Origin: an uncultured Gemmatimonadales bacterium
GTDB taxonomy: Bacteria; Gemmatimonadota; Gemmatimonadetes; Longimicrobiales; RSA9
DNA: 64,000 bases
NCBI GenBank assembly: GCA_963798085.1
Contig: CAWCRS010000012.1
Coordinates: 1-64,000, forward strand
Reading direction: 5' to 3'
Shown here: piece by piece, positions 1 through 64,000 of the stretch
How positions within the stretch are numbered: position 1 is the stretch's first letter
Layout: each line of letters begins with the position of its first letter
The notes under the pieces: generated by a model
Database searches by the model: none
What the model was told of the DNA's origin: nothing
Seen by the model: the letters and a program-made list of their open reading frames with translations, nothing else
Program-made: the position numbers and the translations under genes

Positions 1-153
1 GCAAGCGATCACGCTTTGGAGCAGTACGCCACACGTCTGGAACGCGACCGCAGTGCAAACCGGCTTCGCTACAGCCCAGCCCTTGGCCTGACGACGAGCA
101 CGCTGCGGACGAGGCCCTATCGGGCGAACACCAACTTTGGCTCGGACGGGTAG
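1..153 (+). CDS. 3' end of probable CBASS CD-NTase (partial)
   Basis: Frame 1 is open from base 1 and ends ...RPYRANTNFGSDG*. The tail resembles the NTFFG-type C-terminus of E2-associated CD-NTases; it overlaps the E2 gene and precedes a patatin. Confidence 0.6.
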   Translation, partial: ASDHALEQYATRLERDRSANRLRYSPALGLTTSTLRTRPYRANTNFGSDG

Positions 154-577
154 CCGCTACGTTGCGGCCCGTGAACTCAGCGTGCACGAACAGGTCGCGG
201 GGATCAAGCTCGCGTGGCCCAACTTCGTTCACGAGGCTGGAGACGGCCGTTTGGTCAGCCGTGGGAAGCTGCGGCCCACTCCAGCTATCCGGGAGTACGC
301 GGTCCGCATCGAGTATGCGCCTAGAGAGTACCCGCGAGTGTTTGTGGTAGACCCTGCGCTTTCGCCACGCGAGCCAAACGGCAAGATACCGCACGTGTAT
401 CCGGGACGACGGCCCTGCATCTTCTACCCGAAAGTACGTGAGTGGACGAGCGGAATGCGAATCTCTGAGACGATCGTTCCTTGGCTAATGCGTTGGTTAT
501 TTCACTACGAGATTTGGTCGGTCGCTGGCGTGTGGTACGGTGGCGGGATAGAGCATCGAGGCAACAATGACGAGTGA
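137..577 (+). CDS. CBASS E2-like (ubiquitin-conjugating-like, E2-only Cap2 type) protein
   Basis: 146 aa with PHVY..RPCIFYP (candidate catalytic Cys) and IVPWLMRWLFHYEIW..G.W.GGG.EH; lies between CD-NTase tail and patatin. Confidence 0.75.
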   Translation: MARTGSRYVAARELSVHEQVAGIKLAWPNFVHEAGDGRLVSRGKLRPTPAIREYAVRIEYAPREYPRVFVVDPALSPREPNGKIPHVYPGRRPCIFYPKVREWTSGMRISETIVPWLMRWLFHYEIWSVAGVWYGGGIEHRGNNDE

Positions 578-1618
578 GAGCTCAGTCCCTTTTCGCATCC
601 TCAGTCTCAATGGTGGCGGAAATAAGGGCACGTACACTGCGGCGGTTCTTGCCGGGATCGAGGAAATCACCAGGAAACGTATTGTTGACCACTTCGACCT
701 TATCGTCGGGACTTCGACGGGCGGCATCGTCGCGTTGGCTCTCGGGATAGGTTTGCCAGCAGGTGATATCCTTCGCTTTTACGAAGAGAAGGGCCCATCG
801 ATATTCCCGTTGGTCGGTGTTCAGGGCCGGCTTTGGGCGATGCTTCGGCATATGTTCAGGTCGAAGCATTCAATTGAGCCTCTTCGTTCGGCACTCGCAA
901 ACGTGCTTGGTGATCACGTCGTGGGCGATTCGCTTACCAGGCTGGTGCTCGTCTCATACGACGGGTCGAGCGGCGACGTTTACATGATCAAGACCGCGCA
1001 TCATCCGCGTTTCAAGAATGACTACTCAATGCGAGCCATCGACGCGGCGTTAGCGACTTCCGCCGCCCCGACTTTCTTGCCGGCGTTTGTTCGACGAATG
1101 GTACCAAGCTGGTTGACGGTGGCGTGTGGGCAAATTGCCCGGCAGCGGTCGCGGTGACCGAGGCAATGACGGTCTTGGGACAGCGGTCCGGCGAATTTGA
1201 CTTGTTAAGTGTCGGCACGACAGAGAGTCCGTTGCATGTGTCAAGACGCAAGCTTGCTGGCGGTATCCTTCAATGGGCACTGTTCGGACCGGACCTGCTC
1301 CTACAGGCCCAGGCTAAGGGAGCGCTCGCGCAAGCGAAGCTTCTTACGGGCGCGGCAGATCGAATGCTTCGACTCAACGAGGTCGTTGAGCCGAAGCGGT
1401 TTTCGCTCGACAATCCATCAAGCATCCAGGACTTAAAGGCGCTGGGGATGAAGGCAGCGCGACACTACGGGAGGATTGTGGCGGAGCGCTTCCTTGCGGC
1501 GCCTGTCTCAGAGTTTGTGCCATATCATGGTCCGCGCTCTGAGGCCGCGGTCTCCAACGCTGCAATGGATCACCGGCAAGCACCGACACGGCAGATTGAC
1601 CGCGGCGCGCCTTCGTAG
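567..1618 (+). CDS. capV: Patatin-like phospholipase, CapV-type CBASS effector (one frameshift near 1090)
   Basis: GGGNKG and GTSTG motifs in ORF 567-1157; the shifted frame gives KLVDGGVWANCP and runs to 1618. One extra T in TTTGTTCG would join them. Confidence 0.8.
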
Positions 1619-1747
1619 CGAGATTCACAGAGACGAATGTCGAATACAATGCCGCTCCTGCAGCGCCCCTGTCCTGATTTCTCTACAAGCCTGTCCTCAA
1701 TACTCACTGCGACTCCGCAGCCCTTTTCCGCCAGAGCACCCTGTTTC

Positions 1748-1892
1748 AGCTAACGTCTCTGCTGTTCACGACGTGCCGGAGCCGACCGCAAGGGCGGCGC
1801 AGGCATGTCCGCGCCCTTCACAGGGCGACTCGCGTCGGCCACTGCGCGGCCGGCGGCCGACAGGCCGCCGTGCGTGAAATACCGTGTTAGGT
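1748..1892 (-). repeat. attC-like recombination site 1 (145 bp)
   Basis: AGCTAAC-9nt-GTTCACGACG...CGTGCGTGAA-7nt-GTTAGGT; one extra G in the right arm. Confidence 0.85.
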
Positions 1893-1943
1893 GACGTTGG
1901 ACCCACCCTTCTGAAGCGCGCCCTCTGGGCTGCGTTGCGAGAC

Positions 1944-2737
1944 CTACGGGTCCGGGAATTCACGACGCCATTCATCACCAGGGCGCTCGTGGCCGCGTGC
2001 AAGTTCTCGCAATAGGTCTTAAGGTGCTTCCACTTCGCCTGCGGAACCGCTGAGAGGTTATGCGCAAGCGCAAGCGACGAGCGCATGGCAGTCCGAGCGT
2101 TTTCGTATCGAAACGCGGAGAAGCGCCATTCCGTCGCTCTGCCAAGAACCGCGTTGTGGACGAGTAGCCGCGAATCTGCAGGCGGGTGCACCGCCCAATC
2201 GCGAAAGCGGAAAATCTCTCGGATTCCCTCTCGGAGTCCACGGTAATCCTGGCGGTTCGCCAAGGTGAATGCCAGGCGAAATACTTCGCTCGTTTGCTTC
2301 CATCTTGCCGTCTGGTTCTTGGCCCAAGCGGCTTGGTGCAGCGCAGGCACATCAATGCGTTCCTTGACATGTGAATACAGGGCGTCAATGGAGATGGCGG
2401 CAGCTGTTACTGCCTGCATTGATGCGTGGAATTCAGCCTCGAGGAGAGGATATGCTTCTTTCGCCTGCCCTGTGGCTGCCACCTCGAGCGCCAGCCGAGC
2501 ACGTCTTGCCGCCGCGACATGCCCGGTGCCGATTCTTAGCCAGTGCCGGACCAAGTCCATTCTCAGAGCGAAGCCATCATGCTCGACCCTGAAGGCGCCG
2601 TCTGCTGGCACGATGATTCGAAACCCTTGAATGGACAGATCTGCTCCGTCTGGAACTATGATGCCAGCGGCGTTGGCTCTCGCGCTGGGAGCCGGCTTGG
2701 CGGCCTGCGGCGGTTCGTCGGAAATGCTCATTGGCAT
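1944..2737 (-). CDS. Cassette A hypothetical protein (probable frameshift near 1975)
   Basis: The computed ORF 1766-2821 runs through site 1. A one-base shift gives ...LVDEWRREFPDP* ending at 1944, inside the cassette. Start may be 2821 or 2737. Confidence 0.55.
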
Positions 2738-2941
2738 CGATCTCTTGGGTGCTTCGACTTTCGAGGCTAATGGACTACGTACTGCTCGCGGCGATCGATG
2801 GATATGGCCCAACGTTCGCATACAGTTCCCGGGGAACGATTCCCACTTGCCTTGAGGCGGCTACCTCCCCCGGCCGATCATCTGTGCTGACGAAGCCTCC
2901 TTCGTTGTTACTTGGCATGCACGCGCTGTGGGTCCAATGTC

Positions 2942-3084
2942 ACCTAACGTGAGTAAGTTCACGAACCCGCGGGAGCCGGGCGAAGCACGGCGCAGCGGGT
3001 TCCCGGCCTTTCACAGTCTACCCCTTTCACAGCCCGCCGGGCCAGACGCGCGAAGCGCGGCGCCGCGTGAACTGATTGTTATCT
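2942..3084 (-). repeat. attC-like recombination site 2 (143 bp, most divergent)
   Basis: ACCTAAC-8nt-GTTCACG...GCGTGAA-6nt-GTTATCT. Confidence 0.8.
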
Positions 3085-3102
3085 GCCGTAGGTCCGTACG
3101 CC

Positions 3103-5535
3103 CTACGGACGCAGCAGAGTTGCCGAGAAACCGCCGCACAGACACGTAATGGACGCGTCTCGTCCACCCTGCTTCAGGACTCGGTAGAGACCTCGGCATT
3201 GCGGACACCTCAGCGCGTCGAAAAGGTCCCGCATCGCTTCTATCACCGGCCGAAGGTCATTCGGTGTAAGGTCCAGCCATCGATTGTAGTGGACGGCGGG
3301 ATTCACTGCCCACTGTTCGGCCTGAGTCCGGTCATAGATCTGACCTACGACGCCCTCACGTTCCCCCAGCGCAATGGCGTCGGCGGCGTTGTTCCACCGC
3401 TCTGCCGCCTGGCGAGCTTCCTTGAGGAGCTTACGAAACCTAGCCACCGCAGCTGGCATCACAGCTCCGAGATCCCATCTCGCATCCGCTCTGTACGGTA
3501 CCAACGCCTCCAATGCCTCGCAAACACTTGAGAAGTACTCCTCGGAGCCCCGGCGCAGCTTAGCTGCAGCGCCGGCAACATCCCGTTCGGCTAGTGCTGC
3601 CTCGATCTGCTCCCACTGATCTGGGTCCTGTTGTACGTGCGGCCCAGCTTCGATACTCCAATCGAAGAACTCAATCTGCGTTCTTGTAGCTCCACTTGCT
3701 TTGAGCTGATAGGCCCACGTCCGATCGTGCGTTGTGATTAGGAACTGCTTGTCCGGAAACTCGTGGGCAAGAAGGTCCGCTACGTTACGTCGGTGATCAG
3801 CGTCCACGGACATTACTACGTCATCGAGGATGATTAGCTGGAATGCGTCCCGTCCAAGCCACTCGGCCAGGGCGAGGAATAGACACAACCCCATACTGTC
3901 TTGGTGGCCCTCGCTGTGGAGGGCGTGCGGGGGGTGCTGACCATGACCCATGAACTCCACCGTCATGCCCAAGCCAGCCGCCCCAGGCCGGAGTTCGGCG
4001 GTGAAACCGGTTTCATTCTCGCCGTGAATTCGCTGATATAGCGCCACGAATCTGGCGCATACATTATCATACAGGGCACCAAGCACTTCCGTTCGTTGCG
4101 CTTGGTATGCCTCCAAGGTCGCGTGTGCGCGCCGAGCGGCCCTTCGTGCGCCGTCTAACCGGCGGCGGACCTCAAGACGCGCACCAAGTGCCTCTCCAGT
4201 TGCCGTAAGCAGGTCCCAAGCATCCTGGGCTGGGTTTCTCAGGGGTGTCCGAGCTTCCGCGCGGCTCACGAGTTCGTCAATGTTGCCGAGGTCGTCCACT
4301 GCGTCCAATAACTCAGAGATACTGACGCCCACGACGGCGTACTGCTCGAGTGGCACTGTCAGGGCCTCGATCAACTGCGCAATTCGGGTGATGGCTCGAG
4401 GCGCAACTCCTGACTGCGCAGCATCGAGGACGGTCGCAGCTTCATTCAGCTGCTCTGCCGATGCTTCAGCACGTGCCAGCTGCGATCTAGCCCGACCTGC
4501 GAGATCGTCAATTGTACGAAGGGCCGCCTGCACCTCCGACGTCTGTTGTGCCCGTTCGGCAAGGGCTGCGCGCAGCTGACCCGGTGCCCAGGCCGCACCA
4601 CAGAGCGGGCACTCACCAGTCTCCGGAATGAAGGATATTCCGAGGTGAATAAGTCTCGCCGAATCGACGACGCGTGCATAACCCGGGACACTCCGAACGG
4701 AAGCGATCGCTTGCTGGAGCTGGCTGTCCAGCTCGCGAAGTTCGTTCCTTCCCTCAGCGTTCGTAGAATGGGACAAACCTGCGGCAGCGGCGCGCACGGA
4801 ATCGGTGCTTGGACCCAACGCACGCGTGCCTTCCGGCCTTATTATGTCCCGCCGAAGATCGCCCTCGGCAGCAGCGAGTGCTTCACCACCTAGCATCGCG
4901 CGGGCCCGGTTAACAGCCTCAAGCATCTCCGTCTCGTCGACACGGGCCACGCCGGCCGCAGCCGCAACGCGTGCCTCCTGCCGCTCGAGCTCCGCGGTGA
5001 TCACTGCCGCGGAGCGCTCGAGATCTCCCTTTGCACGCACGAGTCGTTGGCGAACGGCCTCGATTCCGGTGAGGTCAAGGACTGCCTGGACGGCATCGGC
5101 TCTGTCGCGCGGTTCCGCCGTGATAAACCTCAGGAGCTCCCTCCTGGTCAGGACGTGCTGGCCGTGCTCGGCGTGCGGCAGAGCTGCTAGGAGTGCCGCT
5201 CGCGCGTTGTCCTCGCACACTAATACGGTGGGACTTGCCACGCAGCGACTGATCTCGATCGGATGCGCCACCCCAGGGATTGTCACATGCGCTCGCACAA
5301 TGGCATGTTCGGGATCCGATCGAATGTGAGGCCCATGTCTATTTAGGCTCAATCCGCCACTTCCACGGCCCGTAAGCCGACCGATCTTCCCGGTGAGCAG
5401 AAAATCGACCGCATCTACAATCGTGCTCTTGCCTGAACCATTTGGACCGAGGATGACCAAGTTCTGGCCATTTGCGACCACCTTCAGACTGCGAATGCCA
5501 CGAAAATGCGCGATTTCAAGCGTTTCGATTTTCAT
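3103..5535 (-). CDS. SMC/Rad50-like ABC ATPase (cassette B)
   Basis: Walker A GPNGSGKS, coiled coil with central CPLC hook, signature LHSEGH, Walker B IILDD, H-loop THD, C-terminal CPQC...CLC. Confidence 0.85.
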   Translation of the reverse strand: MKIETLEIAHFRGIRSLKVVANGQNLVILGPNGSGKSTIVDAVDFLLTGKIGRLTGRGSGGLSLNRHGPHIRSDPEHAIVRAHVTIPGVAHPIEISRCVASPTVLVCEDNARAALLAALPHAEHGQHVLTRRELLRFITAEPRDRADAVQAVLDLTGIEAVRQRLVRAKGDLERSAAVITAELERQEARVAAAAGVARVDETEMLEAVNRARAMLGGEALAAAEGDLRRDIIRPEGTRALGPSTDSVRAAAAGLSHSTNAEGRNELRELDSQLQQAIASVRSVPGYARVVDSARLIHLGISFIPETGECPLCGAAWAPGQLRAALAERAQQTSEVQAALRTIDDLAGRARSQLARAEASAEQLNEAATVLDAAQSGVAPRAITRIAQLIEALTVPLEQYAVVGVSISELLDAVDDLGNIDELVSRAEARTPLRNPAQDAWDLLTATGEALGARLEVRRRLDGARRAARRAHATLEAYQAQRTEVLGALYDNVCARFVALYQRIHGENETGFTAELRPGAAGLGMTVEFMGHGQHPPHALHSEGHQDSMGLCLFLALAEWLGRDAFQLIILDDVVMSVDADHRRNVADLLAHEFPDKQFLITTHDRTWAYQLKASGATRTQIEFFDWSIEAGPHVQQDPDQWEQIEAALAERDVAGAAAKLRRGSEEYFSSVCEALEALVPYRADARWDLGAVMPAAVARFRKLLKEARQAAERWNNAADAIALGEREGVVGQIYDRTQAEQWAVNPAVHYNRWLDLTPNDLRPVIEAMRDLFDALRCPQCRGLYRVLKQGGRDASITCLCGGFSATLLRP

Positions 5536-5722
5536 CTATCCCCTCAACAAACAGGGCGGTGAGCGCCTCGAGCTGCCTGGCTGTGCCTGCCGGCAGAATG
5601 TCCTGCAGGCGTCCGAGTTCCTCTTCGGTAAAGAGGTCGGTCCGACGCACACTCTCGATTGTCTTGGCTATGATGATCGCGGCTAGGTCGTTCGGCCGAG
5701 GCTCTGCCTCACGCTGTGTCAT
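5516..5722 (-). CDS. Small hypothetical protein coupled to the ATPase (cassette B)
   Basis: 68 aa, AAGGAGG RBS upstream of the ATG, overlaps the ATPase start by 20 nt. Confidence 0.65.
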   Translation of the reverse strand: MTQREAEPRPNDLAAIIIAKTIESVRRTDLFTEEELGRLQDILPAGTARQLEALTALFVEGIDENRNA

Positions 5723-5760
5723 GACCCTCCTTGCCGGACTGCCCGGTTAGGACCTATGGC

Positions 5761-5906
5761 AGATAACGTACAAGCGGTTCACGACGTGCCGGAGCCGACC
5801 GTCAGGGCGGCGCAGGCATGTCCCGGCCTTGCAGGCGCGTGTCACTTCGGATTGCCCGCCGGGCCGGCAGCCGGCAGGCTGCCGTGCGTGAAATGACGTG
5901 TTAGAA
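5761..5906 (-). repeat. attC-like recombination site 3 (146 bp)
   Basis: AGATAAC-9nt-GTTCACGACG...CGTGCGTGAA-7nt-GTTAGAA; left part nearly identical to site 1. Confidence 0.85.
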
Positions 5907-5997
5907 GACGTGATCCACCGCTGCCTGACCGGCCCTCGCGCCCAATCTCGGGCGACCCGTTACTATTAATTCAGGCCCAGTCGCTCAGAGGATGCCG

Positions 5998-6676
5998 TCA
6001 GGATCGGACACCCATCGGCAATCTTGGGTCGACCGACGGGCCACGCTGGACCAGGACTGCCTGCAGACCGGCACGCCTCGCTCCCTCCAAGTCATCCAGG
6101 ACCGTATCCCCAACATGCAGCGTCCGATTGGCAGTCACCTCCAGCCGCCTGCACGCCTCTTCGAAGATCGCCGGGTTCCGGTTTGGCGCTTCCAACTTCA
6201 GCCAATAGCAGATGACCGCATCCAGCATACCCCCAATGCCGAGTTCCGTACAGGAAGTGCGACAGCCCACACTGCCAGTTGGAGACGACGGCTGTGGCAA
6301 TGCCAGCCGCGCGTAGCGCCCTAAGAACCCGGGGCACTTCCGGGTACGGGGCGTGCACCAGGCTGCTCGGCCCGAGCACGTGCCAAATGGCAAGGGCGGA
6401 GTGGCCGCGTCCGCATTCGCGCCTTGGCACGTTCAAGCGCCGAAACAGGCCGCTCGACCAAGCGAACCAGGTGCTCCGATCTCGGCTCGGGCGCGAGATC
6501 GGGCGAGTACTCCCGGCCGTGGGGCTCGAAGACATCATAGAGTACCTGGTGCTCCCAGGGGTCCGACGCCAGGCCTTGCGCTCCAGGTACTGCATCAGGA
6601 TGGCGCCCCTGCCGCGACCGGTCCGGTGGTCTGCAAGCGTCTTGTAGAAGTCCAGGCAAACCGCGTCAACCCGCAT
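5998..6676 (-). CDS. HAD-superfamily hydrolase (cassette C; several frameshifts)
   Basis: CLDFYKTL, VVSNW, SAKP and HVGD...DLEGARRAGL motifs are spread over three frames. Confidence 0.75.
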
Positions 6677-6783
6677 GACTTGACCTCGCGCCGATAGCCT
6701 TCGTGTGACCGCTTGGCTCGGCTACCACGGATCCCACATCTGAACAGGGCCTGCACGCTTCAGATCGGGGGGTGGATCATGTC

Positions 6784-6923
6784 TGCTAACGTGATGGCGG
6801 TTCATGACGCGCCGGAGCCGCGGGCGGCGCAGGCGTGTCCACGCCCCTCCCAAGCTATTCGCCTCGGCCATTGCGCGGCCAGCCGCGCGAACGCGCGGCG
6901 CCGCATGAACTAGCGTGTTAGCT
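6784..6923 (-). repeat. attC-like recombination site 4 (140 bp)
   Basis: TGCTAAC-9nt-GTTCATG...GCATGAA-7nt-GTTAGCT. Confidence 0.85.
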
Positions 6924-7168
6924 GTTGGGCGCGCCCTTCCAAGCGCGCTGCCGCGGCACGAGCTCTGATCAGCCTTTCCCAAGACACCGTTGCCGCTCAA
7001 TGACAACGCCGCGCCAGCGGGCGGAGCTGACCGGTATCGCGGCTGCCCCGTTCCAAAACGCCGCGCCAGCGGGCGCCGCTTGCCGACAGCGGGAGGACCG
7101 CCTCGGCCACGCAGACCGCCAACCCAAATTCCGTTTCAAGATCCGTTGCAACGCCTTTTTCAGCTAAC
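6917..7168 (-). other. ORF-less cassette D
   Basis: About 250 bp between sites 4 and 5; near-duplicate of 7300-7530; no ORF shared by the two copies. Confidence 0.7.
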
Positions 7169-7306
7169 GTGATGGGGGTTCATGACGTGCCGGAGCCGAC
7201 CGCCAGGGCGGCGCAGGCATGTCCACGCCCTTCCCGAGCGACCGCCTCGGCCATTGCGCGGCCAGCCGCGCGAACGCGCGGCGCCGCATGAACTAGCGTG
7301 TTAGCT
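7162..7306 (-). repeat. attC-like recombination site 5 (145 bp)
   Basis: AGCTAAC-9nt-GTTCATG...GCATGAA-7nt-GTTAGCT; close to site 4. Confidence 0.85.
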
Positions 7307-7530
7307 GTTGGGCGCGCCCTTCCAAGCGCGCTACCGCGGCACGAGCTCTATCACCTTTCCAGACACCGTTGCCGCTCAATGACCGCCGCGCCAGCGGCGG
7401 CTGACCTGCATCGCGCTGCCCCGTTCCAAACGCCGCGCCAGCGGCGCCGCTTGCCGACAGCGAGGCCGCCTCGGCCACGCGACCGCCAACCCAAATTCCG
7501 TTCAGATCCGTTGCGCGCCTTTCAGCTAAC
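7300..7530 (-). other. ORF-less cassette E (integrase-proximal)
   Basis: About 230 bp paralogue of cassette D; its ends pair at 15/18. Confidence 0.7.
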
Positions 7531-7560
7531 GTTGAATGGGTGTGGCGGGGCATGTTAATG
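7524..7560 (-). other. Candidate attI-like primary insertion site
   Basis: Last cassette junction AGCTAACGT with no inner GTTCAYG box or long palindrome; about 350 bp from the integrase stop. Confidence 0.5.
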
Positions 7561-7881
7561 CCGAGTTGCCGGGTTTGTGGATAGGCGCGTTAGTGGAACT
7601 GAATTTGATGGGTGACGGAGCGCGCTGCAAGGGACGGCGGTGGATGGCGGGAGGGTTGACGGGTTGGATGGTGATGGGGCAGCCGTCCAAGGTGCTGGGG
7701 CAATGGTGGATACCGACTGACGCACGGGTTGGGGAGGTCAGTTCAGGTGCATCGGGCGGGATCTGAATGCGTGGAAGAAACCGCGGGTGGCGGCGCTTTC
7801 TCTGAGCGGTGGCGCGCGGCACTGACGTGAACCTGGTCGTGATAATGGAGCTGTTAGGGCGAGGTGCGAAAAGAGTCGTGG

Positions 7882-10347
7882 CTAGGGGTGCGAGCGATTG
7901 GGAGGTCTGGGTGGAGGTGGGGGTGAAAGAGACGGCGGGGGTGGTGGGGGCAGGGCGGGAGGGTCGGGGGTGTCGAGGGGGCTGCGGATGTTGCCGAGGT
8001 CGCGGCGGCTCACATGGGTGTAGATCTGGGTGGTCTTGGGGCTGGCGTGGCCGAGGAGTTCCTGGATGTATCGGAGGTCGGTACCGGCTTCGAGGAGGTG
8101 TGTGGCGAAGCTGTGGCGGAGTGTGTGGGCGGTTGCATGGGTGCCAATGCCGGCCTGTGTGCGGGCGTTCTCGACGACTTTCTGGGCGGAGCGGACTGCG
8201 AGGTGGCGAGTGGGCGGGGTGCCGGGGAAGAGCCAGCTGACAGGCGACCATGTGCGCATGTACTCGCGGATCGCGTCGAGTGCGCGGTCGGAGAGGAGGG
8301 TGTAGCGGTCCTTGCGACCCTTGGCGGCGCGGACGCGGATGAGTCCGCGGGCGGGGTCAATGTCTTCGACTCTCAGGCGTACGACCTCGCCGACGCGCAG
8401 TCCTGCGGAATAGAGGAGCATGAGAAGGGCGCGGTGCTTGGGGTTCAAGGACACGCGCACAATGCGCGCGGCATCGGCGCGACCGAGCACGGCGGGCAGG
8501 TTGCGGTCGGGGCGCGGACGGGGGATGCCGTTCAGGAAGTGGGCACTGTCCAGGACGTGGGTGAAGAAGAAGCGGAGTGCGCTAACTGCCTGTGAGTGGT
8601 AGGACGTGGAGACGTTGTCCCGTTCGACGCGCTCGAGGAAGTACGCGCGCACGTGATCCGCGTTGAGGGCAGGCGCTTCGGCGCGGGCGTGCCGCAGGAA
8701 GGCGCGTGTGTGGTGGAGGTAGGCACGGCGGGTGCGGAAGCTGTGTCGCCTGAGCGTCATCTCCTCACCGAGGCGGGCCAGCAGCTCGGATTCGCCGGGT
8801 GCTGGCGGCAGCGTTGCAATGGAGCGGCGTTTTGCGGGGCTGGCGCGGGACGACACGGCGGCGCGGTCAGCGGTGAGTGGCGATGTTGGAGCGGGGCGTA
8901 CTTGCGGCGTCTGTGGCGTGTCGCCCTGGCGTGCGATCTCGATAATGCGGCGCACGGCGAGTCTCGCGGCAGGCGTGTCGGCCAGGATCCAGCAACGTTC
9001 CGGGTTGCTCCACACGCGGTCCGGCAGCATGCGGAGAACTGCGCGGGCGCGAGGGGTGTCATCGCAGGCGAGGGCAATGCGTCCGTCGGGTCGGAGCCAG
9101 ACGCGCGGCTCGCCGGCTGCCGGAGCCAGCCGGGCTGTCGCGGCGGAGGCGCGATGCTGCGCCGCGGTCTGTTTCGCTGATGAAGCGACCTGTGCAGCAG
9201 TGGCGCGATCGACAGGCGGACGTGCGGATGAGACGCCGGGTTCGGTGCGCGACGCGCGCGGCGCGGGTCTGGCGGGCACGGATTTGTGGTCATTGCGATC
9301 GTGGTCATTGCGATCGTGGTCATTGCGATCGTGGTCATTGCGAGCGTGGTCATTGCGCGCGCGGTCGTGGTGTGCGGGAGTCGATGGCGCGTCGGGTCGG
9401 GGTCGCGAGGATGTCGCAGGCGAAGCGGGTGGCAGCGTCGCAGTCAGCCGTTCGCGTTGAACCGGATCGGGCGATGCGGTTCGAGGCGGGACGGGTGGCG
9501 GAGGCGGTGTCGTCGCCTGATATCCGTGCCGTGGCAGGGATTGCCGTTGCGGTGGCAAGGGGCGTGTGGTTGGCGGTTCTGCCGCCGGTGTGCGGCCGGC
9601 CGCCGGTGCGCGTGCGGCGCGGGCTGGAGTGGCGGGTGGAGGCACGGGACCGGCTTCGGGGCGTTGGAGCGACGCGGCCGGCGTGGCTTCTAACGCTGTG
9701 CTTGTATCGGGCGCGAGCGCGCGACGCGGCACGGCATCGTGCTGTGCGGGTGCGCGGGTCGAGGCGAGGGGCGGGATCGCCTGTACAGTTGCATCGGTCG
9801 GCAATGGTCGATGCTGGCGGGCCAGCCGGTCGGCCGGGTCCGGCGGAGGCGGTGTGGCCGCCTGGTGTCCGGCATGGGACGGTTGAGGCGGTTGCGGAGG
9901 CGACCGCCGGGTGTGCGGCGTCTGCGGTGGCACTTTGCGAGCCGCTCCCGCTGTGTGGGTGGCTGCAAGCGAAGCGGTCGACGTCGCTGGCAAGGCCAGT
10001 GGTGGGGCCGCGGCGTCGGGGCCTGGCAGTGCTGTGGCGGGCGCGGGTTCTAACGCGGTGCTTGGGTCCGTCGTTCGTGTGACCGGCGGCGTCGCATCCG
10101 GCTCCATGTGTACGCGCACCGTGCAGTGTGGAACGAACGGCGGTTGCGACGCATCGGGCAGCAGCGGTCGGCGGCGCCAGGATGTGCGGTGCGGCGGATC
10201 GGGCTGCGGTGCGGCTGCGGGCGCAGCGGGCTGCGCGGGGCCGGGGATTGTCGCCGCGGGTGGCGCAGCAGGCGACTTCGTGCCGTCGGTTTCGGCTTGT
10301 GCCGGTGGCGAGCCGGTCCGGGCAGCAGCTGGGCGAGTGTCAGGCAT
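7882..10347 (-). CDS. Tyrosine recombinase with SAM-like N-domain and extra N-terminal domain (start uncertain; conserved part about 7950-9110)
   Basis: AGLR, KGRKDR, HTLRHSFATHLLE, IQELLGH, TQIY and SPLD motifs. ATG 10347 follows GGGGACAGG; the region above about 9110 is low complexity. Confidence 0.9.
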   Translation of the reverse strand: MPDTRPAAARTGSPPAQAETDGTKSPAAPPAATIPGPAQPAAPAAAPQPDPPHRTSWRRRPLLPDASQPPFVPHCTVRVHMEPDATPPVTRTTDPSTALEPAPATALPGPDAAAPPLALPATSTASLAATHTAGAARKVPPQTPHTRRSPPQPPQPSHAGHQAATPPPPDPADRLARQHRPLPTDATVQAIPPLASTRAPAQHDAVPRRALAPDTSTALEATPAASLQRPEAGPVPPPATPARAARAPAAGRTPAAEPPTTRPLPPQRQSLPRHGYQATTPPPPPVPPRTASPDPVQRERLTATLPPASPATSSRPRPDAPSTPAHHDRARNDHARNDHDRNDHDRNDHDRNDHKSVPARPAPRASRTEPGVSSARPPVDRATAAQVASSAKQTAAQHRASAATARLAPAAGEPRVWLRPDGRIALACDDTPRARAVLRMLPDRVWSNPERCWILADTPAARLAVRRIIEIARQGDTPQTPQVRPAPTSPLTADRAAVSSRASPAKRRSIATLPPAPGESELLARLGEEMTLRRHSFRTRRAYLHHTRAFLRHARAEAPALNADHVRAYFLERVERDNVSTSYHSQAVSALRFFFTHVLDSAHFLNGIPRPRPDRNLPAVLGRADAARIVRVSLNPKHRALLMLLYSAGLRVGEVVRLRVEDIDPARGLIRVRAAKGRKDRYTLLSDRALDAIREYMRTWSPVSWLFPGTPPTRHLAVRSAQKVVENARTQAGIGTHATAHTLRHSFATHLLEAGTDLRYIQELLGHASPKTTQIYTHVSRRDLGNIRSPLDTPDPPALPPPPPPSLSPPPPPRPPNRSHP
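9286..9360. repeat. 15-bp tandem repeat x5 (GTGGTCATTGCGATC)
   Basis: Read directly; encodes NDHDR repeats in the integrase frame. Confidence 0.9.
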
Positions 10348-10701
10348 CCTGTCCCCGTGTGTGCAGTGCGGCCAGGAGTTTGTGCGATACGAGGGGGCAG
10401 AGCCATGGCTGGGCGGGTCGCGAACGAGTGCGCGCTGCGAGTGTCGGCGCCATGGTGTCGCGGTCGGGATGTCGATCGCTGGTCTGCCACGGGGCGGGCG
10501 TCGGCAAGACCGGCGTCCAGCGGAATTCGAGACGAAATCGCACATCACCCGGCGAATCGCCTCGCCGGCGCGGCATTGAAGGTGCGCATGATCCATCAGT
10601 GGCGCGGGCACGACAGCCGCGGCGGGCCGACTCCTTCGGTGCACATCGGTGCGCGTTGCCGAGGCCCGCGGCTGTGTCCCGGGACATGCGTGGAGACGGG
10701 T

Positions 10702-10869
10702 CGACGCGCCACTGAACGACGCCAACTGAACGACGCGCCAACTGAACGACGCGCCAACTGAACGACGCGCCACTGAACGACGCGCCACTTGAATGACGCG
10801 ACACTGAACGACGCGCCACTGAACGACGCGCCACTGAACGACGCGCCACTGAATGACGCGCCACTGAAC
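10702..10869. repeat. 15-bp tandem repeat x~11 (CCACTGAACGACGCG)
   Basis: Read directly; small indels between units. Confidence 0.9.
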
Positions 10870-11189
10870 AATATGCATGGCGTGATCGGTGCGGGCCTCG
10901 AGGCGGACGGGACGGCTCCAGGTCGCAGAATCGAGACCGTCGCCTTCAATGTGTAATGGACTGTTATGGCGGCCGCCATCACCTCGTCGCCCATGGAGCC
11001 GGTGAACCGCCGCCTGTACGCCCGGCGTGTAACCCGCTGGCAGTCAGTGTCGTGCCCGATCGTGCGGAGCAGTGCTGGCAGGCTTCTGCGTCGAGTTGAT
11101 TGACGCGGATACCACGGGCGAGAAGCGGTCCGTGGCCTCCGTCCGGCGTGTGAAACAGTGCAACCCGGGAACCGGGGTGCATCCGGGCA

Positions 11190-11290
11190 TCAAATGGCGA
11201 ACCACGCCAGACCGTCCGGCGTGAAGCCGCCGTCGAGAAGACGAGCGACGTTGGGGTGCTCGAGCGTCGCGAGGATGCGGCGCGGTGGAA
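11190..11290 (-). pseudogene. Ser/Thr protein kinase remnant
   Basis: RRILATLEHPNVARLLDGGFTPDGLAWF matches Hanks kinase subdomains III-V; the rest of the domain is absent. Confidence 0.55.
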
Positions 11291-11893
11291 GCTCCTGTCG
11301 CAACGCGAACGAGATCCGCCGATCGCACTCCCTGACAGCGTCCGGGGACCATACGGTGCACACCAGACCATATGTTGCAACCATCGGCCGGCAAGCCGGA
11401 AATCGTGGGACATCGTACGTGGCGGTACGCGCGACGGTTGAATGGAAGGAAACCGGGGTTGAACGAGGAGGTGTGGGAGGATTCACGTGGGGACGAGTGG
11501 GCTGTATCTCGACGCCACTTGTGCATTCGGCCGCAGCGGCAGACCGCCCGGCGCGTTGCACCTCCTCGAAACGGCGCTGCTAATCCTTTGTCGGCTCGCC
11601 TTGCCGGATCGGCTGCGGCCGCGGCCTCGGTGCGAGTTGTCCGGTTACAGTCACGGCGAACCGGCTGGTGCCCGCGGGTGTCGCCGTCTGTTCACGCGGG
11701 ACATTACCCGCTCTGCCCCTGTGAGCCCTGCTCATTCTGCGCCTCCCACATCAGCTGCCTCTCGCTGCCGCTCTCCCCATAATCAATCCGTACATCGGCC
11801 TGCCCTGTGACCGGGACGGTGATCAGCCTTGTTCCCAGTCGATCTCGCACTCTTCGACGCCCGTCCATTCGAGGAAGCGATCCACCGGACTTA

Positions 11894-12142
11894 CGCCGCA
11901 GAGGCGCCTGAAGAGATTGCGGTCGCGGCTAACGTCACGATCTACGCCGCAGAGTCGCCTGAAGAGATTGCGGTCGCGGCTAACGTCACGATCTACGCCG
12001 CAGAGTCGCCTGAAGAGATTGCGGTCGCGGCTGACGTCGCGGATCAAGGCCGCAGAGGCGCCTGAAGCGATTGCGTCGCGGCTGACGTCGCGGATCAAGG
12101 CCGCAGAGGCGCCTGAAGACATTGCGTCGCGGCTGACGTCGC
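11894..12142. repeat. ~51-bp tandem repeat x~5
   Basis: GCCGCAGAG(G/T)CGCCTGAAG...GTCGCGGCT(A/G)ACGTC units. Confidence 0.85.
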
Positions 12143-12189
12143 ACTGCATCCAGTCCATGCTGCGTGTCCACCCACGAAGCCGTGATGCG

Positions 12190-12481
12190 CCGCACTTCCT
12201 TGTCGAGTGGTGCGCAGAAGCGCGATTGCTTCGGGCCATTCCCCTGAGTCAGTTTTCCGTAAGACCGGGCGAGGCGTTCGTCACGGGGCCGTTTCGTAGC
12301 GCGTACGGAGGTCTGCAGCTTGAGGCGGCGTATTCCGCACTTCCTTGTCGAGTGGTACGCAGAAGCGATTGCTTCGGGCCAATCCACCGAGTCAGTTTTC
12401 CGTAAGACCGGGCGAGGCGTTCGTCACGGGGCCGTTTCGTGGCGTGTACGGAGGTCTGCAGCTTGAGGCGGCGTATTCCGC
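12190..12481. repeat. ~145-bp tandem duplication x2
   Basis: CCGCACTTCCTTGTCGAGTGGT... starts at 12190 and 12335. Confidence 0.85.
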
Positions 12482-12544
12482 CACGCATGCACGGTGCAAT
12501 GTATCGTGAGGCGCGGATCTGGCGTCTTTCGTCGAGAGGTGCGG

Positions 12545-13030
12545 ATGCGAATGCAGCTGGCCGTTCTGGTGCTGCTGCTGCCGAGCGCGGCGCGGGCGCA
12601 GACCTCGCCTGGCGCCGTCGGCGCGAGCGGGTCGTTCTTCGCTCTTTCGGTGGGCGACCTGGAGGCGAGCACGCGGTGGTACACCGAGAAGCTGGGTCTG
12701 CACGTCGTGATGCGGGCGCCCGCGGCGAACGGAGTCGCGGTGACAGTGCTGGAGGCGGACGGACTCCTGGTGGAGCTGGTGCACAACGACAATGCGCGAG
12801 GCCTGAACAGCACGGGTACGCGATCCGAACCATCGCTCACGCACGGCTATTTCAAGGTGGGGTTCCTGGTGGGGGACCTGGACGCGACGCTGGCACTGCT
12901 GCGTTCGCGGGGCGTGCGGGTCGCAGTCGGTCCGTACCCGGCGACGGCGACGCAACGCGCCAATGCCATCATCGAGGACAATGCCGGCAATCTGATCCAG
13001 CTGTTCGGCAGACGTACAGGCGAACGGTGA
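12545..13030 (+). CDS. VOC (glyoxalase/bleomycin resistance) family protein with signal peptide
   Basis: ALSVGDLEASTRWYTEKLGL, VGFLVGDLD and IEDNAGNLIQLF motifs. Confidence 0.8.
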   Translation: MRMQLAVLVLLLPSAARAQTSPGAVGASGSFFALSVGDLEASTRWYTEKLGLHVVMRAPAANGVAVTVLEADGLLVELVHNDNARGLNSTGTRSEPSLTHGYFKVGFLVGDLDATLALLRSRGVRVAVGPYPATATQRANAIIEDNAGNLIQLFGRRTGER

Positions 13031-13663
13031 TCCCGGACGACGTTGGTGAGTCGGTCGCAGAATGGTGGTGGCACCCGAGGCCACGGCTAACGCGGTGCTT
13101 GCCCAGTTCCGGAGAACGCGGACTGCGAGCCATCCGCCGGCTGCGGTGCATCAGACCACGCAAAGCGACCTGCCAGTCCGGATCGAACCTGACGAACGGC
13201 ACGCCCGCGCGCGCTTCGCCAGGATGCCGCGCCGCCCAGAGCGGCCCTTCCGCCTGTCGACGAACGGCCTTGATGCGAGCTGGCGGTCGCGACGCTTTCT
13301 TACGCGCGGTCAGAGCGCGCCGACCAGGTGGAAGAGGATCTGCGCGTCGCTGCTTCCTGTGCTGCGCGCACCGGGCGCGGGACGGGTCCTCCGGCATGAA
13401 CCGCGTTGATCGAGAGCGGAATGGCGGCGATATGGCCGGGGCCAGTCAGGGGTGTGCACGACCGGGCATACTCCGCCGTCCATGGCGTGTCCGCACTGCA
13501 GGTGAGCCGCTATCTTTAGGAGAAATCCTGACTTTGTCTTCACGCGCAAGTGTCCTGGACCATGTGTCACCCCCGGATCTGTCCGGGCCTGTCGGTACTG
13601 GCGTTGCGCTGCAAAGGGGAGCCGGCGGGCACCTTTGTGATCGATGGGTAGCCGCAACAATGC

Positions 13664-13977
13664 GTGGAACTTGCGCTGAGCCCGCTGGCGATCACAATCA
13701 CGGTGATGGATTCGGTACGGCTGAAGCTCGACGCCCGTTTTGCCGGAGTCGTACAGTCGGCGGGATCACGGAATGAACCGGGCGGTGTACGATGGGCGGA
13801 TTGCCCGTCCGGGCGTTGTCACGGACACATCGAGCTGGGTGGTCGCCTGTGCGCCGGGGCAGACGACCGTCGAGATTCGCGCCGTCGTGGATCGGGACAT
13901 TGCCGCGGGGATCGGCAATCACTGTCATTCCGCAAGACCTGACGGCCGTGCCGAGCGAACTGCGCGACGAGCGCTGA
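13664..13977 (+). pseudogene. Possible frameshifted Ig-like domain fragment
   Basis: LALSPLAITITVMDSV, VVACAPGQTTVEIRAV and AITVIP segments in different frames. Confidence 0.25.
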
Positions 13978-14027
13978 TGGCGTCGCGGGCGACCGCCATT
14001 GAAGGGATGCGGGATAGAGGCTCGACC

Positions 14028-14266
14028 GGAACCGGATGCGCGGGTTGTGCGAATCGCACCACGGTCGTGGCTCGAAATCTGAAGCTCGCGACAAGGTTGG
14101 GTTGCCGGAGCCGGATGCGCGGGTTGTGCGAATCGCACCACGGTAGTGGCTCGAGATCTGAAGTTCGCAACAAGGTTGGGTGGCCGGAACGGATGCGCGG
14201 GTTGTGCGAATCGCACCATGGTAGTGGCTCGAAGATCTGAAGCTCGCGACAAGATTGGGTGGCCGG
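14028..14266. repeat. ~79-bp tandem repeat x3
   Basis: CGGATGCGCGGGTTGTGCGAATCGCACCA...CTGAAG(C/T)TCGC units near 14032, 14111 and 14189. Confidence 0.85.
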
Positions 14267-14298
14267 ACCACCGCTGACTCCCGGATAGGGCCAGGCAC

Positions 14299-14802
14299 AT
14301 GACACAGGAGCGAAGAGTCGTTCGCGGAGATTCCGCAGCTGCGGCCGCCGCGCTGCGTGTGGCATTCGCGTCGGGCAGGAGCGAGGCCGTCGCGGAACTC
14401 GTTGGCAGGACCTACACGATGGAGAAAGTGTCGGCGGAAGAGTTCGTCCTGCGGCAGCCGACCGATGCGGCCGGCGGGCGTGTCATCCTGGGGGGCGCGA
14501 ACAGACCTGGCGCGTACCCGGAAGACATTCCGTATCTGGCTGACGAAGTGGTGATGTTGAGCACCCGACAGTCCGCCATGATGGCCCTCTGGTGGCTGCA
14601 GCAGGAGCCAATGGCCGCGCTCGCCGAACTGGATCGGCAGAGCCTTGCAGCGGGCTGGGCGCGTGAGGGCAATGCATTGACGCCGGCGACAGACGTGGTG
14701 CGTCAAATGTACCGCAAGGGCGAACTCGTGCGGCACATCACGACGGGTCCGGGCCTCGTGAGTCTGCGACAGGCGCACGCTGAGCACACGAATCGCGTCT
14801 GA
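14299..14802 (+). CDS. Hypothetical protein
   Basis: 167 aa ORF with protein-like composition. Confidence 0.55.
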   Translation: MTQERRVVRGDSAAAAAALRVAFASGRSEAVAELVGRTYTMEKVSAEEFVLRQPTDAAGGRVILGGANRPGAYPEDIPYLADEVVMLSTRQSAMMALWWLQQEPMAALAELDRQSLAAGWAREGNALTPATDVVRQMYRKGELVRHITTGPGLVSLRQAHAEHTNRV

Positions 14803-14873
14803 CGAGCGGCGACGTGGCCGCCGTCGTACGACATCTCGATCTGCACGAGTCTGGGGTGTCACGGGAACGGACA

Positions 14874-15884
14874 ATGGAAACAGTACAGCGCAAAGTGTTG
14901 CCGGCCGGAGCAAGGTCGATTGCGGGCCGCACGGTGTGGACTCTGGCCACGGCAGCGGTCGTGGTGCTGGGGCCGGCGTGCGGCGGCCGGTCACAGGAAC
15001 CCGTGCCACAGTCGCAGACGCGCAGGATTCCCACGCTGTACGCGGCCAACCGCTTCGTTGCGCTGCCTGTCGCGCTCAGTGGCGACACACTCAAGCTGTT
15101 CACGGACACGGGCGGTGGACTGTTCCTGTACAAGGCGGTAACGGCGCGTTATCGTCTGGCTGTGGACAGTGCCGGCCGGGTGCGGCTGCCCGCATTCCGC
15201 GATGGGCTGGGTGTTCCCGAGCCGCTGGGGTCGGAGAAGGGACTGCTGTTCACACTGGACGAAGCGCAGCGCGGTTTCCGCGACTGGGATGGCATGCTCG
15301 GCCAGCAGTGGTTCGCGGATCGAGTCTGGACATTCGACTATCCCGGCAAACAGCTGCTCCTCTGGTCCGATCCGGCCGCGCACACCGTTGCGGACGGCGG
15401 CCACACGGTGATGCTGGGATTCAAGCACAATGCGGACGGGCGGCGTGCGCTCTCGTTTCCGCGCATTCGCGTCGAGATCGATGGCGACTCGCTCGACCTG
15501 CTCTTCGACACGGGGGCAACCGTCGTGCTGCCGCCACCGGCGCTCGCGCTGCTGGCCGATCGCGGCGAGGCAGAGCGCGCCACGAGCTTCATCACTTCGA
15601 GCACCATGGCACGCTGGCGGGTGAGGCATCCGGACTGGAAGGTGATTCCGAACGCGGACGAGAACGTGCCGAACATGTCGATGATCGAGGTGGCGGCGAT
15701 CTCGGTGGCCGGATACACGGTGGGCCCGGTATGGTTCACGGAGCGTCCCGACCGGAATTTCCACGAGTACATGTCGCAGTTCATGGATCAGCGTGTGGAG
15801 GGCGCACTCGGTGGTTCCGCACTGCAGTATTTCCGCGTGACCGTGGATTACTCGAAGGCCACCGCGACTTTTGTGCGCTCCTGA
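14874..15884 (+). CDS. Retropepsin-like aspartyl protease lipoprotein (two DTG motifs)
   Basis: LFTDTGGG and LLFDTGAT; WDGMLG and VEGALG motifs; lipobox-like PAC. Confidence 0.7.
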   Translation: METVQRKVLPAGARSIAGRTVWTLATAAVVVLGPACGGRSQEPVPQSQTRRIPTLYAANRFVALPVALSGDTLKLFTDTGGGLFLYKAVTARYRLAVDSAGRVRLPAFRDGLGVPEPLGSEKGLLFTLDEAQRGFRDWDGMLGQQWFADRVWTFDYPGKQLLLWSDPAAHTVADGGHTVMLGFKHNADGRRALSFPRIRVEIDGDSLDLLFDTGATVVLPPPALALLADRGEAERATSFITSSTMARWRVRHPDWKVIPNADENVPNMSMIEVAAISVAGYTVGPVWFTERPDRNFHEYMSQFMDQRVEGALGGSALQYFRVTVDYSKATATFVRS

Positions 15885-16131
15885 GACAGCCGGCAGTCAC
15901 AGCCAGGGACTGACAGTGCGGGCGCATGCCCTCGCCCTGCCTCGCGAAGGCCGGCAATCTGGCGCAGGGGGTATCCTGCCTCAACAGAATCTGCCGCCTC
16001 CCTTTCATTCCGCGGGCAGACCGTCATAGAATGGGCGTGTTCGACAGCGCTGTCTAACGCGGTGCTCGATACGGACCCGGCCGACCCTCATGATGCGGAC
16101 GGGATCCACCACCCGGCCATGGCGAGCATTC

Positions 16132-16455
16132 ATGAAGGAACTTCCGATTGCCTGTTCGCTGTCAACACAGTCGCTCGCCGGGCGCCGTTCGGCATTGCAC
16201 GATCTTGCGTCGCAGATCGTGGAGCGGCGCGTGAGCGAGAAGTCGTTCGCCGCCCGTTTCGAGACGTCACCGGGCATACTGCCGGATCTTGTCAGGTTCA
16301 TCAGCGCCGAGCGCGACTGCTGCCTCTTTCTGCGGTTCGAGATCGTTGCCGAGGAAGACCACGGGCCGATCTGGCTCTCGGTCGCCGGACCGCCCGGGAC
16401 CGGCTCGTTCGTGCAGGACATGCTGGCGACGAGTCAGCCCCCTGATCAACAGTGA
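16132..16455 (+). CDS. Small Cys-motif protein (PIACSL...ERDCC), possibly metal-binding
   Basis: Pattern resembles standalone versions of a domain found on some MerR regulators. Confidence 0.6.
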   Translation: MKELPIACSLSTQSLAGRRSALHDLASQIVERRVSEKSFAARFETSPGILPDLVRFISAERDCCLFLRFEIVAEEDHGPIWLSVAGPPGTGSFVQDMLATSQPPDQQ

Positions 16456-16919
16456 CCAGCCGGCGGAGGCTGCCGCATGCGTGAGCCCCATGTCGTGGGT
16501 ATGATGGTGGTGCTGATCGTCATGCAAGTCGCGTGGCTGCTGTGTCGCTCGAGCGTGCGTCCTCGACCGCCAGGATGGCTTCTTCCCTGATCTCATGGAG
16601 CCAGCCGGGCAGTGACAGGCCGATGTCGGGCTCGCCGCCGACAGTCCGCCAATGGTCTACCGTGGAGTTCTCAGCCGCCGCGCCTGCGCGCGGCGTGATG
16701 GCAGGTTGCGCCGCCGCATTCGCCGCAGTGTCACACTGACGCCCGTGACGGGGCAGCTGCTGGACGCGTACCGGCGGCGGGTGCGCAGCTACTGGGACGG
16801 AGCCGGGCAAAGGGCGGGCAACAGCGTGGAATCCCCGGCAATGGCGCGTGAAGGCGACGTGCTGTGGAGCGAGCTGCCAAAGCGACTGGATTCCGCCGAT
16901 CGATCGGCCCCGCAGCGCG

Positions 16920-18828
16920 TCAGGACGTGCGGTTCGAGACCACGGACACAGACACGCGGGACGGGAAACGCGCGGAACGCTGGATGCGCTGTGTCGCCTT
17001 CACGAAGTCCGATTCCTTCGCCTGGAAGATGTTGGGCACGAACGTCTGCGGATTGCGGTCGATGATCGGGAACCAGGAGCTCTGGACCTGCACCATGATG
17101 CGGTGGCCGCGGCGGAACGTGTAGTCCTGCGTGTGCAGATCGACCCTGTACTCGAGCACGGAATCGGCACGAATGGGCTGCGGCTTCTCGCAACCCTTGC
17201 GGTAGCGGCCGCGGAACACGTCGTTGGAGACCATGAGCTGATAGCCGGCCATGGACCAGTTGTCGGGCAGTGATCTCGGGATAGACGTCGATCAGCTTGA
17301 CGATCCAGTCGCTATCGGTGCCGGTGGTGGCGGCGAAGAGGTGGGCGACGATGTCGCCGGCAATGGTGACATCGTCCGTCGAGCGGGTCGCTTTCCCATG
17401 AGAGCACGTCGGGTCGGTCATCGACGAAACGCTGATCCTCGAGCAGCCAGGTGCGCCAGCTCGAGCCCGCGGGAAAATACGTCGGCTGGATGGGCCGATG
17501 GCGGTAGGGCACCGGGTGCGCGGGATCGGAGACGTAGCTGTCGAACGCGTTCGTCGCATCGGTGCGCGGCGCATCGAACGACAGCTTGCCGTCCGCGTGG
17601 AAATAGAGGTTGCGCGCTTCGACCTGCTGCTTCGGCGGCCACGCGTCCCAGCGACGCCACTGGTTCGTGCCCGTCTCGAACGTCAAGGCTTCGGGCAGGT
17701 CCGAGCCTGCCCTTGTCCTTGAGCCAGAGCGCGAACCAGGGCGCCTGGATGTCGTGGCGGAAATACTCGGCGGTGTTGCTGCCGAAATGCGAGCGGGCCC
17801 AGAGCTTCTCGCCCGTGCCCCGCGACCAGCCGCCGTGGTTCCACGGGCCGACGACCAGATAGTTGATGCCTCGCGTGTCGATTGTCTCGAGCGCCTCGTA
17901 GATGCGCGACCGGCCCGTAGAAGTCCTCCTGGTCCCACCAGCCGGCGACGTTCAGCGTCGGCACGTTGACCGCCGCGATGTGGGGGATCAGCGTCTGGCG
18001 CTGCCAGAACGCGTCGTAGTCGGGGTGCGCGACATAGTCGTTCCAGGTCGGGATCTGCGCCGTGCAGGTACACTCGTGTTGACATTCGCCAGCGGCCGAG
18101 CGCGAGGTACCAGTCGTAGGTGTCATAGCGATCGAAGTGGAACTGCTGCGTCTCCTTGGCCGCTCTCCATCATGGCGGCGTACTCGAAGCCGTAGCTGAG
18201 ACGGAACGCGCCATTGTGGTGGAAGTCGTCGCCGAGCCACATGTCGGCCGGCGAGGCCTGCGGCGAGATCGCCTTGAGCGCGGGGTGCGGCTTCGAGGGC
18301 ACCCATGATCGTGGTCCAGCCGTCGTAGGAGACGCCGAGCATGCCGACCCGGCCATTGTTGCGCGGGCACGTTCTTCAGCAGCCAGTCGATCGTGTCGTA
18401 CGTGTCGGTTCCCTCGTCGATGCAGCTGGATGCGGCACCTGCCGGCGCAGGCGGGGCGCTGCATCACGAACTGGCCTTCCGAGCCGAACTTTCCGCGAAT
18501 GTCCTGGAACACGAAGATGTAGCCGTCATCGGCGAGGTCCTTCAGGTACGCACCGAAGTTGCCGGCCGAGCCTTCGATGCCGTAGGGCGTCCGCTTCATG
18601 ATGAAGGGCAGCGGGCCGCTCCGCGTCCTTCGGCGTGAAGATCTTCGTGTGCAGGCGGACGCCGTCGCGCGCGGGTACCATGACATCGGTCACCGTGAAG
18701 CGGGCGGCGGGATCGGTGCCCTGCGCGCTGGCGTAATACGGCGTCAGGGCGGCACCGGCGGGCAGCGCGACGAGCAAGAGCAGACGGAGGATCCGCGAGG
18801 GCGGCGATCCATGTGCGCGCGGTGGCAT
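16920..18828 (-). CDS. CocE/NonD family hydrolase (multiple frameshifts)
   Basis: RDGVRLHT, RTPYG, QDIRGKFGSEG, GVSYDG, GWWDQED, GPWNHG and VQVQSSWFP motifs across frames. Confidence 0.85.
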
Positions 18829-19312
18829 TGGGTACCTCGGGCGATCGGAGGTGCGTGTCGATCGAGTCGCCGGCAATGTTAGCGGGTGGGCGACGCGGGT
18901 GCGAGTGGACGGGAGGCGCGAAGGGTGAAGGGTGAGGGCGCGCGAGGCGCGGGCCACCGTGGCAACATCGAAGTATCGCATTGACCTCGATCAGCGCGCG
19001 TGAGGAGAGGCGCGTGAGGAGCGAGGAAGGAGGGCGCGGAGGACGGCGGGTTTCGCACGGAGGGAACGGACAGAGGGACGGGGGGCACTGAGGACGGATT
19101 GGGGGGATTGCGGGGCGGGTGGGCGGGCGAGGGGTACGATGGTGGGCGTGTGTGCGGGTCGCCGGGTCTGGCTTGTGAGTGATGAAGGCGGCGCGTATGG
19201 TGCGCGCGGGTGCGGGTGCGTGGCGAGAACTGACACGCGGAATGTTGCGCAGGAGATGGAAGAGTGTCGTCGCCTGCAATGAGAAAACAGGCGGAGCTCG
19301 ACTCCGCTGGAA

Positions 19313-19885
19313 ATGGAGATCACAGTGATGCATGGTGGACGGTTCCGGAATATTGCGCTGGTAGTGGCGCTGGCGGGCTGGGGTGTTGCATGCTCGGGCG
19401 ACAAGGGCAGCGGCGGCGCGGGTGGCGCGGGGACGGCGTCGGGAACGGCACAGATCGCGAAGCTACCGCCGGGCAGAGGCGATGGTGGGAGTGCGGAAGT
19501 GACAACGCAGTTCGCGCCCGACCTGGGCGTGGATCTGGGGTTCATGGCCAGGGTCGGTTCCGGGCTGTACCTGCGTGATCTGCAACCGGGCACGGGAGAC
19601 AGGGCGAAAGCGGGCGAGCTGGTTACGCTGCAGTACACGGCGTGGCTGCCGAACGGCGTGCGGATCGAGACAAGCCGGGAGTCAGGGAAGTCACCGATGG
19701 AGTTTGTGCTGGGTACGGATCAGCAGATCGCGGGGCTGACCGAGGGTGTGAACGGCATGCAGGTGGGCGGGCGGCGCATGCTGGTGGTGCCGCCATCGCT
19801 GGCATACGGCGATCGTGGCGTGCCCGGCATCATTCCGCCTAACAGCACATTGGTGTTCGATCTGGAGCTGGTCGCGGTCAAGTAG
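19313..19885 (+). CDS. FKBP-type peptidyl-prolyl isomerase (lipoprotein)
   Basis: GMQVGGRRMLVVPPSLAYG...IPPNSTLVFDLEL. Confidence 0.9.
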   Translation: MEITVMHGGRFRNIALVVALAGWGVACSGDKGSGGAGGAGTASGTAQIAKLPPGRGDGGSAEVTTQFAPDLGVDLGFMARVGSGLYLRDLQPGTGDRAKAGELVTLQYTAWLPNGVRIETSRESGKSPMEFVLGTDQQIAGLTEGVNGMQVGGRRMLVVPPSLAYGDRGVPGIIPPNSTLVFDLELVAVK

Positions 19886-20046
19886 GGCTTCCGCGAACGG
19901 GGGTGGACATGGCAGGAAACGCGATGGTGCCGGAGGCCAGGGCGAGGCCGTGTGGAAATTACGGTGCGTCAGGGCATGCGCCCGGCATTGGGTTGCGCAG
20001 TGGCGGATACGACGAAGGGCGGTTCCTGCAGCATCTGCGTGCAGCG

Positions 20047-20553
20047 GTGCGACAGGCGAAGCGGCTACTGGTGCTGGCGCTTGCCGGGGTGGGCGTGCTG
20101 GCCATGCCACGGCAGGTGCGGGCGCAGGCGACACAGACTGCGCAGACCGAAGACACGAAAGCGGTCGTCGCGGTCGTCGAGCGGTTCTTCCAGGGCATGC
20201 TGCAGCGGGATACGGCACTGATGCGCAGCACGGTGGACCCGAGTGCGCGGCTCATGGCGTCGACCACGCGGGACGGGCACACGACCATCAGCGCGCTGCC
20301 GATGGACCGGTTCATCGCCTCCACGGCGTCGCGGCAGGGCGAGGGCGCGAACGAGCAGATCCATGCGCCGGAGGTACACGTCGATGGCGACCTGGCGCAG
20401 GTCTGGACCTTCTACACGCTGCACGTGGGCGAGCGCTTCATCCACTGCGGTACGGACGCGTTCCAGCTGATGCGCACCGAGACGGGCTGGAAGATCGTGA
20501 ATGTCGCGGACACGCGGCGGACGACCAACTGCGAAGTGCCGGGCAAGCAGTAG
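20047..20553 (+). CDS. NTF2-like (lumazine-binding/SnoaL) secreted protein
   Basis: Signal peptide from GTG 20047 (ORF open from 19903); HCGTDAFQL...GWKI motif. Confidence 0.75.
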   Translation: MRQAKRLLVLALAGVGVLAMPRQVRAQATQTAQTEDTKAVVAVVERFFQGMLQRDTALMRSTVDPSARLMASTTRDGHTTISALPMDRFIASTASRQGEGANEQIHAPEVHVDGDLAQVWTFYTLHVGERFIHCGTDAFQLMRTETGWKIVNVADTRRTTNCEVPGKQ

Positions 20554-20675
20554 AACCGAGGGTGCCGCGCCGGCGCGGGTCGCCGGCCGACGTCAGCCGG
20601 CTGCCACTTTCCTCGTTGGCGGGTACGTCGACCCGTCCACCATCTGTCGATCGGAGCCAGCCCGCTAACAGCCCA

Positions 20676-22043
20676 CTAGCGGACCGTGGTGGCGGGCGCG
20701 CGGTCGGGCGCCGGGGGTGCGGGCCCGGCGGCCGGTGCGGGCCCGGCAGCGAGCGCAGGCTCCACGCTTCCTGACACGCGATTCCGCAACGTCCATTCTT
20801 CGGTGATCAGACGAACCCCACGCTGGCGGGTGAAATACGCCCATGCCCACTGCGTCATCACGAGCAGACGGTTGCGGAAGCCGATCAGATAGAGCACATG
20901 GATGAAAGCCCAGGCGAGCCAGGCGAGGAGGCCGGAGAAGTGGGCGAAGCCGGCGTCGGCGACGGCGCGGGCACGGCCAATGGTCGCGAGCAGGCCCTTG
21001 TCGTGATAGTGGAAGCCGGTGCGCGGCCGGCCGCTCAGGTCGCCCGCGATCATGTGCGCGACGTGACGACCCATCTGCATGGCGCCCGGCGCAACACCGG
21101 GCACGACAACATCACCGGAGCGGGCGTGCGCCAGGTCGCCGATCACGAAGACTTCGGGATGGCCGGGGATGGAGCAGTCGGGCTCGACAATGACCCTGCC
21201 GGCATTGTCGAGCGGCACGCCCAGCGCGCGACCCAGCGGTGAGGCTTCGACGCCGGCGCCCCAGAAGGTGTTGGTCGCGGGGATGCGCTCCTCGCCCGCC
21301 ATAACAATCTGTTTGTCGACACAGGTGACGAAGGTTCGCGTGCGCACCTCGACACCCAGCGCCTCCAGTTGCGTCCTCGCCTTTGCGGAGAGGTCTGGCG
21401 GGAAGGCGGGAAGGATGCGGTCGCCTCCCTCCAGCAGCACGACCCTCGCCATGCGCGTGTCGATTGCGCGGAACTCGCGCGGCAGACTCTGGAACGCGAT
21501 CTCGGCCATGGCGCCCGCCAGCTCGACACCGGTCGGACCACCGCCCACGATCACAAAGGTGGTGAGCGCACGACGCTTCTCGCGATCGGTCTCGCGCTCG
21601 GCCGCTTCGAACGCGCCCAGGAAGCGACGGCGTATCTCGATCGCATCCTCAATGGTCTTGAGACCGGGCGCGTTCTGCTCCCACTCGTTGTGACCGAAAT
21701 ACGCGTGGCGGGCACCGGTCGCGACAATCAGCCAGTCGTAGGCAACATCGGTGTCATCAGCCAGACGCACCGTGCGGCCCGCAGTATCGATGTCCACGAC
21801 CTCGCCCAGCCAGACACGCGCGTTCTTCTGGCGCTGCAGAATGTTGCGCAGCGGACTGGCAATGTCACCGGGTGAAAGGGACGCGGTCGCGACCTGATAA
21901 AGCAGCGGCTGGAAGAGATGGAAGTTGCGGCGATCGATCAGCGTAATGTCGACCGGCGCGCGGCGCAGCGCGCGCACACAATAGAGACCGCCGAAGCCAC
22001 CACCGATCACGACGACACGACGCCGCTTCGATTCGCTGTCCAT
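20676..22043 (-). CDS. ndh: Type II NADH dehydrogenase
   Basis: GGGFGG, FQPLLYQVAT, GGGPTGVELAG and VFVIGD motifs. Confidence 0.9.
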   Translation of the reverse strand: MDSESKRRRVVVIGGGFGGLYCVRALRRAPVDITLIDRRNFHLFQPLLYQVATASLSPGDIASPLRNILQRQKNARVWLGEVVDIDTAGRTVRLADDTDVAYDWLIVATGARHAYFGHNEWEQNAPGLKTIEDAIEIRRRFLGAFEAAERETDREKRRALTTFVIVGGGPTGVELAGAMAEIAFQSLPREFRAIDTRMARVVLLEGGDRILPAFPPDLSAKARTQLEALGVEVRTRTFVTCVDKQIVMAGEERIPATNTFWGAGVEASPLGRALGVPLDNAGRVIVEPDCSIPGHPEVFVIGDLAHARSGDVVVPGVAPGAMQMGRHVAHMIAGDLSGRPRTGFHYHDKGLLATIGRARAVADAGFAHFSGLLAWLAWAFIHVLYLIGFRNRLLVMTQWAWAYFTRQRGVRLITEEWTLRNRVSGSVEPALAAGPAPAAGPAPPAPDRAPATTVR

Positions 22044-22219
22044 GATCACCTCGCCTCCCCCTCATGGCCTGCTACGGGAAGTGCCGGTCAACGGTCGTCC
22101 GCGCCCTTCTCATGCCCCATTCAGTGTAATGCCCGGTGGTGTGGTTGTGTTTCTTTGTGCTGCGGGGGCGGGGGGCGTTTGTCGCGGATCCCGGCCTTTC
22201 TTGATGCGGGCAGGGGGCG

Positions 22220-22350
22220 GCGGGGTTGAGGGGTCGGACGCGGGCGCGGGCACGCGTTGAGGGGTGGCGTTGCGGGAAATGGTGGGGCCAAGGGGAGCGG
22301 CGGGAAATGGGGGGTTGAGGGGTCGGACGCGGGCGCGGGCACCCGTTGAC
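22220..22350. repeat. Intergenic REP-like repeat x2 (also at 29329 and inverted at 29664)
   Basis: GGGTTGAGGGGTCGGACGCGGGC..GGGCAC(C/G)CGTTG. Confidence 0.65.
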
Positions 22351-22568
22351 GGGTCGGCTGGAGGGTCAGGTCGGGATATGCGATGCGGTGGTTGAGCCAT
22401 GAAGATCGGGGCCGGAAATGCGGGTTGCGGGGGTCGCCATTCAAGGTGGGCTGGGGGGCCGGGTGTTCTGTCGTGGGTGGTGAGGATGCTGGGTACGGGC
22501 GAATCCGGTGGGGGAGCTGCGGGGCGAGGCTGCCGGACGGGCGTGGCCGTCCGGCATTGCTGTTGGTG

Positions 22569-23498
22569 TCAGTTCGCGGGAATCCGCAGGGTCTGGCCGG
22601 CGGCAATCCGCGAGGAACGGAGACCGTTCAGGCGCTTGAGCTGGGTCACGCTAATGCCGTGTTCGTGGGCGATGGACCACAGCGTGTCGCCGGGATTCAC
22701 TTCGTAGTTGTCGGCCGGGCGACGGGTGCGCGCGACCGTGCGTGTGGCGGACGCGGGCGCATCGGCGGCGGCCAGGCCGGCACCCGTTGCGGCCGGTGAA
22801 ACAGCGCTGTTCGCAGGGCCGGGTCCGGCGGCGACCTTCGTGTCGGCGACTTTCGTGTCGGCGACCTTCGTGTCCGCGGTCCTGGCATCGCTGGTCGCTG
22901 CCGGCTTGTCATTGGCGGCAAGCTGGGAATCGAGCTGCTGCACCCAGGTCAGGTACTGCTGCGGGAAGACGGCAACATGATAGTGCGAAGGCCGGTGCTC
23001 ACGCGTGACATCGAGCACGCCCGTCTTTTCCAGACCGAGCAGCGTCTTTTCCAGCCAGCGGCGGCACTTCGATGAGCGGCTCACGCGCAGATCGACCGCC
23101 ATGCCGGCAGGATGAACAGACTGTTCGGAGGCATTGCGCGGCTGTTCGTCCGTGGGCCGCGTCAGGCTGGTGATGACGAGGTCCTCGCCGCACGCGGTCA
23201 CATACTGCGCGGAGAGCCGCTCGACGAAGGTGCGGACGGCGGGCCGCGCATAGGGGAACGAGACGTCATCGGCCAGCTCGTAGTTGGGGCCGCCCTTGAT
23301 CGGGACGAGCAGGCCGAGCTGGATGAATTTCTCGACGTCGCGGACGCTCTCGAGAAATGAATAGTCGTGCTCCATCGCGACCGTGTACTGGCGGTCGACA
23401 GACGCGGGCGAACCCTTGAGCGTCTGGGCAGGTAGCGACGAGGCCGCGGATGCGGCCAGCACAGCGCAGGCGCTGAGGGTGGCGATGGCTCGTTCCAT
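22569..23498 (-). CDS. DUF5715-type (peptidase M15-like) protein with C-terminal LysM
   Basis: ITSLTR..SVHPAGMAVD..HYH motif; YEVNPGDTLWSIA LysM; signal peptide. Confidence 0.8.
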   Translation of the reverse strand: MERAIATLSACAVLAASAASSLPAQTLKGSPASVDRQYTVAMEHDYSFLESVRDVEKFIQLGLLVPIKGGPNYELADDVSFPYARPAVRTFVERLSAQYVTACGEDLVITSLTRPTDEQPRNASEQSVHPAGMAVDLRVSRSSKCRRWLEKTLLGLEKTGVLDVTREHRPSHYHVAVFPQQYLTWVQQLDSQLAANDKPAATSDARTADTKVADTKVADTKVAAGPGPANSAVSPAATGAGLAAADAPASATRTVARTRRPADNYEVNPGDTLWSIAHEHGISVTQLKRLNGLRSSRIAAGQTLRIPAN

Positions 23499-24134
23499 CA
23501 CTCGAAACTGGTTGTTCGTACGCGTTGAGCCGACCGCATCATTGCGGCGGCTCGGCGGACTGCGGAAGGCAGGGGGAACTGCTTCCGACGCCCGGAGCAC
23601 CCGGGTGTCATCGGCACGCGGATGGCGACGATCCGCTCCCCTTTGGTTCGGGGTTGACCGCTGACTCGAATAGAATAAGGCCAACCGCTGACCCTGTCCA
23701 GACTTCCGTGATCTGCACCTGTCTGACAGTATCGACCGGGTCAGGGGTTGCTTGAAGGGGGTTTCCAGAGCGAAAGGGTGGGGCTCGCGAGTTGAATCGA
23801 TGCGCTGCGACCTCTGGTCACGAGCCGGATGAACCGGGATGTGATCCAGCGGAAGTGCGTGCGGTCTTCCGAGCCCGGTGACGGATGCCTACGGGCTGGG
23901 AGAATGAACGGATTTACGGCGAACGGATCAAGTCGATATCACACAGGGGACACGGGGGACGCGGGTCCGGTGTGTATGGCGACGGAGGACGTTGCCGGGG
24001 ATGGAAACCTGGGAGGCGCGAGGTTGCGTGGGCGTGGTTAGCGTGGGTGTGCGTGGACCGGTGGCTTGTGCGAGGAACGTTTGCCCTGCGCGCACGCGTT
24101 GCAGATGACGCGCATAATTCGTGTTATTGGCAGC

Positions 24135-24302
24135 GTGTGAGGGCTTGGGTGGTTGAGTTCGTGAGAGGAATGCGTCGTGCCCATGGGATCGCGGGCGGTT
24201 CTCACGAACCGGTGCTTTATCGCGACCGTGGTGAGGATGGGCGGTTGAGTTCGTGAGAAGGGCTCGTGCCAATGGATCGCGGGCGCTTTATCACGAACCG
24301 TT
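24135..24302. repeat. ~93-bp imperfect direct repeat x2
   Basis: GGTTGAGTTCGTGAGA...GGATCGCGGGCG...TCACGAACCG occurs twice. Confidence 0.65.
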
Positions 24303-24458
24303 GCGGGCTTTGGGGGCACCAGATTCTCGCGATACACGTGCGAGGACTGGCGCAGCTTCGTGCGTTTCGCCGTCGGTCGGGAGGGACAGAAGCGTGGAAT
24401 GGGACCGGTACAGGAAACAGAATCGTCGACTGCAATACGATGAACTGACGAACGGCGA

Positions 24459-25877
24459 ATGAGCGAGGACGTGCCGGACGGCGAGGGCGGCGAAGGGGGT
24501 GGGCGCCGCGATGTGGCGGCGGCGGCCGCGGCGATGTCGGCGGCGGCGCAGGCGAGGGTGCGGGGGGCGCTGCTGGCGCTGTTCGGGCGCGCGCTGCGGC
24601 ATCGGAATTTCCGGCTGTTCACGATCGGGCAGACGCTGTCGCTGGTGGGCACCTGGATGCAGCAGGTGGCAGTCAGCTGGCTGGTCTATCGGCTGACGGG
24701 CTCGGCGTTTCTGCTGGGGCTGGTCGCGTTCGTCAGTCAGGGGCCGGTGTTCCTGCTGTCGCCGCTGGCGGGGGTGCTGGCGGACCGTCACGACAAGCGC
24801 ACGATCGTGCTGGTCACGCAGACGGTCATGATGGTGCAGGCCTTTCTGCTGGCGGGTCTGGTACTGACGCAGCGGGCGACGGTGGGCTGGATCATCCCGC
24901 TGATGGCGGTGCTGGGCGCGGCCACCGGGTTCGATATCCCGGCGAGACAGGCGTTCCTTGTAGAAATGGTGGGCGACCGGGACGACCTGCCCAACGCGAT
25001 CGCGCTGAATTCCTCGATGTTCAATGCGGCCCGGCTGGTGGGGCCGGCGATTGCGGGGCTGCTGGTGGCGGCCGTGGGCGAGGGGCTGTGCATCCTGGTC
25101 AACGCGGTGAGCTACGTTGCGGTGCTGGTGGCGCTGCTGGCGATGCGGCTGCCGGAACGGGGGCCGCGGGGGCACGCGACGCCCGTGCTGGAGGGGCTGA
25201 CGGAGGGGTTCCGGTACGCCTACGGTTTCCAGCCAATGCGGTCGATCCTTCAACTGGTAGCGTTCGTAAGTCTCGTCGCTGTGCCGACCTCGGTGCTGTT
25301 GCCGGTCATCGCCACGAAGGTGCTGGGTGGGGGTGCTGGCACGCTCGGTTTTCTGGTTGCCGCGCAGGGGCTGGGGGCACTGGCGGGCGCGCTCTATCTG
25401 GCATCACGCAGCAGTGTCCGGGGCCTGAGCGGAGTGATCGTGTGGTCCGCGGCACTGTTTGGCGCGTCGCTCATCGTGGTCGGAATCTCGCGGCTGCACG
25501 TGCTGTCACTGGCAGGACTGGCGCTGTCGGGGTTCGGCATGATGGTGCAGATGGCGTCGAGCAACACGGTACTTCAGACGATCGTCGATGATGACAAGCG
25601 GGGCCGTATCATGAGCCTCTACAGCATGGCATACACGGGTGTGAGTCCGCTGGGCAGCCTGCTGGTGGGGGCGGCCGCGGGCGCGATCGGTGCGCCGGTG
25701 GCCATTGCGCTTGGCGGCATTGGCTGTCTGATCGCAACCCTGCTGTTCGCGCGCGAGCGACCGGCGCTGCGCGATGCGGTGCGTCCCATCTACGTCCGCC
25801 TCGGCATCATGCCGGAAGTCGCGCGCGGAATTCAGGCATCCACGCAGAACGTCACGCCCTCACCCGATGGCGACTGA
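24459..25877 (+). CDS. MFS transporter
   Basis: Multi-TM protein; NFRLF..GQ..S..GTWMQ and GVLADRHDKR motifs. Confidence 0.9.
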   Translation: MSEDVPDGEGGEGGGRRDVAAAAAAMSAAAQARVRGALLALFGRALRHRNFRLFTIGQTLSLVGTWMQQVAVSWLVYRLTGSAFLLGLVAFVSQGPVFLLSPLAGVLADRHDKRTIVLVTQTVMMVQAFLLAGLVLTQRATVGWIIPLMAVLGAATGFDIPARQAFLVEMVGDRDDLPNAIALNSSMFNAARLVGPAIAGLLVAAVGEGLCILVNAVSYVAVLVALLAMRLPERGPRGHATPVLEGLTEGFRYAYGFQPMRSILQLVAFVSLVAVPTSVLLPVIATKVLGGGAGTLGFLVAAQGLGALAGALYLASRSSVRGLSGVIVWSAALFGASLIVVGISRLHVLSLAGLALSGFGMMVQMASSNTVLQTIVDDDKRGRIMSLYSMAYTGVSPLGSLLVGAAAGAIGAPVAIALGGIGCLIATLLFARERPALRDAVRPIYVRLGIMPEVARGIQASTQNVTPSPDGD

Positions 25878-27810
25878 GCGCGCAGCCCCGCCCGGGCTGT
25901 TCAGCCGGCTGCGGCGGACGGCGAGGTCGCTGGATGCCGAGACCGAGCGTCGCTATCGCGAGCTGGTGGAAGCATCGGGTGCCATCCTGTGCGAAGTCGC
26001 GCCTCCTGATTTCAGCGTGCAGTACATCAGTCCCGCAGCGGAATCGCTGCTGGGACTCCCGCCCGCGGCCTGGCTGGGTGATGGCGATGGGTGGAAGCGG
26101 CTGCTGCACTCGGGCGATGCCGAGCGGCTGCTGACCACGATGCGACTGGCCCTGCACGCGGGCCAGCCGTTCGAGGAGCTGGTGCGCGGTCTGAAGGCGG
26201 ACGGTCAGGTCGTGTGGCTGCACTGCACCGGCCGCGTCACACCACTCGATGCACCTCGCCCTCGCCTGCTGATGACGTTCACCGATGTGACGCACGCGAA
26301 GCTCGCGGAAGCGAACGCGCAGGAGAACGAGCGACGCGTGCGCGTGCTGCTCGATGAGCTGGGCGACATCCTGCTGGTGCACGACATGGAGGGTCGCATC
26401 ATCGAAGCGAATCGCACGGCCTGCGATGCGCTGGGGTACGCGCGCGCGGATCTGCTCGAGCTGCGCGTGCAGGATGTGCAGCTCGACTTCGAGCTGGAGC
26501 GGGCGCAGGCGGTGTGGCGCGCACTGGAAGCGGGTCGCAGCGTCACGGTGGAAGCGGAGTACAGGCGACGCGACAGCTTCACGTTTCCGGTGGAAATCCG
26601 TCTGGGTCTCGTGCAATGGCCGGGACAGGCGCTGGTATCGGTGATCGCGCGCGACTCGAGCGAGCGTCGCCACCTCGAACAGCAGCTGCGGCAGTCACAG
26701 AAGATGGAAGCAGTCGGGCGCCTGGCGGGTGGCGTGGCGCACGACTTCAACAACCTGCTCACGGCCATCAAGGGGCACGCGGCGCTGCTGCTCGATGGCG
26801 AAGTCGACAACCAGGCGAAGAGCGATCTGATGGAGATCACGCGCGCGGCGGATCGCGCGGCCGTGCTGACACGCAAGTTACTCGCGTTCAGCCGGCAGCA
26901 GATCTTCGCGCCCGAGACGCTCGATCTGAATCGCATTGTTCTGGACGCGAGCCGGCTGCTGCGGCCGCTGCTGGGCGAGTCGATCGATTTTCGCACCGAG
27001 CTGGGCCGCGTAGGCCGCGTGATCGCGGATCACGGACAGATCGAGCAGGTGCTGGTGAATCTGGTGGTGAATGCGCGCGATGCACTGACGCAGGGCGGCC
27101 AGCTGACCATTGCGACGGAAAACCTGGATGTGGATGAGGCGAGGCCGTGGCGGCACGGTTTCGTGCGCCAGGGCGGGTACGCGCTGCTGCGCGTGACGGA
27201 CACGGGTCACGGCATGGATGAGCGAACCATCGCACGCATCTTCGAGCCGTTCTTCACCACCAAGGAAAAAGGACGCGGCAGCGGGCTCGGTCTCTCCATC
27301 GCGTACGGCATCATCAAGCAGAGCGGCGGCTATCTCATCGCGGAGAGCGAACCCGGCCGCGGCTCGACGTTCCTGGTGCTGCTGCCGCGCAAGGAATCGG
27401 ATGGTGCGGCCCCGGGCGCGGGCGCGCAGCGCGAGCCGGGCAACGGCCGCGTCGTGCTGGTGGTGGAAGACGAAGCGCCCGTGCGCTCGCTCGTGTGCCG
27501 CGTGCTCGAGCGCGAAGGGTACCTGGTACTGCAGGCGACGACGGGTGAAGAAGCGCTGCTGCAGGCCCGCTCGTTCGAGGGCCGCCTGGACCTGGTGCTG
27601 TGCGACATGGTGCTGCCCGGGATGGATGGCCAGCAACTGACGCGCGTGCTGTGCGAAGAGCGGCCGGAGACGCGCGCCATTCTGCTGTCCGGCTACCGCG
27701 ACGAATCGGAGCCCGTATCCACCACGGATTCGGGTGTCACCATCCGCATGGACAAGCCGTTCACCCCGGCTGAACTGTTGCGCCGTCTGCAGGAAATCCT
27801 GGGAGAATAG
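25867..27810 (+). CDS. PAS-PAS hybrid histidine kinase/receiver
   Basis: VAHDFNNLL H-box, N/G boxes, FEPFFTTK, receiver VEDE...D. Confidence 0.9.
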   Translation: MATERAAPPGLFSRLRRTARSLDAETERRYRELVEASGAILCEVAPPDFSVQYISPAAESLLGLPPAAWLGDGDGWKRLLHSGDAERLLTTMRLALHAGQPFEELVRGLKADGQVVWLHCTGRVTPLDAPRPRLLMTFTDVTHAKLAEANAQENERRVRVLLDELGDILLVHDMEGRIIEANRTACDALGYARADLLELRVQDVQLDFELERAQAVWRALEAGRSVTVEAEYRRRDSFTFPVEIRLGLVQWPGQALVSVIARDSSERRHLEQQLRQSQKMEAVGRLAGGVAHDFNNLLTAIKGHAALLLDGEVDNQAKSDLMEITRAADRAAVLTRKLLAFSRQQIFAPETLDLNRIVLDASRLLRPLLGESIDFRTELGRVGRVIADHGQIEQVLVNLVVNARDALTQGGQLTIATENLDVDEARPWRHGFVRQGGYALLRVTDTGHGMDERTIARIFEPFFTTKEKGRGSGLGLSIAYGIIKQSGGYLIAESEPGRGSTFLVLLPRKESDGAAPGAGAQREPGNGRVVLVVEDEAPVRSLVCRVLEREGYLVLQATTGEEALLQARSFEGRLDLVLCDMVLPGMDGQQLTRVLCEERPETRAILLSGYRDESEPVSTTDSGVTIRMDKPFTPAELLRRLQEILGE

Positions 27811-27971
27811 TCGGAGCGCGCGACCGGGTTGTGCGACCGCGCGACCGGCCCTATCGTTAGCCCCTGCTCCAAGCGGAACCCCGATTGCAGCGACAGGTTA
27901 CGAGATCCGTCGCTGCGGGCGGGAACGTGCGCGCGGACGACCCCACGGACGACGTGATGGAGGCAAGTCCA

Positions 27972-29240
27972 ATGAACCGGTTCCACGGGCTGACCCTGTT
28001 GGTCGCGCTCAGCACGGCGATGCCCGGCGCCGTGCTCGCGCAGAAGAACTCGGACAGCAAGTACACGAAGGACGCCAGCAAATACCTGGCGATGGCCATG
28101 GTGCGCAGTGACAAGGCCTCGCGCACGCAGATGTACCAGCAGGCGCTGGCCGCGCTGCAGGAAGGCTTCACGAAGGACGCGGACAACGCCAAGCTCTGGT
28201 TCACTGCGGGCCAGGCGTACGTGGGACTCGGCGACTACATCGCGGCCGACTCCTGCTTCAGCAAGGCCGAGAAGATGGTGCCTTCGCTGAAGGAAGAGAT
28301 CGATGGCGAGCGTGAGTCCGGCTGGATGGCCGCCTTCCAGGACGGCGTCGATCTGATGGACCAGCAGCAGTACGAGAAAGCGCTGAGCACACTCGAGGCG
28401 GCGCAGAAGCTGTACGACAAGCGACCCGAGGCGCTGCTCAACATTGGCAGCATCCAGGCCAACCTGGGCCACCCGGATGAAGCCGAGAAGGCGTTCCAGG
28501 AAGCGATCAAGGCCGCACAGGGCGAGCTGGTCGCCAAACTCGACTCGGGCTCCCAGGTGACATGGAAGCGCTACGTCGAGATGGCGACGATCAACATTGC
28601 GCAGATCCGCGGCACCAAGGGCGTCGACGAATTCCAGGCCAACAACTACGACGGCGCCGCGGAAGCGTTCAAGAAGGCGATCGAGGTCAATCCCTATTCG
28701 CGCGACTACCTGTTCAACTACGTGCAGGCGAGGTACGCGAAAGCGACGAAGTACGAGGACGAGGTCGAGCAGGATCCCTCGAAGGCGGCACAATACAAGC
28801 AGCCGCTGATCGATCTGTACAGCGAGCTGAAGACCGAGATCCCCAAGGTCCGCGAGTACGATCCGACCAACGAGAGCCTGATGCTCGTGCTGCAGCGCGC
28901 CACGCGCCGGGAAGGCGAGCTGAAAGGCGACACCGCCACGGCGCGCAATGCGGCACTCGTGATCCTCACCACACTGGACTCGATCCCCGTCGAAGTGACC
29001 GACCTCGCCATCTCCGCGGAAGACACCATTGCTTCCGTCACGGGCAAGGTAAAGAACAAGAAGCTGGCGCCTAACACGCCGGTTACAGTGAAGATCTCGC
29101 TGCTGGGCTATCAGGGCAGCAACATCGGCGAGATGACCGTGACCGTGAATGTGGGTGACAAGGACTCGAGCACCCCCTTCGAGCAGAAAGGCGCGATCAG
29201 CGGCCAGGTCGCCGGGTGGAAGTACCGGATTACCAGCTAG
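27972..29240 (+). CDS. Secreted TPR protein
   Basis: Signal peptide, TPR-like helices, C-terminal beta domain. Confidence 0.75.
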   Translation: MNRFHGLTLLVALSTAMPGAVLAQKNSDSKYTKDASKYLAMAMVRSDKASRTQMYQQALAALQEGFTKDADNAKLWFTAGQAYVGLGDYIAADSCFSKAEKMVPSLKEEIDGERESGWMAAFQDGVDLMDQQQYEKALSTLEAAQKLYDKRPEALLNIGSIQANLGHPDEAEKAFQEAIKAAQGELVAKLDSGSQVTWKRYVEMATINIAQIRGTKGVDEFQANNYDGAAEAFKKAIEVNPYSRDYLFNYVQARYAKATKYEDEVEQDPSKAAQYKQPLIDLYSELKTEIPKVREYDPTNESLMLVLQRATRREGELKGDTATARNAALVILTTLDSIPVEVTDLAISAEDTIASVTGKVKNKKLAPNTPVTVKISLLGYQGSNIGEMTVTVNVGDKDSSTPFEQKGAISGQVAGWKYRITS

Positions 29241-29262
29241 TTTTTCGGTTGCAGTCGCAGGG

Positions 29263-29299
29263 GCCGGGAGCGCGGGAAATCGCGCTCCCGGCTTTTTTT
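29263..29299 (+). terminator. Intrinsic terminator
   Basis: GCCGGGAGCGCG-loop-CGCGCTCCCGGC followed by T7. Confidence 0.85.
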
Positions 29300-29848
29300 C
29301 TTGCGGGGGCGGGGCTGGCGGAGGGGGTGGGTTCAGGGGTCGGACGCGGGCAAGGGCACCCGTTGGGGGGTGGGGCCTGGGGCCGCGCCTCCGTGCATGC
29401 CCAGCCCTGACCATGATCCCCTCCCCCGGCCCGTAAACGCTCCCCCTCCTCCGCCTCGGACGCAGCTCCGTTCCCATCTCCCTTCCCGTCCCCATTCCAG
29501 GAAACCGACGGGCCGGATGTCGCTGTCGACAACAGTCCGCACAGGAGACGACAGCGGGGCAGGGAGAAGGAGAGGGGCCGGGAGAGGGGTCCGAGGCGGA
29601 GGAGCGGGAGTGTTTACGGGAATGGGCACGGGCATTCAGTGCAACGGCCCCCACCCCCTCCCCTCAACGGGTGCCCTTGTCCGCGTCCGACCCCCGACCC
29701 CAATCCCTCCCCTTACCCTTTCCCCGGAAGAAAACAAGGCTTCCGCCTTCTCGCTAACGCGCGGGCAGAGGAGCGCGTCAGATACAGTCCGACACACGGA
29801 GAAGCCGTGCGCCGGGAGGGAACTCCACTACTCAACAGGAAGGGCATT

Positions 29849-30274
29849 ATGCTCAGGCGGTCATTGATCGCACTCGCGTTCCTCGCAGTTCCGACCATGG
29901 CGTTCGCGCAGGGTGGCGGTGGCATGGGCGGAGGTGGGCAGGGCCGTGGGATGGGCGCAATGAGTCCCATCAAGGTTGTGATCGATCATGCGGCGGACCT
30001 CAAGCTGACCGCCGACCAGACGAAGAAGCTGGAAGACCTCGACAAGAGCCTCGCCGAGCAGAACAAGCAGCCGATGGCGGATATGCAGAAGGCGCGCGAG
30101 GCGCAGGATCGCGATGCCATGATGGCAGCGCGGCAGACCATGACCAAGAACAACCAGGCCGCGCAGGAGAAGCTCAAGGACATTCTCAACGCCGATCAGC
30201 TGGAAGCGGCCACGAAGGCGATCCAGGATGCAATGCCACAGCGCGGGCGCCGTGGTGGCGGCGGCGGTCACTGA
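29849..30274 (+). CDS. Spy/CpxP-like periplasmic helical protein
   Basis: Signal peptide; LTADQ and LNADQ motifs. Confidence 0.65.
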   Translation: MLRRSLIALAFLAVPTMAFAQGGGGMGGGGQGRGMGAMSPIKVVIDHAADLKLTADQTKKLEDLDKSLAEQNKQPMADMQKAREAQDRDAMMAARQTMTKNNQAAQEKLKDILNADQLEAATKAIQDAMPQRGRRGGGGGH

Positions 30275-30424
30275 GGCGGCGCGGTACTGACACAGCATTA
30301 ACGTGTGTGCGCCGGCGCCGGCTCCCGAGGTCTCACGTCCGAGACGCGAGAGACGCGCATCCGGTGCCGGTGCGCCACGTTTTCACGACCTGACAGGTCC
30401 GGGACGTTCCGGTTTCCCACATAG

Positions 30425-33400
30425 ATGAGGTCGCCCATGCTCACGCGCATGCGGTGGTGGCTGGTCGCTGTCCTGCTGATTCTCCCGCGCACGCTCGCCG
30501 CCCAGAGCACAACCGACATTCTCGCGGGCAAGGTCACCGGCCCTGATGGCAAGCCCATCGCCGGCGCCGCCGTAACCGCGACATCGCTCGACCTGGGCAC
30601 GACACGCTCCGTAGTGACCGATGCGAAGGGTCACTACATGATCGTGTTTCCCGATGGCGGCGGGCGCTTCACCGTGAAAGTCAGCTTCCTCGGCCTCGCC
30701 GATCGCAACTCGATCGTGATGCGCCAGGCGGATGAGGAAGTGCTGCTGACGGACTTTCCCATGAGCGTGCAGGCGATCCAGCTGGCCGGCATCGATGTCA
30801 ACGGGCGGCGGCCCCCTTCCACGCAGGGTGATGCGGGACAGAGGGGTGAGGATCTCTCGAGCGCCATGCTGCAGCGGCTGCCGCTCCCGGATTTCGATCC
30901 GACGACGCTGGCCCTGCTCGCTGCCGGCGTGATCCAGACGCTCAACGACTCGATCAACGGGATGGGCGGCTTTTCGGTCGCAGGCATGCGCGATGCGCTG
31001 AACCAGATCACACTCGATGGCATGTCGGTGGGCTCCCTGCTCACGGGCGGGAGCAGCCTGGAAGTGCCGGTCGAAGGACTGCGGCGCACACAGGTGGTGA
31101 CCAGCACGTTCGACGTGTCGCGCGGCGGCTTCGCCGGCGGCCAGGTGGCCATGACCACGGCGAGGGGCGCGAACCGTGCGACGGGCTCATTCACCTACCA
31201 GCTGCGCGATGCGGCGCTGCAGGGCAATGCCGGCAGCTCCGCGCTGGGCAACGCCTCGACGCAGCACCAGCTGAGCGGCGGCATTGGCGGGCCGCTGCTG
31301 CGCAACAAGCTGTTCTACCAGGTGTCGTTCACGCTGCGGCGTCGCATTAACGATCTGTTTGCGCTGGAGACGGCGGACCCGCTGTCGGCCACGCGCACGG
31401 GCGCCAGCCCCGACTCCATCGACCGCTTCCTGCAGATCCTGGGCGGCACCTACAACTTCCCGCTGCAGGGCATGACCGGCGCCTACACCAGCCTGAACAA
31501 CTCGCTGGCGCTGCAGACGCGCGTCGACTACAACCTGACGCCGCGCCACACGCTGATGGGCCGCTTCAACGGCAACCTCGTGGGCGCGGACAGTGTGCGC
31601 ATCTCACCGCTCGATCTGCGCCAGAACGGCGGCGACCAGGACTCGAACCGGCGCGATGGCGCGCTGCAGCTGATCTCGCGACTGGGCGGGACATGGACCA
31701 ACGACCTGACCCTGACAGGCTCTTACAGCCGCGCCTGGACGCTGCCCTTCATCTGAGCTGCCGCAGGGATCGGTGCGCATTTCCTCCGATCTCGCGGGCA
31801 CACGCTCGGTGTCCAGCCTGACGTTCGGCGGGGACCGCTCCATGCCCACTCAGAACTGGGAGCGCCAGTTCCAGCTGCGCGATGAAGTGGGCTTCCTGTA
31901 CAACCTGGTGCACCGCGTGAAGGTGGGCGCCCAGGTGGGCCGCGACCAGTTTTCCAACCGTTCCAGCGACAACTATCTGGGCACGTTCACCTTCAATTCG
32001 CTGGACGATTTCCAGAACAACCTGCCGGCCTCGTACACGCGCTCGCTCACCACGCGTGACCGCTCCGGTGGCGGCACCACGGCGGGCGCATGGCTGAGCG
32101 ACACCTGGCGCCCGACGAATCCGCTGCAGCTGACCATGGGCGCGCGCGTCGACTACTCGGGCTTCGATGAGCGGCCGCCCTACAATCCGGCAGTCGATCA
32201 GGCCTTCGGCCATCGCACGGACCTGTTCCCCAGCGATGTGCACGTCAGTCCCCGCCTCGGCTTCAGCTACCGGTTGAGCAAACTCAATACGCCGGCCCGT
32301 GTGCTGCGCGGCGGCATTGGCGAGTTCCGCGGCAATGCGCCGTTCAACCTGTTCTCCTCCGCATTGCAGCAGACGGGTCTGGCCGGCAGTGAGCTGACGC
32401 TCAACTGTATTGGCGAGGCGCGTGCCGGTACCCGACTGGTCCAGCTACCTGAACGACGCCTCGACGATTCCGACGGCGTGTCTGGATGGCGGGCTGGGCG
32501 TGCCCAGTGCGCAATCGTCGCGTGCACCCACGGTGACGGTCTTCAATCCGGGCTTCAATGCGCCCAGCTCGTGGCGCGCGAACCTGGGCTACCAGCAGCA
32601 GATCGGGCGGCTGATCACGGCCAACATCGACTACACGTACTCGCTGGGCGTCGACCTCTACGGCGTGCGCGACCTGAACCTGAACGAGGCTAACACGTTC
32701 CTGCTCGCGTCCGAGGGGAATCGCATGTTCTTCGGCGACCCGACGGCGATCGTCTCGACGACGGGCCAGGTGTCGTCGCGCGCCTCGCGCGTGGACACGT
32801 CCTTCGCGGGTGTGTACGAATACGATTCACACCTGCGCTCGACCTCGCACCAGGTGACCATGCGCCTGAGCGGCATGCTGCCGAAGCGCATCAGCTTCCA
32901 GGGCAGCTACACGCTGGGCTTCGCGCGCGACCAGTCTTCGTTCTCGGGTGGCAACGGCTCCGCAGGCTTCTCGGCCGCGACCACCGGTGGCGATCCCAAC
33001 ATCTCGGAGTGGGGCACCAGCAGCAACGACCGGCGCCACGCCTTCTCGCTGATTCTCGGTTATCCGTTCGCGCGCTGGGGCCAGGTCACACTGGTGGGCC
33101 GCCTGACTTCGGGCTCGCCCTACACACCGCTCGTGGGCGGCGACATCAACGGCGATGGCTCGCGCAACGACCGCGCCTTCATCTTCAATCCCGCGTCGGC
33201 GGCCGACACGGCCATTGCCAACGGCATGACCCGGCTGCTCGATGTAGTGCCCGCCGATGCACGCGCCTGTCTGCAGTCGCAGTTCGGCCGCATTGCGGGT
33301 CGCAACAGCTGCCGCAACGCATGGAGCCAGTCGCTGGACATGCGCTTCGTGCTCTCGCCCAACATGCCGCAGCTGGGCCGGCGTCTGGAAATATCCGCTG

Positions 33401-34335
33401 ACCTGAGCAACGTGCCGGCGGCGGTGGACCAGCTGGTGCACGGCCGCAGTGATCTGCACGGCTGGGGCCAGAACCCGCGCGCCGATGCGACGCTGCTCTA
33501 CCCGCGCGGCTGGGATCCGGGCACGAACAGCTTCAAGTACGAGGTTAACGAGCTGTTTGGACAGTCGCGCACCACGCGCTTCGGCAACGGCGCTCCCTTC
33601 CAGGTGGTGCTGCAGGCCAGACTGTCCGTGGGCGTGCAGCAGAATCTGGGCGGCGCCATGGGCGCGATCGCCTTCGGTGGCGGCGGGGACGGCGGCGGCC
33701 GTGGCGGCCGCGGTGGCGGCGGCTTCGGTGGGGGCGGTGGCTTTGGCGGTGGCCGCGGCGGCCAGGGCGGCGCCGCGGATGGCGCGGCCGGCAACGCGGC
33801 GACCGGCGCCGATGGTCAGCCGGCAGGTCGCGGCAACGTCGATCCGAGTGCCATGGCCACACGCATGCTGAACAATCCGGTGCACACGCTGATCGGCCTG
33901 AAGGACTCCCTGAAGCTGAGCGATGCGCAGCTGGCGCAGCTCCAGGTCATTTCCGACACACTGAACGGCAAGCTGGCGCCCGTGATCGAAGAAGTGCGCA
34001 AGGCGCTGGCAGAAAGCCGCGACACGACGAACGCAGCCAACACCGCGAATGCACAGCGTGGCGGACGCGGTGGACAGGGTGGCGGTCGTGGCGGTCGCTT
34101 CGGTGAAGCCTTCCAGGCACTGCAGCCGAAGATCGACAAGGCGAGAGACCGCATCACGGATGCCGTGAAGCAGTCGAAGAAGGTGCTCACCAAGGATCAG
34201 TGGAAGAAAGTGCCGCAGAACATCAAGAACCTGCTCGACAATGGCGGCGGCTTCGGCCCCGGCGGCTTTGGCGGCGGCTTCGGTGGTGGTGGTGGCGGCG
34301 GCGGTGGAGGTGGACGGCGAGGCGGCGGCGGCTGA
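30425..34335 (+). CDS. TonB-dependent receptor-like outer-membrane protein (frameshifts near 31760 and 32420)
   Basis: Carboxypeptidase-regulatory-like N-domain, plug and beta-barrel strands over three ORFs. Confidence 0.8.
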
Positions 34336-34449
34336 TCGCACGACGCCACTGGCGTAATCGCGGCCGCGTTCCGCATGCTTCATCAGGCGCGCCGGTTCCT
34401 CGAGGACCGGCGCGCTTTCGTCAGCCCGCGCAAACCCGCATAGTCACGC

Positions 34450-35763
34450 ATGTCGAGCACTCTCGCGCGTACGATCAACTTCCGCGATTTCGCCCTGCTC
34501 GTGGTGGGCGCGGTCATCGGCTCGGGCATTTTCCTGACACCCGGCATCGTGCTCACCCAGGTGCACGGTGATGTCGGGCTGGCGCTGGCTGTCTGGCTGC
34601 TGGGTGGCGTGCTGTGCCTGCTGGGCGCGCTGACGTACGGCGAGCTGGGCGCGATGAAGCCGGAAGCGGGCGGACTCTACGTGTTCCTGCGCGATGCGTT
34701 CGGCCCCTTCGCCGCATTCCTCTTCGGCTGGACGCTGTTCCTCGCGATGGCGCCCGGCGCCGTTGCTACACTCGCCAACGCCTTCGTCGACTACCTGGGC
34801 GCACTGGTTCCGCTCGCACCGGTCGCCAGCAAGGCCATCGCCATCGGCATGGTGGTGCTGCTCGCAGTGCTCAACATCCGCGGCACTCGCCAGAGCACAG
34901 GCGTGAACGGCGTCGCCACTGCGGTGAAGGCCACGGCGCTGCTGGTGATGAGCGCCGCACTGATCGCGCGCGGCCCGGGCCTCTCCGCGCAGGGCGCTTC
35001 GCTGGCCATTGGCTCATTGCGTTTCGGCATGCTGCCCGCCATCGCCACTGCCATGATCAGCGTACTCTGGTCCTACGAAGGCTGGCAGTGGGCCACGTTC
35101 TCGGTGGGCGAAACCGTCAATCCGCAGCGCACGTTTCCGCGCGGCATGGCGATGGGCACACTGACGCTCGTGGTGCTCTACGTACTCGCCAACATCGGGT
35201 ACGTCGCGGCGCTCGGGCCGGCGGATGTGATGAGCAGCAGGAGCGTCGCGGCGGCCGCGGTGTCACGGCTCTTCGGACCGGCGGCCGGCAAGGTCATCGC
35301 CATTCCCATCCTGATCGCGATCTTCAGTGCCGCAAACGTGGTGGTGCTGACATCGTCGCGCGTGTTCTTCGCCATGGCGAGAGACGGGCTGTTCTTCCGG
35401 CGCCTGGGCGAGCTGCATCCGCGCTTCGGCACGCCCCACTTCTCCATCGCGGCCTTCTGCCTGTGGGCCATGCTGCTGGCGGTGGCCGGCAACTTCCAGC
35501 AGCTGCTCACCTACGTCGTGTTCACCGGCTGGATCTTCTACGCGCTGGCCGCCGCAGCCTGCTTCCGGATGCGGCGGCTGGAGCCGCAGGCGACACGTCC
35601 ATTCCGCGTACCCGGCTATCCGCTGACGCCGCTGCTCTTCATACTGAGCGCGGGCGCCATCGTGCTGAATACCGTGTTAGCGCAGCCGCTGCAGGGCCTG
35701 GCCGGCCTGGGCGTGGTATTCAGCGGCGCGCCCGCCTTCCTGCTCTGGCGCAATCGTCGTTGA
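34450..35763 (+). CDS. APC family amino acid permease
   Basis: IGSGIF, YGELG..P..GG.Y and SYEGW motifs. Confidence 0.9.
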   Translation: MSSTLARTINFRDFALLVVGAVIGSGIFLTPGIVLTQVHGDVGLALAVWLLGGVLCLLGALTYGELGAMKPEAGGLYVFLRDAFGPFAAFLFGWTLFLAMAPGAVATLANAFVDYLGALVPLAPVASKAIAIGMVVLLAVLNIRGTRQSTGVNGVATAVKATALLVMSAALIARGPGLSAQGASLAIGSLRFGMLPAIATAMISVLWSYEGWQWATFSVGETVNPQRTFPRGMAMGTLTLVVLYVLANIGYVAALGPADVMSSRSVAAAAVSRLFGPAAGKVIAIPILIAIFSAANVVVLTSSRVFFAMARDGLFFRRLGELHPRFGTPHFSIAAFCLWAMLLAVAGNFQQLLTYVVFTGWIFYALAAAACFRMRRLEPQATRPFRVPGYPLTPLLFILSAGAIVLNTVLAQPLQGLAGLGVVFSGAPAFLLWRNRR

Positions 35764-35786
35764 CCTGAGACCCGGACGGTTCCGAG

Positions 35787-37445
35787 ATGGCCGAGCCCTT
35801 CCGCTACCGCTGGTTCGCGGCAGGCGACTGGAACGCCTGCTTCGCACTGCTGCTCGACAACATGGTCAACCTGGTGGTCCTGACCAGTCTGCTGACGGGC
35901 GTGTTCGGATTCCCCGCCGACGTGATCTACACGAAGATGATCCCGGGCACGGCGCTGGGTGTGCTCGTGGGTGATGCCATCTACACATGGCTGGCCGTGC
36001 GCCTGGCGAGGCAGCTGCGGCGCCAGGAAGTGACGGCCATGCCGCTGGGCCTGGACACGCCCTCGACCATTGGCATGGCGCTCGTCGTGCTGGGCCCGGC
36101 CTTCACCGGACTGCGCGCCGACTTCACGGCCGCAGGCATGGCGCCGGCCAATGCCGTGCAGCGGGCCGCGCTGGGCGCCTGGGCGGTGGGCATCGCGGTG
36201 ATGCTCATCATGGGCGTGGTAAAGCTGGTGTTAGCCTTTGCCGGCGAGTGGGTGCGGCGCAACGTGCCCGTGGCCGGGCTGCTGGGCTCGATCGGCGGAA
36301 TCGGCCTGGCGCTGCTCGCGTTCCTGCCGTTCATCGACATCTTCCGCGCGCCCGTGGTGGGCATGGTGGCGCTGGGTCTCGTGCTCTACACACTGGTGGC
36401 GCACATCGAATTGCCGGGCCGGCTGCCGGGCGCGGCCATGGCCGTGCTCGTCGGCGCGGCACTCTACTACGTGCTGGGGCCCGCCGGCCTGCTGGGCGCC
36501 ACCACATACCACGCACCCGCCCTTACACTGCGCTTCACACTGCCTCTGCCCAGCCTCGCCGGATTCGGTGCACTGCGCGACGCGCTGCCCTACCTGCCCG
36601 TCGCGATTCCCTTCGGATTGCTGACCATTGTGGGCGGCATCAATGTGACGGAGAGCGCACGCGCGGCGGGCGACACGTACGAGACGCGCGAGATCCTGCT
36701 CACGGAGGCATTCGCCACACTGGTTGCCGGCCTGTTCGGCGGCGTGGCGCAATCCACGCCCTACATCGGCCATCCCGCGTACAAGCAAATGGGCGCGCGT
36801 GCCGGCTATACGCTGCTGACCGGTCTGGTCGTGGGCTTCGGCGGCGTGCTCGGCTACATCTCGTTCGTCGCGGACGCGTTGCCCGTCGTCGCGGTGGTGC
36901 CGCTGCTGGTGTTCATCGGACTCGAGATCACCGCGCAGGCGTTTCAGGCGCCGCCGTCACGTCACGCACCCGCCGTCGCCTTCTCCTTCCTGCCCATCCT
37001 CGCCTACCTGCTGCTGATCCGGCAGGATGCGGTGCTCGGCGGACTGCAGGGCGGCATTGCTGCGGCCGCGGCGCAGCTGGGCACCCAGGCGGACACCATG
37101 CGCCGCATCGTGCAGGACGTGGCCGCGCAGAACAACGCGGACACGATCGTGGGTCTCGGCCACGGCTTCATCCTGACCGCAATGTTATGGGGTTCGTTCT
37201 TCGCGCTGATCATCGATCGCGCACTTCGGCGGGCCGCCCTCTTCCTGGCGGTGGCCGGCGGGCTCACGCTCTTCGGCGTGATCCATTCGGCGGCGCCCAG
37301 CGGGGCGCTGTATCTGCCCTGGCGCTCGCCTTCACCGATGGCGCTGCACTGGGCGGCCGGCTACTTCGCGCTGGCCGCGCTGCTGGTCGGGCTGTCGCTC
37401 ACGCGCGGCGCCCGGGCCGCGCACGCGACCGAAATGGCGGGTTAG
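35787..37445 (+). CDS. NCS2/AzgA-like permease
   Basis: Multi-TM protein; TAMPLGLDTPS, ESARAAGD and YIGHPAYK motifs. Confidence 0.75.
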   Translation: MAEPFRYRWFAAGDWNACFALLLDNMVNLVVLTSLLTGVFGFPADVIYTKMIPGTALGVLVGDAIYTWLAVRLARQLRRQEVTAMPLGLDTPSTIGMALVVLGPAFTGLRADFTAAGMAPANAVQRAALGAWAVGIAVMLIMGVVKLVLAFAGEWVRRNVPVAGLLGSIGGIGLALLAFLPFIDIFRAPVVGMVALGLVLYTLVAHIELPGRLPGAAMAVLVGAALYYVLGPAGLLGATTYHAPALTLRFTLPLPSLAGFGALRDALPYLPVAIPFGLLTIVGGINVTESARAAGDTYETREILLTEAFATLVAGLFGGVAQSTPYIGHPAYKQMGARAGYTLLTGLVVGFGGVLGYISFVADALPVVAVVPLLVFIGLEITAQAFQAPPSRHAPAVAFSFLPILAYLLLIRQDAVLGGLQGGIAAAAAQLGTQADTMRRIVQDVAAQNNADTIVGLGHGFILTAMLWGSFFALIIDRALRRAALFLAVAGGLTLFGVIHSAAPSGALYLPWRSPSPMALHWAAGYFALAALLVGLSLTRGARAAHATEMAG

Positions 37446-37454
37446 GAAAGAGGT

Positions 37455-37495
37455 TGGGGCCGGGCGTTTATGGCCTCGCGCAGCGCCCGGCCCCA
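37455..37495. terminator. Hairpin between convergent genes
   Basis: TGGGGCCGGGCG...CGCCCGGCCCCA. Confidence 0.55.
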
Positions 37496-37510
37496 GGAGG
37501 GGACTCGGTA

Positions 37511-38722
37511 CTACTCGTAACGGAGCGCGACAATCGGGTCGAGTCTCGCCGCGCGCCTTGCGGGCCAGATTCCGAAGAACAGGCCCACACCCCCGGAGAA
37601 CGCGATCGCCATGAGCACCGACTGTGGTGACACGGCGGTGTTCCAGCCGGCCGACGACCTGAGGATCGCAGCCGTGCCCATGCCGGCGCTGACACCCAGA
37701 ATGCCACCGGCAATGCACAGCGTCAGCGCCTCGACCAGGAACTGGAACATGATATCCCTGCGGCGCGCGCCCAGCGCCTTGCGCACGCCGATCTCACGCG
37801 TACGCTCGGTGACGGACACGAGCATGATGTTCATGATGCCGATCCCGCCCACGAGCAGCGAAATCAGCGCAATGCCTGCCAGCAGCATGGTGAACGTCTG
37901 CGTGGTCTCCTGGAAAATGTTCACCAGCGAAGCCTGGTCGCGAATGCTGAAGTTGCTCGCCTGCCCGGGCTGAATGCGCTGCTGCCGGCGCAGCGCCTTG
38001 TCGATGTCCGCGATCGTGGGCTCCATCGTTTCCGGCGTGACCGACTGCACGTAGATCGATGAGACGCGGTCCGTGCCGAAGGCGCGGAAGCGGGCCGTGG
38101 CCAGCGGGATGTAGATGGTCTGGTCCGGATTGAAGAAGCCGCTCTGCTGGCCCTTCGCCGCGAGCATGCCGATCACCTCGAAGGGCGTGCCCTTGATCTT
38201 GATCGTCGTTCCGACGAGGCTCGCGGTCACCACGTTCAGGCGGGTGCCCAGGTCACTGCCGATCACGGCCACACGACGGCGACCACGCTCCTCGCCGTCC
38301 GTGAACGTGCGGCCCAGCTCGATCTGCAGGTTCTGGATCTCGAAGTACGATGGCCACACGCCGACCGTCTGCAAGCTCGCGTTAGCCGTGCCGTTCGTGA
38401 CCTGGAGCCGCCGCTGCATTTCCGGCGACACCGCCTTGATGTAGCGGCCCTCCGTGAGGATCGCCTGCGCGCCATCCGCGGTGAGCTTGCTGTCACCGCG
38501 GTCGACGCCACCCATGAACTGCTGGCCCGGGCTCACCGTCAGCACGTTGGGACCCAGGCGCTGCAGCTGCGCGGCCACCTGCCGCCGCGCCCCTTCGCCC
38601 AGCGCCAGCATTGCGATCACCGCGCCAATGCCGATGATGATGCCGAGCATCGTCAGGAACGAGCGGAGCTTGTTGGCACGGATCGCCGACAGCGCCACCA
38701 GAATCGTTTCACCAATGAGCAT
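37511..38722 (-). CDS. MacB-type ABC permease (no ATPase domain)
   Basis: LRSFLTMLGIIIG and GGIGIMNIMLVSVTERTREIG motifs. Confidence 0.9.
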   Translation of the reverse strand: MLIGETILVALSAIRANKLRSFLTMLGIIIGIGAVIAMLALGEGARRQVAAQLQRLGPNVLTVSPGQQFMGGVDRGDSKLTADGAQAILTEGRYIKAVSPEMQRRLQVTNGTANASLQTVGVWPSYFEIQNLQIELGRTFTDGEERGRRRVAVIGSDLGTRLNVVTASLVGTTIKIKGTPFEVIGMLAAKGQQSGFFNPDQTIYIPLATARFRAFGTDRVSSIYVQSVTPETMEPTIADIDKALRRQQRIQPGQASNFSIRDQASLVNIFQETTQTFTMLLAGIALISLLVGGIGIMNIMLVSVTERTREIGVRKALGARRRDIMFQFLVEALTLCIAGGILGVSAGMGTAAILRSSAGWNTAVSPQSVLMAIAFSGGVGLFFGIWPARRAARLDPIVALRYE

Positions 38723-38724
38723 GC

Positions 38725-40308
38725 TTACCTCCCACCACGACCACCGCCACCGCCGCCGCCACCACCACCCGGGCCACGACCACCACCGCCCGGGCCTGTC
38801 GAGGCGCCAGGGATGGGACCATTGCTGGTGGCACGCTTGCGCATGTTGTCGAGGAATTCCTGCTGCGCCGCCTGCAGCCGCGCGACCGAGATGATCACCA
38901 CGTTCTCGCCCGGCTCGACGCCGCGGATCACTTCCGTGTCGTCGAAGTCATTGACACCCAGTGTGACGCTGCGCGGCTCGTAGCCGGTCGCGGTCTTGAC
39001 GAACAGCACGGCCGGGTGCGTGTCACCCTGTCGTGGACGGCCCCCATTGCCGCCACCCCGACCTTCGCCGTTGCCACCGCCACGACGCCCACCACCGTTG
39101 CCGCGGCCACCATCGGCACCCGCCGGCCGGCACTCGCGCAACTTCGTGCGATCTGCCTCGCTGATGTTCTGGAAGCCACCATCACGCACCTTCTGCATGA
39201 GCGCGGTGCAATCCGCGCTCGCCGCGCCGGCGGCCGGCGCCTGGCCGGTCGGCGTCGTGGGATGCGCCGCGGAATCACCCGGCTGCTGCGGCTCGCCCGC
39301 GCCCGCATCGGCCACCGGACCTTTGCCGTTGCGCAGAGCCGTGCGCACCTGCTCTTCCGTCATGCCCAGCACCAGGCCGGCGGCCGGCGCGTCACGCGTG
39401 CTGACCACCGCGGAGTTGGGGACCACGATCACGTTGGCACGGTGCGCAACCTGGATCTCGACATCCGCGTTCATGCCCACCTTGAGCAGGCCTTCGCTGT
39501 TGTCCAGCTCGACCAGCACAGGGAACATGGTGACGTTCTGATCGATGACGGCCTGCGGCTCGATCTTCTTTACCTGGCCGTTGAAGCGCCGCTGCGGATA
39601 GGCCTCGACCGACACGCTCACCGGCAGGCCCGGCTGGATCTTGCCCAGGTCGGTTTCATCCACGAGCGCCTTCACCTGCATGGTCGAGAGATCGGCCATC
39701 GTCATCAGCGTCGTGCCGCCCGATACGTTCTGGCTGGCCGACGCGATGATCGTCCCGACTTCGACCGTGCGTGTGATGATCGTGCCCGCACTGGGCGCCG
39801 TGATGCGCACGTCCTTCTGCTTCTCCTCGGCGAGCTGCAGCGCCGTCTTCGCCTTGACGAGCGCGGCCCTGGAGTTGGCCTCGTCCAGCTTGGCCGATTC
39901 CAGCTCCTGCTCGGTCGCCACGTTCGCCTTGCGCAGCTCTTCGGTGCGCGCACGTTGCGCGACCGATGTCGTCAGCCTGGCCTCCGCCACGTCGGCATCG
40001 GCCTTGGCCTGCTCATATGCGTTGTTCACGTCGCGGGGATCGATCTCCGCGAGCAGGTCACCGGAGTTGACGTGGATCCCGGTCTCCACGGGCAGCTTCA
40101 GGACTTCGCCGGACGCCTTGGACTTCACCTCGACCACGCGGATCGGCTGGATCGTGCCCGATGCTTCCGCCTTGATGTCGAGATCACGACGCTCGACTGT
40201 GGCGAACTCGGGCGCGGCCGCCGACTTCTGCTCAGCCTGCCCCTTGTTGCCGCAGCCCCACGCCGTAACCGTGGTGACCATGAGCGCCGCTGCAAACGTG
40301 CAGCGCAT
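38725..40308 (-). CDS. MacA-like periplasmic adaptor
   Basis: VEVKSKASG, hairpin, ITAPSAG and VDETD motifs. Confidence 0.9.
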   Translation of the reverse strand: MRCTFAAALMVTTVTAWGCGNKGQAEQKSAAAPEFATVERRDLDIKAEASGTIQPIRVVEVKSKASGEVLKLPVETGIHVNSGDLLAEIDPRDVNNAYEQAKADADVAEARLTTSVAQRARTEELRKANVATEQELESAKLDEANSRAALVKAKTALQLAEEKQKDVRITAPSAGTIITRTVEVGTIIASASQNVSGGTTLMTMADLSTMQVKALVDETDLGKIQPGLPVSVSVEAYPQRRFNGQVKKIEPQAVIDQNVTMFPVLVELDNSEGLLKVGMNADVEIQVAHRANVIVVPNSAVVSTRDAPAAGLVLGMTEEQVRTALRNGKGPVADAGAGEPQQPGDSAAHPTTPTGQAPAAGAASADCTALMQKVRDGGFQNISEADRTKLRECRPAGADGGRGNGGGRRGGGNGEGRGGGNGGRPRQGDTHPAVLFVKTATGYEPRSVTLGVNDFDDTEVIRGVEPGENVVIISVARLQAAQQEFLDNMRKRATSNGPIPGASTGPGGGGRGPGGGGGGGGGGRGGR

Positions 40309-40392
40309 TCCTCTGTTCAAGATCCACCTCCCAGGGTGTACATCGGCCCCGCCTCAGGGCAGGGACCGCCAGTATGCGTTGCTAACGGTTGC

Positions 40393-41724
40393 TTACAGTT
40401 CCCTGCCGACCAGTGATTCCAGCTGCGCCCGCGCCACCAGGTAGTCGTAACGCGCGCGGATCAGGTTGAGCTGTGCGCTCACCAGTGAAGCCTGCGACGT
40501 GATCTGGTCGAGAATCGTCGCCGCGCCCAGCTGATACCGGGTCTGGTTCACGCGCAGGTCTTCCTGCGCCACATCCACTGCCTGACGGGCAATGGTGATC
40601 TGCTGCTCGGCGAGGCGCACCGCATCAATGGCACTGCGCACACTCGCCCTCGCCTGCCGGCGGGCATCTTCCAGCTGCGCCTGCGAATTGCGCAGATTCA
40701 CGCGCGCCCGCTCGTTCGTATCCTCGCGACTGAATCGGTCGAACAGATTGTAGGACAGCGAGAGACTCGTGCTCCAGCTGCGGTTCAGGTGCGTGAACGA
40801 CGGGTTGTCGTTGTTGAACGTGTAGTTGCCCGACGCGCGCAGTGAGGGGAAATAGGCGGCGCGCGCGACACTCACGCCCGCATCCGTGGCGCGCACGGAC
40901 GCCTGCGCGGTCACCACGGCAGGCGACTGATCGATGGCAAGCTTCACCAGCTCGTCATCGCTGAGCGGCAGTGGCTGCGGCTCGGTGTTCGTGCTGAGGT
41001 CCACCGCGACCGGCCCGTCAATGCCGATCATGGCGCCCAGCCTGTAGGAATCGGCGCGCCGCGCGTTCTGCGCCTGCAGCAGCGCCTGCTGCGCCTGCAT
41101 GGCGGCGAGCTGCGCACGCAGCGAGTCGGAGCGTGTGGCCGAGCCCACCGCGAGCCGCTGCTCGGCTGCGCGCAGGCCCTGCATGGCCTGATCGAGCGCG
41201 GCCTGCTGCGACCGAATCGTCTCTTCGTCGCGAATCACGTTGAAGTAGGTCGACTTGGTGTCCAGCACGACCTGGAAACGCTGCTGCACGAGGGACGCTT
41301 CCGCGGACGCCGTGTTGGCGCGGTTCTGGTTCAGCTGCGCGCCGCGGCGGAAACCGGTGAACAGGTCGATGCTCGACGAGATGTTGGCGTTGTAGCTGTC
41401 ATTCGAGCCGCTGCTGACCACCGTGTTGGTGGTCGGGTTGAAGCGCGAGTTGCTGGACAGCGAGGCGCCGCTGCCGAACGAGAGGTTGGGCAGGAACGCA
41501 CCCATGGCCGTGCGTTCGGCGGATTCCGATGTGGCGATCGTGCCCTGGCGCTGAACCATGGTGGGGTTCACGCGCAACGCCAGCTCAATGGCTTCGGACA
41601 GGGTGACCGTTCGCGTCTGCTGCGCCGTGCTCTCCTGCTGTGCACCGGCGGACGCCGCAAAAACCAGCAAGGCGAGCGGCACTGCCGCGCGCGTCGTCGT
41701 CTTCATTTTCCGTATTCCCATCAT
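40393..41724 (-). CDS. TolC family outer-membrane factor
   Basis: TLSEAIELAL..NP, duplicated OEP repeats, YQLGAAT. Confidence 0.9.
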   Translation of the reverse strand: MMGIRKMKTTTRAAVPLALLVFAASAGAQQESTAQQTRTVTLSEAIELALRVNPTMVQRQGTIATSESAERTAMGAFLPNLSFGSGASLSSNSRFNPTTNTVVSSGSNDSYNANISSSIDLFTGFRRGAQLNQNRANTASAEASLVQQRFQVVLDTKSTYFNVIRDEETIRSQQAALDQAMQGLRAAEQRLAVGSATRSDSLRAQLAAMQAQQALLQAQNARRADSYRLGAMIGIDGPVAVDLSTNTEPQPLPLSDDELVKLAIDQSPAVVTAQASVRATDAGVSVARAAYFPSLRASGNYTFNNDNPSFTHLNRSWSTSLSLSYNLFDRFSREDTNERARVNLRNSQAQLEDARRQARASVRSAIDAVRLAEQQITIARQAVDVAQEDLRVNQTRYQLGAATILDQITSQASLVSAQLNLIRARYDYLVARAQLESLVGREL

Positions 41725-42233
41725 GGGTGCCGTGGTGGCCCGAACGGGCCGCGTCCATCGCGGCCGCCCTGGCGGTTGTCTCCGTTCTGCTGCGGCGTAC
41801 CGCAGCGCTGCCTGCGCTCCTCGCGGCGCACTGAATCACGGCGCGCCCACTCGGTGCGACGGCGGTCCATCTCGGTCCGCTGCTCGGGCGTCAGGATGGT
41901 GCGGATGTCGGCGCGAGTACCCTCGATGATCGAGTCCCAGCGCGGGCGATACGACTGCCAGAGCGAATCCGTGCGCGTGCGCGACTTCTGCAGCACGCCC
42001 TGGATCTGTGCGCTCTGCCCGTCGGACAGACCGAGGTCGTCGTAGGGCGTGTGGCCGGACGCCGGCCGGCCGCAGTCATCCACCCGCCGATCCGGCTGCT
42101 GCGTGCGCGGATCCGGATCCTTGCTGCGACGCACGCGTTCCACCGCTACGCCGCCCATGGCACCGGCCGCGAATGTCAGCAGCAGCGCGACTACGCCCAG
42201 CAGCTGGAGCCGACCGCCCTTGGCCAGACTCAC
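41721..42233 (-). CDS. Membrane-anchored LTxxQ helical protein
   Basis: N-terminal TM segment; LSDGQ and LTPEQ motifs. Confidence 0.7.
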   Translation of the reverse strand: MSLAKGGRLQLLGVVALLLTFAAGAMGGVAVERVRRSKDPDPRTQQPDRRVDDCGRPASGHTPYDDLGLSDGQSAQIQGVLQKSRTRTDSLWQSYRPRWDSIIEGTRADIRTILTPEQRTEMDRRRTEWARRDSVRREERRQRCGTPQQNGDNRQGGRDGRGPFGPPRHP

Positions 42234-42580
42234 TGGTTGCCGCCCTCCAGAGCGACGAGCAGGTCAGCGGTCGTGGGCGAGCGGCCCTCTTCGAGCCATG
42301 CCTGGACCGGCTCGTTCACGCCGATCACACGCACCACCGGCACCCACGTCTGCTGCGGGCGGATGAGTGCGAGCGCGCCGCCGGACAGCGCGGCCACGAT
42401 CGAAGCGGCGGCCAGCGCGGGCCACGCCCAGCGACCCAGCAGGCCCAGTACGCCGGTGCGCGATGCGCGCCATGCCAGTTCCGGGGCGGCCTGCTGCCGG
42501 ATGGCGCTGAGAAGCGCCTCCCAGTGCACCGCGTCCGTCGACGGATCCAGTGGCGAAAGATCCAGCCGATCCTCGTCCAT
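42230..42580 (-). CDS. Putative anti-sigma membrane protein
   Basis: Single TM segment, directly downstream of the ECF sigma. Confidence 0.6.
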   Translation of the reverse strand: MDEDRLDLSPLDPSTDAVHWEALLSAIRQQAAPELAWRASRTGVLGLLGRWAWPALAAASIVAALSGGALALIRPQQTWVPVVRVIGVNEPVQAWLEEGRSPTTADLLVALEGGNQ

Positions 42581-43132
42581 TCAATCCTCCTTGCGGGTCT
42601 CTTCGACGCCGAGACGCTCGCGTACGGCACGACGAGCCTGAAACAACGTGTATCGCACGGTCCCTTCCTTCATGCCCAGCGCTTCGCCGATTTCGCGATG
42701 GCGCCAGCCTTCCAGATCATGCAGCAGGAGTACTTCGCGCTGCTTGTGCGGCAGCGGCTCCATCGCATCCAGCAATCTCTTCCGCAAGTTGGCCCGATCG
42801 AGGTCCGTGCCCGGATCGCCCGGGCTGCGCAACCCGGCTGCCCACTCCAGGGGCTCGCTGCGGCGGACCCGCCGCTTGCGGTGCAGACTGATCGCGCGAT
42901 TGTGCACGATCCGCATGAGCCACGCGGCGAAACGGTCCGGCTGACAGCTGTCGATCCGTTCGAGCGCAGAGATGAACGCGTCCTGCACCACATCCTCAGC
43001 GTCCGCCTGCTCGAGCACTACGCTCAACGCGACCGCGTATGCCGGTCGCAGGTACCGCCGGGTCAGTTCATCGAAGGCGCTCGCGTCTCCGCCGCGGGCC
43101 CGCTCTACGAGAACTTCGTCCGGTTGCCGCAT
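42581..43132 (-). CDS. ECF RNA polymerase sigma factor
   Basis: DAEDVVQDAF, FAAWLMRI and EIGEALG..EGTV motifs. Confidence 0.9.
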   Translation of the reverse strand: MRQPDEVLVERARGGDASAFDELTRRYLRPAYAVALSVVLEQADAEDVVQDAFISALERIDSCQPDRFAAWLMRIVHNRAISLHRKRRVRRSEPLEWAAGLRSPGDPGTDLDRANLRKRLLDAMEPLPHKQREVLLLHDLEGWRHREIGEALGMKEGTVRYTLFQARRAVRERLGVEETRKED

Positions 43133-43288
43133 CGACTGTCTATTGACGCACGGGGCGGTTATAGCGTTGGCGCGCAGCGGCGGCCCGCCGCGAGGCCCGA
43201 CCGCCTGCCGCCCGGCCCGTGGCAGGACCGACGCGCCAGCCGGCGGCGCGCACTACCCGCCTGCCTGTCCGCGACCCTGCCATCCGCC

Positions 43289-45535
43289 TCAGCGATTGAT
43301 CTCCACAGCCGGGTCCGACCCCTTGAGGAAGCGTTCCAGATAGCGGAAATAGATGTGCATCATCAGCAGGTAACTCTGCGCGTTGTACGCGGCGCCGTGC
43401 GCGCCCGGCGGGAAAATGCGCAGGTCCACATCCTTGCCCGCATTGGTGAACGCCGTCAGCATGTGCATGGTGTTCACCGGGTGCACATTGTCATCCATCA
43501 TGGAGTGCACGAGCAGCAGCCGGCCGTGCAGTTTGTCGGCGAGGTCCACCGCCGAGCTCTGCGCGTAGCCCTTCTCGTTGTCGCTCAGCGTGCTCATGTA
43601 GCGCTCGGTGTAGATGGTGTCGTAGAGACGCCAGTCGCTCACCGGTGAATTGGCAATGCCCAGCGTGAACGCGTCCGGGTACGCGAGCATTGTGTAGAGC
43701 GTGCTGTAACCGCCATAGCTGGTGCCCATGATGGCCATGTGCGAGCCATCGACCCAGGACTGCTTTGCCAGCCACTGCGCGGCCTCCGCAAAGTCGTGCG
43801 CTTCGTACCTGCCCAGCGATTTGTAGACGACTTTCATGAAATCGCGACTGTAGTTGGCCGTGCCGCGATTGTTGAGGCCCACGACGATGTAGCCCTGCTG
43901 CGCCAGCCACTGGTCCCAGCCACTGCTGTCGAAGGCGTTGTAGACCTGCTGCGAGCCGGGCCCGCCGTAGATGGCCATGACCACGGGATAACGCTTCGTG
44001 GAATCGAACGGCACGGGCCGCACCATCGAGCCATCGAGGCGGGCACCATCCGACGTGGTGAAGCTGAACAGCCGCATGGGCGAGTAGGTGTGCCCGCTCA
44101 GCCACGTGCTGACAGCCGTGTTAGCCTCCAGCACGGAAATGCGCCTGCCGGCACTCGACCACAGCTCGACCCGCCGCGGCTGCGTGGTGCTGGACCAGCT
44201 GTCAATGTAGAAGCGCGCGTTCGGCCCCATGTCAATGCTGTGCCGGCCGGGCGGCGTGGTGATGCGCTGCTGCCCCGTGCCATCGAAACGGATCGACCAG
44301 AGCTGCCGCTCCAGGGGCGAAGGCTGCGTCAATGTGTAATAGACTGTTCGGTTCTTCACGTCGATGCCTTCGACGCGCGTGACCGTCCAGTCGCCTTTCG
44401 TCACCTGCCCCAGCAGGCGGCCGGCGTAGTCGTAGCGGTAAATGTGCTGGTGGCCGTCGCGGTCGGAGATCCAGAAGAACTCGCGCAGGCCCGCCGGGAA
44501 CGTGACCAGGTCGTTCACACCGGCATAGAAGTCGTAGACATCGATCCACGTGTCCGACGTCTGCGTCAGCACCAGACGGCCCTCGCCCGTGCCCACATCG
44601 AAGAAGTACAGCTTCATGGTGTTCTGCGGGCGATTCAGCGTCATGAGCGCGAGCGTGTCGCGCGCGCCCGTCCAGTACATGCGCGGAATGTAGTACTCGC
44701 CCGCTTCGTGCGGATCCAGCCAGACCCGATTGCCGCTGCTCACATCGACCACACCAATGCGGACATTCGCGTTGCGGTCGCCGGGCTGCGGAATGCGCAG
44801 CGGCTCCCACTCGGGATGCGGGCCGGCGAAATCGCTCAGCTGGATGAAGGGCTCCGGACTCTCGTCCACCTGCCAGAAGGCGATGTGGCGCGAGTCCGGC
44901 GACCAGTTCCACGCCTGCGCCTGGCCGAACTCTTCTTCGTAGACCCAGTCGAAATGGCCGTTGTACGTGGTCTCCGTGGCGTCACGAGTCAGCTGCTGCT
45001 CGTGTGCGTTCGCCAGGTCGGACACGAACAGATTGCCGCCGCGCTCGTAACCGAGAATTGCGCCATCGGGCGACAGCTCGGCCGTGCGCGCGCCCCTGGT
45101 TGCCAGCTCCAGCGCGCGATTCGCCGGCGTGTAGATGTAGTAGTCCGACGTGCCGGAGCGGCGGAACAGCTGCTGGAAGTTGGCCTGGAAAACCAGGTGC
45201 TTCGAGTCCGCCGACCACTGGAACGCCTCGTAGCGGAAGGGCTGCGTGGTTCCCGGGAAGTTGAGACCCGAGCCATCGAAGAGCAGGGTGTCGCGGCCGC
45301 TCGCCGGATCCAGCACACGGATCTCGGAGCGGCCCGACTGCGCATTGCGGGTCACATAGCTGAAGCGGTTGCCACCCTCGATCCAGTTCACGTTCTGCGG
45401 ACCGGCGCCGCCGGACAGCGCACCGCTCGCACCCAGCGCTTCGTCGAGGGACGCGAAGCGCTGTTGCTGCGCGGCGGCCGGGGCCACGCCAATGGCACAC
45501 AATGTCAGGGAGAGCAGCAGGCGATTCATCTGCAT
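43289..45535 (-). CDS. S9B dipeptidyl-peptidase IV family
   Basis: DWVYEEE, GTSYGG, DDNVH and catalytic His motif GAH. Confidence 0.9.
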   Translation of the reverse strand: MQMNRLLLSLTLCAIGVAPAAAQQQRFASLDEALGASGALSGGAGPQNVNWIEGGNRFSYVTRNAQSGRSEIRVLDPASGRDTLLFDGSGLNFPGTTQPFRYEAFQWSADSKHLVFQANFQQLFRRSGTSDYYIYTPANRALELATRGARTAELSPDGAILGYERGGNLFVSDLANAHEQQLTRDATETTYNGHFDWVYEEEFGQAQAWNWSPDSRHIAFWQVDESPEPFIQLSDFAGPHPEWEPLRIPQPGDRNANVRIGVVDVSSGNRVWLDPHEAGEYYIPRMYWTGARDTLALMTLNRPQNTMKLYFFDVGTGEGRLVLTQTSDTWIDVYDFYAGVNDLVTFPAGLREFFWISDRDGHQHIYRYDYAGRLLGQVTKGDWTVTRVEGIDVKNRTVYYTLTQPSPLERQLWSIRFDGTGQQRITTPPGRHSIDMGPNARFYIDSWSSTTQPRRVELWSSAGRRISVLEANTAVSTWLSGHTYSPMRLFSFTTSDGARLDGSMVRPVPFDSTKRYPVVMAIYGGPGSQQVYNAFDSSGWDQWLAQQGYIVVGLNNRGTANYSRDFMKVVYKSLGRYEAHDFAEAAQWLAKQSWVDGSHMAIMGTSYGGYSTLYTMLAYPDAFTLGIANSPVSDWRLYDTIYTERYMSTLSDNEKGYAQSSAVDLADKLHGRLLLVHSMMDDNVHPVNTMHMLTAFTNAGKDVDLRIFPPGAHGAAYNAQSYLLMMHIYFRYLERFLKGSDPAVEINR

Positions 45536-45689
45536 CTTCTTCGTTCCCGTCTCCGTTGATTCGGTTGCAAAGCCAGGGTGCAGCCGGGATTCGCGGACGC
45601 GGAACGCGAGATGATGCGACACGCTCAGCGCGTGCCCGGCCCGGCCCTCCTCGCGCGCGAATCCGCGTTCATGCCGGGGGAACTATCCG

Positions 45690-47681
45690 CTACGACGTCG
45701 CGGCTGTCCATACGTTGTTGGTGCGATTGATGTCGACGAGTCGATGATCGGGATCGAGCTCGATCTTCGCCGGCCGCTTGCCCACGAACGTGTAGTGGCG
45801 CACGTAGTGCGCGGCGTCCATGCTCCACACCTCGGCCGGGTAGTCGAAGTCCTCCACGGTGCCGTCGCTGAGCGTGATGCGCGCACGGATGGGCAGCACG
45901 CCGCGCTCGTGGTTGCCGTAGACCACGGTGACTGTGGTGGTGTCGCCTTCCTGCGCTACCGCCACCGAATCGAGCGCCTGATCGAAGCGCTGGTTCTGCT
46001 CGAACCACTCGCGCCAGAACCAGTCGAGCCTGCGGCCGGATCCGTCTTCCATGGTGCGGAAGAAATCGGCGGGCGTCGGATGCTTGTAGGCCCAGCGCCG
46101 GATGTAGAGGCGGAACGCGTCGTCGAATGCTTCCGGCCCCAGGATCTCCTGGCGCAGCAGCTGCAGCCCGACCGACGGCTTGTAGTACGCCTCGATGCCC
46201 AGCATGGGCGGATCGATGCGATCCGGCGGGCGATCCACGGGCTGATCGAAGTGCCGGGCCATGGCCTGCTCGATCAGCATGCGCTCGCGACCCGCGCGCT
46301 CCATCTGATCGCCACGGTCCGGATAGCGCTTCGCTTCGGAGAAGGTGTTGATGAAGGTGTTGAAGCCCTCGTCCTGCCACATGTACAGGCGCTCGTTGCT
46401 GCCCACGATCATGGGGAACCAGTTATGGCCGATCTCGTGGGTGATCACATTGTAGAGGTCGGGCCGGTCCTGGCCGTTCGCTTCCATGGCCAGCATCGGG
46501 TACTCCATGCCGCTGATGGGCCCCTCGACCGCCGAGATCTGCGGGTACGGATACGGGAACCAGCGCGTCGAATACTCCTCGATCGACATCCTCGCCTGGT
46601 CCGCGCCATCACTCCAGTTCGCGGCAGCCGCCGGACGGTAGTAGGCCTGGGCCAGGATACCATGCCAGCTGGAGGCATCCCACTGGTACTCAGGCGACGC
46701 CGCCCATGCCACGTCCCGTACGTTGTCCGCCCTGAACTTCCACGTCAGCATCCCGCTCGCGCGCGGGCGGGCGCTGCCATCCTTCAGCTCGGCGGCCGTC
46801 ACGATCGCGACCGGCGTGTCCGACTTCGCCGCCTTCGCCAGGCGGGCGATCTGTGCGGGCGTCAGCACTTCGATCGCGTTGGTGAGCATGCCCGTGCCCG
46901 CCACGATGTAGCCTGCGGGCACCGTGACGTCGTACGTGAAGTCGCCGTACTCGAGGTAGAACTCGCCCTGTCCCAGATAGGGCTCGAAGTTCCAGCCGTG
47001 CACGTCGTCGTAGACCGCGACGCGCGGATACCACTGCGCCAGCTCGAACAATGGACCATCGCGACCCATGCGGTCGGCGCCGTGTTCGGGCACCTCGAAA
47101 TGCCAGGCCACCTCCAGCGTGGCGGTGGCGCCGGGCGCGAGCGGCTGCGCCAGGTCCACCTTCATCACCGTGCCGTTCGCGCGCGACTCGAGCGGGACGG
47201 CGCGGCCCGGCTTGCCCGGCGCACCCGGCAGCCGCTGCACCAGCCGGTCCATCATGTCGCCACCCTCGAAACCGCGCGCGCCGAAGCGTGCCTCCTCCGG
47301 AAAGACGTAGGAGTTCAGCGAATTGCGCTTGAACGCGTTCTGCTCGACCTGCAGCCAGAGGAAGGACAGCGTGTCCGGCGAGTGGTTCGTGTACCGCAGC
47401 GTCAGCTCGCCCTTGAGCGACTTCGACGCCGTGTCGAGCGTCGCCTTCAGTGCGTAGTCGGCGCGGTTCTGCCAGTAGCGCGGGCCCGGTGCGCCGGAAG
47501 CGGATCGATAGAGATTCGGGTCGCGCAGGCGCAGGGGCGCGAAGATCGACGTGTCGCCTACAGCCTGAAACGACTTGGCCTGTGCCGCCTGCGTGCTGCC
47601 TGTCTGTCCGCTCGTGCCCTGGGCGGCGACGCCGGTCGCCAGCACGAGCACCAGCAAAATGCCCACATGCGATGCGCGCAT
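45690..47681 (-). CDS. M1 family metalloaminopeptidase
   Basis: GMEYP and HEIGH...DEG motifs; signal peptide. Confidence 0.9.
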   Translation of the reverse strand: MRASHVGILLVLVLATGVAAQGTSGQTGSTQAAQAKSFQAVGDTSIFAPLRLRDPNLYRSASGAPGPRYWQNRADYALKATLDTASKSLKGELTLRYTNHSPDTLSFLWLQVEQNAFKRNSLNSYVFPEEARFGARGFEGGDMMDRLVQRLPGAPGKPGRAVPLESRANGTVMKVDLAQPLAPGATATLEVAWHFEVPEHGADRMGRDGPLFELAQWYPRVAVYDDVHGWNFEPYLGQGEFYLEYGDFTYDVTVPAGYIVAGTGMLTNAIEVLTPAQIARLAKAAKSDTPVAIVTAAELKDGSARPRASGMLTWKFRADNVRDVAWAASPEYQWDASSWHGILAQAYYRPAAAANWSDGADQARMSIEEYSTRWFPYPYPQISAVEGPISGMEYPMLAMEANGQDRPDLYNVITHEIGHNWFPMIVGSNERLYMWQDEGFNTFINTFSEAKRYPDRGDQMERAGRERMLIEQAMARHFDQPVDRPPDRIDPPMLGIEAYYKPSVGLQLLRQEILGPEAFDDAFRLYIRRWAYKHPTPADFFRTMEDGSGRRLDWFWREWFEQNQRFDQALDSVAVAQEGDTTTVTVVYGNHERGVLPIRARITLSDGTVEDFDYPAEVWSMDAAHYVRHYTFVGKRPAKIELDPDHRLVDINRTNNVWTAATS

Positions 47682-47816
47682 GAAGCTCTCCTTGTGCCAC
47701 CCAGATTCATTCGGGGTGGCGAGCACATACACAGCGTAAGGCTGGTCGTTCCTGCGGGTTGGCGGACGGCAATTGCATACCTTGCCGTATACGATACCTC
47801 CGCGTAGCTTCCCCGT

Positions 47817-48704
47817 ATGAGCCGCAATCTCGACCACTTCGGCCAGAACGACCACGCGGGCACCCACCCCGGTGTCACGTTCGCCGCCGCGCGCGCCGAA
47901 GTCGCCAGCGAGGTACGGCCCCTCGTGAGCGCCGCCGATCTGGTCGCATGCGTTCGACTGCAGCAGCTGACCTGGGGACCCGGCTATCGGGACACCGTGC
48001 CGGCCTCCGTGCTCAAGGTCTCGCAGAAGGTGGGCGGCCTGGCCGCCGGCGCGTTTGCCGTCGATGGCGAGCTGCTGGGCTTCGTCTATGGGTTGACCGG
48101 GCTCGATCCGCAGGGTCGGATCGTGCACTGGTCACACATGCTCGCGGTGCATCCGGCGTGGCGAGATCACGGCATTGGCCGGCGCCTGAAGCAGTACCAG
48201 CGCGAGTACCTGCGTGAGCTGGGCGTCGAGGTGATGCACTGGTCGTTCGATCCGCTGGTGGCGAGGAACGCGCACCTGAATGTGAACGTGCTGGGCGCCC
48301 GCCTGGTGGAGTACGTCCCCGACATGTACGCGGACACGGGCAGTGACCTGCACACGTTCGGCACGGACCGCTGGGTCGCGGAATGGCCTGTGAGTCCGCT
48401 GGCAGGCGCGCTGCCGGAAGCTGTGGCCGGGCACCGCCAGGCGCCGGTGTGGTCCGGCCACAGCGATGGCGCCGGCGGCAACGGCGGGAGTCATGGTGAG
48501 GTCGACGCCCCGCCGCCTGTGGTGCGTGTGGAGATCCCGCTGGACGCGGAGACGGCCGGGCCGACCGCACTGCCCGAGCTGCTGGGCTGGCGCCAGCGCA
48601 CGCGCGCGGCGTTCCTCTGCCTGCTGGGCCGCGGCTATGGCGTCCGGAGCTTCTACCGGGACGCCGGCCGCTGCTTCTACGTGCTGACCCGATCCTCCAG
48701 CTGA
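47817..48704 (+). CDS. GNAT acyltransferase (putative D-amino acid N-succinyltransferase type)
   Basis: HWSHMLAV, WSFDPL..RNAHLN and TDR motifs; adjacent to OSBS/NSAR. Confidence 0.75.
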   Translation: MSRNLDHFGQNDHAGTHPGVTFAAARAEVASEVRPLVSAADLVACVRLQQLTWGPGYRDTVPASVLKVSQKVGGLAAGAFAVDGELLGFVYGLTGLDPQGRIVHWSHMLAVHPAWRDHGIGRRLKQYQREYLRELGVEVMHWSFDPLVARNAHLNVNVLGARLVEYVPDMYADTGSDLHTFGTDRWVAEWPVSPLAGALPEAVAGHRQAPVWSGHSDGAGGNGGSHGEVDAPPPVVRVEIPLDAETAGPTALPELLGWRQRTRAAFLCLLGRGYGVRSFYRDAGRCFYVLTRSSS

Positions 48705-48705
48705 C

Positions 48706-49821
48706 GTGCTGCGCCTCGAGCGGATCCGCCGGCGCGAGATCCGGCTGCCGCTGCGCGAGCCCTTCCGCATTTCCTCCGGCGAGGTGACCGAACGACGCAT
48801 CCTCCTCGTGGAACTGGAGGATGCGGACGGCGTGCGTGTGTGGGCCGAGTCCGTGGCCGGCGAATTCCCCAACTACAGTCCCGAGACTGTAGACACGGCG
48901 TTTCTGGCGCTGGAGCGCTGGATCGTGCCGCGTCTGCTGGGTCGCGAGCTGCAGGGCCCGGAAGCTGTGCACGCCCTGCTCGAGGCGGACTTCCGCGGCC
49001 ATCGCATGGCCAAGGCCGCGGTCGAGATGGGCTGCTGGGTGCTGGAGGCGGCGCGTCGCGGCGAGCCACTGGCGCGCGTGCTGGGCGGTACGCGCGAGCG
49101 CATCGAGGTCGGGATCTCGCTGGGCATCCAGCGCTCCCCGGCGGCGCTCGTCGAGCGGGCGGCGGCGGCGCTGGCCGAGGGCTACCACAAGATCAAGATG
49201 AAAATCGCGCCCGGCTCCGACCTGCAGTTCGTGGGCGCTGCGCGCGAGGCGCTGGGCCCGGCGGCGCCACTCATGGCGGACGCCAACAACGCCTACGACC
49301 TGAGCGATGCCGACCGGCTTGCGGGGCTGGACGCTTTCGGCCTGCTCATGATCGAGCAGCCACTCGATACCGAGGACCTGGCCCGACACGCCGAGTTGCA
49401 ACGGCGGCTGCGCACACCCATCTGCCTGGATGAGTCGATCACGTCGCTGCGCCGCGCGGAGGACATGGTGCGGCTGGGCAGCGGCCGCATCGTCAACATC
49501 AAGCCGGGCCGCGTGGGCGGCTTCGCCGAGTCCATTGCCATCCACGACTTCTGCCGGGCGCACGGCGTACCCGTGTGGTGTGGTGGCATGCTGGAGAGCG
49601 GCATCGGCCGCGCCTGCAACGTGGCACTGGCCTCGCTGTCCGGCTTCACCATCCCGGGCGACCTCTCGCCCAGCGCGCGCTACTGGCAGCGCGACATCGT
49701 GGTGCCCGAATGGACCATGTCCGCCGAGGGCACCGTGACCGTACCGCTCGACCGCCCTGGCCTTGGCGTCGAGGTCGATGAGGACCGGGTGGATGACCTG
49801 ACGGTTCGCATCGAAGGGTGA
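48706..49821 (+). CDS. menC: o-succinylbenzoate synthase / N-succinylamino acid racemase
   Basis: KIKMK, DAN, EQP, LDES, NIKPGRVGG and WCGGMLE motifs. Confidence 0.9.
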   Translation: MLRLERIRRREIRLPLREPFRISSGEVTERRILLVELEDADGVRVWAESVAGEFPNYSPETVDTAFLALERWIVPRLLGRELQGPEAVHALLEADFRGHRMAKAAVEMGCWVLEAARRGEPLARVLGGTRERIEVGISLGIQRSPAALVERAAAALAEGYHKIKMKIAPGSDLQFVGAAREALGPAAPLMADANNAYDLSDADRLAGLDAFGLLMIEQPLDTEDLARHAELQRRLRTPICLDESITSLRRAEDMVRLGSGRIVNIKPGRVGGFAESIAIHDFCRAHGVPVWCGGMLESGIGRACNVALASLSGFTIPGDLSPSARYWQRDIVVPEWTMSAEGTVTVPLDRPGLGVEVDEDRVDDLTVRIEG

Positions 49822-49825
49822 ACAT

Positions 49826-50728
49826 CGTTGCCTGGGCTGGCTGCTCGGGCCGGTGGCTCGGCAACAATGATGGAATTCCCTGCGCCCCACAACGCGGTTC
49901 CGTGCCTGTCTGATCCGATCCTGAGCAAGGGACCAGCCCGAGCAACCAGCCCGAGCAACGAGCCCCAGCAACGGTTTACAGCCGTCTGGCTTCAGTCCGC
50001 CGGCCAGGCGCCGATACCGGTGGGAGAGGGCGCGGCCGCTGGTCGGTGGTCGGGGTGGCCGGGTGTACCGGCAGGGCCCAGTATGTCTGCGTTCTCTGAG
50101 CCGTTCCGCAAGCACGAAGAGACCGGGCGATGAAGTGGCAGTTCGAGCGGGCGTATTACCGCATTGAGTATCCCATTTTCGAGCGGCCGTGGTTCGACAT
50201 CGGCGGCAGGATCCACGATGTCGTCGACTGCTCGGAGGCAGGATTGCGCTACCGACTCGCGGGCGCAGCGGGCGGGCCGCCGAAGATCGGCGACACCATC
50301 AGCGGCCAGCTGCGCTTTCGCCGGGGCGAGCAGGTGGAAGTCGCCGGCCGCGTCGTGCGCGTCCAGGACGGCCAGATCGCCCTCAACCTCGACCCGCCCG
50401 GCATTCCCCTCAAGATCATCTTCGATGAGCAGCGGTTCATACTCAAGAAGTATCCGCAAAGACAATAGCCATAGAACAGAACGCGTTGCTGGGGCTGGTT
50501 GCTGGGGCTGGTTGCTCGGGAACGGCTACGGATTCAACGGCGTTGCTTTGCGGTGGTCGCTCGGACTGGTTGCCGGGAAACAGACAGGACAGCTGCGGCA
50601 AACCGTCATGGGCTCCGCGTACTAACGCGCGGTTTGGTCAACCGCGAAACCTGTCCAGCATGTGAGCGCGCTCCCATTATCCGTTGTGGCTCCCGAGCCA
50701 CAAGCCCGAGCGACCAGCCCCAGCAACG
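49826..50728. repeat. Two inverted pairs of a 13-mer-based REP-like repeat flanking the PilZ gene
   Basis: GTTGCTGGGGCTG-type trimers at 49826 and 50484; reverse copies at about 49930 and 50690. Confidence 0.6.
50130..50468 (+). CDS. PilZ domain protein
   Basis: ERAYYR (RxxxR) and DCSEAG (DxSxxG) motifs. Confidence 0.75.
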   Translation: MKWQFERAYYRIEYPIFERPWFDIGGRIHDVVDCSEAGLRYRLAGAAGGPPKIGDTISGQLRFRRGEQVEVAGRVVRVQDGQIALNLDPPGIPLKIIFDEQRFILKKYPQRQ

Positions 50729-50762
50729 CCGTTTCCGTCGCTATTGTTGCCGTTGTCGCGGT

Positions 50763-52232
50763 TCAACTGACGGGCTTGGGCAGCGGGCCCTGGCGCGTGG
50801 CGGCTTCCCAGGCAATGACGGCCATGACGATCGAGGACTGCACGAGGTCCTCGGGGCGGACGCGTTCGTAGAAGTCGGTGTTGGTGTGATGGGTGCGGGT
50901 GTCGTAGTCCGTGTAGTCCTTGATGGTGTTGAAGCCGGGCACACCGGCGGCGATGAAGCTGAGGTGGTCGGTGGCGCCGATGTGGTCGAGGACGTTCCTG
51001 CGCATGCCGAGGTCGCGCAGCGGCGCGAGCCAGGCGTCGAAGATGGGCTTGATGGCGGTGTTCTCCTCGAGGTAGTAGCCGTAGATGGGACCGGTGCCGG
51101 GATCCGAGTTGAGGTAGAGGTACAAGTGGTCGCGGGCGGCGCGGTTGGCGGGACCTTCGAGGTGCTGGTGCACCCAGGCCTTGCTGCCCAGCAGGCCTTC
51201 CTCTTCCCCGCCCCACAGCGCGAAGCGGATGGTCCGCCGGGGCTGCACGCCGGTCGCCTTCAGGATGCGCAACGCCTCCATCAGCTCGGCGGCATCATCG
51301 GCATTGTCCGTGGCGCCGGTGGCGGAATGCCAGGAGTCGAGGTGTGCGCCCAGCATGACGACCTCGTCCTTCAGCGCGGGATCGGTGCCCGGGATCTCCG
51401 CGATGACGTTGTACGCATTGCGATCCTGCTCGTGGTAGCGCGTGCCCAGCTCGACGCGTACGCGCGGCGGGCGGTCACTCTGCGCGAGTCGCACTAACAT
51501 GTTGTAATGCTCGGACGCCACGATGATGGCGGGCACGGCGTCATCCGGCGTGGCACGGTTGCCCAGCACGAACAGTGTGCCGTGCTGGCCCGCATTGGGC
51601 CGCAGCACGACGGCGGCGCCGGCCTGCTGGAGCAGCGCGGTCATTTCGCGCAGCGGAGTCTTCGGGTTGTTGGGCGGATTGCGCGGCTGGCCGATGGGCA
51701 CACGCGCGTCGCTGCTGCTGGGCTGGAGCCGGTCTTCGGTGATGAAGCGGGTCTGCGGCGGCAGCGCCAGCACGATGGCGCCGCGCAGCTTCGCGCTCAG
51801 CGCCGTGATCTCCTCCGCCGTGCGATCGCCGACATAGATGGGTTCACCTTCGATGACGCCGTGTGTCGATGGCGTCCACGCCTCGGGGTAGCCGATCAGC
51901 GGAAAATAGCGCGGCGAGGTCAACTCGAGTGTGAGCTTTTCGAGAGTCCAGCCGCGGCCGAACTCCCACGGTTCCAGGTGCGCATTGCCGGCGCCCCAGG
52001 ATGCGAGCTGGCCGCGCGTCCAGTCGGCCGCCTGCCTGAACGCGGGCGAGCCCGTGAGACGTGGGCCAATGATGTTGGTGAGCATGTTGAAGGTCTCGAG
52101 CACGTGCGAATGATCGAGACCCTCGGCGCGGATGCGCGCGATCGTCGCGCTGTCGGCGCGTGCCTGTGCGCACAGACCGGGCGCGTGCGCGGTCGTGATG
52201 AGGATGAGGCAGCAGGCGACGATGCGCTTCAT
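50763..52232 (-). CDS. M28 family metallopeptidase
   Basis: GAHLDSW, GATDNA, GEEEGLLGS, TDH and HHTNTD motifs. Confidence 0.9.
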   Translation of the reverse strand: MKRIVACCLILITTAHAPGLCAQARADSATIARIRAEGLDHSHVLETFNMLTNIIGPRLTGSPAFRQAADWTRGQLASWGAGNAHLEPWEFGRGWTLEKLTLELTSPRYFPLIGYPEAWTPSTHGVIEGEPIYVGDRTAEEITALSAKLRGAIVLALPPQTRFITEDRLQPSSSDARVPIGQPRNPPNNPKTPLREMTALLQQAGAAVVLRPNAGQHGTLFVLGNRATPDDAVPAIIVASEHYNMLVRLAQSDRPPRVRVELGTRYHEQDRNAYNVIAEIPGTDPALKDEVVMLGAHLDSWHSATGATDNADDAAELMEALRILKATGVQPRRTIRFALWGGEEEGLLGSKAWVHQHLEGPANRAARDHLYLYLNSDPGTGPIYGYYLEENTAIKPIFDAWLAPLRDLGMRRNVLDHIGATDHLSFIAAGVPGFNTIKDYTDYDTRTHHTNTDFYERVRPEDLVQSSIVMAVIAWEAATRQGPLPKPVS

Positions 52233-52278
52233 GGTGCGCTCCTTTTCCGCGGGGAAGAGGCAGGGCCGGCGCACCGTG

Positions 52279-54945
52279 TCAATCGCCCCGGTGGCTGCCG
52301 CCTTCCAGCTGAAAGTAGTACGTGGCGCCCTGTTCCGGATCGACTTCGGCCCATACACGGCCGCCGTGACGCTGGACAATGCGCTGCACGAGCACGAGGC
52401 CGACCATGCCGCCGGCGGCATCGCCGGATGCGTCCAGTCGGGTGCCACCGGAGAATGCTTTTTCAATGCGGTGCCGGTCGTGGCCCTCGCCATTGTCGCG
52501 CACGAACAGGATCGCCGGCATTCCGTCCGTGCAGCCGATCTCAATGTGCGGTTGCGGCCGGCCGCGCGTGTGCGCCAGCGCGTTGGACAGCAGATCCATG
52601 TAGACCTGCCGGAGCAGTGCCGGGTCGGCGAACACGGTGGGCAGGCGGCCGATTTCCACCTCGACCCGCCGGCCATCCATCTCCGCGCGCAGGTCGGCCA
52701 GCGCGGCGCGCGCAATGTCCCCCGCCGGAACACGGCGCCGCTCGAGGGGCTGCCTTCCCACCCGCGCAAAAGCGAGCAGGTCCTCGGTGAGGCGGCCCAT
52801 GTGCGAAGCCGCGGCATGGATGCGCTGGCCGGCAGCGTGCACGGCCGCCGGCAGCGCGGTTCCCACGTCTTCCCCCAGCTCACGCGCATAACCGTCGATG
52901 GCGTGCACGGCCGCGGCCAGTTCCCGCGACACGGACCAGGAGAACGACTCCAGCTCCGTGTTAGCCTCGCTCAGCGCCAGCGTACGCTCGCTCACCCGTC
53001 GCTCCAGCTCCTGCTCGGACATCTTGCGCGCGGTGACGTCCACGCTGGAGCCGATATAGCCGAGGAACTCGCCACTCGGGTTGTACCGCGGTGTGCCGTG
53101 ATCGGTGATCCAGCGATAGGCGCCGTCATTTCGCAGCAGACGGTACTCGAGGACGAAATCCTCGCGTGCTTCGACGGCCCGGCTGTACGTGTCGAGGCAG
53201 TACTGCAGGTCCTCCGGGTGCACCCCACCCATCCAGCCGTTGCCCAGCTCCTGCTCGATCGAGCGGCCGCGGAATTCGAGCCAGCGCGCGTTGAAGAAGG
53301 TGCAGCTGCCCTCGGGTGTGGACGTGCGGATCATCACGGGCGCGGTGTCGGCGATGTGCTGGAACCTGGCCTCGCTCTCGCGCAGACTGTGTTCCGCTCG
53401 CTGCCGCTCGGTAATGTCGCGCAGGTGGGCGGTGAACACGGGCTCGCCGTCGACGTGCGTCGCGGTGATGCCCAGCTCGATGGGAAACTCGCTGCCATCG
53501 GCGCGCATGCCTGTGAGTTCCAGCCGCTGTCCCAGGATGTGCGCCTCGCCGGTGGCGACGTAGCTGCCGAACCGCTCGTTGTGCGCGCCGCGCAGCTGAG
53601 GCGGGATGATCATCTCCGCGATGGGCCGCCCGATCACGTCCTGCCGGCGCCGGCCGAAGGTGCGTTCGGCGGCCGGATTGAATTCGGTGATGCAGCCACG
53701 GCGGTCCGCCGTGATAATGCAGTCGATGGCGCTTTCGATGATGGCGCTCTTGCGCGCTTCACTGTGGCGCAGGGCGTTGCGGGAAAGTTCGGAGAGGTGG
53801 CCCGCGTCCTCGGCCTGCAGGCGGGCCTCCGATTCGCGGTGTGTCATGCCGAACAGCAGCAGGCTGACGACCACACCGCCCACGGACACGGCGGCCGCCA
53901 GGCGGCCTCGCCCGTACATGGCGTCAAAAGCGGGTCGCGAAGCAATGGTCACCAGCCAGCGGCGCCCCGGCATGGAAATGGTCCGGCGCGTTGCATACGT
54001 GGAGCGGTAGCCGTTGTCGGCGGCGGCACCCGGCGAGCGGTAAAGGAGCGCGTCGGCAACGGGAAGCGTGTCGTCGTATACGGAGAAATCGGCCCATTTC
54101 TCAGGGCCATCGCCGAAAATGGCGCTGAACAGGTCGTTAGCACGGAAGGGACCGTAGACGTAGCCCTGCAGGCTGTCCCGCCTGGCCTCGGGTGTCGACG
54201 GCAGGCCGCCGTTGCGATAGACGGGGACGTAGATGAGGAAGCCGGGCTGCCTTGGTTCGACCGTCTCCTGCACCAGCGTGACCGCGCCGGAAAGGGTGGG
54301 CATGCCCGTATCGCGAGCCCGTTCCATGGCCGCGCGGCGCACGGGCTGGGTGGACATGTCGTATCCGATTGCGGCCTGGTTGCGCGTATCAGGCGGCTCG
54401 AGATAGACGATGGCGTGGTACTCGGCGCGCGCCACCGAGTCGGGCCAGACATGGAAACCGGGCCAGGCATCGGCGCGCACGCTGCGGGTCAGTGAGTCGA
54501 GTGCGGCGGGCGCCACGCGTACGGAGTAGCCCACGCCCTGAATGCCGGGATACCACAGCATCAGACGCAGCCGTTTGACGTAGGCGTGGAACGCGGCACG
54601 GTCAATGTCGCCGCGACTGGCCAGCAGCGCGGCGCCGCCCCGCAGCATGGCAATGTGCGCTTCGATGCGCGTGACGATGCGGGTCTGGATCTGGTCGGCA
54701 CTCTCGTCGAGGGAGCGCGCCGCCTCAATGCGGCGGCCCTGCGCGGCGTAGTACGAGACGAGAGTGGTCAGGCCGAGTGACGCGACCAGTACGACCCAGG
54801 GCAGCCGCAGGCCTGCGCTCCGCAGTGCACCCGGCGGAGGCGCGGCCCGACCTTCTGCGCGTGACGGGTTTGCCCCGCGCCGGTGGCGAGGAGTCTCATC
54901 GGGGGGTTCAGGCGTTGACGCCAGTGCTTCGTTCTGCGGAGGCAA
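52279..54945 (-). CDS. CHASE-PAS-PAS sensor kinase-like protein with degenerate kinase motifs
   Basis: YPGIQGVG/AIGYDM CHASE domain, two PAS domains; H-box reads SVSRELAA. Confidence 0.85.
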   Translation of the reverse strand: MPPQNEALASTPEPPDETPRHRRGANPSRAEGRAAPPPGALRSAGLRLPWVVLVASLGLTTLVSYYAAQGRRIEAARSLDESADQIQTRIVTRIEAHIAMLRGGAALLASRGDIDRAAFHAYVKRLRLMLWYPGIQGVGYSVRVAPAALDSLTRSVRADAWPGFHVWPDSVARAEYHAIVYLEPPDTRNQAAIGYDMSTQPVRRAAMERARDTGMPTLSGAVTLVQETVEPRQPGFLIYVPVYRNGGLPSTPEARRDSLQGYVYGPFRANDLFSAIFGDGPEKWADFSVYDDTLPVADALLYRSPGAAADNGYRSTYATRRTISMPGRRWLVTIASRPAFDAMYGRGRLAAAVSVGGVVVSLLLFGMTHRESEARLQAEDAGHLSELSRNALRHSEARKSAIIESAIDCIITADRRGCITEFNPAAERTFGRRRQDVIGRPIAEMIIPPQLRGAHNERFGSYVATGEAHILGQRLELTGMRADGSEFPIELGITATHVDGEPVFTAHLRDITERQRAEHSLRESEARFQHIADTAPVMIRTSTPEGSCTFFNARWLEFRGRSIEQELGNGWMGGVHPEDLQYCLDTYSRAVEAREDFVLEYRLLRNDGAYRWITDHGTPRYNPSGEFLGYIGSSVDVTARKMSEQELERRVSERTLALSEANTELESFSWSVSRELAAAVHAIDGYARELGEDVGTALPAAVHAAGQRIHAAASHMGRLTEDLLAFARVGRQPLERRRVPAGDIARAALADLRAEMDGRRVEVEIGRLPTVFADPALLRQVYMDLLSNALAHTRGRPQPHIEIGCTDGMPAILFVRDNGEGHDRHRIEKAFSGGTRLDASGDAAGGMVGLVLVQRIVQRHGGRVWAEVDPEQGATYYFQLEGGSHRGD

Positions 54946-55073
54946 AGCTGGTTACAAGCGGCCGACGCCCACCTGGTGGATGCGAAACACGGTGTTGTCG
55001 AGAGAGTTTGCCCTGAGCGCATCATGCCGGGCGACGACGGGTGGCGCAAGGGCAGCGTCACCCCGAGTGGCTG

Positions 55074-55805
55074 CTACCAGGCCCCGCGTTCACCGAGGTG
55101 CGCAATGACACGCGCCAGACGGTCCGCCGCATTGCGCCAGTTGGAACGCACGGCGATCTGCGCACCTTCCGCGTCGGCGGTTTCAATGGCGCGGATGGTG
55201 ACGTCGTGCTCGCGCACCGACATGCCCATTTCCTCGACGAGCGCGCTGATGTACAGGCGGATATAGCGTTCGGACTGCGGCTTGATGGCGTCGTGCAGCG
55301 CCATGACGCGCGCGCCGCCGCCCATTTCGACATACGTGCGGTGGAACCGCTGATCCAGGTCGAAGATGGCGCGCATGTCCGGCTCGGGACTGGAAGCCGC
55401 GGCCTCGAGCGTGTGATTGATGTCGTCGAGCGCGGTGACCAATGTCCTGCGGTCTTCGGGCGAGCGCTGCGCCGCCCGCCACGCCGCCAGCCCTTCGACT
55501 TCACCGACGATCTGGAACAGCTCGCGTGCATCCTCCTGCGTGAGCGGCGCGACGGCGAGGCGGGACTGGGCGCCCGTTCCGGCAGCGACCACATAGCCCT
55601 CCTGCTGCAGACGCTGGAGCGCGGCGCGCACCGGCGTGCGGCTCACACTCAGGCGAGTCGCTACATCGGCTTCAATGATGCGTGTGCCGGGCGCAATGCG
55701 GCCCCATACGATCAGCTCGCGGAGCTGCTCGAAGACGCGGGTGCCACGATCGGTGCCCGGTGAGCGCCTCGGGGGACGGCGTCCGGTTCCGGTTCGGCTG
55801 GCCAT
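55074..55805 (-). CDS. GntR/FCD transcriptional regulator
   Basis: VSRTPVRAALQRL HTH and FCD domain. Confidence 0.9.
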   Translation of the reverse strand: MASRTGTGRRPPRRSPGTDRGTRVFEQLRELIVWGRIAPGTRIIEADVATRLSVSRTPVRAALQRLQQEGYVVAAGTGAQSRLAVAPLTQEDARELFQIVGEVEGLAAWRAAQRSPEDRRTLVTALDDINHTLEAAASSPEPDMRAIFDLDQRFHRTYVEMGGGARVMALHDAIKPQSERYIRLYISALVEEMGMSVREHDVTIRAIETADAEGAQIAVRSNWRNAADRLARVIAHLGERGAW

Positions 55806-55879
55806 GCGTTCCACTCCCGGGTCAGAATGTCAATGGCGGCATCACCAGCGGCGTACGCTGCCCCGCGTTCGGCGCAGCC

Positions 55880-56620
55880 CTACCAGAATGCCACGCTCGC
55901 CCAGGCGCTCGATCACCTGGGTGAGCCGATCGCCCGCGTTACGCCAGTTGGTCAATACGGACTCCTTCGCCAGCGGCGTGTTGCCACTGGCAATGGCGCG
56001 CACGATGACCTCGTGGTCTTCCACCGACTTGTGGATCTCGTCGATGAGCGAGCTGATGTAGAGTCGTACATAGCGCTCGGCCTGCGGCTTGACCGCCTGG
56101 TGCAGCGCGCGCAGCCGCGGGCCGGCCCCCGCTTCCATGAAGCAGCAATGAAACGCCTGGTCGAGATCGAAAATGACGTGCGGATCGGGCTCGCGCTGGC
56201 GCGTGGTGCGCCCCAGCTCGGCATTGATCGCGCGCAGTGCATCACTCACGCGGGCACGCTCCGCCTCCGGCCGTTCCGCCGCCCATCTCGCCGCCAGTGC
56301 TTCGACTTCGGAAACAATGGCGAACAGCTCGCGCGCATCATCGATCGTGAGCGGCGCAATCGACAGACGCGTCTGCTGCCCGTTGTCTGCCGCCACAATG
56401 TAGCCTTCCTGGAGCAGGCGCTGCAAGGCGCTGCGTACGGGCGTGCGGCTGACGCCGAGACGCGTCGCGATATCCGTCTCGATGATGCGCGAGCCGGGCG
56501 CCAGCTTGCCCGAATGATCAGCTCGCGCAGCTGCAGGTATGCCTGCACCACGCGATCGCCGCGCTGTCGCTGTGCGCCGCCATTGCGCTTCCCTCGCGCG
56601 CGACCGGACTTGCCTTTCAT
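55880..56620 (-). CDS. GntR/FCD regulator paralogue (frameshifts near 56515 and 55890)
   Basis: YLQLRELII and VSRTPVRSALQRL are in different frames; strong similarity to the neighbour. Confidence 0.8.
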
Positions 56621-57118
56621 CAGACCCGCTCTCCCCTGCCTTTTCGCTGTGGATCGCTGGTGCACGGCCATCCGCGTGTGCCTCCATCGAAAACGCTGAA
56701 ACTCCATGCCATGGACGGCCGTGAAGGCATCGTTGCGCCCGCCGCCGGGTGATCGGGCGCGCACGGCGCCCGCCTGCGATTCGGCGCTGCCTGGGCACGA
56801 ATTCGCTTGTGCCGCCTCTTGCCGGCGGCTCTGAGCGCACGCGGACAACCCGCGGGGATGACCCCTTGCGCACGACCGGCGGCAGGGACCTCGTGCCTGC
56901 CGGCGGGGAGAGGCCAGCGGGCGCAGGGTTGCCTCCGGTGTGCAGAAACAGACATGCTAGCAACTAACGCGGCCGTAGGGCAACCATGGACCCCTCCGGC
57001 CGGTGCAGCGCCGGCGGCGGAAGGGACGGTAGACTGAAATCCCGTCGTCGCTTAACACTGTGCGCCCAGTGGGCGTCTCTTGCATCAGATCATTGCCACA
57101 GACACGGGCCGGTAGAGC

Positions 57119-59002
57119 ATGGTGACAAGAAACGGGCACGTTTACCTGGACGCGCGCATGCTCCTTGGCGCTCTGGTGGCCGCACTGCTGCCTGCCAGTG
57201 CGCTCGCGCAGAAGCCGGCGCCCTCGCCGCAGGACACGGTGGCGGCGCTCCAGCTGCTCAGGCGGGCCACGTTCGGCGTACGGCCGGAGGATCTGACGCA
57301 GGTGCTGGAGCAGGGACGGGCCGCGTGGCTCGACCGGCAGCTGCACCCGGACCGCGTCCATGACGACGACCTGAGCGACCGGCTCGATCCCTTCCCTGCG
57401 GCAGCTGCGCCCATCATGCAGCTGGTTCGCCAGTACACGCCTCCAAGGCCGCCGCCGGCGCCTGGCGATTCCATGGGCAGGCGGCAGCTGACACCGGACG
57501 AGCAACGCATGCGCGCGGAGCAGAACCCGCAGCGCATCCTGTTCGACATGGTGGGCGCCAAGCTGGTGCGCGCGGTATGGTCCGAGCGCCAGCTGGAAGA
57601 GGTGATGACCGATTTCTGGTTCAATCACTTCAACGTGTATTTCCTGAAGGGGCAGGATCGCTACCTCGTCAGCGACTACGAACGCACGGCCATCCGGCCG
57701 CACGTGTTCGGCAGGTTCGAGGACATGCTGCGCGCCACGGCGCAGCATCCCGCCATGCTGTTCTACCTGGACAACTGGACCAGTTCGGCGCCGGACAGCA
57801 ATGCGCAGGATGGGCGAGGCCGGGAGCAGCGGGAGCAGCTGCTCGAGCGGCTGCGCAGCATGTCCCCCGAGCAGCGCGCGCAGCTCGTGCGCAACGGCCG
57901 CATCACGCAGCAGCAGCTGGACCGCCTGGAGCAGAGCAACTTCCAGCTGCCGCCGCAGCGCGAGCGTGGCATCAACGAGAACTATGCGCGCGAGCTGATG
58001 GAGCTGCACACGCTGGGCGTGGACGGCGGCTACACGCAGGATGACGTGATCAACGTGGCGCGCGCGTTCACCGGCTGGACCTTCCAGGCGGGCGCATTGC
58101 GCGCGGGTGGTCCCGGCGCGGCGGGAATGCGGCCGAACGGCCGGCCCGGTCTGCGGGGCGGGCGCGCCGGCCTGGGCGGACGTGGCCGCCGGGCGCTGCC
58201 GCCCATGGGCGGTCCCGACATGATGATGGGCCCGCCGGCCGATGCCGGCTTCGTGTTCCGCCCCGAGCTGCACGACCGGGGTGAGAAACTGGTGTTAGGA
58301 AAGAAGCTGAAGGCGGGACGCGGCATGGAGGACGGCGAGGATGTACTGCACCTGCTGGCGACGCAGCCGGCCACGGCGAAGCACATTGCCGGCGAAATGA
58401 TCCAGTGGTTCGTGTCGGACACGCCGGATCCGGCCTTCGTGGATGAGCTGGCCGCGGTGTTCACGAAGACCAATGGCGACCTGCGCGAGGTGACGCGGGC
58501 GCTGTTCACTTCGCCGCGCTTCTACGACGCGAAGAACGTGAACGCGAAGATCAAGTCGCCTTTCGAACTGGTGGCCAGTGCATTGCGCGTGACCCGCTCG
58601 GACGTGGGGCCCTCGCGCGCGCTGGCGGGCATGCTGCGCAACCTGGGCGAGCTGCCCTACGGCGAGATCGCGCCCACGGGCTATCCGGGCGCTTCGCAGG
58701 AATGGGTGAACAGCGGGTCCATGCTGAACCGCATGAATTTCGCGCTGGGTCTGGCATCAGGGCGCATGGATGGCGTGCGTCCCAGCTACTCGCGCATCGG
58801 GCTGCGGCCCGGCAGCGACCCTGACGCGGTGTTAGGGGACATGCTGGCCGCCCTCATGCCGGGCGTGCGCACGGACGCGCTGGCTGCGGACATCCGCGCC
58901 GATCTGGCGCAGCAGGCGGCCAATCCCAATGCCACCCCGCGCATGCTGGCGGGCCGGGCCCTGGCCCTGGCGCTGGGGTCCTCCGAATTCCAGCGTCGCT
59001 GA
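57119..59002 (+). CDS. DUF1800 family protein
   Basis: LLRRATFG, FWFNHFNV and NENYARELMELHTLG motifs. Confidence 0.9.
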   Translation: MVTRNGHVYLDARMLLGALVAALLPASALAQKPAPSPQDTVAALQLLRRATFGVRPEDLTQVLEQGRAAWLDRQLHPDRVHDDDLSDRLDPFPAAAAPIMQLVRQYTPPRPPPAPGDSMGRRQLTPDEQRMRAEQNPQRILFDMVGAKLVRAVWSERQLEEVMTDFWFNHFNVYFLKGQDRYLVSDYERTAIRPHVFGRFEDMLRATAQHPAMLFYLDNWTSSAPDSNAQDGRGREQREQLLERLRSMSPEQRAQLVRNGRITQQQLDRLEQSNFQLPPQRERGINENYARELMELHTLGVDGGYTQDDVINVARAFTGWTFQAGALRAGGPGAAGMRPNGRPGLRGGRAGLGGRGRRALPPMGGPDMMMGPPADAGFVFRPELHDRGEKLVLGKKLKAGRGMEDGEDVLHLLATQPATAKHIAGEMIQWFVSDTPDPAFVDELAAVFTKTNGDLREVTRALFTSPRFYDAKNVNAKIKSPFELVASALRVTRSDVGPSRALAGMLRNLGELPYGEIAPTGYPGASQEWVNSGSMLNRMNFALGLASGRMDGVRPSYSRIGLRPGSDPDAVLGDMLAALMPGVRTDALAADIRADLAQQAANPNATPRMLAGRALALALGSSEFQRR

Positions 59003-59023
59003 CGCTTCAACGGGAGTCAGAAG

Positions 59024-60364
59024 ATGGGTTCGATCTCTCGCCGTGTCTTCTTCCGCAGCGGCTCGCTGGCGCTGCTGGCGCTGGGCATGCCCCCGCGTTT
59101 CCTGGAACGCTCGCTGCTCGCAGAAACACGCGCCGCGGCGCGCAAGAAGACACTGATCTGCATTTTCCAGCGGGGCGCAGTGGACGGTCTCAACATGGTG
59201 GTGCCGTACGGCGAGAAGGCGTACTACGCGCGCCGCCGTTCCATCGCGGTGCCGGCACCACGGTCCGGCGGCAATGGCGCGGTCGACCTGGACGGGTTCT
59301 TCGGACTGCACCCCGCGCTGGCGCCGGTGCACGACCTCTTTGCGCGCAAGGAGCTGGCGATCGTGCATGCGGTGGGCTCACCGAATCCGACGCGCTCGCA
59401 TTTTGACGCGCAAGACTTCATGGAAACCGCTGCGCCGGGCATGAAGGCGACGCGCGACGGCTGGCTGAACCGCGTGCTCAGCCACACCGGCGCGGGCTGC
59501 AGCTGCGGCACGGACGGGCGCACACTGGCGGACCCGCAGGCGCACGCCGCCGATCACGCGGCGGGCCAGGTCGCCATGGCGACATCGGCCAATGAGACGC
59601 TGCGCGGTGTTGCCATGGGCGCGGCGCTGCCGGTTTCGCTGCGCGGCCCGCACCCGGCGCTGGCCATCGACGACCTGTCGCGCTTCGGTGTGGCGGGCGG
59701 CCGCGATCCTTCGCTGGAGAGCGCGTTCCAGCGGCAGTACCACGAGGGCGGCGACCTGATCAGCAGTGCGGCGGACGAGGCGTTCGAGGCGATCCGCATT
59801 CTGAAGGCGGCGAATCTTTCGCAGTACCAGCCCGCGGCGGGCGTGCAGTATCCGCCGGGCGATTTCGGTCGCTCGCTCAGCCAGATCGCGCAGCTGATCA
59901 AGTCGGGCGTGGGCGTCGAGATCGCGTTCGCGGACATAGGCGGCTGGGACACGCACCAGGCGCAGGGCGGCGCGGACGGACAGCTGGCGCGGCGTCTCGA
60001 GGAGCTGGGCCGGGGACTGCGCGCGCTCTACGACGACCTGGGCGACCGCATGGATGATGTGGTGCTGCTGACCATGTCCGAGTTCGGCCGCACGGTGGCG
60101 GAGAACGGCTCGGGTGGCACGGACCACGGCCACGCCAACTGCATGCTGGTGATGGGCGGCAGTGTGCGCGGCGGGAAGGTGCTGGGCGAGTGGCCGGGCC
60201 TCGAGCCGGAGCAGCTCTACGAGGGCCGCGATCTGGCGCTGACCACGGATTTCCGCGACGTGTTCGCCGAGATCGTGGCGAGGCACCTGGGGACGGCGCA
60301 GCTGGCCGAGGTCTTCCCCGGGCACACGGTGGACGAGAAGAAGTTCCGCGGACTGCTGGGCTGA
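59024..60364 (+). CDS. DUF1501 family protein (Tat signal)
   Basis: SRRVF, RSHFDAQ, GGWDTH, SEFGRT and GTDHG motifs. Confidence 0.9.
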   Translation: MGSISRRVFFRSGSLALLALGMPPRFLERSLLAETRAAARKKTLICIFQRGAVDGLNMVVPYGEKAYYARRRSIAVPAPRSGGNGAVDLDGFFGLHPALAPVHDLFARKELAIVHAVGSPNPTRSHFDAQDFMETAAPGMKATRDGWLNRVLSHTGAGCSCGTDGRTLADPQAHAADHAAGQVAMATSANETLRGVAMGAALPVSLRGPHPALAIDDLSRFGVAGGRDPSLESAFQRQYHEGGDLISSAADEAFEAIRILKAANLSQYQPAAGVQYPPGDFGRSLSQIAQLIKSGVGVEIAFADIGGWDTHQAQGGADGQLARRLEELGRGLRALYDDLGDRMDDVVLLTMSEFGRTVAENGSGGTDHGHANCMLVMGGSVRGGKVLGEWPGLEPEQLYEGRDLALTTDFRDVFAEIVARHLGTAQLAEVFPGHTVDEKKFRGLLG

Positions 60365-60445
60365 CAGCCTGTCAGGTCCGCAGGCGAGAGGGCCGCCCGG
60401 CGCTGCGCCGCGGCGGCCCTCTGCGCGTCTGTTCCAAACAACTCG

Positions 60446-61763
60446 TTAGCGGGGCACGGTCACGTGGTAGCGGACAATGTGCTCGACGTCCAGCGAATCG
60501 CGGCTGAGCGCCCAGATGGTATCACCGCGAATCACCGGGCGCGGATAGGTGGAGAAGCCGCGGGGGGCGTGCACCATGCCCACGTAGTGGCCGTCGGGCT
60601 GGAACACGTCGAAAGCGACCGGCTCGCGGTAGCGTGGCTGCCGGGGCGGCGGCGGGCCGTTGCCAGTTCTCGCGCGCGGTTCCGCATCGAGTTCCGCAGC
60701 GGGGATGCGCTCACCGGGCTGTGACAGCTGCACCCAAATGCGCCCATCCTCGGCGACGAGCAGCGATATGTAGGGCGGCTTGGTGTCCGGAATGCCCGGT
60801 CCGTTCCATTTCCAGTCCGGCACCATGCTGCGCATGTTCGCGGTGGCGCTGTTCTCGGCATCCGCCTTCTCGTCCGCACTCACCGGCACGAGGTCCAGGA
60901 CGCGTTCGAATGCGACGGGGGTGGCTGCCGTCCATGAGCTGAATCGAGTACAATGTGCTGACGCCGCCCACGAAGTAGCCGAGCGGGCTGAACGTCCATT
61001 GCGCGGCCGGGCTGAAGGGCACGTTGTTGACCATGGTCGACGTGTTCTTGCCGGTCCGGTCCGATTTCTGGGCGCTGATCTCCGGCGCGTCGTAGTGCCA
61101 GTCGGGCACGGGAATGGTGTCCAGCGCCTGGCCGGCTGGCGAGTACTTCACCAGCGACGTCTTCCAGGGTGGCTTGCTGCCGAAGTCGATCGACGGGCTG
61201 TACGCGAATCCGGCGGTATCGACGAACATGGGTGTGGAGGTCTGGAAGCCGCCGCGATAGCGCCACTCGCCGCGCGGCTCGCCCTCGGGCGACCACAGCT
61301 GGAAGCGCGCATTGCCCTGGTCGCGCAGCACGATGCTGCCATCGTGCAGGATGGCCATGCCGCCGTCGGATGACTTGTACTCGCCCGGCCCCCCGCCCTG
61401 ATGGCCGATCGTCATCACGTACCTGCCCTCACGATCGTACTTGCGGAGCGCCGGCACCTGCGCGTCGTACACGTAGATGAAGCCCTCACGGTCGACGACC
61501 ATGCCGCGGATGTCGCCGAGCAGGTACTGGTCGTCGCCTTCCATTACGCCGATCGCCATGTCCTGCGTGAGGGAAACCGGTCCGGGCCATACGCCACCGG
61601 AGACGGTGCGCACCACCACCGTATCGCCCACCGTGTCGACCTGCGCCTCCCACTGCGAGGCGGCGCCCGCCTTTTCGGTGCACGCGTACCCGAGGCCTGC
61701 GGCGAGGACAGTGAGGGTGGCGAGGACGGCGGAAGAGGAGGGGCGAGAGGGTCGGGGTGGCAT
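60446..61763 (-). CDS. 6-bladed beta-propeller lipoprotein (frameshift near 60910)
   Basis: GGGPGEY NHL-like blade; C-terminal FDVFQPDGHYVG in a second ORF. Confidence 0.8.
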
Positions 61764-61861
61764 CGCTCATCTCCGGGTTCGGGGCGGGGACGGGGGGCAA
61801 CCTATTGGTCACCGGTGGTGGCGGCAATGGTTGCGGGGGCGCGCGATCACCGCGCGCGAGG

Positions 61862-62126
61862 ACACGGAGGACGGTGGGGGGTCGGAGGACAGATTTACGG
61901 AATATCACACAGAGGTTCACGGAGGATCGGGGGGCTCAGAGGACGGATTTACGGATCTATCACACAGAGGTTCACGGAGGGTCGGGGGGCTCAGAGGACG
62001 GATTTACACTTACACCGGGATCTATCACACAGAGGTTCACGGAGGATCGGGGGGCTCAGAGGACGGATTTACAGATCTATCACACAGAGGTTTAACGGAG
62101 GGTCACGGGGGGTTCAGAGGACGGAT
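61862..62126. repeat. ~55-bp tandem repeat x~4.5
   Basis: TATCACACAGAGGTTCACGGAGG..GGGGCTCAGAGGACGGATTTAC units. Confidence 0.9.
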
Positions 62127-62459
62127 GACGGAACGGCGGGAGGATCGGAAACTGTGCAACATTTTGTTAGGTGAATTACTGAACGCGTGACCTGGAACTC
62201 AGGGATGGGTTGCGTTGAATCCGTTGAAAAATGACTTATCTGGTGGCACGATGCTCCGTCGGGACGCTCGACCCTCCTCCGCTCGATCCGTACGACCGTG
62301 TGAGAATTGGGTGCATTGCCTGAGGGAAGCCCTGATGCAGAAACAGCGCCCCTCCGATGCCCCTGTGCGCCCTGTGTGAGAGAATCCGTTCTCTGCGTCG
62401 TCTCCGTCTTCCGCCCAACCTCCAGCAGCCGGTTGCCGGTGCCGCGCACCTCCGGGTCC

Positions 62460-63629
62460 TCACCGCAGGTCGATGAACTTCTTGTAGACGAGGTCGCCGT
62501 AGGTGGCGTAGCCGCCGCTGCGGAACTCCTCCACGAACGTGCTCATGTTCTGTAGCAGCTGGGTGCTGTAGTAGCCGGGCACGGCCTGGGGGTGGCCGTA
62601 GATGCGGCCGAAGAGGGAGCGGATCATGACGGTGCGGTCATTGAACGGCAGGGTGGCGACGCTCTGTGCGAAGCGATCGAATACGCGGTCCTGCCAGAGA
62701 TAGAACTCGACGTTGGACAGGTAGAAGGCGGAGAGGCTTTCGCCGCGTTCGCGCAGGTAGGCGCCGATCTCGCGTAGCGCATGATCGCCGGCGAAGTCGC
62801 CGGTGACGGGGATGAGCAGGTTCTTGGTCTCGAGTGTGCGCAGGTACTGGTAGCCATCTTCGGTGGCGAGCCAGGCGTCCTGGTGGCCGGCGCGGTCCGT
62901 CTCGAGCAGCAGCTGGCGGTAGGTGGGATAGGACGCACGCGGCGGCCGGCCATGACTGGCGTAGCGCAACTCGAGGCCGGCATCGAAGAACGTCGCATAC
63001 AATCTGATGACTGTGGCGAGGTCTTCCTCGGAGAGCGGCAGACCGTAGTGCTGCACGGCCTGGACGACCGCCTTGCTGGTGGCATCGAAGCGTTTGCGAT
63101 CGGGCGGCATCACATCGACGTACTCGACCAGATCGTTGATGGCGGTCTTGTGCCAGGTCGAAGGGTCGCGCGGCGGCTGGCGGCCGAACAGCAGGCAGAG
63201 GTATTCGATGCGCGTGGGCGCTTTCTGCATGAGCGCCTTGAAGAGGAAGTGCTCGAGCAGGTTGTCGCGGCGGATGTCGAGGATGAACGCGATGCGCGGG
63301 CGAATGGCCGTGATGTAGGAGAAGTTCTGGTCGGGCCCCACGCCCAGGTACGCGCCACCCACGACATTGAGCGCGCGCATCTTGCCGATCACGTGCAGGT
63401 ACGACGCCTCGTTCGAGATGATGTTGTCGGTATCGAAGTAGCCGCCGGGCTCGGAGATGCGCTGGATCAGGCGGCCGTATGCGCTGTCGCTGAGCGCCTC
63501 GGGCAGTCGCTCCTGCGCCTGCGTCAGCGTGGGCATGGGCGAGGCGTGCCGCTCGTGCGGCAGGAACGTGGCGGCCGCAGCGAAGCCGGCAAGCGCCAGG
63601 ATGGTGACGAGAGCGCGTCGCGTCAGCAC
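62460..63629 (-). CDS. Conserved hypothetical secreted protein, possible SAM-binding-like fold
   Basis: GGYFDTDNIISNE, YLGVGPDQN and FYLSNVE motifs. Confidence 0.75.
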   Translation of the reverse strand: MLTRRALVTILALAGFAAAATFLPHERHASPMPTLTQAQERLPEALSDSAYGRLIQRISEPGGYFDTDNIISNEASYLHVIGKMRALNVVGGAYLGVGPDQNFSYITAIRPRIAFILDIRRDNLLEHFLFKALMQKAPTRIEYLCLLFGRQPPRDPSTWHKTAINDLVEYVDVMPPDRKRFDATSKAVVQAVQHYGLPLSEEDLATVIRLYATFFDAGLELRYASHGRPPRASYPTYRQLLLETDRAGHQDAWLATEDGYQYLRTLETKNLLIPVTGDFAGDHALREIGAYLRERGESLSAFYLSNVEFYLWQDRVFDRFAQSVATLPFNDRTVMIRSLFGRIYGHPQAVPGYYSTQLLQNMSTFVEEFRSGGYATYGDLVYKKFIDLR

Positions 63630-64000
63630 TGCATTTCTCCGGCGAGCATGCCGTACACGACGACATCATGGAACTCGCCCCACTTCAGGACGTGGTGGCG
63701 CAGCACGCCTTCGGGACGCATGCCGATCTTCTGCATGACCCGACCGGATGCCGGATTGACGCTGAAGTGTCGTGCCAGGATGCGATGCAGGCGCAGTGTG
63801 GTGAAGCCGAAGCCGACGAGCGAGTGTGCGGCCTCGGTCGCGTAGCCGTTGCCCCAGTACGGCCGGCCGATCCAGTATCCCAGCTCGGCATGCTGGTGCG
63901 CGCGATCGATCTGCAGGCCGACGGCGCCGACCAGCTGGCGATCGTCGCGCTTCACGACGGCGCACATCATGGCACGTTCCGCGGCCCAGCGATCGGGATG
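63623..64000 (-). CDS. RimJ/RimL GNAT acetyltransferase (5' partial)
   Basis: ELGYWIGRPYWGNGYATEA and NPASGRVMQKIGM motifs. Confidence 0.9.
   Translation of the reverse strand, partial: HPDRWAAERAMMCAVVKRDDRQLVGAVGLQIDRAHQHAELGYWIGRPYWGNGYATEAAHSLVGFGFTTLRLHRILARHFSVNPASGRVMQKIGMRPEGVLRHHVLKWGEFHDVVVYGMLAGEMQC

Follow-up and report, generated by a model that had tools for sequence, protein, structure and literature searches.

Recombinase and Cassettes at the Locus

The window, a 64,000-nucleotide stretch that opens contig C12, carries a tyrosine recombinase gene followed by an attI-like half-site and a series of attC-like sites and cassettes (Table 1). Pfam matches in the recombinase were PF13495 and PF00589 (135 bits), and its catalytic R-K-H-R-H-Y residues are intact. 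Across the region of the IntI insertion the protein reads DRYTLLSDRALDAIREYMRTWSPVSWLFPG, with 65 aa separating the KG.KDR and HxxRH motifs vs. 106–107 in IntI (106 in this genome's own IntI), and its alignments to that IntI and to 2a3v show a gap at the insertion. The lack of the insertion, reported in an earlier note made from the letters of this DNA, is thus confirmed. Nor does the enzyme score as an ordinary IntI, again as that note held: it reached 215 bits with TIGR02249, below the 265 cut-off, in two stretches that left model positions 180–234 unmatched, and in a quick tree (79 rows, with 17 short, redundant or mis-parsed rows dropped) the nine IntI rows formed one branch (99% SH-aLRT) that excluded it. 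The best PDB sequence match was 2a3v (E 1.9e-40), XerA (5hxy) ranked first in Foldseek, and the NF040815 score was 200 bits, below the 220 cut-off. The position of the start codon is uncertain; the database call is an ATG at 9030, within the putative N-terminal domain, a GTG at 9279 is plausible, and the frame is open to 10878. A gene start near 10347, as previously suggested, is doubtful given a third-position GC of 0.68 over codons 1–585 vs. 0.83 in the core, and a 998-aa protein was rejected because codon bias does not support it.

Table 1. Features of the recombinase locus and adjoining cassettes, in window coordinates.
Feature	Position	Strand	Description
Tyrosine recombinase	7882..9129	-	HARP-like domain, linker, Phage_int_SAM_4, catalytic domain without IntI insertion
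Putative HARP-like domain	8932..9129	-	~60 aa, two conserved Trp
Recombinase motifs	8403; 8322; 8127; 8055; 8031		GLRVGE; KGRKDR; HTLRHS; LGH; TQIY
attI-like half-site	7523-7532	-	ACGTTAGCTG (cassette sense); ~350 bp past recombinase stop; first cassette junction
attC-like site 1	7165-7303	-	Closes cassette 1
attC-like site 2	6787-6920	-	Closes cassette 2
attC-like site 3	5764-5903	-	Closes cassette 3
attC-like site 4	2945-3081	-	Closes cassette 4
attC-like site 5	1751-1889	-	Closes cassette 5
Cassette 1	7168-7529	-	No convincing gene; related cassette C2:426314-426680 behind another site
Cassette 2	6790-7167	-	Copy of cassette 1 plus 21 inserted bases; no convincing gene
Cassette 3	5767-6789	-	HAD hydrolase split over two frames (5998-6676)
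Cassette 4	2948-5766	-	810-aa SMC/RecF-like ATPase (3103-5535)
Cassette 5	1754-2947	-	ORF, no known family
Sixth cassette, partial	1..1753	+	Truncated by contig start; CBASS genes on opposite strand
E2-like CBASS protein	137-577	Opposite strand	PADLOC E2 1.2e-41
Patatin phospholipase, frameshifted	567-1618	Opposite strand	PADLOC Effector 1e-62; NCBIfam CBASS_lipase

The N-terminal domain may be HARP-like, an assignment that we hold with weak to moderate confidence. The domain is conserved in recombinase homologues, and Pfam HARP was matched by 6 of 20 aligned family members (best E 6.5e-4), with no match in this recombinase itself. Its top PDB match was the HARP domain of SMARCAL1 (4o66), a weak one (sequence E 0.048, Foldseek E 0.3); VIA-align gave a best Z of 5.8, to ACT domains, with 4o66 absent among the 50 matches listed, and Atlas matches were unnamed and under 0.9. 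Several arrayed homologues (L040, L058) have no detectable HARP-like domain.

Five uniform sites of 140–146 bp had been described as delimiting five cassettes that all lie downstream of the recombinase and share its orientation. This description holds in the window, where the site pattern (TAAC..GTTA) found exactly these five (134–140 bp, or 140–146 bp including the 7-bp R boxes) and nothing elsewhere, and where all five cassettes lie on the minus strand. The pattern had no match in 200 window shuffles, a flattering figure since it was itself written from the five sites. That the sites arose by chance or as tandem repeats was rejected, as was a structured RNA family, Rfam giving 0 matches in the window. 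The half-site at the first junction has the flank GCTG, which is that of R'' in attC-like site 1, and similar half-sites were seen by eye behind recombinase homologues in genomes G010, G013, and G005; it has the correct flank, no conserved L box was seen, and it is a candidate attI. A scan for a Pc promoter, which may not suit this host, gave no sigma-70-like match in 6700–11200.

Of the five cassettes, 1 and 2 are short and without a convincing gene; the 21 extra bases of cassette 2 are possibly, even probably, a sequencing error. The SMC/RecF-like ATPase of cassette 4 is a possible defense gene, its best PADLOC match being a partial one to LmuB (1.6e-21), and the CBASS segment at the contig start likely belongs to the array, judging from its position. 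Cargo across the array includes toxin-antitoxin, defense-like, and gene-less cassettes.

Array Extent and Cassette Movement

The five sites and five whole cassettes first noted are real but understate the array, which is far larger: the genome holds 63 sites of this family, and the window contains merely part of them. The link from the C12 to the C2 array spans an assembly gap, and a search for direct sequence overlap between the two contigs found none. Because the genes upstream of the recombinase are syntenic with those of G010 and degenerate sites are concentrated at the distal end of the C2 array, the platform appears to be sedentary. Orphan site clusters with no adjoining enzyme lie at the end of C1 and at C3:688–696 kb; tblastn detected no remnant second copy of the recombinase beside them. 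One soil sequencing run was listed at a share of 0.08, its contigs covering the sites piecemeal and including a 268-base piece that matches 7265–7532 without gaps; we do not take this as evidence of activity or habitat. No RNA sequencing run with the sequence was listed.

At the six positions that follow GTT, the R'' flank of the next site was matched in 43, 42, 34, 43, 42, and 40 of 44 adjacent pairs, vs. 43, 24, 22, 23, 43, and 21 for the R'' flank of the cassette's own site. The bases after GTT therefore follow the next site and not the cassette's own, as expected of cassettes with a GTT crossover. Three cassettes recur elsewhere in the genome beside different neighbors; cassette 5 reappears at C2:442844–444050 (99.5% over 1208 bp) with neighbors that differ on both sides. 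In the two informative duplicate sets, the L'-R' spacer has moved together with the site of its own cassette, and it is at GTT that the sequence switches. At the level of sequence, cassettes have evidently moved in the past.

Site Structure and Proposed Mechanism

The array sites have the features of attC, namely R''/R' boxes with AAC/GTT plus paired L''/L' boxes, and their spacers vary widely in sequence and length. The canonical extrahelical G/C of the L box was found in none of 52 array sites, whereas 11 of the 13 sites of this genome's IntI array have it. In other published genomes, a looser test (thresholds hand-set per locus; G016 and L110 omitted) scored 5 of 70 sites close to insertion-less enzymes as having an L-side bulge, vs. 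31 of 33 close to IntI genes. Applied to the 52 sites of this genome, it reported 7 bulges on the left and 22 on the right, probably because the segment it scans reaches into the branched cap. L-stem covariation was evident from two-sided changes in four of the seven pairs and from a score of 0.157, vs. 0.073 for shuffled and at most 0.051 for slid comparisons. The bottom strand was the more stable one in 41 of 52 sites, a weak bias (mean −1.9 kcal/mol), vs. no such bias in canonical control sites (7 of 15).

We consider it likely that the neighboring insertion-less recombinase drives the array as an integron-type platform, acting on folded, bulge-free bottom strands, which supports the parallel gene-capture platform proposed in the earlier note. 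The platform would be sedentary and chromosomal, each cassette consisting of a gene (or none) and a 130–157 bp site. In the fold of the bottom strand, an R stem would be followed by an unpaired loop (~6 x 9 nt), a continuous L stem of 6–7 bp, and a branched cap, and the recombinase would bind the R and L boxes of this folded strand, where its HARP-like domain may aid recognition of the single/double-strand junction. A single strand exchange would take place at the GTT triplet, cassettes being excised by site x site recombination and inserted at the half-site behind the recombinase gene, with the junction presumably resolved by replication. The I2 helix missing from the enzyme and the extrahelical L-box base missing from the sites are losses that fit each other.

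The same pair of losses can be read differently, since I2 is described in PMC7790495 as blocking the second exchange as well as docking extrahelical bases. The same enzyme could then act Xer-style on duplex DNA, with two exchanges across an AAC-N9-GTT end and the hairpin secondary; XerA is its top structural match, and the L'-spacer-R' end forms an inverted AAC..GTT pair in the duplex. We regard this as rather unlikely, however, because spacers so divergent in sequence and length would block a second exchange, because the spacer remains with its own cassette in both informative duplicate sets, and because conservation, together with covariation with L', extends to the distant R''/L'' half, which a one-ended duplex site would not need. 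Action of the recombinase on a folded single strand remains our preferred reading.

Canonical IntI, Related Genomes, and Linkage of Enzyme to Arrays

A canonical, intact-looking IntI (410 bits) is encoded at C1:447485–448429 and has its own array on C1, with which it is co-oriented. Co-orientation of the window recombinase with its cassettes, correctly noted before, is for this reason not a distinctive trait. The existence of this gene raises the case, foreseen in the earlier note, that a canonical intI elsewhere explains the array, by shuffling it in trans, which would make the insertion-less enzyme a bystander or relic. The R boxes of the array sites are IntI-compatible, one cluster of such sites is found on C1, 12 kb past the IntI array, and IntI is common in the phylum (over the cut-off in 82 of 201 genomes). 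Against this, the two arrays have no cassette in common and their site classes are unmixed, the window array starts at a half-site directly behind the insertion-less enzyme, and its sites lack the base that IntI recognizes. In addition, the same site and enzyme families are paired in G010 (98% complete; 59 sites) and G013 (95%, 5 contigs; three site-model matches), with arrays directly behind insertion-less enzymes and no IntI over the cut-off found in either genome. We thus judge the C1 IntI an unlikely explanation.

Arrays of this site family are thus led by close homologues in genomes in which the search for IntI found none, contrary to the lack of linkage considered in the earlier note, and chained arrays also occur in the Flavobacteriaceae L040, L058, and G233, again with no IntI found. 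Across the whole distant family, linkage may not be general: of 15 insertion-less loci with 4 kb or more of downstream sequence, just 2 had a co-oriented chain by a strict test, and one further chain lay upstream on the opposite strand. This test is insensitive, as it was positive for 3 of 8 IntI controls. Genome G001 has five sites and no match to the recombinase at E 1e-60. A broken integrase gene was seen on G001:C207.

Related integrases also occur in two-gene units with IS91-like transposase ORFs. They are likewise insertion-less SAM_4 recombinases of the same broad group, but form their own clade (97% SH-aLRT), have no HARP-like domain (0 of 21), and mostly do not head arrays, an array being found in 1 of 15 such loci. 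That another mobile system of this sort makes or uses the sites, or that gene-associated repeats mimic cassettes, is very unlikely: although the related clade sits with IS91-like ORFs and one such unit in G010 runs from the GTT of a site to a terminal GTTCAAC..GTTA hairpin, the search of this genome, which has just five tyrosine recombinases, found no IS91-like two-gene unit, flank matching of this kind is specific to the integration of circular cassettes, and 14 of the 15 IS91-type loci lack a chain.

Relation to Known Systems and Implications

A close known system is the "integron-like" subgroup of simple tyrosine recombinases (Smyshlyaev et al. 2021, PMC8138268); in the accessible part of that paper, the insertion is called essential for integron function and no arrays are tied to insertion-less members. 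A search of mostly open-access main texts turned up no account of arrays that have an insertion-less enzyme at their head; IntegronFinder, for its part, defines IntI by the I2-insertion domain (PMC9668308), and a study of integron evolution cites a "lack of intermediates" (PMC7790495). IntI-based searches might miss such a platform or label it CALIN, as the earlier note proposed. Treponema integrons (PMC3607928) and the C1 integron also have an integrase co-oriented with the cassettes, but the L box of Treponema sites is described there as having a protruding G, and in the C1 integron both the bulge and a full IntI are present.

Sedentary chromosomal integrons (VchIntIA, PDB 2a3v) share with this platform a SAM_4 tyrosine recombinase, one entry site, and tens of co-oriented cassettes, along with AAC/GTT R boxes, the GTT crossover, and toxin-antitoxin, defense-like, and gene-less cargo. 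In contrast to theirs, this enzyme is without the ~41-aa insertion, falls outside the IntI clade, and has the extra, putatively HARP-like N-terminal domain, and these sites have no L-box extrahelical base and a short L stem leading into a branched cap. XerA, XerC, and XerD resemble the enzyme in their compact insertion-less catalytic domain and in the Foldseek and NF040815 matches given above, but the separate Xer-like genes of this genome form their own branch, and dif sites form no cassette arrays.

The I2 insertion is regarded as the innovation that allowed integrons to arise. The evidence here suggests that there is a second kind of integron in addition to the classical one. More tentatively, the insertion-less clade as a whole might be a second integron lineage, IntI-orthogonal, using folded single-stranded sites without recognition of extrahelical bases, and with a HARP-like domain replacing I2 in some members. 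If so, this clade would be a living intermediate between Xer and IntI, cassette capture would predate I2, and cassette arrays would be explained in Bacteroidota, in which almost no complete integrons are reported (as Bacteroidetes, in PMC9024848). With an enzyme that heads an array but has no I2, and with sites that have no bulge to match, it can be tested directly whether I2 is needed, and the genome, with two enzymes and two site classes, is a natural two-by-two experiment. Should the two systems prove orthogonal, surveys would have overlooked a reservoir of gene capture, and the enzyme may serve as a structure-directed recombinase.

An array of cassettes behind an insertion-less recombinase

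The window is the opening 64 kb of contig C12, and the names of homologues suggest that its host belongs to the Gemmatimonadota. It carries an array that, judged from sequence, is a real feature and probably works like an integron. The five sites claimed by the earlier note were all recovered and match its pattern, and no further match to that pattern occurred in the rest of the window or in 200 shuffles. A hidden Markov model built from the sites and searched across the genome (G000) returned 63 sites, 52 of them with both ends intact; damaged sites lie mostly at the far end of the array on contig C2, and neighboring sites are spaced by a median of 1048 bp (n = 57 intervals). Strand directions permit the C2 array to be a continuation of that in the window (contig C12), and no overlap proving a join of the two contigs was found.

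Features of the window (contig C12), other contigs of G000 and homologue loci (L-numbers)
Feature	Location	Observation
CBASS genes	window 1-1618 (+)	E2-like protein and patatin phospholipase, opposed to array direction; phospholipase gene frameshifted near 1100-1150
Five attC-like sites	window 1751, 2945, 5764, 6787, 7165	
attI-like half-site	window 7523-7532	opens array, ~350 bp behind recombinase stop
Insertion-less recombinase	window 7882-9129 (-), start tentative	
Long low-complexity open frame	window 9130-10878	upstream of enzyme, 15-bp tandem repeats; close homologues have open frames of >1,100 codons as well
Additional repeats	window 11870-12125 and 14026-14261	51 bp and 79 bp
Sites of G000 by contig	C12, C2, C3, C1	5; 44, near contig end; 9, in two clusters; 5, contig end
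Bulge-free site clusters	C1:475200-482500 and C3:688400-695900	no adjacent enzyme; C1 cluster starts at its own half-site near 475210
Canonical intI and co-oriented array	C1:447350-464000	array at 449-464 kb, ~15-18 sites; several cassettes doubled or tripled
Separate HARP-like frame	L035:8316-8504	archaeal locus, upstream of recombinase
Kinase cassette	L014:1266-2159	aminoglycoside/hydroxyurea kinase-like gene (PF04655, E 1e-40)
Divergent array	L049, on the opposite strand and upstream of 10001	chained, reading away from insertion-less enzyme (classical divergent layout); second insertion-less enzyme of this genome has a co-oriented array
Integrase and IS91-like transposase unit	L114:8470-14230 (G010:C22)	two copies; runs from the GTT of a site to a GTTCAAC..GTTA hairpin, hence cassette-like in format; comparable end in L042
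IS91-type recombinase	L110, downstream of 10744 (Marinobacter)	amid canonical-looking attC sites

Cassette content and movement

Across 44 adjacent pairs, the six bases following GTT agreed with the left flank of the next site in 43, 42, 34, 43, 42, and 40 cases, and with the own site in 43, 24, 22, 23, 43, and 21. Such matching to the next site is the mark left by circles that were inserted at GTT, and it indicates that the units of the array are true cassettes. Three cassettes recur elsewhere in G000; cassette 5 of the window is 99.5% identical to C2:442844-444050, with different neighbors. The spacer before GTT travels with the cassette's own site in two informative sets, which fits a single exchange at GTT. 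A scan of 41 ORFs left 23 without a Pfam family and gave matches such as PemK and PIN toxins, an aminoglycoside-kinase-like gene, GmrSD, methyltransferases, and IS insertions. Upstream of the enzyme, synteny is kept with G010, a genome from another genus, and the platform itself thus looks sedentary. The first 150 bp of the window may, to judge from a motif, be the end of a CD-NTase; a family search gave no match there.

The recombinase and its N-terminal domain

The recombinase combines SAM_4 and catalytic domains, with catalytic motifs intact. It does lack the IntI insertion (I2 helix), as had been claimed: 65 residues separate the motifs KG.KDR and HxxRH, compared with 106-107 in nine IntI proteins, and the TIGR02249 score falls below the cut-off. 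In a quick tree, IntI formed its own branch (99%), and IntI together with the insertion-less proteins was set apart (98%) from Xer-like rows, without a supported branching order between IntI and the insertion-less proteins; rows L020, L025, and L029 derive from the unpublished genomes G015 and G016, and the conclusions are independent of them.

Of 38 insertion-less loci, 20 have a conserved N-terminal domain of 60 aa, in up to three copies; no IntI or IS91-type locus examined has it (IS91-type denoting related recombinases paired with an IS91-like transposase). SMARCAL1 HARP was the domain's best match by sequence and by Foldseek, weak in both, and VIA-align ranked ACT domains first. HARP domains bind fork-like junctions, and the PDB title of the SMARCAL1 domain reads "substrate recognition domain." No HARP-like domain was detected in L040 and L058, which both have arrays, so the domain is not obligatory. 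Two or three tandem copies are present in L037, L039, L041, and L047.

Site fold and proposed mechanism

The bottom strand of the sites folds, in order, into the R stem, an unpaired loop of ~6 × 9 nt, a bulge-free L stem of 6-7 bp, and a multi-branched cap. Two-sided changes were found at 4 of 7 L-stem pairs and 5 of 12 pairs of the first cap hairpin, and the covariation score was higher than in any of 500 shuffles or any slid control. This is supportive only, because the sites share ancestry and themselves supplied the structure. The bottom strand gave the better fold in 41 of 52 sites, compared with 7 of 15 canonical sites under the same test. We infer that the insertion-less enzyme is probably the catalyst, which would act on the folded bottom strand and perform a single exchange at GTT. 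Xer-style action of the same enzyme on duplex DNA is unlikely. XerA and VchIntIA were the best structural matches of the enzyme's AlphaFold model. An excerpt of PMC7790495 reports that I2 docks extrahelical bases and blocks the second exchange, so how the insertion-less enzyme would avoid a second exchange becomes a mechanistic question.

Canonical IntI acting in trans on the array is a quite improbable explanation, and another mobile system a very improbable one. Part of the refuting case set out by the earlier note does apply, since a full canonical intI exists on C1 (410 bits), but its sites differ and no cassettes are common to the canonical and insertion-less arrays of G000. An L-box extrahelical base is present in 11 of 13 distinct canonical sites and in none of the 52 insertion-less-array sites, and a covariance model of the window's site class gave one partial match (17 bits) on the canonical array. 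A looser test with hand-set thresholds, excluding seven sites of G016 (unpublished) and five of L110, gave an L-side bulge for 31 of the 33 sites that lie near IntI genes; for sites near insertion-less enzymes in other published genomes the figure was 5 of 70. Its bulge calls on the 52 sites of G000 were 7 on the left and 22 on the right.

Linkage of the enzyme to arrays

The enzyme has matches (E 1e-60) in 10 of 41 related genomes, G000 included. G010 encodes two insertion-less enzymes with a chained array behind each (59 sites in total) and, at 98% completeness, no IntI over the cut-off; G013 shows a like pattern on a smaller scale. Contigs end within ~350 bp past the match in G003, G007, G011, G039, and G122. 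Distant homologues were sampled as 79 loci from 185,579 species. Chained bulge-free arrays lie behind the enzyme in the Flavobacteriaceae loci L040 and L058 and also in G233, and IntI was not found in these three genomes.

Evidence against such linkage came from a strict chain test: of the 15 insertion-less loci with 4 kb or more of downstream sequence, only 2 were positive downstream (one more was positive upstream, on the opposite strand), compared with IntI (3/8), IS91-type (1/15), and CPR/DPANN (0/11) controls. Contigs end within 2.5 kb of the enzyme downstream at 12 of 38 insertion-less loci and upstream at 2, an excess expected from repeats. G001 has five sites and lacks a match to the enzyme at E 1e-60. 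In a phylum sample the enzyme was rarer (5 of 201 genomes, E 1e-68) than IntI (82 of 201).

Relation to integrons

Two of the features that define integrons are missing here, the insertion of IntI and the extrahelical base of attC sites, so we do not class the system as a member. The insertion is described in part of PMC8138268 as not fully conserved within an integron-like subgroup, yet essential. Excerpts of PMC9668308 and PMC9024848 state that integron searches depend on the IntI insertion domain and that Bacteroidetes are almost without integrons. Arrays headed by insertion-less enzymes were not described in the literature searched.

Follow-up and report, generated by a model that had tools for sequence, protein, structure and literature searches.

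Long split stems with a position-11 wobble at the cassette ends of a soil bacterium's array suggest a site design unlike that of classical integrons, beside a recombinase without their hallmark domain

By its sequence, a cassette array in the genome of a soil bacterium has a site design unlike that of classical integrons, and this design goes with a recombinase that is devoid of their hallmark domain. Integron recombination is held to need an IntI-specific domain, which reads the extrahelical bases of a short folded site, and standard searches discard recombinases without this domain. In the array described here, which lies in the 64,000-nucleotide stretch of DNA analysed (hereafter, the window), each cassette carries its own terminal inverted repeats. 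We consider it fairly probable that the two repeats of a cassette, contributing one half each, make up the outer part of a single long hairpin stem, this stem being the R arm of an attC-type site folded from single-stranded DNA.

The array of the window comprises cassettes A to E and the attC-like sites J0 to J4, with the cassette ORFs on the minus strand. Specifically, the left arm of cassette A (1886–1906, plus strand), which is the cassette 3' end on the coding (minus) strand, pairs at 20 of 21 positions with the right arm (2928–2948, plus strand), the 5' start on the minus strand; the inverted-repeat scan returned this pair at 95% over 21 nt, and the left arm has G at position 11, counted from the G of GTTA as position 1. 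The 351-aa ORF of cassette A (1766–2821, minus strand), taken from the ORF list, had no family match in the domain search. In cassette B, the arms at 3078–3095 and 5750–5767 (both plus strand) pair at 17 of 18 positions (18 nt, 94%), with G/T at position 11, and enclose a cargo (3103–5722, minus strand) made up of a 68-aa ORF (5516–5722) and an 810-aa SMC/RecF-type AAA ATPase (3103–5535); the latter matches PF02463 with 57 bits as well as AAA_23, while its PtuA/MAD3-type matches are weak. The arms of cassette C (5900–5919 and 6771–6790, plus strand) pair at 18 of 20 positions (20 nt, 90%), and those of cassette E (7300–7530, minus strand), which opens the array and is paralogous to D, at 15 of 18 (7300–7317 and 7513–7530; 18 nt, 83%). 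All four arm pairs had been proposed in an earlier note on this DNA and were recovered with the same coordinates and matches. The note had also described pairing over only 8 bp in cassette D (6917–7168, minus strand), a geneless unit of about 250 nt; this is indeed the case, and a 2-nt indel is then required before 4 further bp pair.

The sites J0 (1744–1896; family 1, the final site of the window array), J1 (2938–3088), J2 (5757–5910), J3 (6780–6927) and J4 (7158–7310) all lie on the plus strand. J0 was delimited by nhmmer and covariance-model matches together with the alignment, and the others by nhmmer, anchors and alignment. At its start, the array has a lone R half-site (GCTAAC on the plus strand, 7525–7530), which adjoins the recombinase and is joined to unique sequence; no attC core accompanies this half-site in the site alignment, and alignment and sequence together point to a putative attI-type region (7525–7881, minus strand). 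A distance of 352 nt separates the recombinase stop codon from the array start downstream. A CBASS-type lipase gene is located beside the array.

An nhmmer profile built from the five window repeats was then run against the genome, and 63 copies of the family-1 site were identified, 44 of which map to contig C2, 9 to C3, 5 to C12 and 5 to C1. The TAAC and GTTA anchors are present in nearly all of them, and each repeat begins exactly at these boxes of a conserved 140-nt palindromic site. All together, the 63 sites show the features by which integron attC sites are recognised, being imperfect palindromes with RYYYAAC...GTTRRRY boxes and a paired L box, which covaries (GTTCACG/CGTGAAC, GTTCATG/CATGAAC, GTTGCCG/CGGCAAC and GTTAACG/CGTTAAC).

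An end pair was scored as extended when pairing continued without mismatch from position 12 for 6 bp or more, with a shift of up to 2 nt permitted (used in 4 pairs). Extension was found in 45 of the 59 consecutive site pairs, which bring together the ends of one and the same cassette, vs 1 of 62 pairs of arms flanking the same in-array site. Among non-own pairs it occurred in 31 of 3785, the longest of which (runs of at least 7) largely involve paralogous cassettes; in a genome-wide scan, 35 of 36 end pairs of this type fell within array contigs. The helix measures 17–23 bp in 41 of 42 well-paired cassettes. Position 11, which the earlier note had given as G opposite T on the plus strand, carries G in the left arm and T in the right arm in all five window cassettes and in 54 of 59 own pairs genome-wide. 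In 37 modelled sites, which were picked for a good stem, T-G was present at position 11 in every case, and all four Watson-Crick pair types were seen at each outer-stem position from 12 to 20, in line with the proposal that the repeats differ between cassettes and covary. The 14 pairs without extension include weakly matching sites (C2 380–392 kb and C3 688–696 kb) as well as cassette D of the window; 3 of them span more than 4 kb, and a site was probably missed there. A count of compensated changes (24 vs 7) was dropped as evidence of selection because it is circular, the cassettes having been picked for paired stems and their interiors being unrelated. A motif suspected beside the stems (CCGTTG / CTGGTTG) also failed to hold up.

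Among 150 other genomes of the phylum, none gave a match to the covariance model of the site family, in a weak search that scored 20 candidates per genome, and no Rfam family matched within window positions 1–12000. No circle junction was seen in one soil sequencing run (small share, 0.06), in which short contigs fell on site copies and no joints were listed.

As a control, we assembled 149 distinct cassette-end pairs from 15 loci located beside true IntI genes of the same phylum. In these canonical pairs, pairing ends at about 9–13 bp, and a run of at least 6 from position 12 occurs in only 1 of 149, vs 45 of 59 in family 1. An equally frequent extension in canonical cassettes, which the earlier note had named as a refutation, is thus not seen. 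The A/G pattern at position 11 was found in none of the 72 canonical pairs with 10/10 arms. In the genome's own canonical IntI array, every run in its 14 pairs is 1 or shorter. The 9–13 bp observed agree with the self-pairing of 9–11 nt given in PMC2727003, a figure that corrects the approximately 7 bp of R-box complementarity assumed in the note. Proteobacterial controls, namely one integron from Pseudoalteromonas and three of class 1, in which the site finder recovered too few true sites (0–4 per locus, with gaps), were left out of the counts; the canonical values come from the same-phylum arrays and from PMC2727003. Integron R'/R'' boxes are expected to self-pair over about 7 nt, extendable to 9–11 nt; here we find 17–23 bp with a fixed mispair at position 11.

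The crossover point can be located on a duplicated unit. Cassette A and J0 (C12:1744-2950) recur at C2:442844-444050 with 99.5% identity over 1208 nt; the left site is common to both copies, and divergence sets in inside CTAAC / TAACGT. This is the behaviour of integron cassettes, which move as one-site units joined within the AAC/GTT triplet, and, judging from the aligned copies, the cassettes are joined by recombination within the conserved CTAAC, between its last A and the final C (CTAA/C). Each in-array site is therefore chimeric, with the inner core and one arm coming from its own cassette and the other arm from the neighbour. Positions 1–10, the G-T wobble at 11 and a further 7–12 bp, for a total of 17–23 bp, pair only when the ends of one cassette meet.

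Inverted repeats of 18–23 bp bounding units of 0.2–2.7 kb do look like MITE or IS ends, and the repeats could in principle be the termini of small transposons or else RNA-level elements, such as terminators or mRNA end-pairing. We regard this reading as highly improbable. All the repeats start at the GTTA/TAAC boxes of the conserved palindromic site, and, where MITE or IS ends would have dispersed copies, all the units have sites in common and are chained head to tail in arrays, with one site each and no transposase in the cassettes. In addition, the breakpoints of duplicated units lie inside CTAAC, the arms on either side of an in-array site do not pair with each other (save for the 1 of 62 noted above) and Rfam gave no match within window positions 1–12000; a terminator is disfavoured because arms 0.2–2.7 kb apart are too distant.

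Folding of the two halves into one stem was then assessed by prediction on isolated DNA. On the plus strand, the mean dG was -54.9 kcal/mol for reconstructed circles vs -44.9 for in-array sites; the corresponding values on the minus strand were -51.7 and -43.3, so that circles are predicted to be more stable on both strands. The outer stem was part of the minimum free energy (MFE) structure in 42 of 59 circles vs 2 of 59 in-array sites, and the long outer stem that the note had envisaged for the excised circle, and not for the chimeric array sites, is thus supported at the level of prediction. Circles are predicted to fold better on the plus strand, with its G-T wobble, than on the minus strand, where position 11 is an A-C mismatch; the two strands differ by -3.2 kcal/mol on average. 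When flanks are short, the predicted R box gains nothing from the outer stem (0.77 with 11-nt arms vs 0.76 with 25-nt arms). With 150-nt flanks, the probability of the R box falls from 0.92 with own arms to 0.71 when just positions 1–11 are own, and to 0.25 in the array. In these models, the outer stem helps R-box formation only in a longer single-strand context. As regards extrahelical bases, which IntI reads to choose the strand, the consensus fold favours a 5-bp L box opening into three hairpins, with no classical bulges; by eye, one pairing register (GTTCACG-ACG / CGT-G-CGTGAA) would allow a G to bulge from the 3' arm.

The gene next to the array (7882–9030, minus strand; 382 aa as called) encodes an IntI-related tyrosine recombinase without the IntI-specific insertion, co-oriented with the cassettes; that it differs from canonical IntI is a point absent from the earlier note on these repeats. 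It scores 215.2 bits against TIGR02249 (cut-off 265), with the match split into two stretches, and Pfam recognised PF13495 and PF00589 only. The additional domain near patch III that marks integron integrases (TIGR02249 / intI_Cterm) was not found: residues 178-241 of IntI4 have about 20 counterparts in the window recombinase, and, over the alignment columns of residues 166-255 of the genome's canonical IntI, the residue counts are 49 for the short forms, 90 for canonical IntI and 57 for Xer. Membership of a Xer family was considered and rejected, the scores lying below the curated cut-offs (NF040815, 197.7 vs 220; TIGR02224, 172.7 vs 335; TIGR02225, 164.7 vs 330). In a quick tree, the window recombinase groups with IntI, apart from the two Xer-like proteins of the genome, and canonical IntI nests among the short, insertion-less forms.

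The design is met again next to recombinases without the insertion in Gemmatimonadota, Spirochaetota, Bacteroidota and one Bacillota MAG. Downstream of homologous insertion-less recombinases (28 loci), A/G occupies position 11 in 40 of 60 distinct end pairs with 10/10 arms, vs 0 of 72 in canonical arrays; the signature is accordingly kept in homologous arrays of other phyla, a check that the earlier note had proposed. In all 40 of these pairs, pairing resumes at position 12, for 1–9 bp. Since the stem beyond position 11 often measures just 1–4 bp (31 of 40), a long stem is not essential to the system.

It is conceivable, though we consider it quite unlikely, that the family-1 cassettes are served by a canonical IntI, that the short recombinase is a Xer-like enzyme with another job and that the long stems are a peculiarity of a single attC family in this lineage. 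The genome does encode a separate, full IntI (C1:447485-448429; 409.9 bits), and the assembly shows physical linkage to the short recombinase for only 5 of the 63 family-1 sites; the remaining clusters reach contig ends or, on C1, stop without a partner arm, and no partner was found in a search with the orphan ends, those at C1 and the one left of J0. This IntI, however, has its own co-oriented array of 15 sites, which belong to a different site family and do not show the feature, and approximately 12.5 kb without detected sites separate that array from the family-1 cluster on C1. The window array, instead, starts shortly after the short recombinase gene. In other phyla, at least 14 loci have signature cassettes that start about 60–400 nt past the homologous gene, and 4 of 5 genomes with such arrays have no IntI above the family cut-off, although these assemblies may be incomplete.

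A somewhat less remote reading, still an improbable one, is that the stems are an inherited by-product: ends would travel with the site module or arise in cassette making, for instance by fold-back copying, and would have no role in efficiency, direction or strand choice. In its favour, the 42 stems sort into 24 loose classes, and the 11 cassette pairs with similar stems are all without detectable interior similarity (blastn, tblastx). Similar stems on unrelated interiors may mean that end inheritance, not per-stem selection, explains part of the pattern. The stem past position 11 ranges from 1 to 12 bp across lineages, and the short-flank predictions show no gain in R-box formation. On the other hand, perfect pairing is kept in most cassettes although the stem sequences are wholly different, and neither the identity nor the placing of position 11 changes from phylum to phylum (40 of 60 pairs, vs 0 of 72 canonical ones); position 12, moreover, is paired in every one of the 40 other-phyla cases, which indicates constraint rather than drift.

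The split hairpin stem is our preferred reading, and the polarity of the array, with cassette ORFs on the minus strand and the lone half-site next to the recombinase, also speaks for it. By analogy with IntI, we take the plus strand of the window to be the one that is recombined (the bottom strand). The adjacent insertion-less recombinase would use these sites, and the invariant wobble would sit at the outer edge of its approximately 11-bp binding arm, setting one strand (with G-T) apart from the other (with A-C). With the additional stem, the site of a free circle would fold reliably in long single-stranded DNA, while chimeric array sites would fold poorly, and this contrast would favour insertion of circles rather than their excision. 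As the earlier note had inferred, the outer stem could in this way control direction, and the position-11 asymmetry could select the strand.

According to PMC2727003 and PMC7439510, canonical attC sites have the order R''-L''...L'-R', act as a bottom-strand hairpin and are crossed over in AAC/GTT. The sites described here resemble them in being palindromic, with xxTAAC and GTTAxx as boundaries, in the covariation of the L box, in their number of one per cassette and in a crossover inside CTAAC. As in canonical sites, the distal part of the R box is owned by the next cassette, and the full R helix would therefore re-form only in the circle. They differ in the 17–23 bp of self-pairing vs the 9–11 nt of PMC2727003, in the invariant interruption at position 11 (G-T on the bottom strand, A-C on the top strand), in the inner part, predicted to fold into three hairpins, and in the neighbouring recombinase, which has no IntI insertion. 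With Vibrio-type superintegrons (see PMC4889954), the array shares a large chromosomal cassette set (here 63 sites), one highly similar site family and anti-phage-type genes (here the AAA ATPase in the array and the CBASS-type lipase gene beside it); unlike them, it has a co-oriented recombinase, no insertion and a different site architecture. Integrons with a co-oriented IntI likewise present the recombinase followed by the array on one strand, as do the true IntI genes of this phylum, but their enzymes are true IntI with the additional domain, which the window recombinase lacks.

XerCD uses the attP of the CTX phage as a folded single-stranded hairpin, in which mispairs make one strand the substrate. 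In that case, much as proposed for the window array, a Xer-type recombinase without the IntI insertion acts on a single-stranded hairpin with mispairs; the attP, however, is a single phage site integrating at dif and not a cassette array, and the likeness concerns the mode of working only. Among the papers searched, none described the long split stem and position-11 design.

In conclusion, these data depict a cassette system of the same logic as integrons with a recognisably different site, whose helix is about twice as long and carries one fixed wobble. The position-11 signature provides a simple sequence test for finding such arrays, which matters for annotation because they would otherwise be filed as orphan attC clusters; the wobble is also a concrete, mutable target for strand and direction choice without the IntI insertion. 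We put forward, tentatively and as somewhat less likely than its converse, that these arrays form a second, widespread integron class run by IntI relatives that never had, or lost, the insertion, and whose sites would be read via the long R-arm helix, with the position-11 G-T wobble doing the strand-marking job of the extrahelical bases and the insertion. As canonical IntI nests among the short forms in the quick tree, the insertion-less design could be near the ancestral state of integrons, and the finding bears on their origin from Xer-like enzymes.

Five palindromic repeats of about 140 nt lie between positions 1746 and 7530 of the window. These attC-like sites, J0 (1746-1892), J1 (2940-3084), J2 (5759-5906), J3 (6782-6923) and J4 (7160-7306), are bounded on the plus strand by xxTAAC and GTTAxx, and the inserts between repeats, cassettes A to E, measure 1063, 2690, 891, 252 and 231 nt, respectively. 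Beyond cassette E, a single GCTAAC (7525-7530) is fused to unique sequence with no further site, and 352 nt past it, at 7882, ends a minus-strand gene (7882-9030) for a tyrosine recombinase related to IntI, hereafter the short recombinase. The minus strand carries the cassette ORFs as well: a 351-aa protein of no family, an 810-aa SMC/RecF-type ATPase with a 68-aa partner and, in cassette C, a HAD-type hydrolase (5998-6676) broken into the overlapping frames 6092-6676 and 5998-6393. Gene-less cassettes of about 230-250 nt (window 6917-7168 and 7300-7530; C2:426449-426677 on another contig of the genome) form a paralogous family with an internal 29-nt direct repeat (7005-7033 / 7057-7085). Just past the array's last site, a CBASS-type patatin phospholipase gene (567-1618, plus strand) runs counter to the cassettes; it is split into two frames that overlap, 567-1157 (185.3 bits against NF041079) and 1124-1618 (31.5 bits). 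Between cassette E and the recombinase gene, the unique region contains a 14-nt palindrome, GGCATGTTAATGCC (7549-7562), centred on GTTA/TAAC, a possible component of the insertion site. The open frame continues beyond the called start of the recombinase for about 600 codons (9031-10878, minus strand); this low-complexity, repeat-rich stretch, with runs such as RNDHD and VVQWR, is probably non-coding.

A second copy of cassette A and of the site to its left occurs at C2:442844-444050 (99.5% over 1208 nt); on one side the copies part from their neighbours within CTAAC, on the other within TAACGT. Therefore, in plus coordinates the unit consists of a site core followed by an insert, so that the site comes after the minus-strand ORF in reading direction, the order found in integron cassettes. 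From this order and from the half-site at the recombinase end, it follows that minus is the top strand and plus the bottom strand. The junction lies within 5'-CTAA|C-3', the crossover place given for IntI (PMC7439510); that paper and PMC2727003 define the R box and the crossover. By analogy with IntI, recombination would use the bottom strand. In a soil-metagenome run (X1), no read evidence for excised circles was found. A contig from that run, corresponding to window 7265-7532, has the right end of cassette E joined to a site core that replaces the window's unique attI-side sequence, the switch falling inside GCTAACGT; contigs of this kind can be chimeric at repeats.

The earlier note had described paired arms at the cassette ends with a fixed mismatch at position 11. 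All four long pairs are present, namely A (1886-1906 with 2928-2948, 20/21), B (3078-3095 with 5750-5767, 17/18), C (5900-5919 with 6771-6790, 18/20) and E (7300-7317 with 7513-7530, 15/18), while the arms of cassette D match over 8 bp and then require an indel. With the G of GTTA counted as 1, position 11 is G in the left arm and T in the right arm on the plus strand in all five cassettes, as claimed.

A profile of the five window repeats detected 63 copies in the source genome (6.23 Mb, 12 contigs, 67% G+C): 44 on contig C2, 9 on C3, 5 on C12, which begins with the window, and 5 on C1. Several clusters extend into contig ends, and in this assembly only the five window sites are physically linked to the short recombinase. 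Among 59 consecutive site pairs, 45 match perfectly over 6 bp or more immediately after position 11 (median run about 9), compared with 1 of 62 in-array pairs, formed by the two sides of one site, and 31 of 3785 non-own pairs, where the longest runs (at least 7) come mostly from paralogous cassettes. G/T occupies position 11 in 54/59 consecutive pairs, and T stands opposite T at position 10 in 21/59. The helix measures 17-23 bp overall in 41 of the 42 well-paired cassettes. The 14 pairs lacking the extension include three spans above 4 kb, degenerate far-end sites (C2 380-392 kb; C3 688-696 kb) and cassette D. The 42 stems fall into 24 loose classes and are not strictly private to one cassette; in 11/11 cassette pairs with similar stems the interiors are unrelated. 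Specifically, C2:403638-404687 and C2:425309-426324 have near-identical outer stems at both ends, set apart by a matched A/G substitution at position 20, and interiors without nucleotide or translated similarity; the other ten pairs likewise combine similar stems with dissimilar interiors.

The same genome encodes a true IntI (C1:447485-448429, 409.9 bits) followed in the same orientation by a 15-site array of its own, which belongs to another site family of approximately 108 nt (locus C1:447485-463065) and contains several duplicated cassettes. About 12.5 kb of ordinary-looking genes separate it from the C1 cluster of the window-type sites, whose terminal arm has no partner. Complementarity in the 14 end pairs of this canonical array is uninterrupted over 4-12 bp (9-12 in 11/14), and the run from position 12 never exceeds 1 bp. 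IntI scores above cut-off in 165 of 401 genomes of the phylum, a tally including three genomes flagged as unpublished (G097, G182 and G157), the sequence of which was unused. Arrays were present in 15 of 20 regions beside true IntI genes, giving 157 consecutive pairs (149 distinct). Their uninterrupted complementarity peaks at 9-11 bp with a maximum of 15, in agreement with the 9-11 nt of canonical self-pairing stated in PMC2727003. The baseline of about 7 bp assumed previously is therefore slightly low; the absence of the extension from canonical cassettes stands, since only 1/149 pairs continues for 6 bp or more from position 12. Among the 72 canonical pairs with perfect positions 1-10, none has A/G at position 11, and 44 have no run from position 12.

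We then considered the surroundings of homologous recombinase genes at 80 genomic and 80 metagenomic loci (160 in total). Downstream of these genes, 60 distinct end pairs have perfect positions 1-10; in 40 of them, from 28 loci, position 11 reads A at the cassette start and G in the reverse-complemented cassette end, equivalent to an A-C mispair on the top strand and a G-T on the bottom one, and the reverse pattern occurs in only 3. Position 11 is thus conserved, and its mispair is a mark, recurring across phyla, of arrays beside the short-recombinase clade. Pairing resumes from position 12 in 40/40 A/G pairs, with runs of 1 (7 pairs), 2 (6), 3 (5), 4 (13), 6 (3), 7 (2), 8 (2) and 9 (2). Very long stems are most pronounced in the source genome, in its nearest relative L052, and in L192, L083 and some cassettes of L082. 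Upstream regions yielded 26 end pairs, with the reverse G/A pattern in 15 (loci L084, L120, L122 and others) and A/G in none, indicating arrays in divergent gene order too. The distance from the gene to the start of the first cassette bearing the signature is about 60-400 nt in at least 14 loci. IntI exceeds the cut-off in 1 of 5 genomes with such arrays, a count that genome completeness may limit. Many contigs of loci L052-L131 and L182-L261 end a few hundred bases past the recombinase gene, which fits assemblies broken by repeat arrays.

The short recombinase matches the integron-integrase model in two pieces at 215 bits (cut-off 265); its best solved relative is VchIntIA (2a3v), and only about 20 of its residues correspond to IntI4 residues 178-241. 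In the columns of residues 166-255 of the canonical C1 IntI, 42/42 sampled relatives have 48-53 residues, compared with 90-91 in thirty canonical IntI and 55-57 in the genome's two Xer-like proteins. Relatives at E <=1e-30 number 7639 among 8000 scored proteins, variously named XerD, tyrosine recombinase or 'recombinase/integron integrase' at source. The nearest relatives of the short recombinase belong to Gemmatimonadota. Archaeal integrases retain the IntI domain, according to 10.1101/2022.02.06.479319. A quick maximum-likelihood tree, with the two Xer-like proteins as outgroup, unites canonical IntI in a single clade (support 100) that nests within the short forms; this nesting is tentative, because the search was quick and the canonical sample comes from a single phylum.

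Folding with DNA parameters of 59 reconstructed circle sites and their in-array counterparts predicted circles to be more stable on each strand: mean dG was -54.9 vs -44.9 kcal/mol on the plus strand and -51.7 vs -43.3 kcal/mol on the minus strand, so that plus is favoured by 3.2 (circle) and 1.6 (array) kcal/mol. On the plus strand, the minimum-free-energy structure contains the outer stem, from position 12 on, in 42/59 circle vs 2/59 array sites, in line with the earlier note, and the R box in 41/59 vs 15/59. In a consensus fold of 37 circle sites selected for good stems, the outer stem is followed by T-G at position 11 (37/37), by position 10, left unpaired, and by the R box; a G-T immediately inside the R box (37/37) leads on to an L box of 5 bp and three inner hairpins. 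The mean predicted R-box probability is 0.77 with 11-nt own arms, 0.76 with 25-nt arms and 0.42 in-array; the lack of any gain from longer arms, when short ones already suffice, counts against a simple folding role. With 150-nt flanks, it reaches 0.92 for own arms (above 0.5 in 41/41 cassettes), 0.71 for own positions 1-11 with foreign sequence beyond (30/41) and 0.25 in-array (10/41).

Full-text literature searches brought up no report of cassette end-pairing of 17-23 bp, of a fixed position-11 mispair or of arrays run by insertion-less IntI relatives. In conclusion, the reading that fits the end repeats best is a split outer R-arm helix, part of a folded recombination site in an integron-like system. 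In such a system, the short recombinase would act on the plus strand, the G-T wobble would mark that strand, and the long stem may favour folding of the free circle over that of array sites.
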